64,000 nt of DNA from Octopus vulgaris (taxonomy: Eukaryota): NCBI GenBank assembly GCA_951406725.2, contig OX597824.1:37324001-37388000 (forward strand), in the 5' to 3' direction. Below the pieces are notes generated by a model that worked only from the letters and a program-made list of their open reading frames with translations, had not been told where the DNA came from and made no database searches. The stretch's first letter is position 1. Each line of letters starts with the position of its first letter. The position numbers and the translations under genes were made by a program. Below, piece after piece: positions 1 to 64,000 of the stretch.

Positions 1-590
1 GTTGTACTCAGTGTAAGTTTGGACACGAGGGATGTAGTGGAACAATAGGCAGACGGAGAATATAAGCTTCATATGTGATAGGTGCACTGGAGGAGGTTAC
101 CTTAAATGCTTGGAATGGCTCACTAGAAGTAGCCCAAAACTTCTATCTTGGAGACATAATTTGCAGGGGGAGGTGGTTACTCAGAAAGTATAGTCACCAA
201 AGGTCTTCTTCCTCAGATTGTATGACACTTGTGTTAGGACTGCGATTCTGCTTGGTAGTGAGATATGAGTCAAAGACCAGAAATGAATGAAGCCAGCATG
301 TTCCAATGGCAGAGTATTAGCAGGCATGAACACCTAAGTACAAATGGGGGCCTACGAGAAATCAGGTGTAGTGTACTAGATAGAAGGCTATACTAATACA
401 GGTATGTGATGTTTATGGAGGATGATTGCTATGTAAGGAGGTGGGTTTTTCCATGTTAGTGGAACCTTTGGAAGAGGGAGACCAAGAAGGCTTGGTATAA
501 GTTGTGAAGGCTGATCTGAACATGCAATATCTCAAGGAGATGAAACATGAGTGTACTGTCTGTTGACGTGGTGTTACAGAAGACCTGTCC
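1..590 (+). mobile_element. highly degenerate RTE-type LINE 3' fragment
   Basis: Resembles the RTE copy at 58575-59640 (actagaagtagcc..ttctatcttggagac; tgtatgacacttgtgt; gggagaccaagaagg..tgg). Confidence 0.5.
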
Positions 591-1911
591 ATTCCTGGTT
601 AAATGCTCATTAACACAAGTTATGATTAAGAGGCTGTAAAATATATTCATACACTGCTTTTTACCAAACCTTGCCACCCCATCAATTGACATTTCTCTCT
701 ACCTCTGTGACTCCTATCTCTTCATTACTCACAGCACATTCTCTCTTGGGTTACCTCTTACTTTTAATCTACTAAGCTGCCCTTACACCTCTAGGATGCC
801 CTCTAACCTTCCTTTCTCTTGCTTCACCCAACCACTATTTCTCCATAACCCTCTCTTAACTCCCCATCATCTGCTCTTCCTTTCACTCACCTCCTTTTCT
901 TTCATTGCTTCTCTGTCTCCTCAAAATCCCTTCTTACCTTCCCCCTCCCTCTGACCTACCCCTCATACCCATCTTTCTTTGAATGATTCTGTCTGGATCC
1001 CTCTCCACCCTAGTTTATTGCTCTCTTCCTGTACTCTTTCCATTACACCTTTCCATATTCAGCCCTTTTAGTAGTGGACAGCTCTAGACACACCTCTTTA
1101 CACTATCCACTCTATCACCCTTTTTTTTTTCAATAATCCCTGTCACTAATCCCCTTCCCTTCAGCTCTGATCCCTACTATAGTCACTCCCCTCCATCTCT
1201 TTCTCTCATTCTTCTGCCTAGAGTCATCACTCGCTTCCTTTTCTGTTCTACCTCAGTTATAGGGGTCACTAGCCTTGTAAGTTTCAAGGCTGTCCTAACT
1301 CCTGCTGGTGCCATGCACAAAGTACCCAGTAAACTTTGGTTGGCATTAAGAAGGGCATCCAAGCTGTAGAAACCATACCAAAGAAGGACATTGGAACCTA
1401 GTGCAGTTCTCTGACCATCGAATTCTGTCAAATCATCCAGCCCATGGCAACATGGAATCAGTAATTAAATGATTATAATTGTGATCTTCAAGTATTTAAA
1501 TAAGTTGCAAATGTTATTTGATAACATCTCGTTATCCACAAAATTGCCTCTGTAGCAGTAATGTAATATGTTTAAAAACTTCAGAAAAGCTACAAACATA
1601 AGCAATTGTTATATTACTGTACTTAAAATATCATCTTACTTAAGACAAACTTAAGATGAAAAACAATAGTTAGGTGTTGATATAGTTAATATAGTAAGCT
1701 ATCTGCATTAAGTTTGTTAATGGTTGATATACTTTCTTAAGTATAAGGCCAACCTTATAAGGGGTTCATAACATCATTGATTCTCAATTATCGATTTCAG
1801 ATGGATAATATACAAAGTTAATCCTGATGCTATTTGAATTCAAAGAGACTAAAAATGTTGTATATTCTGCCAACTTTTGGTTTATGCTAATATAATCTAT
1901 GGTTACCCTGT

Positions 1912-2137
1912 TTAACCCTTTAGTGTTCGCATTATACTGCCAATTAATGCTTTTGCATCCACATTGTTTTGAACTAATCATGCTTTATCTTGTAGCTATG
2001 AGATTTTGATGAGGTAGCTGTTAATTTTTAAAACGATATTGTAGGGTTGGTGTGAGAGACCAGATCTGGCCAGTTTGAGCATAAAACAAGCAGAATACTT
2101 TTGGCCGGATATGGCCGGTTTAAATGCTAAAGGGTTA
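1912..2137. mobile_element. piggyBac-like MITE (TTAA-flanked)
   Basis: ttaa|ccctttag...ctaaaggg|ttaa termini. Related copies near 35717-35935, 40540-40925, 52650-52990 and 53117-53342; a second TTAA family near 9640-9867, 10854-11080 and 30850-31072. Confidence 0.65.
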
Positions 2138-2399
2138 AAATAATCATACAAGAAACAGTTGATTTTAAACCTGTTATAATTACAATTTATAAATCTTATT
2201 TTCTTTTGGATTATCAAAATTTACTTCAATTTGTAATTAAAATAACTACTTACTTAAATATCTGTGGGCCTGTGTGTGTAATGAATATCTGTATGTATGT
2301 ATGTGTATATATATATATATCATTATCATCGTTTAACGTCCGTTTTCCATGCTAGCATGGGTATATATATATATATATATATATAATATGCATGTGTGA

Positions 2400-2700
2400 A
2401 GGCGTGTAGCTCAGTGGTTAGAGCGCTGAACTTACGACCGTGAGGTTGAGTTCAAATCCCCGACTTGGCTGCATGTTGTGTTCTTGAGCAAGATACTTTA
2501 TTTCATGTTGCTCCAATTTACTCAGCTGTAGAAATGAGTTGCGACGTCACTGGTGCCAAGCTGTATTGGCATAGAGAGGGGAGGCTGGTATGCATGGGCG
2601 ACTGCTGGTCTTCCATAAACAACCTTGCCCAGACTTGTGCCTTCGAGTGTAACTTTCTAGGTGCAATCCCATGGTCATTCGTGACCAAAGATGGCCTCTG
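2400..2700 (+). mobile_element. tRNA-derived SINE
   Basis: A box tagctcagtggt and B box gagttcaaatcc; an inverted copy lies at about 57870-58190. Confidence 0.8.
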
Positions 2701-3420
2701 ATATGCATGTGGGGTCTGTGTAGGCAAAGCAGACATTACTGAGCCAGACTAACTATATTGGTGTGTATGTATATGTGATTGTATAAATACAAATGTATAA
2801 AAACTAAATGTGAAATCTATCTTGTATATCTAAGTTTATGAAACACAGGTTTAGCGAATAACCCATCCAACTCCTGTCCATAGAACTGTATAGCGCATGC
2901 ATGCATGTATGTATGTAAGTATATATGTGTGTGTGTTTGTAAGTAAATATTTTCTGTTGAAATATTTTTACATTATTGTATCATAAAAATAAGGCCTGTT
3001 GTTGACAATTTACACAATGTATAAATCCTGCTTAACCTAAGTGTATACCACCAGAACCTGTTTGGTATGTATTGAAAGCCTTTGTCAGTCAGAATCAACT
3101 GTGTATCTCAAAGTGGAAAGTTCTTGTGCAGGGCATGCGTCCCTAGAAGGACAAATAATATCCGTCTAGGGACCTATTCTATGTCACTGATGTTGTCCAA
3201 GAGCAATAATGAGCAATACACTTTATCATCAGTGTTGTTGTTGAACTCAGAACAGAAGGGACAGAAAGAGATATTTTGAGGTATTTTCTTCAATTCTGAT
3301 ATGATTCTGCCAAATCCACTGCTCTTGACCCTGGGTTGATGAGAGGCGAAGTTGACCATGGCACAATTTGAACTCAGAATACTACAAGGTTAATGATTCT
3401 GTGAAACTATAGAAATAATA

Positions 3421-3675
3421 TTTCGTTTTTGGATTTGGTTTGCAAGATTCTTTATACGAGTTCATGTGTTGAAGCATATTCTGTTGTGTCTGGGGAGAGT
3501 CATTCTCTTTTAGTGCCTTGCAACCTTTTCAATAGTCTTGAGAGTCAAGACTATTGAAAAGGTTTCAAGACGCAACGAAAATTTTAGAAAATAAGAAATA
3601 AGTGGAAATTTTACCGGTGAGTGTGTTACATTATAGTGCACTAAAAGAGAATGACTCTCCCCAGACACAACAGAA
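3421..3675. mobile_element. foldback insertion with 13-bp target-site duplication (Penelope-like fragment?)
   Basis: TATAGAAATAATA at 3408-3420 and 3676-3688; 41-bp inverted repeat 3476-3516 / 3638-3678; internal hairpin at about 3517-3570. Confidence 0.55.
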
Positions 3676-3939
3676 TATAGAAATAATACATTTCTAAATC
3701 TCTGAGAGATTTATGCAGTAGCAGCATGATAAAGTGGTAGTATGTTGTCAACTTAATGTGACAACCCATGGAAGGGAAGAATGCTACTGCTATTTAGCCC
3801 TAGGAAACGCTGTTTCCTAGAGGGCTTGACACAATTCTTGTGTCCTTTTGTTTTCAAAGTGGAGACAAGCACCTCCATCCAGCAAAGCCAGCACCCAGAG
3901 ACTAGTTTCAGAGTCATTGCTCATCATCAGTCTGGAGTA

Positions 3940-4260
3940 GTATATATATGTGCATATATGATTACAGGACCATACATGGTCACGTGTTTTGTGACCATAT
4001 ATGGTCACAAAATGTAAACAACATGAAATCCCAATTACAAAAAAATATGAAATACAAAGACAAACTTTTGTTTTGCAAACGAGAGAAACAAATGGAAAAC
4101 TAGACAAATAACATAAAGAACGACCATTCATCAGTTGTTGGCTGTTTATTTACTCCACATTTCGAGCAATTCACCACAATATGTGCCTTCGAGAAAACAG
4201 TTGCTCCTGCAAACCAAAATAAAAGTTTTGCAGGGGGTCAAAGTTGGTAACAAAAACTGG
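3940..4260. repeat. dispersed repeat, probably a Penelope-like terminal repeat; second copy at about 5215-5410
   Basis: Shared aagaacgacc.ttcatcagttg...ttcgagaaaacagttgct block and tacaggac start; perfect 26-nt palindrome at 3987-4012. Confidence 0.5.
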
Positions 4261-4637
4261 TCAGTGAAACAAGCAATGAGGGCTGTTAAGCCAGACAGGG
4301 TAAGGTGGTGAATGCTGAGGAACATTCTTTGACCAGAGAAAAGATAGGAGAGGAGACAGACAAGGATATGTCTGGTCTATGCAATGGACTGAAAGAAAAG
4401 AAAAGAAAAATGAACATGATGAATGATGGTCACATGTGAGCAACAAGAGAGTAAAGGAGGAAGAGGGAAAGAGGGGGACAGATAGAAAAGGGTGAAGGGG
4501 AGAAAAAAAGAATTAGAGAAAGGAAAAGATAGAAAAACAAAAGCGGGGAGAGAGAGAGAACAGTACAGAAGAGTTGCATCAAAATTAAGATAAACTTACT
4601 TGGAAATAGATGCGTGGCATTCAGTCATATAATAATA

Positions 4638-4985
4638 ATCATCATCATCATCATCGTTTAACGTCCATTTTCCATGCTAGCATGGGTCGGGCGCTTTTGA
4701 CTGAGGGCTGGCAACCAGATGGCTGCACCAGGCTCTAGTCTTGATCTGGCAGAGTTTCTACAGCTGGATGCCCTTCCTAACGCCAACCACTCCGAGAGTG
4801 TAGTGGGTGCTTTTTACGTGCCACCTGCACAGGAGCCAGTCAGGCGGTACTGGCAATGACCTCACTCGAATCTTTTTACATGTTCCACCGACACAGGTGC
4901 CAATGGTAACAATCACGCTCGAATGGTGCCCTTTTACGTGCCATGGGTACGGAAGCCAGCTGGCTGCTCTGGCAACGATCACAAG
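4638..4985 (-). mobile_element. (GAT)n-tailed SINE-like repeat (representative of more than 20 copies)
   Basis: catcatcatcgtttaacgtcc.ttttccatgctagcatggg...ctggatgcccttcctaacgccaaccactccgagagtgtagtgggtgc. Copies on both strands, e.g. 14365-14567, 16005-16350, 21240-21600, 26755-27040, 41866-42255, 42700-43105, 56700-56955, 62405-62565. Confidence 0.85.
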
Positions 4986-5805
4986 GATAAAATATATGTA
5001 TAGGCATACATACATACATATATGTACATACTGTATTTCAAAGAGCCGGCCTTGTCACACTTTGTGTCACGCTGAATCTCCCTGAGAATTACGTTAGGGG
5101 TACACGTGTCTGTGGATTGCTCAGTCACTTACGCATTAATTTCACAAGCAAGCTGTTCCATTGATCATATCAGCTGGGACCCTCGTCGTTGTAACCGATG
5201 GAGTGCTCCTATATATATGCATATATGGGTACAGGACGTCACAATGAAATAAGACAAACTTTTTTTGTGAACAAAGAGAGAAACAAATGGAAAACAATAC
5301 AAGTAATATAAAGAACGACCCTTCATCAGTTGTCAGCTGTTTATCTACTGCACATTTCAAGCCATTCACGACAATATGTACCTTCGAGAAAACAGTTGCT
5401 CCCGCAAATCATATATATGTCTATTTTCTGATTAGGTAGAGGAAATTTGGTTCTTGTTTTTTATTTACTTCTATTTTCTTTTGTTCTGATAGAAGACCTT
5501 TTTTATCTATCCGTTTGGGCATCTCGTGCAGAGCAAATATGAGATAATTATTTGATTCTATATCATACTTTTTCAAAATTAGGGCCAGAGTGAAAACCCC
5601 GGTGAGTTCTTCTTTAACTGTGTGATAAGCAGCATGGTTTCAGTTTTCGTCTTAAGAACTGTTGATGAAAATATGAACTAAAAGGATATTTTTCAAGTCT
5701 TTTAAGTTTTGAGGACATCAGTTGTACAATGTGGTGCTAGTTGCAAGATTTGAACTAAAAATGTAGATTGAAGTAAATCCGAAATGCTATTAGTAATAAT
5801 ATATA

Positions 5806-6347
5806 TTGGGTTGTCCAGAAAGTTCATGCCGATTTATAGTAGCTTACCTTTCGACTTATTTTAGAACGTAGTTGAGTCCATAAAATAGGATTTGACTGCA
5901 CCTCCATTTAGAGCACAGTTTAAGCTATGTTTTTGTGGTATAGCCTGTGTTAATTCTGTAACCCTTTAAAATGGAAGATAAGAAAGTTCATTTTCGGCAC
6001 TTGATGCTTTGGGAACCAGATAAAAATTGCTGCAGTTCGGCTGGGATGTGTTACCCCACCCTCCATATTCACCAGATATTGCTCCTCTGGATTTCCACTC
6101 ATTCTGCAGAATAGTCTTAATTTTGAAAATTTCAATTCCTTGGATGATGTAAAAAGATACCTTGATAAATTCTTTGCCATGAAACCACCTCAATTCTGGG
6201 AAGAGGGTATTTTCAAGTTAAAGGAAAGATGGAGACGCATTGTGCAACAAAATGGTTCATATTTGGTTGATTAAAAATATAATGGCAAGTATTTATTGAC
6301 CTTTTTCTTTCCTTTAAAAATCGGCACAAACTTTCCGGACAACCCAA
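5806..6347 (+). mobile_element. internally deleted mariner (Tc1/mariner) transposon
   Basis: TA-flanked TIRs ttgggttgtccagaaagtt / aactttccggacaacccaa; HPPYSPDIAPLDFH motif at about 6057-6098. Confidence 0.9.
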
Positions 6348-6889
6348 TATCACCATTGTCATCATCATCATCTAATGTCTATTTTCTATACTGGCATGGG
6401 TTGGACAGTTTGACTGGAGCTGGTATGCCGGAAAGCTATGCCAAGCTCCATTGTCTGTTCTGGCATGAATTCTACAGTTGGATGCCCTTCCCAATGCCAA
6501 CCACTTTACAGCGTGTACTGGGTGCTTTTTATGTGGCACCTGCATGAACATGCACCCACACACACATATTCACCATGTATTTTTCCATGCTAGCATGGGT
6601 AAATATATTATTCAAACACTGTTTTACATCTGGATGCTTTTCCTATGATTAACCTTTGCCTGCTTTTGTAAGTAGAAATCCCATATTTTACATGCATTTT
6701 GAATGTACAACACAAGTGTATGGTTTGTTGACAGGAGAACTGACAGTGCAGGTTTTTGTCAATTCAGATATCAAACAGCTGCGTGCACACATACATGCGA
6801 GTACTGTCCAATCACATACAGCTAGCAAGCTTTCAATTGGCATATCAAGTTTCGGGCATTTTGATTGGGTTTTGGATAGAAAATTCACA

Positions 6890-7075
6890 AAAAAGTCACT
6901 TCTATTGATTTTTTAATGGCTTTGCAGGGTGACTGGGGAAATGTAAAGATGTGCACGACCATCCTTGGACGGTTTTGAATGACCATAGAAAGTGCGAGCC
7001 CTCTAACTGAAAAATTGTGGATTTGTATAAAGGACACGCACACAGACATTTTGCCATTTATATATATAGAGATAC
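6890..7075 (-). mobile_element. Helitron-like 5' end fragment
   Basis: Minus strand begins atctctatatatataaatggcaaaatgtctgtgtg, like the other Helitron 5' ends here; a similar + strand fragment at about 48361-48560. Confidence 0.4.
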
Positions 7076-8297
7076 TTGTGTGCATCTGCGCTCAAACACA
7101 CACACACACATGATGGGCTTCTTTCAGTTTCTATCTGCCAAATTCATCTTCAAGGTTTTGGTCGAAGGCAGAATGTTACCTGCAGTAGTTAGAAATACGG
7201 AGCAGTATATTGGCTTCTAGTTGTGTCCATTACTTTCATGAACACACACACACATCTGTTTATCATTTGAAAATGTAATGAAATATATATTATATATATA
7301 TATATATCCATCCTGGTGTCCTCTTAGAGTTATATCTGTTGAGCTTATTCACAACTAGAGTATTGAGGATATGCTATTTGTTATTACCAGAACTTGGCAT
7401 TGTTTCTGTATTAAGACATTCTTGTGTTCTAACTTGTCTATTTTTATAACCAAGAAGTCTTGATAGCACAAATGTGTTCTCATGAATATTATATTTCCAA
7501 TTTGGCAGTTAATCTTACACATTGATTTTGAATTTTATTTGAATGGAATTGTATGTTGGATTCTGATAAAAATAGCTCTCCTAAATTACTCTCATTTATA
7601 CTGACTGTCCCCATCTCCTCCTATTCCCTCACCCATACCCCATTAAAAATGTGTAATTTTAAGTTAGAACTAGTTTATTTTAATTTTATGGCTGACTTGG
7701 GTTGACTTTCATTCACAAACTCTCTTTGGCAATTCTCTTTTTCCTTCCGTCTTGCCTTCTATCTTTACTTCTTCAGATATATGCCCTTCACTAAGGTGGC
7801 GTGCTGGTAGGACTGTTAGCACGCCGGGTAAAATGCTTAGCAGCATTTTGTGTGTCTTTATGTGCTGGGTTCAAATGCTGCCAATGTTAGCTTTGCCTCT
7901 TATTCTTTCAAGCTCAATAAAATAAGTACCAGTTGTGTGCTGGGGTTGATGTAAGCAATTTAGTTTCTCACCCAACATTGTTGGCCATGTGCCAAAACTT
8001 GAAACCAGCATACACATTTCTGCCTCCATTTATTTAAGAATTTCTCTCTATTTATAAAGTGGAAGAAGTTGATGGAAACAATCTTTATGTAATTGGAAGA
8101 AATTTGGAAAATGTCTATTTCTTGCCTGAATTATGAATGAAACTTTTTTTTTTTTTTTTTTGTATTGAAATTTCATGATTGGAATCTCTAGTTTGATGTA
8201 TGATACTACATACCTTGATACTGGAATGTGAAAGATGGGTGGCTACTGAGTGTGATACACTCAATTTGAATTTAGAATCTAATTGTTTTATAGCAAA

Positions 8298-8690
8298 CTA
8301 GCAGTATTGCCCGGCATTGCTTGGGTTTGTTTCGGCCCTTTAGAATGGGAAATTTTGAAAAGTAAAAATTTTGCATTATGTAGCTTGTTATTCTCTTTAG
8401 GTGAACATTTTTCTGGTTGAAATACACCGAAAAATGGCGACACAGCAGTCAAAAAATAGTAAAAAAAATAGGGATTTTCATAGAAAAAAGCACCGTTTTG
8501 ATGTAAATAATTTTTGCTGTTAACATGGTCCGATTTGAATATTTTCTTCTATGGAAGGAAGAGCAAGCCTTCTTCTATTATACTCTCAATTTTGGTCAAC
8601 TTGTGCTGCAGGGTCTCGGAGGAGATAGTGTTAGTTGAAGGCTGCCAAACCTGCCATACACAGACAACTTCAGCTTTATATAGAGAGAGA
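8298..8690 (-). mobile_element. non-autonomous Helitron, copy 1
   Basis: Minus strand starts TCTCTCTCTATATAAAG and ends in a GC-rich subterminal stretch plus CTAG|T; closely similar to 37120-37512. Confidence 0.75.
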
Positions 8691-9077
8691 TTAGGAAAGC
8701 TTCCAAATTTAGATGCATAAAGGAAGCAGTTGTATAATAAGCCATACAGTACTATCATCTGATTGTAGACAATAGTAACCCTGGACAATGGAGTTGTTGA
8801 CATTTTGACATTTGAATTGTTGATACATTTGAGACCTTGAAACATTTTGGAATTATGGAATTTAAATGGATTGTCATTCTCTGTTGAAGGATCCAATGGA
8901 TTAGTTGAGAGGGAATTGGTGCTGATAGGTAACCAGGACCGAACATAAGGCTTGGGTGATGGAAAGTTGCTAATCAGTGTAAAAACTACTCAGTGCCAGT
9001 GGTTTGGGGGAGAGAGAGAGCCATTAGTAGAAAGAAGGAAATATTAGGATAAAATAAATAGCCAATACAAATATTGG

Positions 9078-9480
9078 TGCAGGAGTGGCTGTGTGGTAAG
9101 TAGCTTGTTTACCAACCACATGGTTCCGGGTTCAGTCCCACTGCGTGGTACCTTGGGCAAGTGTCTTCTACTATAGCCTCGGGCCGACCAAAGCCTTGTG
9201 AGTGGATTTGGTAGACGGAAACTGAAAGAAGCCCGTCGTATATATGTATATATATATATGCGTGTGTGTGCTTGTGTCTGTGTTTGTCCTCCTAGCATTG
9301 CTTGACAACCGATGCTGGTGTGTTTATGTCCCCGTTACTTAGTGGTTCGGCAAAAGAGACCGATAGAATAAGTACTGGGCTTACAAAAGAATAAGTCCCG
9401 GGGTCGAGTTGCTCGATTAAAGGCGGTGCTCCAGCATGGCCGCAGTCAAATGACTGAAACAAGTAAAAGAATAAAAGAAA
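9078..9480 (+). mobile_element. tRNA-headed SINE with CORE-like segment and internal (TA)/(TG) microsatellite (representative)
   Basis: gtggctgtgtggtaag (A-box-like), gggttcagtccc (B box), ccttgggcaagt CORE-like motif, tail gactgaaacaagtaaaaga. Other copies at 11850-12235(-), 29295-29580(-), 36270-36550(-), 42450-42605, 43110-43280, 47960-48360, 50605-51000(-). Confidence 0.85.
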
Positions 9481-12400
9481 AGAAAGAATATCTGTCCAGA
9501 AATGAAAGTTTAACTTTAAATGAAATAAGTTGCAAGTAAAACTGTTAAAAAGCAAGTTTGATGCTGGCAGTTTGTAAGCCCAAACTTTTCTTTTGTTTAG
9601 GGGTGGGGTTTCATTGGTGTGTTGATGTTGATGTTTTATTTGACCCTTTCTTTACTGTATTTATTTTGAGACACTCTGTTTCTTCCAATCATTTAAAAAT
9701 ATAACAAAGAATTTAGTAAAATAACTAAGTTATCATTAAGCTAGTGTTAGGAACATAAATTGTGATTAAGGTTTGATGAAAGATTTTAATTAAAAACTTA
9801 TGAAAACAAGACATTTGTACTACTGAGCCAGAGCTGGTTTTGGCCGGGTTGGTAACGAACGGGTTAAACAACCCTTCAGTTATTATATGTTGGCATTCTT
9901 GTAAAAAATTTTTTTTTTATTAATCTTAACTGCAGACAGTTTAATCTTTTTGTTTCATATTACTATTCAGCTTCCCTTTATATACCTAGATATTTTCGTG
10001 AAGATTGCTTGAATTCTCTGAGAATTTTTAGACACCCACATAGTGCAAAATTTCATGTTTGTAAATGTTTGGTGGACAGTTTATCTGAAGTCGAGGAATT
10101 AAGTAGTAAAAATAGTAATTGATTTTTAAAATTTATTTATTAGTGTTCTTGTGTGGCTAGTTGTCAGTGAAATAATGCCTGAAGTTAAGAGGTTAAAACT
10201 ATATTTGTATCCCTTAATTGTCTGTGCCTAATTTTGCGACTGATGTGATATTAAAAGTATTATTCAGAATATATGTTATGCTTGAAGGCCAATGTTTATG
10301 TGTGCAGTCAGTATGGTTATAGTTGTAAGTACACCGTCTGTATTGTTTATAAATCAACAGCTTTAAATACTATTATTTTGTTATAACGTTGTTGTTGCCA
10401 AGAGATTTATATGTTCACGAAATATTGCTCACAGTATACAAGGGAGTTGGTGAATTTTGGTTAATTGCTATTGTTTTCACTGTTCCTATTCAAGTGAGTG
10501 CTTGTGCATGTCCCCATGTGCATGCACTCCTCCCTCTCTATTTGATGTAGGCGCTTACTGTTAAATACTTAATTTAGGAAAGGAATTTTGACAATTTAAG
10601 TCCAAGAGTATAGATTTAAAGAGAGAGGAAATAGCTTTACAGTGCAGTTTACTGAAATTTGAGAAAGCATGCTGAGCAGGAATACAGGTCTCTTGTACAA
10701 AGAAGTAAAAGGCAAGAAAGAATGTAATGGAATTAGAAATGAATTTTCAGTTCAACTTGTGGAAACCTTTACATGACAGACATTGAATATGGGACATGAG
10801 GTGTAAATAGCAAACTTCACCTATTTTAGTTTGTCCGAAGAAAATAATTTTGATTAACTTTTTCATTACCATATTTCTCTTGAAATGTACTGCCTTTGTT
10901 TCTGTTAATTTTGAAAATAATTAAGGATTTAATAAAGTACCTGTCATTAATGAGCAGGTGTTTGGCACATAAATTAACATGAAATTCTGATTGAATTTTT
11001 AGTTTAGATCTCTTTAAAACTGGGAATTTGTATCATAGGACCAGTAGCAGTTTCAGGTGAGCTGGTACCAAAAGGGTTAAACAAGAATTCCTCATTAAAC
11101 TTTTTCCAATTAACTGTAAAATTCGTAATTAAAAAGTATGTTTTGTTCTGAAATAACTGTGGTGTTAGATTTTGGTTTATATACAAGATCTTGTTTAAAG
11201 TTTATTAAAAGGTTTAATCAGTGGGAAATTGATAAAAATGAAAATTAACAGGTTTCTTTATCCATGTCACATTCCGGAATGAACTTTAAAATCTACACGA
11301 GTTTCCAATTTTTATCTTTGGTTTGATTTTGGCTTAAAGTTACATCGTCTTCATCATTTAGCATCAGTTTTTCATGCTAGCATGGGTAAGACAGTTTGAC
11401 TGGGGCTTGTAAGCCCAAGAATTACACCAGGCTCCAGTTTGTTTTGGATTGGTTTCTATGGCTGGATGCCCTTCCTTATACCAACCGCTCCATAGAGTGT
11501 AATGGATACCTTTTACTAGTCACCGACACTGGCCAGGACTATGATCTCACTTAGCTTGATGTGTCTTCACAAACAGCAAATCATCAACGGTCTTGGTCAC
11601 TTGTCATCACTTCTGTGAGACTAAATATCTTAAGATCATACTTAACTATGTTCCATGCCCTCCTGGGTCTACTTCTTCCACAAGTCCCTCTGCAATTAGA
11701 GATTGGCACTTTATGCAGCTGTCCTCATCCATACACACATGTACAAATATAATTAGATGTGCAACTATAAATAAACCAACCATGTCTTCATGAACCTACA
11801 ATTTAACAACACAGGAATAAAATATAATGTTTAAATAAATCTTTAATCTCACTTGTTTCAGTCATTAGACTGTGGTCAAGATGGGGCACTGCTTTGAAGT
11901 ATTTTTAGTCAACTGAATCAACCTCAGTACTCCTTTTTTTTCAAGCCTGGTACTTATTCTTTCGTTCTCTTACTGAACTGCTAAGTTATGAGGATATAAA
12001 CAAACCAACACTGGTTATGAAGCAGTGGTGCAGGGGACAAACAAAAACACAAAAAGCAATATACCTAGATATATGACCAGCTTCTTTCAGTTTCTATCTA
12101 CAAAATCTACACTGAAGGCTTGGTTTGGCTCAAGGCTCTAGTAGAAGACACTTGCCCAAGGTGCTATGCAGTGGGATTGAAACCAGAGCCATGCGGTTGG
12201 GAAGCAAACTTCTCACTGCACACCCATGCCTGCACCTGATTTAATTAACATTTGGCCTCCCAATGAATATTAGCTGCAGTTATCTTGATCAGAATATTGA
12301 TCTGGTATTGTAGACTCAGTCATGTTTGAATAAATGTAATTTAACTTTCTAATTAAAAAAATTTCAAACTTGATTGCAGTTTAGCTGTCCACTTGCAAAA

Positions 12401-12719
12401 ATTTATTATATTATTATGTGTCGTGAACATAGAAGCACTTCACCACTGCACTTGTTGATTTATTGGGTCATCCTAAATATAATGTGGATTTTTTATACTT
12501 TTATTTTTATAAATTAAGATAAACAGTTCTTCTTTTATCTAAAATATGCTCTGTCTTTACATTCTGAGTTCAAATTTCGTGAAGGTTGACTTTGTCTTTC
12601 ACCCTTTTGAAGTCGGTAAATTAAGTTCCAGTTGCATACTGGTATTGATCTAATTGACTGAACTCCCCTGCCCCCAAAAAACATTTTGGGTCTTGTGCCT
12701 AGAGTACAAAAGAATATAT

Positions 12720-12900
12720 TCTACAATGCTCTTCCATCTATCTGGTAGACTTGCAAGGCCCCTCTTCCAAAATTCACTTGTCCGTGACGAAAAATACTCC
12801 TCCATTACCAGTACTGTTCTGACCTCATCAACAGAATTCATATTTTTTCCATCTAAAGATGCGGAGCAAATGATAATCAGATGGGACAATGTCCAGTAAA
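12720..12900 (-). mobile_element. mariner transposase C-terminal fragment
   Basis: EEYFSSRTSEFWKRGLASLPDRWKSIVE matches the mariner C-terminal F..GI..L..RW..V pattern; interrupted by a SINE. Confidence 0.7.
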
Positions 12901-12939
12901 TATTTAAAATAATTGCAATAATTATTTCATTAGCTATTG

Positions 12940-13395
12940 TTATATTTCGGGATGGTAATTTTTTTCTTCTTGCCAAATAAACACATGCATCATATATTCA
13001 CGCTCATTTATTATTGTTCTTACTTTATCTTATGTCCATTGTCTGGAAATTTTTTGTGTCATATTTGTGACCTCTTCATCGACTCTGTCATCCCACATGT
13101 CTCCTCCTGTTTTGTTTAGTTCATTCTGGACGCTTTAATTTAGTCCAGAAAAACAGTCCCAATTTTATGCTGAAATCTATCAAATCTTTCTAGATAGAAA
13201 GACAGAATGGACTAACCAGAACAGGGGGAGACACTTGGAAAGGAAGAGTCACTGAAGTGGTCACAGATGTGTGCCAAAAAGCTTTCAGACAATGGACATA
13301 GATAAAATAAGAGCAATGATAAACTAGTGAAGAAATAATATATAGTGCATGTATTTATTTTGGCAAGGAAAAAAAATGACCATCCTGAAATATAA
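12940..13395. repeat. diverged long inverted repeat (arms about 12940-13128 and 13203-13395)
   Basis: Arms are reverse-complementary (cttgccaaataaa..atgtccattgtctg / cagacaatggacat..ttattttggcaag); the ORFs 12937+ and 13212- translate alike. Confidence 0.8.
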
Positions 13396-15179
13396 TGTTT
13401 CATTAATCTTTTTCTCAAAATGAATTTTTGCAAAATATTTTTAGCACATTTGATGGGTTTTGGTATCACTCGCTAAAATTTAAACCTAGCCTTCAAAATA
13501 GGGACTGTTTTTCTGCACTAAGTTAACTGATCAAATGTAACATCTTAAAGAGATGGATTTATATGAAGTCAGTTTACAGTTTTCCTTTAAACACTAATTA
13601 TAAAAAAAGTTTCCCTTTCTCATCACACATGAATCTGTTTAGAACTTGTAAGGGGGATTGTAAATGATTAATTTGATATGCTTTTCAATAACTCTCTCTT
13701 TAGACTTTCTGGAAGGTTTTCAAAAGAGACTTCTTGGGTAATAATACAATCATCACCTAAATAAAAGTAACAGTTGTGTATTTGATTAACATCTTTGTTT
13801 CAATGTTGGATATTAGTTTAGCTGAGCCACAACAACAGACTGGCTCTCAACCATTGTCCTGATGGTCATTCAAGCTGTCATTTACTTTTACTGTTCAAAT
13901 AATACATGTTCATTGAAATAAACTGCTTCTGATAAATAGCAAACTAATTCTAGGTCATATAATGTTTAGAGTGGTGTGTGTGTGGGGGGTGGGGTGGCTT
14001 TTCTTTTTGCATTTAGAGTTATCTAAAAACACTCTAACTCTCTTGACTTGGTGCTAAAAATAACATGAAGATGTTAGAAATGGCAACATTTTTAGTCGAG
14101 AATTAAAAGATCAACGTTATGTTGTCAGAGTTGTCTTTGTTCTTGATTCAGAATGAAATATAGAACCTGAAATGTGAAAATTAGAATAGTCTGGGGGTTG
14201 AGCAAAACTAAAACCAGCTCTTGTTTAATGTCTTCAGATTTTAGCTGCTTTAGTTTATTTCTATTCCCACTCCACTCTTTGAGTAGTTTTTGTTTTCACA
14301 ACTTTATTTGGTCCCTTAAAGATTAGAAATTCCTTTGTACTTCAGGTTGGACATATTTTAGTTGAATGCCGTTGCCAGTACCACCTAACTGGCCCTCATG
14401 CCGGTAGCACGTAAAAGCACCCACTACACTCTCGGAGTGGTTGGCATTAGGAAGGGCATCCAGCTGTAGAAACTCTGCCAGATCAGATTGGAGTCTGGTT
14501 CGCCAGACCTCAGTCCAATCGTCCAACCCATGCAAGCATGGAAAGCGGACGTTAAATGATGATGATGTGCACAGTTTTCAAACTAAAGAATTCTTTATTA
14601 TCTCAAAGAACTTCAAACATTAGATGTTTTGTCACATAACTAATGCTCTGACTGCTTGTGCTTGCCCTCTGCTATTGTTTTCCTCTCTATACTTTTCCTG
14701 AACAGTCAGCAACAGCACCAGCCTTAAAATTATGTGTTGATGTATCTTGTGCACTGTTGTCGGGATTACTATAGAGGTATTATTTTTTACTTGTTTCAGT
14801 CATTAGACTGCAACCATGCTGGGACACTGATTTGTCATGGAGAAAATTTCTCACTGTAGGCAAATAGGTGTAAAATACACTGTCAGCTCACAGTATCACC
14901 TAACGAAACTGTGGGATGCATGCATTTCAGAGTGATTGTCTCCTTTTTAGCCACAGAGACCGGAAAGTGACGATAACAATGATTAACTATTTTGTCTTGG
15001 AACATGCTTCCTAGGTTTTTATAATTGTCACTGTCTCTGTGTGCTGTATAATTTGAAATATGAGTGTGGTAATACAGAGTTAATGAGGGTGACTAGAAAA
15101 TTAACAGCAATGTGAGTCCATCATTTACTTTTATCTTTGATAGTGAAAAATGCAAGTTTTGTCAATATACTTTAGACAT

Positions 15180-15400
15180 GCGAGCTGGCAGAAACGTTAG
15201 CACACCGGGCAAAATGCTTAGCAGTTTTTTGTCTGTCTTTACATTCTGAGTTCAAATTTCGCCAAGGTTGACTTTGTCTTTCACCGTTTTGGAGTCAATA
15301 AATTAGGTACCAGTTGCATACTGGGACCGATGTAATCAACTGAACTCCCCCACCCCTCAGAAAACATTTTGGGTCTTGTGCCTAGAGTACAAAAGAATAT
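15180..15400 (+). mobile_element. SINE with Meta-like domain (representative)
   Basis: gagctggcagaa.cgttagcac...ttctgagttcaaat...gactttgcctttcatcctttcggggtcgataaa..aagtaccag consensus. Copies at 7795-8010, 12550-12716, 15710-15970, 23450-24070 (three in tandem), 44570-44712, and on the minus strand 35360-35570 and 36745-36945. Confidence 0.75.
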
Positions 15401-17435
15401 ATTTTAACACAGTATATCTTAGAAGAGCAGAGGTGTCCATAATGCGAAAGCTGACACCCAACTTAAGTATAGGACAAAGTTGGAATCATTGAGGTTGTAT
15501 ATTTGATCTTAAAGAAGGAACCACAAAATAGATAGGTGTGTTCTTTTTATTGTTTTCAGAATCTTCAACTGATGAGGAAATATTAATTTCAAAAACATTC
15601 AGAAACTAATATATCAATTACATCTGTAACATAGTTAGAATAGTTGTCTGTGAATTTTTATCACATCTATTAATTGCAGCTATTCATTCTCCAACAGTTA
15701 TTATTATTAAGGTGGCAAGCTGGCAGAATCATTATCGCGCTGGACGAAATACTTAGTAGTATTTCGTCTCACTATGTTCTGAGTTCAAATTGTGCTGAGG
15801 TATTTCGTCTCACTATGTTCTCAGTTCAAATTGTGCTGAGGTTGCCTTTGCCTTTCATCCTTTTGGGGTCAATACATTATCAGTGAAACACTTGGGGGTG
15901 GGTGGGATGTAATTGGCTAGTCCCCTCCCCACAAATTTCAGTCCTTGCGCCTTTAGTAGAAAGGATCATTATTATTACTATGGCAAACTGCAGAATTGTT
16001 ACCAATCATCATCATCATTGTTTAACGTCCGTTTTCCATGCTGGCATGAGTTGGACGGTTTGACAGGTCTGGAGAGCCAGCAGCTGCACCAGGCTCCAAT
16101 CTGATCTGGCAATGTTTCTACAGCTGGATGCCCTTCCTAACGCCAACTACTCTGAGAATGTAGTGGGTGCTTTTTTATGTGCCACCGGCTCAGGAACCAA
16201 TCAGGTGGGCCTGGCATCGATCATGTTTGGATAGTGTTTTTTATGTGCCATTGGCACGGGGGGTGGGGTCAGTCAGTGGGTACTGGCATTGGCCATGTTC
16301 AGATATTGCTTTTTATGTGCCATTGGCACAGGAGCCAGTCATGGGGCACTAGCCACAGCTACGACATTGGTTTTACTTGATTCAAGAGGTCATCTCAAGC
16401 TTATCATTGCCCAATGCATCAGGAGTACTCTTAACTGGGCTGGACATGCATGGCTGCAATCTCACTTAGCAGCATTTTTCCTGGCTCTTTATGTTCTAAC
16501 CAAGGTCAATTTTGATTTTTATCCTTTCAGGCTCAATAAGATAAAATACCAGTTGGACTCTGAGGTTAATGTAATCGACTTTGTCCCCCCTCCACTCCCC
16601 CCCACCTAATATTGCTGGTCTTATACCAAAATTACAAGTCCATGTTGCTTTTAACAATGGTGTATGCTGGTAAGCTGCAGTGATAAAACAAAGGATTAAA
16701 TAATGCTTTACAAGTATTTATGTTCTTATCTGTTTAAATTCAAATCCAGGCAAATAAATTAAGTCCTCATCAAGTACTGTTTTCAGTATGTGTATATATA
16801 TATAAATATGTGTATAAGAACACAAATGGGGTTTTGAAACTTACAACAGCTAACATAGATATCTACTTGGTTATAAAAACCGTAATGACGTATCTTGGTT
16901 ACAGCTTGTTTGTGATTCTTGCACGTCCTCACAGGTAGTTTTGGCTATAGACTAATTAAGATAACTGTTACGAAACAACAGTTTGATCTCTTTACTTCTC
17001 ACATGCCTGTTATAACAACTCCTAATTTTTCTGTAAATTTGTTATTTTTTAAACTACCACTTATTCAATATTTGTTGGATTCATCATCAAGCTTTTATCA
17101 CATCTGTTTATACCCATTTAAAATTTTACCTGAATACGGTGGATTACATGCTGCAATGTAATCTATGAATACCTCAAATTCTACCAAAACAGCCAGCATG
17201 AATTTAAAACCCCACATGTGTCCTTTTTTATACCTATTATTTCCCCTAGATCCAACCCTGAGTCTGATCTACAGTTTAAATTGGATTTGGTACTTTTACA
17301 TATCTACAATATCCTAAGCAACACAAGACACCTTCTTGATTGCTTTACCTCACTATGAACCCTATGTTATTGTACCTAGCCATTTTTGGTATCCTATGTG
17401 TTGATGTGCATTGAATCTAATAAATCTTATAACTA

Positions 17436-17508
<73 letters not shown>

Positions 17509-18377
17509 CACACACACTCTTAAAGGTAAATGAAATCCTATATATTGATAGTGAAATAGCAGCATTAAAGAACCACAAAAGCTAGACACCATCTGCTTTT
17601 TAAGTAAGGTTAAGAATGGTTAATGTTCTTTTTTGAAAAACAATGTTTAAAGAAATTTTATTGGATTTATTAAACACTTTGCTCTAATTTGATTTAGAAC
17701 ATAAAACAGAACATTAAAGAAATGCATGTAAATCTTCAAAAAAAAAAAGAAAACTAAAAGAGATCGCTTTTTAATCCTTTGGTTGGAAAAGCAAATCTAA
17801 CATCCTTGTCTGTTACTTTTTTTTATTTTTTGGCTGAGAAATAACTGAAGGCTGCTTGCTTGCTATTTGTTCTATTTATATATCAGTACACCCCACCTCC
17901 TCACCTCATTTCTGAACATGCCTTTTTACAAAACTTAAGTGGCTGTTATCATTCTGCTATATAATCCATCAGCTACTAATTCTCAGAGGCCAAACACCTA
18001 TGTTGTTCCAGCCACTAGATTTTTCTTAGTATCCTGCTCCTTCACAAAATTCTCAGCTATTTTACTCTGCATATTTTCAATTTACTCCAAACTTTCTGTT
18101 GAAATTTTACATTTCCATTTTTGTACTAAAGAAAACAGAATGAATCTAGGTTTTTGTTTTTTTTTTATTCAAGATAGCGACACTGAAATTGTTTTGTGTG
18201 TGTAGATCTGGTAACTTCTATTGGAGGCCTGCAAAACTTTTAGCCACATCGAGATGGATGAAACTATTTAAAATAATCTCTCTCTCTCTCTCATATATAT
18301 ATATATTAAGAACCAACTTACTTAGAAATGGATGTGTGCATTCTGTCATATAATAACAAATTAATAAATAAAATATA

Positions 18378-18561
18378 TGCATATATACATACATATATGT
18401 ATGTACCTACATCTACATGTATATATACATGCATATATGGGTACAGGACACCAAAAAAACGTTTCTCATTGTGTTCGATATTTTTTTGGTGTCCTGTACC
18501 CATATATGCATGTATATATACATGTAGATGTAGGTACGTACATATATGTATGTATATATGC
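18378..18561. repeat. near-perfect palindrome, arms about 80 bp
   Basis: ...gcatatatgggtacaggacaccaaaaaaa [short spacer] tttttttggtgtcctgtacccatatatgc...; the ORFs on the two strands are near-identical. Confidence 0.9.
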
Positions 18562-19085
18562 AGGTATGGATGTGTCACTTTTCAACCACATGGCTCCATG
18601 TCTTGTTTCACTGCATGGCATCTTAGATAAGTGTCTACTCTTGTAGCCTTTGGCCGACTAGTATTTTGTGTGAAAATTTGGTAGTCATATGCTGATAGAA
18701 GTCTGGTGTGCATGTGTCTCTGTTGCACAAGGAAGACAAAATACCACAGCTTTGTACCATTTACTAACACACATATAAAGTTGTGATCTTGGTAATATTT
18801 ACATTCTTAAGCTGCTTCAAACACAAAATTTGAAACTATAAATATGCATGTATAATATATTCATAAGAAAATGCCAAGACATAAATGCTCAAATCAGACC
18901 AAGTGCCTAAAATCTGATTATGAGTGAAGGGACACAGGACCGGTGTAAATGTGACTTGGTTCTAGGCAATGTAAGCATAAATATATTATATGATCTCACT
19001 ACTTGAATTTGTCTTCTGATGATGAGCAAGATTGTTTGCATAACTTACATCTCTGCTGATTTATCTAACTCGCACCAAAATATCT

Positions 19086-19124
<39 letters not shown>

Positions 19125-19134
19125 TATGCATATA

Positions 19135-19193
<59 letters not shown>

Positions 19194-22100
19194 TATTATA
19201 ATAAATGCCAAAACGAATTTGTGTTTCAGTGTGTCACACTTTGAAACCCTCTCTCACTGTTCAATGACACTTCTACTATTCCTCCTGCTGGGGTCAGAGT
19301 AATAGTAAGCATAGAGATGGTTGGGGCAGTAGTAGATTGACAGTTGTGATGGTGATAGTAATAGTATGAGCTGTAGTTCTGATGGAGGCGATGGTGGTGT
19401 TGGTAGCCAAGGCGGTCAGGGATGATGGTGATAGTAAACAATGTGAAAGACTGGTGGTGGAGGGGTAGGCGGTGAAATCAAAGATATTGATGGTGGTGGC
19501 ATCAGAAGTCTGAATGGTGTGTGTATGGCAGTTGTGGTGATGGTTAAAAACAATCAGCAGAGAGAGAGAAAGGTTAGACAGAAGAACATTGTATTGACCC
19601 CTGAATAGGAAGACAAAAATGTTGTTTATCATGCAGCTTTGCAATAAGTTCCAAGTCTACAAAATATATCATTGTTTTGATGAAAATTGTTCATTGCTTG
19701 AAAAATATTGGTCAAGTTGAATAAAATTTAATATGTATTCAATGCTTGAAGTATCATTGTTGGACCTAAGCTCCAATGAAGAACCCTCCATAGGAGTCAC
19801 CTTAAAAGCCGCTTGATAGAGTTGGTTTTAAGCTAGTATGTATATATATATATATATATAATGATGTACATAACTGCTTTTAATGAACACCTTACCCCAG
19901 AAACAGCTGTAAAGAATTACCTACACTTTTCCTTCATTTGCAAGGTTTCTGACTATTGATTCCCTGGATTTTACTTGCTTATCCTAATTGAACCAACTCA
20001 GAAATCTTCTTAATTTCACTTCTATTTCATCAACAACAATACTGTTTGAACTACCTCGATTTGTGTCTATCTTTGAGGGATTACTATGAACTTTTAATCT
20101 CTGGATTCTTTTGGTTTTTAATTCCTCTTTTTTTTTTATTTTTGAATTTTATTATAATTCTCTTCTATAATTTTCTCATTTTCTTTTTATAATGTCTATA
20201 TCTTAATGTTTTTGTAACCATTTCTATATTTTCTTTCATGCTGATGGTTGAATAATAATGATTTGTTTTCAACTATTCTTTGTTTTGAAAGTCTCAAATT
20301 TTTTTTTATATATATTATCAGAAATTAGTCTCTATAGATTTAGGGAGTTCTTGGGGACTGTCTTATATACTGGAAAATGTCTTAGTAATGGATGAGTTTC
20401 AGGTGGAATTGTCTGTTTATGCAGCAGCTTTCACAGAACCTTTAAACAGAATCAGTCTGGCGTAAATGTCAAGATGAATTGAGATCATTTGTAGACTCTG
20501 GTCTTTAAAGCTTAACGTTAGAAAGGCTTCTTTTGTGCAAAATTTAACTCCATATTATCATCATCATTTAATGTCCTCTCTTCAAATGTTTGCATGGGTC
20601 AAACTGTTTATTTGTTGCAGATTTTCTATGGCTGGATGCCCTTCCTGTCACTAATCCTCACCTTGTTTCCAAGCAAGGCAATATTTCTCCATGGGCACAT
20701 GTATCAGCATCATCGTTTAATATCTGCTTTCCATGCTAGCATGGGTTGGACAGTTTGACCGTGGGCTGGCGAACCAGCTGGATGCCCTTCCTAACGCCAA
20801 CCACTCCGAGAGTGTAGTGGGTGCTTTTACGTGCCACTACAGAGTATTAGAAATAAGTGCTTGTATGACACTGACACTGCCATCTGATGTAGAGAGAAAG
20901 AGAGAGAGAGACTCTCTTTCTCTTGTGCAGATGTGAATGTATGCTAAGAAGTTGGCTTCTCAACCACATGGTTCTGGATTTGGTTACAGTGGGATGTAAG
21001 TATATAATTTACTATAGCTATGGGCCAACTGAAACCTTGTGAGTGAATTAGGTAAAAGTAAACTGAAAGAAGCTTGTCAGGTGTGGGTATGTGTACAAAG
21101 TGCTTCTTTGTTTCTGTTTACCAAATCTACTTGGAAGGTTTTGATATACCTGGGAGCTATAGTAAAAGACATTTGCTAGTGGGACTGAACCTAGAACCTT
21201 GTGGCTGGGAAGCAATACACAGCCACTCCTGCATCTATATCATCATCATCATCATTTAACGTTCGCTTTCCATGCTAGCATGGGTTGGACGATTTGACTG
21301 AGGACTGGCGAACCAGATGGCTGTGCCAGGCTCCAATCTGATCTGGCAGAGTTTCTACAGTTGGATGCCCTTCCTAACACCAACCACTCCAAGAGTTTAG
21401 TGGGTGCTTTTATGTGCCGCCATCACGAGGGCTAGTCCAGCGGTACTGGCAACGGCCACACTTGAAATGGTGTTTTTTATGTGCCACCGGCACAAATGCA
21501 AGTAAGGCGACGCTGGTAATGATCACGCTCAAATGGTGCTTTTTATGTGCCACCGGCACGGAAGCCAAACAGCTGCTCTGGCAGTGATCCTGCTCAGATG
21601 GAGCCGTTAGCGCTTTTATAAATAAGTCAAATTTAAACTGACCACCTCTTATCAGGTACAATACAGATATATTGAACTTGAGTAAGAACATTTAAGCCAT
21701 CAGGATTCAAATTCTATTTTTTTTAAATTTTGAACTGAATATATTGTTGATAAAAATCATTTTGATATTGTGATGCTGTGTTGACACCAGTAATTTTAGC
21801 TGAGTCAAACCTTGAATATAATGAGTGCTTTTCCAGCTGGAGTAATGAAAATATATTTGTAGCAACCTTGTGATGTCTTTAAATAGCAACACTAACCTTT
21901 TTATCAGTTAATATGAATTAGACATTAGATTGTTTGATATAAATAGTCTGGTGAGAACAGCTGAGAAAATGCTGTGTATTTCTTTGTATTCCAACCTGCT
22001 CAAATGTTAGTCTAACTAATGAAATATTTCCCAGTCATCTACTGGAAAATATTAAATCAGTTACTCATCCTACCCACTCGTTTACAATAGTCCTTGTACC

Positions 22101-22454
22101 AATGTTAGAAATCAATTTATTACTTGGTAACCATTGTGTTGTGAGTGTTCAGCTTCTGCTTGCTGCTGTCAGTTGATAATTTCTACATTTATTTTTTTTT
22201 TATATAAGAAAGCAATGGCTTCCTGTCATTTTATAGTTGTATCACTTGGTTACCATTACAGATGAGAGCATAAAATGCTTGAAATACTACGATATATTAC
22301 TTGATAAAGGGCACTGAGAGATGATTTTTGCCTTAAGCGAAAACTTTTCTCTGTGGCAGACTGCAATGAAAGTAGCCTTTTTACAAGTCAAGTATGTCCC
22401 AAACATACTGGAACTGATGGAAATGTAGTTTACTTCACAACACTGCAGCATGTG

Positions 22455-22471
22455 TCAATCATGTATGTGTG

Positions 22472-22518
<47 letters not shown>

Positions 22519-22661
22519 GTATGTATGTGTATATGTATGTGTGTATATATATTTATGTATGTATGTGTATATGTATGTGTGTATATGTATGTGTGTATAT
22601 ATATATGTGTGCATATATGTATGTATATATATATATATATATATGTGTGCATATATGTATG

Positions 22662-22694
<33 letters not shown>

Positions 22695-22705
22695 ATATAT
22701 ATGTA
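22455..22705. repeat. compound (TA)n/(TG)n/(TATG)n microsatellite
   Basis: Direct reading. Similar tracts at 17440-17520, 19087-19190, 22985-23060, 27960-28020 and 29248-29293. Confidence 0.95.
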
Positions 22706-22861
22706 TAAAAAAATACAAACTGGGACAAGAACGCAAAACATTTAGAAGACGATACAAAAAACATGGATGGGACATTCGAAGCCTTCAATCTTCAGTCAAG
22801 AACCGGATCATCCTCGCAGTTTCGGCTGATTAATCTTGATATCCCCCCCCCCCTCTCAATC

Positions 22862-22897
22862 CTTTCTGTTGAAAAGCATATGCTTGAAACCTCAAAG
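22862..22897 (+). ncRNA. degenerate minimal hammerhead motif
   Basis: CTTT CTGTTGA A AAGC-ATAT-GCTT GAAA C CTC AAAG; stem I CTTT/AAAG; core A6 replaced by T. Confidence 0.4.
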
Positions 22898-22984
22898 CCT
22901 TTTCCATTCTTCCTGAATGTCAAACTAATACACCTGTTTGTTGTTCCCTCACCTGTCTTCGTCTTTTGTTTTCTGTAAATTTAA

Positions 22985-23064
<80 letters not shown>

Positions 23065-24929
23065 TTAATAAGGGTGATAGAATTAGATACTAATTTAATA
23101 GTAACGCTATTCAACACCGAGTGGCCCAAACATTTATTTTGTGGTTGAAACCTATTGGATCTATTTCTAGTGCTAGAGTGAGCCACATAGTGACCACTCT
23201 CTTATATATATGTATATATATATATATATATATAGTCTAAATCTATCTATACATATATAGTCTGAATCAGACAGGCATTTGTATATTTGTCTATAGAGTG
23301 AGTATATTAATCTTTCTACTGTATTTTAGTATTTATAGATTCATTTTACCAATAGGTTTCACACATGAGGTAGGAGAGAGGACACTGACACTACTCATCA
23401 GAAGAGCCACTTTGAGAAGAATGACCATACCATACTTTATTATTATTATTAAGGCAGCAAGCTGGCAGAATCATTAGCGCTGGACTAAATGCTTAGCGGT
23501 ATTTTGCCCATTGCTATGTTCTGAGTTCAAGTTCCTTTGGGGTTGATAAAATAAGTACCACTTGAACACTGATGTCGATGTAACTGACTTATTTCCTCCC
23601 TCAAAATTTCTGCCTTTGTGGCAAAATTTGAAACCATTATTATTATTGTCAAGTTGGCGAGCTGGCAGAATCATTAGCACACCAGGCAAAATGCTTAGTA
23701 GCGTTTCATCTGTCTTCATGTTCTGAGTTCAAATTATGACAAGGTTGACTTTGCCTGTCATCCTTTTGGAGTCAATAAATTAAGTACCAGTGAAACACTA
23801 GGGTTGATGTAATCAACTAGTTCACAGGTCTTGTGTCTTTAGTAGAAAAGATTATTATTATTATTACTGTCAAGGTGACAAGCTGGTAGAATCGTTAACA
23901 TGCCAAACAAAATGCTTAGTGGCATCTCACCAGTCTTTATGTTCTGAGTTCAAATTTCACCGAGGTTGATTTTGCCTTTCATCCTTTAGGGGTCAATGAT
24001 ATAAATACCAGATGAACACTGGAGTCAATGTAATTAACTCACCCACAGAAGTTCAGGCCTTGTGCCTCTAGTTCGACCCATGCCGGCATGGAAAACAGAC
24101 ATTAAATAGTGATGTTTATTATTGTTGTTGTTACTTGTTTTGTTGATGTTTCCCTCATCATGGAGTCTAAACAACTATGTGGTTATCTCTTTCCCTTCTC
24201 TCTTCTCTGTTGTCTATGTACAGGAATGGTTGTGTACAAGCATGTCTGTGTGTGTGTGTATATATATATATAAAACCATATGAATACAAAAGGGTGTGGC
24301 CTTGGCTTTTCTATCTTCTGTTTGTTGCATCCTACTACTGTTGCCCTCTCTTCTGCCTCTCCACTGATGTTGATAATTTGTATAATAATAAATTAGTGTT
24401 TTGCCAAATAAACTGATTCTGTGAATTAATAAGCTTATGTTATATTCAACTAACAGTTGTGTAAGCTTATCAGTTGAATTGGAGAAATGTGTGTATATTT
24501 ATAAAGCCTTTGATATCAAATATGTTTTCTGTATTTTGTGCTGTATATATGTAAATATATAACTTATATTTAAACATGCACATGTGAGGTGGTGGTGGTG
24601 GGGTCCATGGAAATGAAAAGATTCTACAATTGGGAAGAGATTTAGATTTCTGTAACATAGCTGGAAACATGAAATTTGTATGAAATAATTTGCTTTGGGC
24701 ACTGAACAGACATGTGGCTGGATCAAATTCCCAACCAAGCCAAAAGTTACATGCTGGTGGAACAATGCTCTTGATAGGGCTACAAAGGCTAAGAAACTGG
24801 CATGGAAAAGCTGGAGGAAAGAGGATAGGGAGCATTACCAAGTGGCTAAAAGAGCAGCTTGACAACAGGTGTATTTGGCCAAGGGTGAAAGAGAGAGGAG
24901 ATTTGTACATGTCTTGCAACATGGGGATG

Positions 24930-26440
24930 AGACATGTGAAGTGTTTAGGAGTGTGAAACCGTGTGGAAGAGAAGTGAGAAATATATTCAGAATGATGAAG
25001 TTATACTTGCCACTGATATATGGGCGATAAGAGAGTGACATGGAAATGTTATGAGGGGCTGTAGAATGTAGGGAACGCATGGTATGAAGTAGATCTACTT
25101 TGTACAGAGGGACCGGCAATTCAATTTGACAGCAACATAGTTAAGATGATCAAGGAGATGAAGATTGGGAAAACTGCAGGTCCTTCTAGTTGCAGAGAAG
25201 CTGAAAATATTTGTTGAGGTAGGGTACGGGTTTACCACCCAGATAGTAAATCAAATCTTACAAGAGGGTGTCATACCCAAAGACTGGCATAACACTATCG
25301 TTATAAACTGTTTCAGAGGCAAAGGAGATGTCTTAGAGAGAAGCAGTTACAGAGGAATTAAATTACTGTATCAAGTTCATAGAGAGAGAGAGTCATGGTA
25401 CAACTGATTCGTGACAGGATAGATCTAGATGAGATGCTGTTTGGTTTTGTGTCTGGAAAAGGTACCATGGATACAGTATTCATAGATGTACAACTACAAG
25501 CCATCACAGAGGTGTTTATGACTGGCTGTGTATGAGAACTCTTACATGCTGATGATCTAATTTTTGTAGCTGAGTCCATAGTGGAATCGGAAGAAATTCC
25601 AGACATGGAAGCTAAACCTGGATTTGAGAGGTCTTAAGGTAAACCTAGCAAACACAAAATTTTTAGCAAGTAGGAAAGAAGACAGGACCTTGGTACCTTC
25701 AGAGCAATGGCCCTGCTTGATGTGCAGAAAAGGATTTGATTTAAGCCTCATATACAGTAGATGCACTAGTGCAGTTCATACAAGCACGCCAGAAACTGAG
25801 TCTCTTAAGTGCCCAGACAGCTCACTAGAGTACAGCACAAAGTAGACCTACTTCATACCATGCGTTCCCTACATTCTACAGCCCCTCATAACATTTCCAT
25901 GTCACTTTCTTATCACTTTCTTGTTTCCTGGATTAGCTAGGGAGGTAGTCACTCTGAAAGTATAGTAGACTAAGAAGAGACTGGAGAAGGTTCAGGGACC
26001 TATACCACTGCTGACAACTAAGGTCTTTTCTCACAGTAAAAGGCAGATTGTATGATGCTTGTGTTAGAACTGCAATGCTGCATGGCAGTGAAACATGGGC
26101 CTCGAACATAGAGGGTATGAGAAGACTGGAAAGAAATGAAACAAGCAAGCTCTTTGGATGTGCAATGTAAGTGGGCATAAATGACATACTACAAATGTGC
26201 TGAGAGAAAAACTGGGCATAGGGAGTCAGATGTAGTTTGCAAGAAAGAAAACCCCACTAGTATAGACATGTGATGCATGTGGATGAGGACAGCTGTATAT
26301 AAATGTGCCAATCACTAAATATGAATGGAGCTTGTGGATGAGGAAGACATCGGATGAAGTGGTTATGGTTGATCTCAAAACCCTGAGTTCACAGAGAAAA
26401 TGACAAAGGGCTGGGATATCTGGCAATACAAGGTTCTCAT
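24930..26440 (+). mobile_element. degenerate RTE-clade LINE (RT and 3' region)
   Basis: YRGIKLL, ELLHADDL, GLKVNLANTK and MLHGSETW remnants with frameshifts and stops. Confidence 0.85.
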
Positions 26441-26593
26441 GAAAACCTGCCCATTGTAGTGAAGCTGACGTATGCATATGTGTGTGTATACACATATATA
26501 TGCATTATATACACACTTTTGTGTATGTATGTGTGTATATATAATCACTTGCAAACAAAAGTAATAACTGTTCCATTAAATAAGTTAAATACA

Positions 26594-26714
26594 AACGGGA
26601 AATAGACACAGGTCACCAAATCCTCATCAGTTATTGGCCAAAGGGCATGAAATTACGTTTGACCCTCTGGACGATAACTAGTGATTTGGTGACCTTTTGT
26701 GTCTGTTTCCCGTT
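26594..26714. repeat. foldback (imperfect palindrome)
   Basis: aacgggaaatagacaca.ggtcaccaaatc / gatttggtgacc..tgtgtctgtttcccgtt, with inner agttat/ataact and cc.aaggg/ccctctgg pairs. Confidence 0.8.
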
Positions 26715-27056
26715 GATGCATTTATTATGTTTTTAACTTTTATATCATCCTCTTCATCATCATCATTTAGCGTCCGCTTTCCATGCTAGCATGGGTTGGA
26801 CGGTTCAACTGGGGTCTGGGAAGCCAGAAGGCTGCACTAGGCCCAGTCTGATCTGGTAATGTTTCTACGGCTGGATGCCCTTCTTAATGCCAACCACTCC
26901 GTCAGTGTAGTGGGTGCTTTTTACGTGCCAGACGAGGCTGGCAAATGGCCACAATCGGATGGTGCTTTTTGGGTGCCACTGGCACAGGGGCCAGGCGAGG
27001 CCGGCAACAGCCACAATCGGATGGTGCTTTTTACATGCCATATATATATATATATA

Positions 27057-27956
27057 CGAGGGGGTACCTAAAAGAAACTAGAATTTTGCAATATTATTTT
27101 ATTCTCTTAGTTTTGCATGTTTACACTTTTAACGTCTTCAAAGTATTCTCCATTTGAAGCATTGCATCAGTCCAAACTAATTTTCCACTTTTCAAAGCAG
27201 TCTTGGGACTCTTGCAAAGTGATGCCTTTTAACTCCTTCATTGTTTGTTTTTTTCACTGCTTCCACATCTCCAAATTCCGTAGCACATGCTTTCATCACC
27301 AGTGATGACCATTGAAAATGGTTTGGATCAACTTCCAACTGTTCTTTCCATTCATGACAAACATTTATTCGCGACTGCTTTTGATCTTCCATGAGCAAGT
27401 GAGGCATAAATTTTACGACTCTTTTCATTCGTGATTCCTCACTCAAAATTCATTGGCAGCGGCTTCAGGACACACCAGTCATATTAAACAAGTTTGTCAA
27501 TTGTTCAGTGATGGTCCTCTCAGATCAGTTCATGAATTTTCATGAGGTTTTCAACTGTTTTGCAGGTCAGCAATTGCCCTGAATGAGGTTGGTCCTCAAG
27601 TCGCAAGTGACCATCCCTAAAGCATGGAAACCACTCGTAAACTTGTGTTTTGCTCATGACAGTGGCCTTGTAAGTTGGTTGAAGCATGAAAACTGTTTTG
27701 GCTGCCATTTTCCTCAGCAGAAAACAGAATTTCATGGAAGCACACTGTTCCTTTGTTTCAGCTATTGCAAAAATTGACAAATAGGGGAGAAGCACAGCAA
27801 AACAAAGATGCACCATGTAGCAGTATAACCTCAGTGGACAATGCTGGTCAGTAGACTGATGTCTGAGGGTCGCATCAGATGGCATCTAGCGGTGGAAGCC
27901 TGAACTACAACAGGCTTGTCCCACAGAGAATGTTTCCAGTTACTTTTGAGTACCCC

Positions 27957-27960
<4 letters not shown>
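27057..27960 (-). mobile_element. defective mariner transposon
   Basis: TIRs cgagggggtacctaaaagaaactagaa / ttccagttacttttgagtaccccctca inside (TA)n. Minus strand encodes the mariner N-terminal HTH (EQCASMKFCF...SKTQVYEWF..FRDG..LEDQPHSG). Confidence 0.9.
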
Positions 27961-28022
<62 letters not shown>

Positions 28023-28636
28023 TAAATAGACATACACACACACCATATATCCACTGCAGCTCTCCTCTCTCTTTCGATACTGTTTCTCTTTTGCTACCCA
28101 CAACCATCTCACTCATTAACCATTTCGCCATCCATATAATATTGTTCTTCACACCCTCGTTACTGTGGTCATCCCTACTCCCCAGACCACCAAATTGCCT
28201 CGCCTCGAGTACTACTACATCTATCTATATCTCTGCACTCTGCTCCTACATCCTACCCAAACACATCATCTCTCTTCTTTCCTCTTGTCTATAGTCCCAA
28301 CAGACCACCGGTGCCCAAACTGCAACAGAGCCTTCTGAGCATGCATCGGCCATAGCTGGACACTTATACCCTGTCTTCTAGATAATGTCCTTGGTCATCA
28401 TCAACAATGACAGATGAAGACAAGAGATATATGATTTGATTATATATATATATACATATCCACGTTTATATATTTGTTTTGCAAGATTCTTGATGTGAAA
28501 TCGTGTGTTCAAGCAGATATTGTTGTATTTAGGAATGATCATGTTGCCAGTTTAGCCAATAAAAACACACACTATATATTTGGTGTTAATTTGCTTCAGC
28601 TTTATTTATTTGTTACATTAATCTTAATCTTATTTC

Positions 28637-28681
28637 GGCCAGAGTTCTTTCGTCACACTTCTGTGACCTCATCAGTGGTCC
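28637..28681 (-). ncRNA. minimal type-I hammerhead ribozyme motif (Penelope-like element associated)
   Basis: Minus strand reads GGACCA CTGATGA G GTCACA-GAAG-TGTGAC GAAA G-AA-C TC TGGCC: conserved core, 6-bp stem II, vestigial stem III, stem I CCA/TGG. Confidence 0.6.
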
Positions 28682-29118
28682 TTTGCTTTCTTCTTTCTTA
28701 TTTGTGTGTCTCTCCTTACTAAAGATCAGTGATTTTGTCAAAATGGTTGATCATTAGTAAGGAGAGTCTAATAAGAAAGAAGAAAGCAAAGGACTACACA
28801 CACATTATATATATATATATATATTGCTTAGGCATAGTGAAGCAAACAACCTAGTGTGGAGATCAATATATGTATGGTCCAGAACACAATGTTATATGAG
28901 TATAGAGTGGTAATAGAAAGCAAAGAGATGACATCAGAAAAACTAAGGGCTTTGTTTCTGCTATAAGATGTGGTGGACTCTTTAGTACCGGGATAACATC
29001 CTGTAGCTTCTAACTTGGGATAGAACTTTCCACAACCTTCAACATAAACTTTCTCATTTATAATGCCTGTATGTTTGAAAAATGTAACTTTCCCAAATAA
29101 AGTGCACTTCATATTCAA

Positions 29119-29197
29119 GGCTCTGATGAAGCTACAGGATGTTATTCTGGTATTAAACTAAAGAGTCCACCACACATGGCTGAAACAGCAGTAAGCT
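29119..29197 (+). ncRNA. minimal type-I hammerhead ribozyme motif with long stem-II insert
   Basis: GGCT CTGATGA AGCT...GGCT GAAA C-AGCA-GTA AGCT; stem I GGCT/AGCT; predicted cleavage after GUA at 29193. Confidence 0.5.
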
Positions 29198-29245
29198 AAT
29201 GAAGTTCATTACATACCATTTGGTTTTTTTTATGTCATCTCTTTG

Positions 29246-29295
<50 letters not shown>

Positions 29296-32200
29296 TTTTT
29301 TACTTGTTTCAGTCATTTGACTGTGGCTATGCTGGAGCACCGCCTTTAGTCGAGCAAATCGACCTCAGGACTTATTCTTTGTAAGTCTAGTAATATTCTA
29401 TCGGTTCTCTTTTGCCGAACTGCTAAGTTACGGGGACATAAACACACCAGCATCGGTTGTCAAGCGATGTTGGGGGGACAAACACAGACACACGAACATA
29501 TACACACACACACATATATATACGACAGGCTTCTTTTAGTTTCCGTCTACCAAATCCACTCACAAGGCTTTGGTCGGCTCGTACCAATTTCACCTGATAT
29601 TCTATCACCTACGTATTCTGTTGATACTTGATGACCTTATTTACTTTGTATTGCCATTCATTCCTAAACAAACTGTTTCTACTCTTTACAACCTAAAAGT
29701 CCTTCAAGTAATAAACAGTTATTTTCTAAATTTCTGTTGAAGTGAGAAAATATAATGGTTCAAATATAGAAATAATTAGGAATATAATATTTCATTGGTT
29801 TTAATGTGAATATAACGGAACAGATTAAATAGAAATAATATTAGCAATATAAGAGGCAATATGCTGAATAGAAAACAAAGCTGTAAAGAAGATATTTATA
29901 TTGTAAGAGAATTAAGAGTTTAAACAATAAAATGTGTTATTTGAAAATCCAAACAAATGACAGTAGGGTAATATCTGTTATGTAAGTATTCAAAAACAAT
30001 ATTGATTTCTTCCATTAGCTCAAAGTTCTTGATTTATTGGGGAAAGGAAATGGCAAACTTACTGCCATCTCTCTGATGTAAGGAAGTAGTTAATGGCTCT
30101 GCAATGAAGCCTTCCCCATTTTATACATTTGATTAAAACATATTTTCCACAAGAATATTACTGATTTAACTGAGTGAAATGACTACAGCAGCAATATAAA
30201 CTTTTTTTTTTTTCCTTCAGAATAAGGGCAGTCACATGATAGGCAAAAATATTAATCATTGGTTAATGTTTATCTTTTACTTGTTTCAATCATTAGGCTG
30301 TGGCACCATCTTTCAGAATTCTTTAGTCAAACAAATTGACCCCAGTACCTATTCTGTTGATCTCTTGTTGAACCGCTAAATTACAGGGATGTAAAGACGC
30401 CAACAGTAGTTGGGGTCTAATACAGTAACAAACACAACCACACATATAGATAGATAGATTAGACAGACATAGATATATACAACTGGCTCCTCTCGGTCTA
30501 CCAAGCCCACTCACAAGGTTGTGGTTAGCCCAAAGCCATTTGCCCAAACTGAACCTAGAACCATGTGGTTGGGAAGCAAACTTATTCCTGTGCCTTGTTT
30601 ATGAAAATCCTGGAGAAAATAATTCTATAAACTATATGTTTGTGATGAGGTTGATTCTCTGAGAATCTTTAGGATTAATAAAATATATGATAATTATATT
30701 TTAGTGTTTATTTATTCTGAATTTATGAAGACAATGATTTGAACTGAGGCGGTTCCAAGGTTTCAAAAATGATGTTCCTAAGTCATCTGCCTCTATTATG
30801 AGTTATAAAACTAGTCAGTACCAAATGCATTCTCCTTCTGTCAGTTACTAATCCTTCTGTTACTATATTTCAGTTGATACACATCACTTTCATTTCAATT
30901 AATTTTGAAAATGATGTAGGATTTAGTAACATAACTTTGTGATTATATTATCTGGTGTTTGGAATAAAACATTAACATGAAATTTTGATGGAGGATTTCC
31001 ATTTAGATAACTTTAAACATGAAGTTTGTATCCTAAGGGTAGTGTCAGGCAGTTTGGAATGAAAATAGTTAAAAGTTACTTTGTTCTTTTCTCTGTTAAT
31101 CTACTTTGCTAAGAATAGTTATCAGAAATATGAAGTAGAACTCGTGGAAAAGTTGCCAGTAATGGACTAATGTCATATTCAGGGAAGATTTGTTTCTCAT
31201 TTGTTTAACATTATAGAAGCTAAAAATGAATTATTTTTGAAAGACTGCAAGTCTGAAGTACTTAGTTATGTGTTGTTATATACAAAAAGTACTATGTAGA
31301 TTGTTGGAAAGACCCTCTAAACAGGTATTAATACTAAAAATTGTTTAGTATCATGTCAATCCTGGCAAAGCAGACCTTATAATCAATGGTATTTCCATTT
31401 GTGATCATCCTGTCTTTTTATTCTCTTTCAGGCCTAGTATATCTGAGACGTTGCTTTACAATGTTTTTTTTTGTTTTTTTCTTCCCAAAATGAAAGGTAT
31501 GATTCATGAGAGATTTGTGTCATTTATTTGCAATAGTAGCTCAAGCAACGGTTTTAAAAACTGGAAATACTACTTCCTGGCAGGAAAAACCCACACCATT
31601 TCCATCTGATTGTTTTAGACATATTTAGAATTATTAAATGGACAATGAGAGCTTGTCAAAAGACATGGTTGATTTTTTTTTTTTTCCTTTTTATTGATCA
31701 TAATCAGTCATCAATTAGAAGTCTCTGATAGAATCTTCAAGCATGACTCACCACCAGGCTGACCACCTACTACAGAAATAAAATGTATCTTTTATATTTT
31801 AGCTGTGTCATTGAGAAAGTTTTGTAGGCCACAGGTTGTGATTGACCAGCATATAGTTGATATGTCATTCTGCTTTGAGTACTGCATATGGGACAGCAAC
31901 ACATTATGACAAAACTGTTGTAGTCACGTGAACGTAATTTAGAAATTCAGTCTCCTAGACAAATCTAAATTAAATTTTTGTTTTGTTTCAAAAGAAACAG
32001 AAAATGGTAACACACCGAATCAGAGAAAGGTTAACGAATGAGATAAAAATAGATTCTAGCTGGTGTCATATTTAGACTGGGAATTATTCATATCAAATAG
32101 TATTCAGAAGAGCTAAAAAATTTCATGAGATAACTTATTGTAGTTTATGGCCTAGATCTGTGTTGGAACTCCAGTTTAACTTTGTAACAGCCAAATATAC

Positions 32201-32734
32201 TGGTGAACTCTTGTTGATTATAATTTTGAGTAGAGACTGAAAACTTGATGAAGAAGGAGCATGAAATGCTGATGATTACACAGCAATATATCAATGAGTT
32301 GAGGGCATCAAATTTAAAGACATGTCTATATTGATATTTATATAAACATAGAGGGATAATGAAAGGGATAAGCAGTTGATGGAAATAAAACTCTTGCCTT
32401 CTTAACTGTTCAGAATGCAGATATAAAGATGTACATTATCATCATCATCATTTAACGTCCGTTGTCCATGCTGGCATGGATTGGACAGTTTGACCAGGGC
32501 TAGTAAGCTGGAAAGCTGCACCAGACTCCAGTCTGATTTAGCAGGGTTTTCTACAACTGGGTGCCCCTCCTAACACCGACCACTCTGAGAGTGTAATGGA
32601 TGCTTTTACAGGCTACTGGCACAGATGCCATTTGCATGACACCAGTATCTGCCACGACTGATTTTGCTCAGCTTGATGGATTTTCTTCTCAAGCACAACA
32701 TAATTCCAATGGTCTCAGTCATTATATCTGTGGG

Positions 32735-32998
32735 ACTCAATGCTCAAAAGGAACTCAGCCACTTTGCTTCTGTGAGGTGCAACACTCGAAAGGAACTCTA
32801 CCACTTTGCCTCCATGAGGCCCAATGCTCAAGAGAAACTTGACCACTTTGCCTCCATGAGGCCCAACGCTCAAAAGGAACTCAGCCACTTTGCCTCCATG
32901 AGGCCCAATGCTCAAAAGGAATTCGATCACTTTGCCTCCATGAGGCCCAACGCTCAAAAGGAACTCGGCCACTTTGCTTCCGTGAGGCCCAATGCTTG
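32735..32998. repeat. 42-bp minisatellite, about 6 units
   Basis: Unit ccactttgcctccatgaggcccaa(c/t)gctcaaaaggaactcag; explains the HFASMRPNAQKELS repeat ORF. Confidence 0.9.
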
Positions 32999-33039
32999 AA
33001 CAGTGCTCTTTATGTGACACCAACATTAACCATAACTAT

Positions 33040-34085
33040 GAGTTCACTTGGCTTGATGAGTTTTCTCAAGCACAGCGTATTACCAAAGGTCTCGGTCACT
33101 AGTCATTACCTCTGTGAGGTTCAAAGTTCGAAGATCATGCTTCACTGCCTCATCGAATGTCTTCCTGAGTCTACCTCTACCACAGGTTCCCTCCACAATT
33201 AGAGATCGGCACTTCTTTACACAACTGTCCTCATTCATACACATCACATGACCATACCAGCAAAGTCACCTCTCTTGCACACCACATCTGATGCCTCATA
33301 TGCCTAGCTTACACTCTGCCAAACATGCACATTGGCATTGCACATCCAACGAAGCATACTGATTTCATTTCTTTCAAGCCTACGCATGTCCTCGGTTGTC
33401 ACAGCCCGTATTTCACTGCCATGTAGCATTATCACAGCTACACTCTTGGAGCATCCACCCCCACTACTAACTTACACCTAGATAATGGAAGCTATCTACT
33501 ACCTCCAGCTTGATCCCCCGCTGGCAGGTGTCCAAAGCTTATACTGGGTGCATCTTATGGCATTACTACCTACTCCTTTTCTACAGATCGTGCAGGGCTA
33601 TCTACCTGCAGAAATTTGTGATTTGCCTGCCTTCCTACTTCCTAAGACTTTGGTTTTTGCTAGGTTAACTCCAAGGCCTTTCGATTCTAGACCTTGCTTC
33701 TAGTTCTGGTAGTGATTCCACTATAAGAGCAAGGTCATCAACATGGAGGAGCTCCCAGGGACAGCCTGTCTTAAATTCCTCTGTTATTGCATGGAGGACT
33801 ATAATGAACAAGAGGGGGCTGAGCACCAATCCTTGGTGAACCCCTACTTGTACCTTGAATTCTTTGCTGTACTCATTGCCAACCCTCACCTTACTGACAG
33901 CATCTCTGTACATAACTTGTACAGCTCTCACCAACCACTCATCTATCCCTAGTTTCCGCATTGACCACCAGATTATGGATCAGGGGACCCTGTCAAAGGC
34001 CAAGTACAGAGGCTTATCCTTGGCTATTTATTTTTCCTGCAGCTGTCCTACCAGAAATATAGCATCAATGGTGCTTCTCTGACAT
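33040..34085 (-). mobile_element. degenerate RTE-clade LINE
   Basis: MYRDAVSKVRV..GVHQGLVLSPLLF..ELLHVDDLAL (RT motifs); another 3' fragment at about 34320-34705. Confidence 0.9.
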
Positions 34086-36365
34086 ATTTTACCATATACT
34101 CTATCTTTCTGTAATATATATATATTATCATCATCATTTAGCATCCACTTTTCATGCTGGTATGGGTTAAATGGTTTTACTGAAACTGGTAAGCTGGAGG
34201 GATGCACCAGGTTCCAGTCTGATTTGGCATGGTTTCTACAGCTGGATGCACTTCCTAACGCCAACCACTCCAAGAGTGTAATGGGTGCTGGTTACATGAC
34301 ACTGGCCATGACCACCCTTTCACTTGGCTTGATGAGTTTTCTCAAGCACAGCATATTGCCAAAGGTCTTGGTCATTTATCATCACCTCCTCCCATGTCTT
34401 CCTGGGTCTGCTTCTTCCACAGGCTCCCTCCACAGTTAGAGACCAGCATTTCTTTACACAATTGTCCTCATCCATGGGCATCACATGTCCATACCAGTGC
34501 AGTTGTCTCTCTTGCATACCACATATGATTCCTCTTATGCCCAGTTTTTCTCTCAAGATGCTTACACTCTCTTGTACATGCACACTGACATTGCACATCC
34601 TGTGAAGCATACCATCTTAATACCATCTTAATTTCTTTCAAGCCTTTGCATATTTTCTGTGGTCACAGCTCACGTTTCACTGCCATGTAGCATGGCTGTT
34701 TGCACATCGATAGATAGATAGATTGCATCTTTTGTTTTATAACTGACATTCCTTCCTGATTTCAAAGACCTTGATTCACTTTTCTTCTCATTACATATGC
34801 TGTCTCATCTTCCAGCTTCCATACTTTGTATTCAGTCAAGTTCTATACTCTAGAACTCGATTTTTTTTTTATTATTTTAACCAGCATTTTCTTTCCTCTA
34901 ACAATCTGCAATAATTCACATGAACTACTAACACCCCAATGCTCCCACCCTCTCTCAATTATCCTATGATTCAGTAATGTTGATGAAAGAGTTGTGACAA
35001 AGCTGGTGGTTGGCTTTTATGAGTCAACCTTGGATAAGTTGAAGAGGAAACTGTCTTGTTTAGTATTTGTGCAGAGAGAAAATTGAACTGATATTAGTTA
35101 AAAGTTAAAATGTGGATATCCTAAATGAAGAGGTTAAAACAAGCACAAATGAACCCATTTGTTTGATGCGGTGTATTTAAGGTTTTGTTAGGCATCTGCT
35201 AAGGCTCGTCTCTTTCACGCTCTCAAAGATTTTAGCATGAAATTCAACATTTGTGATTTGTTACTCATGGCAATTTAGAATCAATTTTTAAAATTCCTTA
35301 CTTTAAAAATGTAAGATATTTGTTGAATGTTTTAACTAGCTTGTTGCAGTACAGGAATATTGCTTTCAAATTTTGGCACAAGGCCAGCAAGTTCAGGGTT
35401 GGGTTAAATCAATTGCATTGATCCCAGTGCTCAAGTAGTATCTATTTTATTGACCCCGAAAGGATGAAAGCAAAGTCATCCTCAGTGGAATTTGAATTCA
35501 GAACATAAAGATGGACGAAATACTGCTAAGCATTTTGCCTACTGTGCTAACAATTCTGTCAGCTCTCTGTCTTGCAGTACATGAATATTGCCAACAGGTT
35601 TTTTAAAGAGAGTCAGCAACAATACTATCATTGTTTTAAGAGTTTAGACATTTTTTAAGCATGATTCTGGCGGGGTATAGAGAAGAAAAGATAATTAATT
35701 GACTACATTTAGGTAGTTTAACCTTTTAGAGTTCACCTTATCCTGTCAAAATTGTTGCTTATTTATTCAAATGCTTTGAATTAATCTTACATTTTATCTT
35801 GTAGCTTTGATGAGGTAACTTTTAAGTTTTAGAATGATATTGTATGGTTGGTGTGAGGGGCCAGATTTGTCCAGTTTGAATATAAAGCAGGTAGAATATT
35901 TGGGCCTGATATGGCCTGTTTAAATACTAAAGGGCAAAATAATTATTTTATAATGATTTGGGGCTTAGAGTTGTCATTAAAATGGTCTTGTTGAAGGGTT
36001 AAACTTGTTTGGTTTTGCAGACCAGATTGAAGTTCAAACTACATCTCACACACCAGTTAGGGACAATTATTCTTTTAACAAAAAAAAAAAAACACCTATT
36101 CATAATGCAGATGAAACTAAATGGAGAGAGGGATGGATCATTATAAATCATAACTTAATGATATTAAAGAAGGGAAAGAATACGATGGATTAGCAAGAAT
36201 TACATGCAGGGTTGTATGGGGAAAACTAATCCATACTCGGAATTTTAGTTGCCCCAGTATTTATTTTATTTTAAAGTCTGGTATTTATTCTAGCAGTCTC
36301 TTTTGTCAAACTTAAGTTACTGGGATGTAAATACACCAACATTGGTTGTCAAGCAGTGGTGGAGG

Positions 36366-36400
<35 letters not shown>

Positions 36401-37119
36401 ACAGGCTTCTTTCAGTTTCCATCTTCCATATCCACTCACAAGGCTGTGGTTGGCCCAAGGCTGTAATAGAAGACACTTACCCAAGGTACTAATGCAGTGG
36501 GATTGAATTTGGAACCATGTGATTGCAAAGCAGACTTCTTACTACACAGTCACAACTCATATTTTGTAATCGTATTTTACCTTTTGATTCTGTTTATCAG
36601 CAAACAACAGCATGGAGCTTCTCCTTTTGTTCCAGAATAAATAAATATCCAGATAGTGCAACAGTTTCCTTTAAAAGTTTGTGTTATTGGTTTCTACTTA
36701 AATAAACTAAATAATTGATAAACGTACATCCGAAGAACTAATATTGGTTTGAAATTTTGGTACAAGGCCACCAGTTGTTGTATAGGGTGGAAGTTGATTA
36801 CATTGACCTAATATTCAATTGATATTCATTTTATCAACCCCGTAATGATGAAAAGTAAAGTCGACCCCCAACGGTATTTGAACCTAGGACATGAACTTAG
36901 AAGAAATGCCGCTCAATGTGCAAACGATTCTGCCAGCTCACCACCCTAATTTAAAAAAACATATTTTTAACCATTGATTGTTCATTCAGTTTAGGGATAA
37001 GCTTTAATACTTTGAGGAATTAAAGATGCCTTAATCTGTTCACTGTTGTAAGAGAATTTGTTAAAGACTGGTCAAGTTTCCTTTTTCAGTAATCTTATTA
37101 ATCTACAATTTATTACAAA

Positions 37120-37512
37120 CTAGCAGTATCGCCCGGCGTTGCTCGGGTTTGTTTCGACCCTTTAGAATTGGAACTTTTGAAAAGTAAAAGTTTTGCATTA
37201 TATAGCTTGTTATTCTCTTTAAGAGAACATTTTTCTGGTTGAAATATACTGAAAAATGGCGACACAGCAGTAAAAAAATCGTAAAAAAATAGGGATTTTC
37301 ATAGAAAAAAAGCACCTTTTTTATGTAAATAATTTTTGGTGTTACCATGGTCCGATTTGAATTTTTTCTTCTACGGAAGGAAGAGCAAACATTCTTCTAT
37401 CATACTCTCAATTTTGGTCAACTTGTGCCGCAGGGTCTCGGAGGAAATAGTGTTAGTTAAAGGCTACCAAACCTGCCATACACAGACAACTTCAGCTTTA
37501 TATAGAGAGAGA
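37120..37512 (-). mobile_element. non-autonomous Helitron, copy 2
   Basis: Same termini and body as 8298-8690. Confidence 0.75.
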
Positions 37513-37619
37513 TATAGTTGAATTTTCAAAATCCATTTTCCTGGATTTCATGACAACAAATTAACAAGACTAATTATCAAGATCGAGCATTATTTAACCC
37601 TGGTGATATTAATTTACTC

Positions 37620-37870
37620 CAGTGGTTCCCAAACTTTTTCAGGCTCTTGCCCCCTTGACACCACAAGCATTTACTACTTTCTGCTGTAAATTCAAAACAA
37701 CTGTATTTCACAAATAAAACTTAATTAAGCCATTGTTTGGGGGGTTGCGGCGGGGTTACATCCATTGTCACCCTTTTGGCTACCCCATTATCACTCCACT
37801 TTCCTTCAACAACCCCACCCTTCTACCAGCCCTAGGTTGAGGGCAGTACCACCCACCTTGGGAACCACTG
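37620..37870. mobile_element. hAT (Charlie-like) MITE
   Basis: TIRs cagtggttcccaa / ttgggaaccactg; degenerate 8-bp TSD atttactc / atctagtc. Confidence 0.75.
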
Positions 37871-39236
37871 ATCTAGTCATCGAAACTTATTTTTCTTTTC
37901 TGTATATTTATACTGACCAAACTACTAACCCATAAGCTTCTTTATATAGCAACCAATCAACATGACCAGTTTTTGTTATTCACCAGTGACTTATGTATCA
38001 TGGATAATGTTTATCATCATTATACTAATTATTAACAGTCACTGGCAGCTGTAGTTGTTGATGTTGGGACATCATTGGTCAGCTCTGACTGCAGTTGTCT
38101 GGGAAAAAATACGTTAGGTTTTTATCGTGTGTGTGCATGTGTGTACTGTATTTACTCACGTTTAAGTTGCCCTAGTTTATTCTTGATTTTTAACTGGGAG
38201 GGAAAAAAACTGCCTTGTGACTTATAAACTGCATATTTGTATACACACACACACTTTTTTAGAAGAGATAATATCATTAATTATGTAATGTGTGTGTGTA
38301 TATTAAATATATATATATATATATGTAATGTGTGTGTGTATATTAAATATATATATATATGAGAGGGAGAGAGGGTTAAGTGTATTGATTGAATCTTGTC
38401 TCATTTGTATTTACATTATTGATATAGAAATATCAAAGCTGAACTGAATTTTTCAGATGATAGCCCTTTGTGTTGTACTACCTTAGTTTCGACACGTAAA
38501 AAAACTACGGTGAACATAGATTTATTTATTTATTTCTATAAATAGTAAATATGTGTTAGTAATTCAATGTATTTATTGTGCATTATCTTTGTAAGATTTT
38601 TGTTTTCTCCTTCCTTTACAAGCCAACATTGTAGTATATGCACTGATGTGGGCATTTAATGTAGTCCTAACAAGTTAAGCTTATAATTGGGTTTTAGTTC
38701 CTCATAGGAGCCATTCACTTCAGTTATATACTTGTGAATATCTTTCAAAAAGCATGAATATCATAGCTGCTTGTTTTCTTCCCTAACTGTAGGGAATTGT
38801 GCCTATTCAAAGCAGTTAATGTTTCCATATGTGTGCATGTTGCTTTTTTTTTTTCTTTTAAACTGTTAGTAAGTTTATGCAGCTTCTTCAGTTGTGTGGT
38901 GCAATAAAATAACAGTAAGGCTGTTCATCCTCAATGCCTCTTCATAGTTGGCTGCTCCTAACAACACTTACTCATTCAATGTTCTCTTTCTAGTTGCTTA
39001 CTGAAGTTTGTGTTGTGTGTGTGTGTGTGTGTGTGCAAGCAACAACAACCACAACAACGGTAGTTCTGAATGCTGCTCATCTTCCTCCCAATTTACCATT
39101 CCTTCCTTCCACCAGCTTCCTCCCCTACACCACCACCACCAAACTGATGCTGTTTTACTTCTCCTTTAAAGGCCAACAGATTCTTTCACATTTTTCTATT
39201 TTAGATCATGGCTTTCCTCAGTTTTTTTTTTGCGCA

Positions 39237-39851
39237 TTTTTTTTTATGGCATTTATTTCCTTTCCTTGTCATTTTTAAAAGACTTATATGTCTCAAAATT
39301 TTGCTTTCTTTTAGCATAAATTCTAGTATGTACAGGTGGAGGAGGAGGTGTAATGGGATGTTATGGCACTGATGCCTTTCTAGAAGAGATAATATCATTA
39401 ATTATGGACTTACTGAAAGTGTTACTTTTTCTTAAAACTACATTGACTCAATAAATTCTAAGTAAAATAATTAATTATATACAATACATTTATAATTTTC
39501 TCCTGCTGGTGGGGAAATCTATAATTTTTTTTTATGGCATTTATTTCCTTTCCTTGTCATTTTTAAAAAACTTATGTCTCAAAATTTCCTTTCCTTGTCA
39601 TTTTAAAAAAACTTATATGTCTCAAAATTTTGCTTTCTTTTAGCATAAATTCTAGTATGTACAGGTAGAAGAGGAGGTGTAATGGGCTGTTATGGCACTG
39701 ATGCCTTTCTAGAAGAGATAATACCATTAATTATGGACTTACTGAAAGTGTTACTTTTTCTTAAAACTACATTGACTCAATAAATTCTAAGTAAAATAAT
39801 TAATTATATACAATACATTTATAATTTTCTCCTGCTGGTGGGGAAATCTAT
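39237..39851. repeat. near-identical tandem duplication, unit about 290 bp
   Basis: tttttatggcatttatttcc...cctgctggtggggaaatctat occurs twice; the second unit carries an extra internal ~38-bp duplication. Confidence 0.9.
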
Positions 39852-41579
39852 TTGTATGTGTTTCACTAGAAGTGGTTGTCACCCGTTCATCACTACTGGG
39901 CAGGTTTAAACTTGAAACATCAAGTAATTTGATCGTATGCATTTGATCATAAGTAATTTGATCGTATGCATAGGCATTCCACTTTCTGTCTACACTGAAG
40001 AAAAAACAATGGTCTATAGTGTATTTTCTGTAGGATAAAGGTATATCAGGAACTAAAATACATTGAAGACTTTCAGTGTAATAGAAAATAAAATGTTGCT
40101 AACAGATTGCTTGTGGAAACTGGTTGCACCTGTTCCATTGTAAGAAAGTGCTGAATGCTTGATCATGTCCTGTAATAAAAGCAATAATAAATATGCCTGT
40201 AACATAGTCTCTGCAGTTATTATTCTTTATGGCTTTTTATAGACTTTCTAACAATCTCAATAATGAGGGAGTCTTTATCTGATTACATGATCTGCTAGAT
40301 ATAGCAGTCGAATATATGATTGAAATGACACCATACTATCTTGAAATAGTATGCATTAACTGTAGTGTTGTGGTTGCTGCATATTGGAAAAGACAGGATT
40401 GTCATGGCTGGATTGCTTTTAATCGTAGATTTGCTCATTCAGTGTTGGTCCAGTCAGTGTTAACAACCATGATTGAATGTAAAAATACATCTGAGTTTTT
40501 CTACCCTTATTTCATTCAACTTTTGAGCAGACTACTCTGTTGAGTGTAATGCTTCTTTGTTCACATTGTTTTGAATTCATCATGCATCATCTCGTAGCTT
40601 CAAGATTTCGATGGTGTGATTGTTACTCTTAAATTGTCATTGTAACATACAGAAAGTGTGAGAAGTGAGATCTGGCCGAAATATTCTGCCTCTTTTATGT
40701 TCAGATTGGTCACATTCAATATCTCACACTTCTCCTATAATACCATTGTAAAAAAATAAACATTCACGTTATCAAAATCTTGAAGCCACAAGACAATGCA
40801 TGATTAATTCAAAACATTGTGAATAAAGAAGCAATACATTTGACAGAATAATCTGAATGCTAAAGGATTAAATATAAAGAAGAGTATTTGAGCTAGATAT
40901 GTCCGGTTGAATGCTAAAGGGTTAATGTAAATTTTAAAAACTTGGTTTTCCTAATAAATATTGACTCCTCTGTATTACTTAACTCTTGTTAGAAAGGTTT
41001 TTTTTCTTCTTTTTAATGAGTAATTCTAATTGATATCATCCTAGTTCATATTAGTTTGTATAAATCGTCAGTGTTAATTTTCATGGAATCAAACTTTTCT
41101 AATGTCTCCTGTGCCAGAACCAGTTCCAGTCAAGTTATTTTATAATCTCCAAGTCTTGCAACCAGATTACCAAACTCAGTGATGTAAACTTACTGTTTGT
41201 TCTTCTGTTTGGTATTGCTTAAATCCTCCACAAATGATGGATCTAATTTTTGGTAGAAATGTGGCGTTCCTTTTATTATTGTTGTGGCCAGGCTGCAGCA
41301 ACAAAGTCTTCCTACCACACTTCCCAGTCCATCATCACTGCCTTGAGGTCCAATTCCAATACAGTCTCCTTGGCATTTCCTTACTAGCATTAAGGAGACA
41401 ATTGGAGCTCATCTTTTCAGTTCTAGGCTGGTTGCTAATTCCCAGATGTGCATTTCTTTCCTTTTTAGTGGAGGTGGTGCAAGTAATTTTTTTTCTCTTT
41501 GTTTTAAGTAAGATTAATGTTTCTTTCATAAAATGTTATGATTTTTGAAAATTATTTGCCTTTTTTTTTTAAATTTCAG

Positions 41580-41715
41580 TCCTCCGGAGTTACTGTTGCA
41601 GATGAAGTTTTAGACGCTTTTCAAGAAATCAAATTGAAGCATAAACATAGATATGTCATATTCAGACTATCCGAAGATTTAAAAAGTATTGTTGTGGAGG
41701 AGCGAGCTGAAAAGG
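41580..41715 (+). CDS. ADF/cofilin (actin-depolymerizing factor), coding exon 2
   Basis: Acceptor tttttttaaatttcag|TCC. Translates SSGVTVADEVLDAFQEIKLKHKHRYVIFRLSEDLKSIVVEERAEK+G, the typical ADF N-terminus. Donor AAGG|gtaagt. Starts in phase 0 just after the missing ATG, an intron position known in ADF/cofilin genes. Confidence 0.95.
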
Positions 41716-42623
41716 GTAAGTATAGGTGAGGGTGAAAGTAAAGAGATTGAAAACAAAGGATAATATATTATTTATATTTGGGAATGAGGAACAAACAAGA
41801 CTTAGTGTTAAGAATATATAGAAAACAATTACTTTTCTGATTGAACATACATACACACTTTTGTTGGCACGTAAAACTACCATCCGTTCGTGTCCATTGC
41901 CAGCCTTGCCTGGCCCCCGTGCCGTTTGCACGTAAAAGCACCATCCGCTCGTGTCCGTTGCCAGCCTCGCCTGGCCCCGTGCCAGTAGCACGTAAAAGCA
42001 CCATCCGTTCGTGTCCGTTGCCAGCCTCGCCTGGCCCCCGTGCCGGTGGCACGTAAAACACCATCCGTTCGTGGCCGTTTGCCAGCTCTGTCTCGCACCT
42101 GTTCAGGCGGCACGTAAAAAGCACCCACTACACTCACGGAGTGGTTGGCATTAGGAAGGGCATCCAGCCGTAGAAACACTGCCAAATCACAGACCCCAGT
42201 TAAACCATCCAACCCATGCTAGCATGGAAAACGGAAGCTAAATGATGATGATGATCCCTTTGAGGTTGACAAAAGTCCCTGTCTAAAGTGTGTATTGACA
42301 GAATTGTTGGAGCATTCAATGATGAACAACCTTTTATCAATTTTTGAACCTTATTGGGATCTCATCAGAAGCGTCTACATCATTCTGACAATCTCCAGAG
42401 AAACAAGCAGCCATATAGTTTATATACATACATATGTATATGTATATACAGGAGTGGCTGTGTGGTAAGTAGCTTACTTACCAACCACATAGTTCGAGGT
42501 TCAGTCCCACTGCGTGGCACCTTGGGCAACTGTCTTCTAGTATAGCCTCGGGCCGACCAAAGCCTTGTGGGTGGATTTGGTAGATGGAAACCGAAAGAAG
42601 CCCATCATGTGTGTGTATGTATG

Positions 42624-42666
<43 letters not shown>

Positions 42667-43322
42667 CGACTGGCACCCATGCCAGTGGAGCACTAACTGC
42701 TCCATCCAAGCAGGATTACTGCCAGAGCAGCTGTCTGGCACATAAAGCACACCATTTGAGCGTGATTGTTGTCAGTGTCGCCTCACTGGCGCTTGTGCCT
42801 GTGGCACCTGAACAAAACATTCGAGCGAGGTTGTTGCCAGTGCTACTGGACTGACTCCTGTGCAGGTGGCACGTAAAAAACACCATTTTCGAGCGTGGCC
42901 ATTGCCAGGCTGGCCCTCGTGCCAGTGGCACTTTAATAGCACCCACTACACTCTCGGAGTGGTTGGCGTTAGGAAGGGCATCCAGCTATAGAAACTCTGC
43001 CAGATCAGATTGGAGCCTGTGCAGCCATCTGGTTCACCAGTCCTCAGTCAAATCGTCCAACCCATGCTAGCATGCAAAGTGGACGTTAAACGATGATGAT
43101 GATGATGTGTGTGTGTTTGTCCCCCCAACATCGCTTGACAACCGATGTTGATGTATTTACGTCCCTGTAACTTAGCAGTTCGGCAAAAGAGACCGATAGA
43201 ATAAGTACTAGGCTTACAAAGAATAATGGGGTCGATTTGCTTGACTAAAGGCGGTGCTCCAGCATGGCCGCAGTCAAATGTGTATATATATGTATGTGTG
43301 TGTGTGTGTATATATATATATA

Positions 43323-43354
<32 letters not shown>

Positions 43355-44129
43355 AATGTGTATATGTGGCTGTGTGATAAGTAGCTTGCTTCCCAACCAC
43401 ATGGTTCCGGGTTCAGTCTCACTGCGTGGCACCTTGGGCAAGTGTCTTCTACTATAGCCTATGTGTATATGAATATATGTGTGTGCATGTATGTTTATAT
43501 ATATATGTGTATGTATATGTTTGTGTGTATATATATATATATACGAGACAATGCAGTGGACGGTGCTGAGTTGTCAAACATTTAAACAAAGTTTTCTCAA
43601 AACAACTTGTCTGACCGTCCCATGGGCATCCCCTTTGAGAAACACTGATTTAACCTAAATTTGAGACACCAGCGAAAGAAGAAATAAAGATAGACTTTTT
43701 TTCTATTCCAAAGAAAAACGATTTTATTCACACAAATATGCAACTGAAGAGTTTAAGGTACCAGTAATGATAAGGCTGTTGACTGGGAGAACACAAACAC
43801 GGTTTAAACAGAAAGCTTGGCAGGAAAGAAACGTGCCTTTAAGCAGTACAAAAACAACAAAAAATGGAAGGTGCAGTTATGTACAGGTTGACAGAAGAAA
43901 AGCAGGACAAAAACGATGCATGCAAATGGGTTAGTTGGAGGTAAATCTAGATAGAAAAGCATGATGAATTTATGAAAACGTACCGGGGACAAAAATAAGT
44001 TTATCTGATAAAACATGTAGGAAATCAACTTGGGGCGATTTTTGATGAAAAACAACAACCTAGGGGACTAAGTGACTAATTTCGAGCTAGCTAACTTTAT
44101 GGGATGTTCACGGGCATGGAAAAGCTAGT

Positions 44130-44808
44130 GGAGCGCAGCCTTGTAAACCACATTCATTGTTACTGCGTCTGGAGCGTAGTAGAAAAGGTTTGTTGAACAG
44201 CCCACATACAGTTGTCCATGCAAAAAGCAGGGAGTGCTGACTTCCAACCCCACGACTTTCAACAACTGCCTCTGTGCTTTGTTGATGGTCATCACAAAGC
44301 TCAGGCGAATAGGGGATTGAACACGTTTCATCGGGTAAACACAGTCCGACAGAATTAATGGCATGCGGGAAATAAAAACAACATCCCCTGCTCCTTGACC
44401 CATGATAACTTTTGCCTTGAGAATGCCTGCGCAAACTGCACGTGCATTTTTTCGCTTACGCGTAGTATCGATCACAACAGCTGATGTACTTGCACTTTCC
44501 CACGGCTTTATTGATCGCATTCTCACCTGGAATTGATTTTTCTAATTTTTTAAAGACTTATACACACCCTGGTCGACTTTGCCTTTCATCCTTTCGGGGT
44601 CGATAAATTAAGTACCAGTTACGCACTGGGGTCGATGTGATCAACATAATACCTATGTCTGTCCTTGTTTGTCCCCTCTATGTTTAGCCTTTTGTGGGTA
44701 ATAAAGAAATAGGTATCTACATATCAAATTTGAGCGCAATTGGATGGAGGATGGCTGAGATCCTAGAAGACACACACACAGACAGACAACAGATTTTATA
44801 TAATAGAT
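44130..44808 (-). mobile_element. deleted Helitron with Pif1-like helicase C-terminal fragment
   Basis: QSPIRLSFVMTINKAQ..VGL...PCFLHGQLYVGCS matches the Helitron QFP.RL.FAMTINK.QG and FSHGQLYVA.SR motifs. Minus-strand 5' end atctattatataaaatc at about 44808; SINE nested at 44570-44712. Confidence 0.85.
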
Positions 44809-46175
44809 GTATTATATATCTGCTTGTCCTTCTTCATCATTTAATGTCCTTTTTCCATACTGGCATGGGTTGGAAGGTTTAACAGGAACCAATAAGCCAG
44901 AAGATTATATAGAACACCAGTGTCAGCTTTGCCGTGGTTTCTACACCCTGGATGCCTTTCTAGTGCACTTTACAGACTGTAATTGGTGGGTTTTTTTTTT
45001 CACAGCACCACCTAGTGAGTAACTTATCAAGTAACTTGCAACACAAGACCCTTCATCTATGTAAGGGGATTCCATTGAGAGAGGTAGCTTTGTGCTAATT
45101 GAATTGTACATGCATACATGTATGTGAATGTGTCATGAATGTTGAGTAATGACCGAAAGTGTACAATTGTGAATACAAGCAGTTGAAATAGGGCTCCTCT
45201 GAAGGATCTCTGGAGTAACATTGCTCAACAGGGTGTCTGCTTGAAGACGAAGTGGTCTCTCCACGTGAACTTTCCTTGACATCACAATTGAATATGTTGA
45301 GGGGTTTAATAAGTGTCATAAGTGCCACCCTGGCCATTTTTGAGGTTGGTATATTATTTTCTTTATCTCGATATCTAGAATCCCAAAAAGTTGGAAGAAC
45401 CAGTGTGGCTTGGACCAGAGAGTTTAGTAATACACCATCGTAAGCACACACACTCAATAAGTATTTCTGCGGTCCCTGTATCATTTTTGAAGTGTTATGG
45501 CTCATTTTCTAATATTTCTTGTTACCTTCATAACGATAATGGGTTATTATTTTACTATCTTGTCTTACTTCTTAAAGATACTTACCTTGGTATATAGAAA
45601 CACAAACTATACCTTTGGTGGGGGTCTCTGTATGTTTTTTTTTTTTTAGGTATTATGGCTAAAATATGCAATGCGATACACCGTTTCATAGCACCAGTAT
45701 ATTCTACAAAATAAGAAAGGCGCAGTCATTGTTTCATCCTTCTGATGCATACATAAAATAAATAATTTTATGGCGGTGGGATGATTAGAGGAGGTCTTCA
45801 CGGTCATTTTACGACCAAAATCAGCTTTCTAACTTCATTCCTTGCCAAGATATCGCATTCTGAAAGTTGCACAACTTTGTGTTTTTCTCGGTTTTATGTT
45901 GTGAAGCTTATGACAATCTGTTACTAAACACCTCAATTTTAAAATATTAATGTAAAATGTTAAGATAACAGTCTTGTATTTGCTGATACTGTTTTTTTTT
46001 TTTTTTGTTTTTTTTTGACAAAATTTACTATTTTAGAAAGTACCCCCATCGATATTTTCTTGTGGTCTTGATTATGTTGATTTGGTAGAATGGTGTGTTT
46101 TATTATTTTTACAGATGTTTATTTAAAAAAAAATAACTGTTTTATGACGTTAGGGTAAATTTAATGAACAAACAT

Positions 46176-46250
46176 TGCTACCATGTTGATGATTAGATCT
46201 TCCGAATCAGATGTTTTCTGATGTAAACTTTAATATGAAACATTGTAGCA
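46176..46250 (+). ncRNA. candidate intronic C/D-box snoRNA-like RNA, copy 1 of 3
   Basis: Terminal stem tgctaccatgtt/aacattgtagca. C-like TGATGA at 46187-46192, D'-like CAGA at 46208, C'-like cTGATGT, D-like ATGA at 46235-46238. Core conserved in three copies, sense to the host intron. Confidence 0.5.
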
Positions 46251-46368
46251 TTGATGAATAAATTTCATTAATTCTAAGTTTTAAGATTTTGAATAGAAAT
46301 AAAATATATTTTATAAAAGATGATGCTTTCATAACTGGTATATGTATTTCATTAGTATTATTATTATC

Positions 46369-47241
46369 TTCATCATTGTCGTTGACTATGTGCTACGTAT
46401 GTCAGTTGATACCATTTCTGGCAAGAGCTTTGAAATAAAACCTAGAAGAAGTTCCAGACACCCAGCTGAATACTTAACAGACACTGACTTTGCTGACGAC
46501 ATCGCTCTTATCAGTGATTCTCTCTCTAATGCCCAGTCTCTTTTACAATCTCTCGAACAAGCCTCAAATTGTGTAGGTCTTTACCTCAATGAGGGCAAGA
46601 CTGAATATGTAAACAAGTGCCTGTCCAACAGTGATTGCATCATCCATACTCTCAACAATACGCCCTTAAATATGGTTTCTGATTACAAATATCTTGGGTC
46701 ATCATCTGGAAAAGATTTTCTAACTATAAAGGGTATGGCCTGGTCAGCCTGTAATGATATGCTTAAGATCTGGTCATCAAATCTAAGTAGAGACTTAAAC
46801 TTAAAATCTTTAAAGCCACAGTCGAACTAATTCTACTATATGGCTCAGAAACCTGGACGTTATCAAAGAAGCTTGAGAGGCGGCTGGATGGAACCTACAC
46901 TCGCCTCCTTATGAGAGCTCAAAATCTCTCGTGGAAGCACCATCCAACCAAAATGCAAATATATGGGAAACTACCACCTGTGTCATCTTTTGTGAAAGGT
47001 AGGAGAGTCCAGTTTGCTGGACATTGTTGTAGAGCTGAAAACGAGGCAATTTCTACTCTCCTCTGGAAGCCATCTACTCACGATACCAGAGGGTGCACAC
47101 TCTCCTACCCTGATGTAATCTCCAGGGATACCGGCATCCAGCAACAGGACCTCCGTAATGCTATGATGGACTGTGCAGTCTGGCGTAGCATGGTAAATTC
47201 CATTGTCTCGACCACGGTCGATCAGTGATGATGATGATGAT
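46369..47241 (+). mobile_element. 5'-truncated RTE/RTEX-like LINE with (GAT)n tail and TSD
   Basis: LTDTDFADDIAL, GLYLNEGKTE, YKYLGS and LLYGSETW motifs. The ORF stop runs into tgatgatgatgatga. TSD tattattattatc at 46356-46368 and 47242-47254. Confidence 0.9.
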
Positions 47242-47399
47242 TATTATTATTATCAGAATATAATTTTGTGCATTATATAAACCGTATTGTGAAGTAAATA
47301 TGTATATATCTATATATATATATATAATGTATACACACACACACACGGTGTATATAGTAATATCTGCAAAAAATTCTTGACATCGGGATAAAATTCTTA

Positions 47400-47885
47400 A
47401 TAGAACTGTGCTTGAGAGAGCTATTATGCTAAGCATGTATGCTTTCCTGAGCAAATTCTTACTATGGTGAAGGGAGCATGTAGTACATATGCCCAGCTCC
47501 AGGCTCACTAAACATCTCCTGTGGTCGACTAGCAATTGTCTCGTGGTCAAGTGGTGGACCAAACAGGATATGTAAAGACCCTCTCAAGACCACCTTGAAA
47601 AAGTGTAACATAGAGCTGCCTACTTGGGAGCATCTTGTTTGGGATTGCTCCCTGTGGTGTAGTACTGTGTACTCTGGTGTACAGCACTTTAAATCTGATG
47701 CGACCAGAGAAACTAAAGAGAGGAGGGCTGCAGGGAAAGCAAATCTCACTGGGTCCTGTCTCTGCTATTATGTGTTCCTATTGTAATTGCAGATTCCATG
47801 CCTAAATTGGCCTAATAAGCTACCACAAAACTAACATAGTGTAAAGCTGATAATCTGGTCATCTTCAGAGACATGAAGGACAAAG
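47400..47885 (+). mobile_element. RTE-type LINE 3' fragment
   Basis: Degenerate LRW.GHV..M...RL.K.LL and GGP...KD.LK..LKK motifs followed by a terminal Cys/His region. Confidence 0.6.
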
Positions 47886-48769
47886 CTAATGATCTGTGTG
47901 TATATTATATATGTGTTTGTGTGGTGTGTGTGTATGTATATGATATATATGTATGTATATAGGTGCAGCAGTGGCTGTGTGGTAAGTAGCTTGCTTACCA
48001 ACCACATGGTTCCGGGTTTAGTCCTACTGTGTGGCACCTTGGGCAAGTGTCTTCTACTGTAGCCTCGGGCCGACCAAAGCCTTGTGAGTGGATTTGGTAG
48101 GTGGAAACTGAAAGAAGCCCTTCGTATATACATATATATATATGTGTGTGTGTTTGTGTGTCTGTATTTGCCCCACCCCCACATTGCTTGATTCCCGGTG
48201 CTGGTGTGTTTACATCCCCATAACTTAGTGCTTTGGCAAAAGAGACCGATAGAATAAGTACTAGGCTTACAAAGAACAAGTCCTGGGGTTGATTTGCTCA
48301 ACTAAAAGGCAGTTCTCCAGCATGGCCGCAGTCAAATGACTGAAACAAGTAAAAGAATAAATATCTATATAAAACAACGGATGTCTGTGTATGTTACATG
48401 TATACATTTCCAGAGTTTTCAACCAATTTTCTCCAAACTTTACACACACACACGCACACATTACTTATGTGCTAAGGATAATCACGCACTATAACTTTTT
48501 TGCCCAGAGCTCCCGGATAAAGTAAGAAATCAGGAAAAAAAAGGTGTTTTACACAGGTTTTTCTCTAACAACTGCAGTTTTCAACTGAATCTCTCCTTCT
48601 CGTTCTCTGTTTCTCTTGCTTACATATATTCTCTCTCGCCCTCTGTAATAGTTCCTCTCTTTCCTTCCTTTCTTTCTTTCTCCCTCCCTCTTTCTTTCCT
48701 TCCTTCTGAGTTGAAACAATTCAGCAATAGCATTACGGGAAGAACAAACAGTAGGAAGGAACTAGACTA

Positions 48770-50583
48770 GTTTCAAGTGGGTATAGAATGATGAGAAGCA
48801 GGATGAATTCCAACATTTCCTTTATTGCTCTTATAGAATTAACCTCCCCCTCCGTCTCCTCCACATCACCTGTTTCCTGCAAAACCTCCATGTGCTGCTG
48901 CATCTGTAACTCCTTTAGCTCTTCTGTTGTCAGTTCCTTGGAGTGGTCCTCAATGAGCTTATTGATGTCACCTTCATCCACGTCCAGGCCCATGGACTTG
49001 CCAAGAGATACAATCTCCTCCACCACTGCCGCTTCAGGTTCGAGTCTTTCAAACTCTGTTTCAGACTCAACTTCAGTCCACAGCTTCTTCCACGCAGAGG
49101 TGAAGGTCGTCTTTGTAACACCCTGTCAGGCCATGTCGATAATTCTGAGACATATCTTGATGTCATAGTGGTTCTTCCAGAACTTTCGAAAGGTGAGGTC
49201 TTTGCTCTCTGTCACCTCAAAGCAGCAACAGAAGAGGTGCTTAGTGAAGAGCTTCTTGAAATTAGAAATCTCCTGCTGATCCATGGACTGCAATAGGGGT
49301 GGTGTTGAGTGGAAGGTAGAGAACCTTTATAAACTCGAACTCTTTGAGGCTAGGTGGGTGAGTAGGTCCATTGTCCAGGATGAGAAGGGCTTGCATTGAT
49401 AGGTTATTTTCCTGGAGATATTTCCTAAAGTCAGGACCAAAGACCAAATTCACCCACTCCACACCCTTGGTCTTGCCTTCCACATAACCGGCAGTTTTCC
49501 TTTGAGAATCTTCTGTGACTTAAAGGCTCTGGTGTTTTCCAAATGCTAAACTAGCAGCAGCTTAATATTGCATTGGTGCACAGTGGGAGTGTTTGCCTAT
49601 CTTTCATGGGTTTGTGGTCTGGCATTCTCTTCTCCTCTGCTGTTGTATATGTCCTCTTTGACATCTTCTTCCGAAAAAGACCTGTCTCATCACATTTGAA
49701 AATTTGCTGGGGGATGTATCCTTCGGCTGCTATAATTCTGGCAAAGGTTTAGAGGTAATCTTCAGTTGCCTTCATATCTACCCTCACTACCTCACCATGC
49801 CAGTCCTGTTATTAAAATTCTCGAACCAACACCAACTGGCTTTTAAACAGCTTGCCTGATGCCTCGTCCAGACAAGTGTCTGGGGTCTGATGCAGCAAAT
49901 CAGCATAAATAGCTTGTGCATTCTCACAGATTATAGCCTCTGTCATGGTATCCCCTGCAAGCTGCTTCTCGCAGCTTCTCCATATTTTCATGGATAGATG
50001 TTTGCTCTTTAGAAATTGTTTTAACACCCTTGGCTGACATTATAGCCTTTATTGACTCCTGCTTTAGTATGGTGCAGATCGAAGTGCTACGCTTGTACTG
50101 CTTTGCCATGTTGACTACCCGCACTCATTGGTCATGTTTTCTGATAATTCCATTCAATGCACATCATCCACTTCTTCTTCTCACCACTGTCTTTTGCACT
50201 CACTTTCTTTGGACCCATGGTTGGAAAAACAAAGTTTTGTAAAATAACTGCAAGCACAACACATGCGTCTGTAGCCTACAACGACCAAGTAAGCATTTTA
50301 CCACCTGTCTAACTAGTGTGCATGTCTGTCTAGCTATCATCTATTAATGATCTTGGCACTTGCTAACATGCATGTCTGTCTAGCTATCAACTGAGACGCG
50401 AGATGCTGGACAGATATTACAGCATTCACTGTGGCGTTTGCTATGCCAACTAGTGGTGGAGTATCTGAAGCTGACTCGTAACCTGAATTTTAGCTTGCAA
50501 CTCGAAGCAAAAAATCAGCCAAGAGTCGGCTGTTATCTTGGAAAACTCGTTGGTTGGGACTCTCGTAAGTCAAGTTACCACTG
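48770..50583 (-). mobile_element. degenerate Tigger/pogo DNA transposon
   Basis: CENP-B HTH-like (STSICTILKQ, GDTMTEAIICE.A) and DDE_1-like (LLILDNGPTHP, VLYLPLNTT, MDQQ.ISNFKK) remnants; TA|cagtggtaacttgacttacgag terminus at 50583. Confidence 0.85.
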
Positions 50584-50797
50584 TATGTATGTGTATATAC
50601 TCTTTACTCTCTTTTACTTGTTTCAGTCATTTGACTGTGGCCATGCTGAAGCACCACATTTATTCGAGCAAATCGACCCCAGGACTTATTCTTTGCAAGC
50701 CTAGTGCTTATTCTATCAGTCTCTTTTGCCAAACCGCTAGTAAACACACCAGCATCGGTTGTCAAGCGATGTTGGGAGGACAAACACAGACACACAA

Positions 50798-50845
<48 letters not shown>

Positions 50846-52107
50846 GACAGGCTTCTTTCAGTTTCCATCTACCAAATCCCTTCACAAGGCTTTGGTTGGC
50901 CTGAGGCTATAGTAGAAGACACTTGCCCAAGGTGCCATGCAGTGGGACTGAACCCGGGACCATGTGGCTCGTAAGCAAGCTACTTACCACACAGCCACTC
51001 CTACGTCTATATATATGGCTCTACATACTACCAGGTTCAGTCTTGGGGAATGTAGAACCATCTGTTATTCATTATTGTTCCTGGGTCTACTGTGACTTGG
51101 AGTAGTAGCACCTGTCAGGGTCCTAACTTGGGTTAATTAGTATGCCATGGAAGAAAGTCCAAGCACAAATCCTCACTATCTCACGAGTACTGTAGGAAAG
51201 GAAAAAGTTAAGGGTGACAATCTTTACATAAAACAAAGGATTGGAGTCCCTCAGGCAGTCCATTGCCCACTTTTGCACCCTTCCAACAACTTCAGTGTTG
51301 GTAGATCCCTCCCACCATGTAAGTTTTCTGTAGGAGAAGGCCACTCCAGTGTAAAACCTACAGCATGCTGGTCACTATCTTGGCCTGCTGAACCACTGTG
51401 GTCAGACGTCGAAGTCTGAAGAGTGGGATTGGATTACTTGGACTAACTTTCATTTTGAAACTACTAAGCACAGGCAGGATGAAAAGCCCAGGAGCAAATG
51501 CAAGGGGCTGAAACGGGGCTCCTTCAAAGGATCATTTGAGTAATACTACTTGACAGGGTGTGTAGCGCAGAGGTCATGGGTTCTCTCTAGGTCAGTTGGT
51601 TACTTCTCTGCATTGAGAGGTCCCAGCTTTGGTATTATGGACATGTGATTAAGATGTTGTATGAAAGAATCACCAGACAAATTTCTTCAAGCAAAGCCAG
51701 CTGACAGGAGACCTAGAGGTAGAAAAAGAATGAGACGATCAGATAATATCCATTGTCTCAGATGATCATGTTCAGGAATTCAGCTGGAAAGTAATCACGG
51801 TTGCTTCTGATAGGACACTATGGCAGGAGTGCCTGAGGCTTCTAGTCCCATGATACTCCTATGAATAGTAGATGGATGGACTTGTGTGTGTGTGTTCAGG
51901 TAAACCTTAATTTGTGTTGTTGTGAATGCATTAATTTAAGCAATCTATGCAATATATGAAAGATTAACAGCTGTTTTTAAGAACCTCCTGTATCTTTTAA
52001 CTAATGTACCTTTCATTTCTTTCTTTCTCTGTCTTCAATGAGGAAAATTTACTTTAACTAAAAAGTAGCTATTTTATACTGTTATGGTAAATTTAACGAA
52101 CAAATGT

Positions 52108-52182
52108 TGCTACGATGTTGATGATTAAATCTTCCGAATCAGATGTTTTCTGATGTAAACTTTAATATGAAACATTGTTGCA
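52108..52182 (+). ncRNA. candidate intronic C/D-box snoRNA-like RNA, copy 2 of 3
   Basis: Same core ttgatgattaaatcttccgaatcagatgttttctgatgtaaactttaatatgaaacattgt; terminal stem tgctacgatgtt/aacattgttgca. Confidence 0.5.
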
Positions 52183-54830
52183 TTGATGAAAAAACCTCAT
52201 TGATTCTAGAATTTAGGATTTTAATTAGAAATAAAATACCTTTTCTTATCTGGTAAGTGTATTTTGTTAGTATTATTATTAGAGCATAATAATTTTATAC
52301 ATTGACATAAATTGACTTATATAGTAGTTAGTGCACTATATAACATACAGATTGTACTACATGTGTGCATGTCTGTACGTATATATTTGTGAGTTCATCA
52401 TCATCATCTTGTTCCATTTAATGTTTATCTTCCGACAGAATATCTGCTTTGGCATGGTTTCTGCAACTGGTTAACCTTCTTAATGTCAACCTCTTTTACA
52501 GGGTATACTGGGTGCTTTTTTTCATGGCATCAGCATCAGGGAGCTTACCAAGTAACTTGCAGGGCAAGATCCCTAAGCTAAGGTGAATGATAGTATTGAG
52601 TGAGGTGGCTTTGTGCTACTTGTGCGTGTGTGCACACACACAATGTCCTGGGTATGACATTAACTCAAGCATTCTGATTCTGTCAAATGTAATGCTTATA
52701 TATTCACAAGACTGGAGCCTGGTGCAGCCTTCTGGCTTCCCAGATCCCCGGTCGAACCGTCCAACCCATGCTAGCATGGAGAACGGATGTTAAACGATGA
52801 TGATGATGATGATGATTATTTTGAATTATTCATGCATTATCTTGCAGCTTTGAAACTTCAGCGATGTGATTGGTTATTTCGAGAATGCCATTATAGTGTA
52901 GGTATAAAAGGCCAGACCTGGCCAATTTGGACATAAAACCAGAAGAATATTTGGGCTGGATATGGCCGGTTTAAATGCTAAATGGTTGAACTACATCCAG
53001 TGGTGAGGCTCCAGTTCTGGAGTTGAGCGGGGCGTGGAGTCACATCTTGATTAACTGTTATTCCCAAGTCCATTCTGAACAGGAATAGTAGTGCTTGCCA
53101 GGGTCTCATTTATAGGTTAACCCGTTAGCATTTAATCCAGCCATTTCTGGCCCAAATATTCTATGTTTTATGTTAAGACTGACCAGATCCAACCCCTCAC
53201 ACCTACCCTACAATGTCAATCTAAAAATATACAAACACACCATTGAAACTTCAAACTGATGAGATAATGCTTGATGATTCCAAAACATTGTGGATAAATA
53301 AATATTACATTTCACAAAGAAATCTGAATTCTAAAGGGTTAAATATAATCCCCAGAAGTAGTAGAGGTTTTGACTTTTTTTTTTTTTTTTAGTAAAGCCC
53401 TGGGGAAACACCTCTCTTAGGGGACAGATTATCTAACATAAAGCTTGCAGACAAAATAACAGCAGTCATCTTGCAATGGTTGTCACTGCCAGCAAGAGAA
53501 TGGCAAAAGTGTTGTGCAAGCTGTTGTCACTTAAATCCAATGACGTACAGATGTCTCTCTTGATTTGGCTATCTGACAAGATGTGGCAACCATTATATAT
53601 ATATATGTCTCTATGTTTATATATATATATATATGTGTGTGTGTATGTAGACATGTCTTCTGATATGTATACATGTGTCTGTGTACATATATATATGTAC
53701 ATCTTGGGAAGGTTATATAAAATGCGTCATGATGTATTCGAACAATTTGAGTTGAAGGAAAAGAACAGTAAATAGAACTACATCCCACTACAAAGACACA
53801 CTTTGCCTGATCCCAGGCAAAATCAAAATCATCAATGCCGCCACTGTAACTTCATAACAAAATCCATATGCGGGCTGAAATTACATTCATGCATCCATTG
53901 CAAATAGAAGTAGTGTTTTTTTTTGTTTCTTTCTCTTTAAGTCCTCTCCTTCACCAACGGGAATAACCATATCTGACATTTGGCATGGTTTTTATGGCTG
54001 GATGCTTTTGGTAACACCAACCATTCTAATGAGTGTACTGGGTGCTTTTTACATGGCTCCGGCAACAGTAAGGTCACCAAGTAACTTGCAAGACAAGACC
54101 CCCTCAGCTGAGTGGAGAGTAGTTTTATAGGGAGTTTTGTGCCAGGTGATGAAAAGATAACATGACAGGAGGACAGAAACAGGCATCTTGCAGTAGAAAC
54201 AATATGTGGCTACCCAGGTGGAAAAGGAGAGAAAGTGATAAAAATGTTAGGATATACTTTCAAATTAAAGGAAGGGTATATATGTGGTACAGATGGGATT
54301 GAGTGGGCAGGTAAGTTCACGAGAGTGCAAAAGGAGAGAAGACAGAGGGGAGGGGAATGCAGTTTGTGGTGAATATGAGTGGATGGGAGGGGTGTTAGGA
54401 AGATAGGTAGTGCCGGGGAGAGGTTTGTCATGGACAAATTGTGTGCAAGACATAGGTATGAACGACATGCCTTTTAGGCTTCAATTTTACTTAGAAGGAA
54501 AGTGTCTTCTCAAGCAGAGCAAATCGTTAATCATCTTTGTTCTTTGTTATCACCTCTGTGGGGCTCAACATCTGAAGCTTATTTTTCAATACTTCTTTCG
54601 ATGTTTTCCTGAGTCTTTATCTTATATACTCAGGTAAATTTTTGGGATGTGTGGTATTTTCTAAACAGAATGTGTGCAGAAAGTTTGTGTGTGTTGTTGT
54701 TGTGAATGCATTAATTTAGGCAATATATGCAACATATGTAAGATTAACAACTGTTTTTAAGAACCTGCTGTGTCTTTAACTAATGTAGTTTTTACTTCTC
54801 TCTTTGTTCATTGAGAAAAGTTACTACTTT

Positions 54831-56327
54831 ACAATTAAGTGTAAATGATTTCTGATAATGTAGGTTCCTGAAGATTGCTCTTAAGATCCAGAAAACAGCC
54901 CAGGTTTTTCGTGGCTGATACCCTCACATCCTTAATCAAGAAAGCCCTACAATCTGGTCAAACCATGCAATTGGGATCAAGTATTTTATTTTGCTCTGCT
55001 GACTCTTTATCTCCCCAAAACTGCTACTGATTAAGGTGGCCTGTCAACAACAACCCTAGCCAGGACTAACATCTTGTCCTTCGGGCTGATGCCTATATCT
55101 AGCATCTGAACATGTTGTACTCAGCCCATTCTCGATCCTGCAGACCTCCAACCCTGACACCAGCTCAAAGTATCTATGTGACTGTTTATGCCAAACTCAT
55201 CGAGGGCCATGTCTCAGTAAGTGTCAGAGTAGTTGCCTTTGACAGCGCTGTCCTCCATCTTAGCAAAGAGGTCTGACTGCCCACTGACTCAAACATCTTG
55301 AGCTACCTGCAGATCTGAAACTCATACCATCACCTGACCTTCAGTTGCTGTGTATGGCCTTGAGAAAGACATTCTTTCTGCTCTGAGGTCTTTAACTGCC
55401 AGTAGCGACAGAGATGTTGGCAGTTTCTGATCCAGTCACCTTACAGTCTTGCTGTCACCACTCACTGCTGAAGCTGAGTGCATTTACAGGACCCTGGACC
55501 CTAATCCTCGAGGCCTCTTCTTTTCAGTTCACTAATTGCTCTCGAGAAGGGCAAGGGCATACTCCCCATTGCTGTGGGCAATGTCTTTCGGAGACTCACA
55601 GCCAAAGTCATCTGCAGCTGTGTTGCATTCAAACCAGGTGAGAAACTCAGCCCAGTACAGCTGGATGTTGGCATAGACAGTAGGTGTGAGGGAGCTGCTC
55701 ATGCCACTAGACTCCGCTCTTAACAAAGCTCTGGCTGCCTTTAACAAGATTATAAAGCATGGCCTAGATGCCACAGGCTTCCCTTTCCATCTCAAGCTAG
55801 TGGGACTAGACCAGCGGGACAATAAAAGGCCAGATGGTATGACATTTTTCCATTCCCTGGCAGTAGACCCCTTATTGAGGATGTCGAAACTACTGCCAGT
55901 GGCAACTTGGTGTTGTCAGCTACTATTGCAGGTGCCACTGTTCATTTGGCTGAGAAAAGCAAACTGTCATGGTATCAGTCACTCTCCCACAGGTTTATGG
56001 CCAAGCCTGTGGCAGTTGAGACCTCTGGCATTCTTGGCCTCTGGACCGCTATTGGGGTCGAAATTGCTACCTGCAAATGAGCCCCACAAGTCAGAGTGGC
56101 TGTTCCAGCCCATCTTCCTCACTTTCCTCCAGGGCATTTTGTCTGCTGATGCCGTGAGAAATGTTTTTATATTGTCAGTGGCTTACTTACCTGATGGAAA
56201 TAGCGGGCAAATCTCCCTCCCTCAAGTTGTAACAGCTACTTTGGGAGAGGAATGCCACATTTAAGAAATAACCAAACAGATAAGCATAGTAATATTTCTA
56301 CACACTAATAAGTACCCCTTAGTTATT
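54831..56327 (+). mobile_element. degenerate, internally deleted CRE-clade-like (restriction-like endonuclease) non-LTR retrotransposon
   Basis: ILPIAVGNVFRRLTAKVI (about 55559), LSPVQLDVG...CEGAAHATR (about 55646) and DNKRPDGMT (about 55818). Boundaries inferred from interruption of the duplicated intron unit. Confidence 0.7.
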
Positions 56328-56366
56328 GTAACTATTTTATGCTGTTATGGTTTAATGAACAAATGT

Positions 56367-56441
56367 TTCTACAATATTGATGATTAAATCTTCCGAATCA
56401 GATGTTTTCTGATGTAAACTTTAATATGAAACATTGTAGCA
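56367..56441 (+). ncRNA. candidate intronic C/D-box snoRNA-like RNA, copy 3 of 3
   Basis: Core identical to copy 2; terminal stem ctacaatatt/aacattgtag. Confidence 0.5.
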
Positions 56442-57404
56442 TTGATGAATAAATTTCATTAATTCTTGGATTTAAGATATTAGAAATAAAATAAATTTTA
56501 TAGAAGGTGATGCTTTCATAACTGGTAAATGTAATTTATTAGTATTTTTGTTTATTAGAGTATAATAATTCCATATATTGGTGCAAAATGTTCTTCACAA
56601 TTGCTGGTGGAACAGATCCAACTTTTGTTCTCATAGAAATATTATTTATCAAATAAACATTAAATTATTTATTTGATGCCATTGCTGTCTGACTTGCTCC
56701 TGTACTAGTGGCATGTGAAAAGCACCATTTGAGTGTGGTCAATTCCAATGCCACCTGACTGGACCCCGTCCTGGTAGCACATAAAAAGCACCCACTACAT
56801 TCTCTGAGTGTTTGGTGTTAAGAAAGGCATCCAGCTGTAGAAACCTTGTCTGATTAGATTGGAGCCTGGTGTAGCTGCCTGGCTTGCCAGTCCTGGGACA
56901 AACCATCCAACCCATGCCAGCATGGAAAGCAGATGTTAAACAATGATGACGATGTCTTTGCTGATTCCACTTCGCCCTTCCTTCTATGGATTTCTCAATG
57001 TGATCAGTTTTTGTAATTTGATTATCTTGTTTTATTGATCTTTAAATGGTCTCCCCATCAACAATGGAACTGGAATTCTTAAATACTAAGTCTTAATTTT
57101 CATTTTAATGGAATTATATCCTAAGAATGAGATTTCTAAAAATTTCTCTAAAATACATCAGTGAGTAATTGTTCATGTTGGTATGTTGATGTCAAACTTG
57201 GAACTTGTTGATTATTCCATAATATTAAGATTACCTTTTTTTCTTTTTTTTCTCGATGATCTATTAACGATAGTGTGTCATTATAACTTTTAGGAAACTC
57301 AGAGTTTAGATATAGTAGAATGTTCAGCTTTTATATTTCTTCTGTCCAGATTATCTGAAATGTCTTTTCACCAGTTGTTTTCCATTTTATTTTATTTTCT
57401 GAAG

Positions 57405-57534
57405 ATAAAACGTACCAAGATTTTGTCGAGAAACTTCAATGTGCTGCTGGAAACCATCAGTGTCGTTATGGAGTTTTTGATATGGAATACAAACATAATG
57501 ATATGTGTAGACAAAAGTTGGCCTTCTTTTTATG
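57405..57534 (+). CDS. ADF/cofilin, coding exon 3
   Basis: Acceptor ttattttctgaag|AT; G+AT gives Asp. Translates (D)KTYQDFVEKLQCAAGNHQCRYGVFDMEYKHNDMCRQKLAFFL+TG, with the CRYxVFD and KxxFxxW ADF motifs. Donor TG|gtaagt. Phases fit exons 2 and 4. Confidence 0.95.
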
Positions 57535-58574
57535 GTAAGTTAAAATTTTTTTTGTCTACAGTTATATATCTGGGATTTATCAAAATGTTTTCCCATAAGT
57601 GCTAATCCCTTATTGTAATTCACCAGGACAATCTAGACACAAGCATGACTGTGTGGGTAGGCAGTTTGCTTCTCAACCACATGGTTTTGGGTTCAGTCCC
57701 ACTGCGTAACACCTTGGACAAGTGTCTTCTGCTACAGTCTTGAGCCAACAGAAGCCCCATAATTGAATTTGGTTGGCAGAAGTTCCCATCATGTGTGTGG
57801 AAATGCTTGTGCCTCCTAACAGGTAGGAGGGAATCTATACTTTCTGTAAAAGAAAGGTAAAGGGTAAAGACCCCCTTTGATCATGAATTACCATGGAATT
57901 GCACCTAGAAAGTTACCCTCCCAGGCACAAGTTCAGGCGAGGTTGTTTATGGAAGACCAACAGATGCCCATGCATACCAGCCTCCTTTCTCCATACCACC
58001 GATGTTATCCAAGGGAAAGGCAAATGCCGATCAAGCTTGGCATTAGTGACGTTGCAACTAATTTCTACAGCTGAGTGAACTGGAGCAACGTGAAATAAAG
58101 TGTCTTGCTCAAGAACACAACAAATCCCAGTCCGGGAATTGAAATCAATACCTCATAATTGTGAGCCAACGCTCTAACCACAGAGTTATGTGCTTTATGT
58201 TCAATGAATTATCATCATATTATTGCTATCTGAACTTCATACTCTTTACACGTTTAACAGCTATATAACACTCCACACAGGTAACAACAACAACAACAAA
58301 CATTTCTTTAACTTCTGCATACATCATCATACACTCTATACTAATGTTAAACACCTTCCCAACTCAAATTAGTATTCCTTAAAGAATAAACTGTATTTTG
58401 ATTGACTTGTGTCTGTTTGTGATTTGGAGGAGAATGTTAAAAATATCTGTTAATCATTTAGTACATTACTGCAGGAATGGTTTCGAAGTTTTAAATTCTA
58501 TTCCACTCTTTGAAGATGTTTTTTATTGCATCTACCTTTAAATTTACCAAGATGCAGGTTTTTATTATTATTGC

Positions 58575-59640
58575 TAGTAAGGTGAGGGTTGGCAACGGGT
58601 ACAGTGAAGAATTCCGGGTAGAGGTTGGGGTCCACCAAGGTTCAGTCCTCAGTCCCCTCCTATTTATCATAGTCCTCCAGGCAATAACAGAGGAATTCAA
58701 GACAGGATGCCCCAGGGAGCTCCTCTATGCTGATGACCTTGCTCTAATTGCTGAGTCACTATCAGAACTGGAGGAGAAGTTTCAGATGTGGAAACAAGGA
58801 TTAGAATCGAAGGGCCTTAGAGTCAACCTAGCTAAAACCAAAGTCCTAATAAGTAGGAAGGCAGGCAAATCACAAATCCCTTCAGGTAGATGGCCCTGCT
58901 CGATCTGTAGAAAAGGCGCAGGTAGAAACTCTATAAGATGTACCCAGTGTAAACTATGGACACATAAGAGGTGTAGCAATGTCAAAGGAAGGCTAACTAG
59001 GAAAATAGTTTTTGTCTGTGGCAGATGCTCAGGAGCAATAAACACTGAAAATGTGCAGAGACCAACTTCTGTCACTTTCCAGGGAGAAAAACTAGAAGTA
59101 GTTGATAGCTTCCATTACCTAGGTGACCAAGTCAGTAGCGGGGGAGGGTGCGCTGAAAGTGTAGCTGCTAGAAAAAGAATAGCCTGGACAAAGTTCAGAG
59201 AGATCTTACCTCTGCTGGTGACAAAGGGCCTCTCACTCAGAGTAAAAGGTAGACTGTATGATGCATGTGTGCGAACAGCCATGCTACATGGCAGTGAAAC
59301 ATAGGCCATGACTGCTGAGGTCATGCATAAGCTCGCAAGGACTGAAGCCAGTATGATCCGATGGATGTGTAACGTCAGTGTGCATACTCGACAGAGTGTA
59401 AGTACCTTGAGAGAAAAGTTGGACCCAAGAAGGATCAGGATAGCTGTGTGAAAAAGTGTCACACCTTAGCAGTTGAGGGAACCTGTGGAAGAGATAGACC
59501 CGGGAAGACCTGGGATGAAGTTGTGAAGCACGACCTTTGAACATTAGGCCTCACCGAGGCAATGACTAGTGACCGAGACTTTTGGAAATATGCTGTGCTT
59601 GAGAAGATCCAGCAAGCCAAATGATACCATAATCTTGTGG
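58575..59640 (+). mobile_element. RTE-clade LINE, 3' half, relatively young
   Basis: 264-aa ORF with GVHQGSVLSPLLF, LLYADDLAL, a Cys-rich insert (CSIC..C.QC..W.H..C..C.RC), FHYLGD and MLHGSET. Confidence 0.93.
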
Positions 59641-59673
59641 CCTATGCCAAGGGTGTAACCAGCCCACTTTTAC

Positions 59674-60405
59674 CTGACAGCGTCCCTGTACATGACCTGC
59701 ACAGCTCTCACTAGCCATTCATCTATCCCTAGTTTCCTTATTGACCACCAGATAAGGCTTTCTCCATGTCAAGAAAAGCCAGGTACAGAGGTTTATCTTT
59801 GACCAGGTATTTCACCTGCAGCTGTCTTACCAGTAATATAGCATCAGTGGTGCTTTTCCCTGGCATGAACCCAAACTGTATCTCATCTAAACTGACTCTC
59901 TCCCTAATTAGTTGGGCTCATGCTAGCATGGAAAACGGACGCTAAATGATGATGAAATGATGATGATGACCCTCTCCGTGACCTTCATTACCTGATCTAA
60001 CAACTTGATACCTCTGTAATTATTTGTGTCTAAAGCGTCACCTTTTTTCCTATGTAGCAGTTGACTATACTGCTGCTTACACCAGTCATTGGGTATGACT
60101 CCTTCGTGTATCACCTGGTTAACTATACGGGTGACTAGGCTATAGCCGACACTGTCAGATATTTTGAGCATCTCTGCAGTGATTCCTGATGGGCCAGGGG
60201 CTTTCCCCGTCTTCATACTCTTAATTGCTTTATCTACCAAGGTACTGTCAACTCAGATAGCAGGTCCCTCTGTTGGGTCGAAATTCGGCAGACTCTCTTT
60301 CTCCCATTCATTTTCTTTATTCAGCAACCTCTCATAGTGGCATCTCCAAACTTCTCTCTTTGCAGCCTCATCTAGTGCAAGTGAACCATCATCCATCTGT
60401 ATGTT
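59674..60405 (-). mobile_element. RTE-clade LINE, upstream RT portion, inverted relative to the adjacent 3' half
   Basis: KAIKSMKTGKAPGPSGITAEMLK..YRGIKLL..QFGFMPGKSTTDA..RAVQVMYRDAV; short SINE tail inserted at about 59919-59968. Confidence 0.9.
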
Positions 60406-63400
60406 TAATAATGAGAATTTTCTTTTGGGTGTTTGGACTCTTCTTGGAAAGGACTGTGACCTAATGTCTCTTCAATGGAATTTGAAATGTTTTGAGATGG
60501 AACTTATGGGGTTCTAAGTTGCATGACAGAGGATGTAAATTATTTAGTTGCGAAAGAGAGAAAACTTGAGTGACAACCTGAAGGAGGAGATGCTATCCTA
60601 GGAGGGAATAACACGAATCCTCACAATAAAGACTGAAGTGTGGGGAAGAAGATCCAAAAAAAAGTTGGGGGAACCATATCAGGAGAAAAGCCGTAAAAGG
60701 TATTTTATCTGTTGCGCTCATAGACACTGTGAGGACATATCATTGTTTCTGAGAAATGTGTTAACGATTCTTCTGAAAGTGTTGCAGTATATTTAGTCTG
60801 TCAAGAATATACTATGGCAAGCTAGTTGGATACTTTCTTGTTAAAAATTACCCAAGAACCTTCTGCTTTTGCTGTTTCTTTTTTCGATAAGAGATTTTAA
60901 AATGACCCATTTTTCTTTGTTAGTTCTAAAGTAGTTTGTTCTAAAACATTTCCAAGAAAACACTATTCTTATTTCTTTACAAATACATTACTGTCTTTCA
61001 CTTTGGAATAACAATCTGCCAAATGCAGCCAAAATATTGTGATTTTTCTTTCAATAAATTTAGGATAGTTGTATGGGTTGTGAAAGTCAGGTTGAATTAC
61101 TTCCCTTCGTTCACAAATCTCAGATCAAAACTGAAGGCAGTTTAATTTCAATGGTTGGTGAAATTGTAATTTTGTTTTTTCTTATTTTACAGATTTATTT
61201 GTTTTATAAAATGGTTATCATAACATCTGTTAGCTTTTCTAACTCCATAACAGATTTTAAAAATAATCTGGAATTTTATATTTATTCAATTTTTTAACTT
61301 TGAAAACTTATTCTTGTAGTTTATCATTACTCGATTGTATATTACAGATTTTTATTTATAATTTCTGTTTTCATTATCATCATCATCATTGAACATCCAT
61401 TAAATGGGTTGGCTGGTTTGACAGGAATTGGCAAGCTGGATACCATTCCTAATGCCAACAACTTCTGGCTGCTTTTTTTATGTAACACCAGCACTGGGAC
61501 TGACCCTAAATATATTTTATTTGACAGGGTAACGAACAAGGTTATGGAACGAATGAAATTCATTATCAAAGAGTTCATCATCATTGATGATATATATATA
61601 TTTACATGAACACACACATACATGTGCATGCACCAAGTTTCATCATCTCTGAGCTTCAGTCTATCTTAGATACTAGGACCAAAGCAGAAACCATGTGGTT
61701 GGGAAGCAAACTTCTTAACTATGTAACCATGCCAGTGTGCTTATAGATAGATAAGCAGGCAGGTAGCTAGGTAGGTACGTAGGTGATGAGAAAGATTGAG
61801 TAGTAAGGGTGCAGAAGTGAGTTGCTTAGGGGATGTGTATGTGTGAAGTAATTTTCTGTATTCGTACCCGTTCTATTTTCAGATTTACATTGTCATTTAT
61901 GTGTAGCTGATATAAAAACAGTATTTCCTATCAGATGTAAATATAGACTAATTACACTGCTTTTTGTTCTTTAGTCTTTATTGAATTTTAACCATGTATG
62001 GAAAATCTTCCTGATAAAATCTCTAAAGTAACAATGTGTATATGTCAAGGAAAACTGCAGTGACATAAACACACAAAGTTACCATTATCAAAAGTTTTTC
62101 AAATTTGTTTTCCCATTCTATAAAATGTCAAAAGTGTAAAATATTTCTATTCATCTTGATTGTGTATCATTTCATAAACGACGGTCAAAGGCAACATTTT
62201 TTTTTCAACTGGAGTTGCTGCTGTACTATTTACACCCTGACATAAATAGCATTTTACTATTGAATTCATATTGATTGCTGTGCTGGAGGAGATAACATCA
62301 AGTAAACTGTCTTTAGATCTTAACAATATTAAATTAATAGTTCTAATAGAAATATGCAGCACACTAGGAAGTTTAAATTTTTAAAGAGAAAACTTAATAT
62401 AGTTTACACTCTCGGTGTGGTTGGCGTTAGGAAGGGCATCCAGCTGTAGAAACACTGCCAGATCTGACTGGCCTGGTGCAGCCTTCGGGCTCCCCAGACC
62501 CCAGTTAAACCGTCCAACCCATGCTAGCATGGAAAGCGGACGTTAAACGATGATGATGATGATGAAAACTTAATATAGTTGGTGTTTGGGACTTGTAGTT
62601 GCTGGAATAAAGTTTAGCCCCTTATTTCCACGTTGAAAGCACATTTAAGTCCAAATCTTAAAGTAACAGGGACATTTTTTTTTTTCCTTTTAACCTGTGT
62701 CAGCAAAGAAAAAAGTATTATTGATCTCTTGAGACTAAAGTATTTCTTGTAAATCTATTTGGTAAAGTAGGAAAGACAGAAATTCAGAATGGATATTAGT
62801 TGTAAGCACTGGTCTTATAAGCTCCTGAACATTTCACACTCTTTATACTGAATTCCTGGGCCAAATTTCCCTCCCTAAACTCCAGCATTCCCCACCTCCC
62901 ACCTAAGAAGAACTGGGCATTTATTGAGTTTTACTAAACGTCACCCAATTTCATGATTCTGTCTGCACTATTATACATGTTCTGATCATTATCTCTCACT
63001 TCACAATCATTTTCACATAGAGAATCACTGATTTCCACCATAGTTATCACCTGTTTGTTCTCCTCTCCAGAACTTAATATTTCAGCTGTTTGCTGATCAG
63101 TTAATAGCTTTCTCTAGGCCATTCCTGGTGATTTAGATTCACAAAAATCTGTCTATTCATGCAAATACACAGAAATATTTCTCATGTTACATGTAGCCTG
63201 TGATTGGCCAGAAGTCGCTGAGTAATTTATGTATAAATTCGGCTACTTAGAGCAACAATCAATAGTTCAGCCTCTATTATTCAAAAGGTTAATCACAGTT
63301 CTATGTTGTGCTACAAACTACTAATGGTACATTTTTTTCCAAATTTTAATAAAGACCCTGGCGGTTAATCTTTTGTGCTATTTGGCTTCTTTTAAACGTA

Positions 63401-63442
63401 AACTTTTGTTTTTCTTTTTTTTTCTTTTCCTTTTTTTTTTAG

Positions 63443-63605
63443 GAGTCCAGAGTGTGCTACAATAAAACAGAAAATGATATATACAAGCAGTAAGGCTTGT
63501 CTCAAGTCAAAACTTCAGGGAGTTGGTGTTGAAATTCAAGCAACAGATGATTCTGAATTGGAACAGACAGTTGTTTTAGAGAAGTGTCGTGACAAATCAC
63601 AATGA
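63443..63605 (+). CDS. ADF/cofilin, last coding exon
   Basis: Long poly-T tract then ag|G; TG+G gives Trp. Translates (W)SPECATIKQKMIYTSSKACLKSKLQGVGVEIQATDDSELEQTVVLEKCRDKSQ*, with the WSPxxAxxKxKMxYxSSK and EIQATD motifs. Stop TGA at 63603-63605. Confidence 0.95.
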
Positions 63606-64000
63606 TATTCATGGCCTGAACTCTTCCAACCACCTTCAGCACAAATTGTCTTCTACTTATTATTTTTTTAATATTTTCTTTGATCTAAATTTTAATGTAA
63701 ACTTGCTGCCATAACTGCAAAATACCAAAACTATTTAGACTCCTACTACAAGAATTTTAACTTTCTATTTCAACAATTCATTGATTCATTTGAAAAAATG
63801 TTACTGGTGCCTTTGAACTACTGGCAATGTCGACACAATGAGTTACCAATACCAAAAAACCTCCTGGTGGAAAACTCATTGCAATTATTTCAGGATAATA
63901 ACAGCAACCACAATGATAGCAATACTGGCACAGATATACGAATTTGTAGATTAGTTAAACAATTAATTGTATTTGGTAAATTGTTTGAAAGCAAATCAAC
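63606..64000 (+). other. cofilin 3' UTR (partial, probably runs off the window)
   Basis: Non-repetitive AT-rich sequence after the stop codon; no AATAAA seen before the window end. Confidence 0.6.

What the first reader, a model, noticed from the sequence alone, without database searches (positions are those of the whole stretch)
46176..56441. Triplicated, near-invariant structured ~75-nt element in cofilin intron 2: candidate orphan C/D snoRNA or small-RNA cluster
Seen: three sense copies (46176-46250, 52108-52182, 56367-56441), 4-6 kb apart. Their 61-nt core ttgatgatta(a/g)atcttccgaatcagatgttttctgatgtaaactttaatatgaaacattgt differs at one base, and that change keeps pairing (attaaa or attaga with tttaat, A-U to G-U). 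The duplicated flanks carry many substitutions, indels and two retroelement insertions. The element folds into a 10-12 bp terminal stem closing TGATGA and ATGA, plus an inner atcaga/tctgat stem. Established: a terminal stem with RUGAUGA and CUGA, plus internal D' and C' boxes, defines intron-encoded C/D snoRNAs, and cytoskeletal or housekeeping genes can host them. Inference: this is a functional RNA under purifying selection with a non-canonical D box (AUGA) and D' box (CAGA). A pri-miRNA-like hairpin of about 35 bp is the alternative; coleoids have many lineage-specific miRNAs, but the 8x6 internal loop argues against it. I do not recognise the family.
Basis: partly seen in the sequence, partly recalled or inferred. 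Interest (0 to 1): 0.85.

Follow-up and report, generated by a model that had tools for sequence, protein, structure and literature searches.

The report
SNORD50-like rRNA guide in cofilin intron
Three near-identical short stretches in one intron of a cofilin gene carry the boxes of a small nucleolar RNA and match this animal's own large ribosomal RNA at a guanosine that humans, frogs and flies methylate, so they likely encode an ordinary methylation guide of the SNORD50 kind rather than an orphan RNA or a microRNA.

Summary
Observation confirmed: three sense copies, the only three found in the genome. From box C to box D, 1 of 53 columns varies, against 34 of 154 in the duplicated flanks. The core is kept in four other organisms.

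The element is not an orphan. The 9 nt at -2 to -10 from the D' box (CAGA) pair Watson-Crick with the genome's own 28S rRNA, and the +5 base is G2545. That base corresponds to human Gm2876/2863 (SNORD50), Xenopus Gm2398 and fly Gm2243 (Me28S-G2173). The guide differs from the Rfam SNORD50 guide at -7 and -9, the two places where this 28S departs from the Rfam consensus, and both changes restore pairing.

Against: the duplex is short (17 of 150 shuffled spacers score as well), the boxes are non-canonical, SNORD50 scores 14.8 bits against a cut-off of 42, and expression and methylation are untested. A microRNA or transposon is not supported. The scan's index held no look-alike of this sequence.

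Verdict: a new member of a known kind, a single-guide counterpart of SNORD50.

The parts
46173..46253 (+). Copy 1: snoRNA precursor hairpin. The mature RNA is predicted at about 46182-46243 (about 60 nt; ends inferred).
46186..46195 (+). Copy 1 box C region, two possible registers: UUGAUGA 46186-46192 or AUGAUUA 46189-46195
   Evidence: the SNORD50 model aligns its box C to the second register
46198..46206 (+). Copy 1 D' guide, 9 nt at -2 to -10. It pairs with own 28S 2542-2550, and the +5 base is G2545 (L008 position 5409, - strand).
46208..46211 (+). Copy 1 box D' (CAGA)
   Evidence: sequence
46218..46224 (+). Copy 1 box C' (UGAUGU at 46219-46224)
   Evidence: sequence
46235..46238 (+). Copy 1 box D (AUGA, non-canonical)
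   Evidence: sequence
52105..52185 (+). Copy 2: box C region 52118-52127, guide 52130-52138, D' 52140-52143, C' 52150-52156, D 52167-52170
56364..56444 (+). Copy 3: box C region 56377-56386, guide 56389-56397, D' 56399-56402, C' 56409-56415, D 56426-56429; weakest terminal stem
46118..46366 (+). Duplicated block around copy 1; its homologues are 52048-52304 and 56328-56580
51915..52056 (+). Extra upstream block shared by copies 2 and 3 (homologue 54695-54831, 83%), separated from copy 3 by about 1.5 kb of inserted DNA
41580..41715 (+). Cofilin exon 5' of the host intron
57405..57534 (+). Cofilin exon 3' of the host intron; the 3' splice site lies 11,167, 5,235 and 976 nt from the three D boxes
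63443..63606 (+). Last cofilin coding exon

Best explanation
The three copies carry C, D', C' and D boxes and a 9-nt stretch complementary to this genome's own 28S rRNA, and they likely encode paralogues of one box C/D snoRNA of about 60 nt that is predicted to guide 2'-O-methylation of 28S G2545, the equivalent of human Gm2876/2863. Shown: the boxes, the conservation, the pairing and the identity of the site. Inferred from how C/D snoRNPs work: the copies are transcribed with the cofilin pre-mRNA; Snu13 binds the C/D kink-turn held by the long terminal stem; NOP56, NOP58 and fibrillarin join; the RNA is trimmed from the excised intron; the D' guide pairs with 28S 2542-2550 and fibrillarin methylates the base opposite the fifth nucleotide before D'. 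The 10-nt spacer before box D is likely structural and not a guide.
For: (1) Nine of 9 Watson-Crick pairs at -2 to -10 from D', with a mismatch at -1. It is the best fixed-register site in own 18S, 5.8S, 28S, U2 and U6 (score 9; next 7.3 for copy 1 and 7.7 for copies 2 and 3) and is the same in 2 of 2 rDNA units read. (2) The +5 base is a G lying 39 nt 3' of a U, the spacing of human Um2837 to Gm2876 and yeast 1888 to 1927. That G is methylated in human (SNORD50), Xenopus and fly (Me28S-G2173, 63 nt, fibrillarin-dependent) (PMC11014333 Tables S3, S4, S6). (3) The Rfam SNORD50 consensus places its D' guide on the same site in the same register, and cmscan aligns box C, guide, D' and C' collinearly with the element. 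(4) Own 28S departs from the Rfam LSU consensus at the two bases opposite -7 and -9; the guide departs from the SNORD50 consensus guide at the same two places. Own guide on own 28S has 0 mismatches; the SNORD50 guide on own 28S has 2; own guide on the LSU consensus has 1 mismatch and 1 G-U. (5) The guide is unchanged in 3 of 3 copies and 4 of 4 runs from other organisms; differences are listed at 3 of 53 core positions against 23 of 134 flank positions (46134-46185, 46239-46320; counted). (6) 13 of 17 weak Rfam matches to copy 2 are C/D families, all on the + strand. (7) No SNORD50 over cut-off and no other C-box RNA with this guide turned up in the genome. (8) AUGA D boxes and 7-15 bp duplexes occur in expressed Dictyostelium C/D RNAs (PMC8817022).
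Against: The duplex is 9 bp, under the 10-21 nt usually cited. Its length alone is not significant: 100 of 5,040 permutations of the 9-mer match somewhere, and 17 of 150 shuffled spacers reach the same score. The case rests on where it lands (my rough joint estimate 0.11 x 109/7,700, about 0.002). Points 1 and 4 are not independent. No Rfam family reaches its cut-off. Box C and box D each deviate from consensus, and neither kink-turn register is fully canonical. In a free duplex scan, copy 1 pairs slightly better with 5.8S (-14.2 against -13.3 kcal/mol), although not next to D' and not in copies 2 and 3. Copy 3 does not fold better than shuffles. The four runs were found by shared 31-mers, which favours conserved stretches. 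Expression and methylation were not measured.
Confidence: 0.87

Rival explanations
1. A C/D-type RNA whose 28S match is chance or a relic, and whose present job is another one (a different target, or capping longer intron-derived RNAs).
For: The duplex is only 9 bp, and 17 of 150 shuffles score as well. The boxes are degenerate. The four bases 46225-46228 and the loop 46212-46217 are invariant although the guide model does not need them. Three copies share one intron.
Against: The match falls on a listed methylation site in the SNORD50 register and follows two lineage-specific rRNA changes; a relic guide would be expected to lag behind the rRNA.
Confidence: 0.07
2. Neutral intronic duplication whose core was made uniform by gene conversion; no RNA.
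For: Tandem copies can be converted. No pair shows a double change among the 3 copies. Copy 3 folds no better than shuffles.
Against: The same core is kept in 4 of 4 runs from other organisms while the flanks change. The conserved stretch coincides with the boxes and with a guide to a known site.
Confidence: 0.03
3. A lineage-specific microRNA cluster (three pri-miRNA hairpins).
For: Hairpin of about 80 nt in three intronic copies; a weak match to mir-1305 (14.9 bits against a cut-off of 63).
Against: The 22-nt arms next to the terminal loop have only 12 of 22 bases paired, with 8x6 and 4x4 internal loops. Conservation covers the loop and the boxes, not two arms. No miRNA family reaches its cut-off.
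Confidence: 0.02
4. Part of a dispersed transposon.
For: The intron is full of repeats.
Against: Only 3 matches in the 2.8-Gb genome by DNA search and by pattern. A model of the element finds no further + strand copy in 84 kb. The tool warns that counts of repeats are lower bounds.
Confidence: 0.01

Closest known systems
SNORD50A/B (U50; Rfam RF00278), guide for human 28S Cm2861/2848 and Gm2876/2863
   Same: D' guide right after box C; same target G in the same -2 to -10 register with an unpaired -1; 7 of 9 guide bases identical to the Rfam consensus; collinear C, guide, D', C'.
   Different: 14.8 bits against a cut-off of 42. D' is CAGA and D is AUGA. No second guide: the base equivalent to Cm2861 is U in own 28S. 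About 60 nt against a 72-position model. Host is cofilin (the human host, SNHG5, is recalled and not checked).
Drosophila snoRNA:Me28S-G2173 (CD49, FBgn0086028)
   Same: Same 28S site (Gm2243), the only target listed, similar length (63 nt), intronic in a protein-coding gene (PMC11014333 Tables S4, S6).
   Different: Canonical AUGAUGA and CUGA boxes; host RpS16; one gene listed for the site. I did not see its sequence, so homology is untested.
sno-lncRNAs (SNORD116; Snord33/34 in Rpl13a)
   Same: Two or more snoRNA units left in one excised intron (PMC8162545 section 5, PMC7038934 passages).
   Different: No long RNA is shown here, and hidden exons between the copies were not excluded.

Membership tests
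Box C/D snoRNA | Box C (RUGAUGA) near the 5' end | tested here: inconclusive
   One deviation in either register: UUGAUGA or AUGAUUA
Box C/D snoRNA | Box D (CUGA) near the 3' end | tested here: inconclusive
   AUGA in 3 of 3 copies, UUGA in one contig of run X8; AUGA is a documented minor D box in Dictyostelium
Box C/D snoRNA | Kink-turn: tandem G-A/A-G pairs, U-U pair, 3-nt bulge, stems I and II | tested here: met
   G-A, A-G and U-U in both registers. Register 2 has a 3-nt bulge abutting stem I, with U-A in place of G-C. Register 1 has a G-A mismatch followed by 6 pairs but no abutting stem I. By sequence only.
Box C/D snoRNA | Terminal stem | tested here: met
   14 pairs, 90.5% of cells paired
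Box C/D snoRNA | Internal D' and C' boxes | tested here: met
   CAGA and UGAUGU, invariant in 3 of 3 copies and 4 of 4 runs
Box C/D snoRNA | Antisense element with the +5 base on a methylation site | tested here: met
   9 bp to own 28S; +5 is G2545, equivalent to human Gm2876 and fly Gm2243. Methylation in this organism not measured.
Box C/D snoRNA | Sense position in an intron of a host gene | tested here: met
   Between cofilin exons 41580-41715 and 57405-57534
Box C/D snoRNA | Accumulates as a discrete RNA bound to Snu13, NOP56/58 and fibrillarin | not testable with these tools
   Only assembled contigs were available; they show no RNA ends
SNORD50 (RF00278) | Covariance-model score at or above 42 bits | tested here: not met
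   14.8 bits, E 0.66
SNORD50 (RF00278) | D' guide for the Gm2876/2863 site | tested here: met
SNORD50 (RF00278) | Second guide for Cm2861/2848 | tested here: not met
   Own 28S has U at that place; the D spacer's best site is elsewhere and weak
microRNA | Hairpin with a well-paired 22-nt duplex next to the loop | tested here: not met
   12 of 22 paired on each loop-adjacent arm; at most 17 of 22 in any window, farther from the loop
microRNA | Mature and star reads with 2-nt offsets | not testable with these tools
   No raw small-RNA reads were offered
Dispersed transposon | Many copies across the genome | tested here: not met
   3 matches, all in this intron

The most novel reading that the evidence does not exclude
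Three snoRNP-forming units lie in one 15.7-kb intron, 1-11 kb from its 3' splice site, against the usual one-per-intron rule of animals. Trimming from the two ends would leave 4.3, 6.0 or 10.3-kb RNAs with a snoRNA at each end: sno-lncRNAs in an invertebrate, from a cytoskeletal gene. The unit also uses a kink-turn in which both boxes have changed together (U-A in place of the conserved G-C of stem II). It would be the mollusc orthologue of SNORD50, making the Gm2876 guide ancestral to bilaterians.
Probability: 0.15. Interest if true: 0.6.

Novelty: new member of a known kind. Interest (0 to 1): 0.28.

Why it matters
It names a probable rRNA methylation guide in an animal group for which my paper searches found no snoRNA catalogue, and one that Rfam misses. 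It is a small, clean case of a guide following two changes in its own rRNA target. With human, frog and fly it suggests that methylation at the Gm2876 site, which yeast, Arabidopsis and Dictyostelium lack, is old in animals while the guide has changed host gene. The mechanism itself is textbook; the open points are how three copies are released from one intron and which kink-turn register is used.

Tried and rejected
Rfam at cut-off: 0 matches in the window; only weak matches on the element. The best weak match, SNORD37 (19.3 bits against 45), is rejected: its guide is not present.

D-side guide: the best site is 18S A855, 6+2 pairs split by a mismatch. By my count this is human 654, which is not among the sites listed between 644 and 668 in PMC11014333 Table S4. 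Not supported.

A 10-nt U2 match overlaps D' and the loop, not a guide position. U1, U4, U5, minor snRNAs, tRNAs and mRNAs were not searched as targets.

A longer snoRNA using the downstream UUGAUGA (46251) as C': that motif is changed in run X8 and no conserved D box follows. An upstream box C at 46162 is broken in copy 2. SECIS (definition recalled): the place is intronic and the helix is only 6 bp; rejected by inspection.

Metagenome pattern scan: 119 loci, 0 of 119 with C' and D boxes following, so chance matches.

Expression: no RNA holder listed; the four runs laid are contigs and show no ends. This is no evidence either way.

Supplements of PMC9699675 (cephalopod microRNAs): 0 hits in 4 files. 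I did not see that these files list miRNA sequences, so the blank is uninformative; MirGeneDB could not be searched.

Paper searches for the fly gene name in main texts gave 0. A genome-wide search with my own RNA model was not available, so diverged paralogues elsewhere are not excluded. The earlier notes of the scan that came up concern other snoRNAs in other genomes and gave no lead.
Full report
Observation. They sit in duplicated blocks of 232-261 nt that are 79-87% identical. From box C to box D (46186-46238) 1 of 53 columns varies, against 34 of 154 ungapped flank columns (Fisher p 1.7e-4). Because I chose the core after seeing it, I also ran a scan statistic: 105 of 20,000 shuffles had any 53-column window this conserved. 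A DNA search and a pattern search of the 2.8-Gb genome gave the same three places and no others; the tool notes that such counts are lower bounds. The host is cofilin: three exons read in one frame and each matches Pfam Cofilin_ADF. I did not find the ATG exon, so the intron number is unverified.

Other organisms. Fourteen public runs from 8 studies and 6 organism codes share words with the stretch. I laid 4 of the 14, one each from organisms B, D, E and F. Within box C to box D the differences listed were 46196 G>A in all four (so the G of copy 1 is the odd one) and, in one contig of depth 5 from X8, 46233 A>G and 46235 A>T. The guide and the D' and C' boxes were unchanged. In the flanks 46134-46185 and 46239-46320, 23 of 134 positions were listed, plus three short deletions. 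In X11 one 64-nt contig spans 46183-46246 at about three times the depth of its flanking contigs, as expected if three identical cores collapse. The runs were found by exact 31-mers, which favours a conserved core, and all are contigs, so they say nothing on expression.

Anatomy. In copy 1: terminal stem 46173-46187/46239-46253; box C region 46186-46195; a 6-bp helix 46192-46197/46229-46234; D' CAGA 46208-46211; C' UGAUGU 46219-46224; D AUGA 46235-46238. Copies 1 and 2 fold better than shuffles (z -3.54, -3.06); copy 3 does not (-0.73). No pair shows a double change among three copies, so the fold is not proven by covariation. Rfam has no match at cut-off; 13 of 17 weak matches to copy 2 are C/D families on the + strand.

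The kink-turn can be drawn two ways. With box C as UUGAUGA, stem II is G-A, A-G, U-U, a G-A mismatch, then six pairs, but the terminal stem does not abut a 3-nt bulge. With box C as AUGAUUA, a 3-nt bulge abuts the terminal stem and stem II is G-A, A-G, U-U, U-A, A-U: the deviant box C and the deviant box D restore a pair where G-C is usual. The SNORD50 model aligns to the second register. The one-sided changes at 46196, 46233 and 46235 fit the first better. I cannot decide between them.

Target. I took 18S, 5.8S, 28S, U2 and U6 from the same genome. The nine bases 46198-46206, at -2 to -10 from D', pair Watson-Crick with 28S 2542-2550, with a mismatch at -1; the +5 base is G2545. It is the top fixed-register site (score 9, next 7.3-7.7) and is identical in 2 of 2 rDNA units read. 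Length alone proves little: 100 of 5,040 permutations of the 9-mer match somewhere, and 17 of 150 shuffled spacers score 9.

What matters is the place. The Rfam SNORD50 consensus has its D' guide on the same stretch of the LSU consensus in the same register. Table S4 of PMC11014333 lists this site as human Gm2876/2863 (SNORD50), Xenopus Gm2398 and fly Gm2243, unmethylated in yeast, Arabidopsis and Dictyostelium, 39 nt 3' of Um2837; own 28S has a U 39 nt 5' of G2545. With 109 human sites in about 7,700 nt, my rough joint chance is about 0.002.

Guide and target have moved together. Own 28S departs from the LSU consensus at the bases opposite -7 and -9. The guide departs from the SNORD50 consensus guide at -7 and -9 and nowhere else in -2 to -10. 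Own guide on own 28S: 9 of 9 pairs. SNORD50 guide on own 28S: two mismatches. Own guide on the LSU consensus: one mismatch and one G-U. This restates the perfect match at a homologous site and is not a second independent test, but a relic would not be expected to show it. The second SNORD50 target has no counterpart: the base 15 nt upstream is U, and the 10-nt spacer before box D has only a 6+2 match to 18S A855, which by my count is human 654, not a listed site. One result against: in a free duplex scan copy 1 pairs slightly better with 5.8S (-14.2 against -13.3 kcal/mol), but away from D' and not in copies 2 and 3.

Mechanism. Shown: boxes, selection on the core, the duplex and the site. Inferred from established C/D biology (D+5 rule and protein set as stated in PMC11014333 and PMC8162545): co-transcription with cofilin, Snu13 binding, assembly with NOP56, NOP58 and fibrillarin, trimming to about 60 nt, methylation of G2545. 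Short duplexes and AUGA boxes are within the range seen in Dictyostelium (7-15 bp; PMC8817022); papers on a 9-bp core and a 10-nt limit I saw only as titles in a reference list. The copies lie 976, 5,235 and 11,167 nt from the 3' splice site. That snoRNAs far from splice sites rely on long outer stems is recalled, not checked. Animals typically have one snoRNA per intron (PMC7038934), so release of three needs internal cuts or unseen splicing; otherwise sno-lncRNAs would result. This is untested.

Comparison and novelty. It works like the D' half of SNORD50 and like fly Me28S-G2173 (63 nt, in RpS16). It is not filed as a SNORD50 member: 14.8 bits against 42 and no second guide. No SNORD50 over cut-off exists in the genome by family search (64 candidates scored), and no second C-box RNA with this guide was found, so these three copies are the likely guides for the site. 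Common descent with SNORD50 is plausible from the collinear layout but unproven. Paper searches found no report of a cephalopod snoRNA set or of cofilin as a snoRNA host (20 of 66 listings seen; 8 of 8; 0); most subscription journals are outside that library.

Papers seen. PMC11014333: passages, supplement rows and one part. PMC8817022: passages and one section. PMC8162545: passages and one section. PMC8677024, PMC7038934, PMC6984369: passages. PMC9699675: supplement search only.

Verdict. A real, conserved element; a box C/D methylation guide for a known rRNA site at about 0.87; new member of a known kind; interest 0.28.

Noticed in passing
window 46335-46343, 52250-52258, 56522-56530: A 5' splice-site-like motif (CTG then GT; a consensus GTAAGT in copy 2) is kept 83-100 nt 3' of box D in all three duplicated flanks. 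It may be left over from the duplication or mark unannotated splicing.
   Followed up: no
window 46396-47230: 3' fragment of a LINE directly after copy 1 (RVT_1, E 8e-6), ending in short tandem triplets.
   Followed up: partly
window 48700-50250 (- strand): Decayed DNA transposon with a weak DDE_1 match (E 0.019) between copies 1 and 2.
   Followed up: partly
window 54832-56327: About 1.5 kb inserted into the upstream flank of copy 3, splitting the block it shares with copy 2. Broken frames look retroelement-like by recall; no Pfam match.
   Followed up: partly
L004-L008 (own rDNA): The 18S (about 2,640 nt) and 28S (about 4,890 nt) are long and depart from the Rfam consensus in conserved stretches. 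The base equivalent to human Am668 (U36/snR47 site) is G in 4 of 4 18S copies read. Guides in this lineage may often escape Rfam for this reason.
   Followed up: no
window 32689-33024: Tandem array of six or more 42-nt units (family D7).
   Followed up: no
window 39240-39850: Local tandem duplication of about 300 nt upstream of the cofilin exon at 41580, seen by eye.
   Followed up: no
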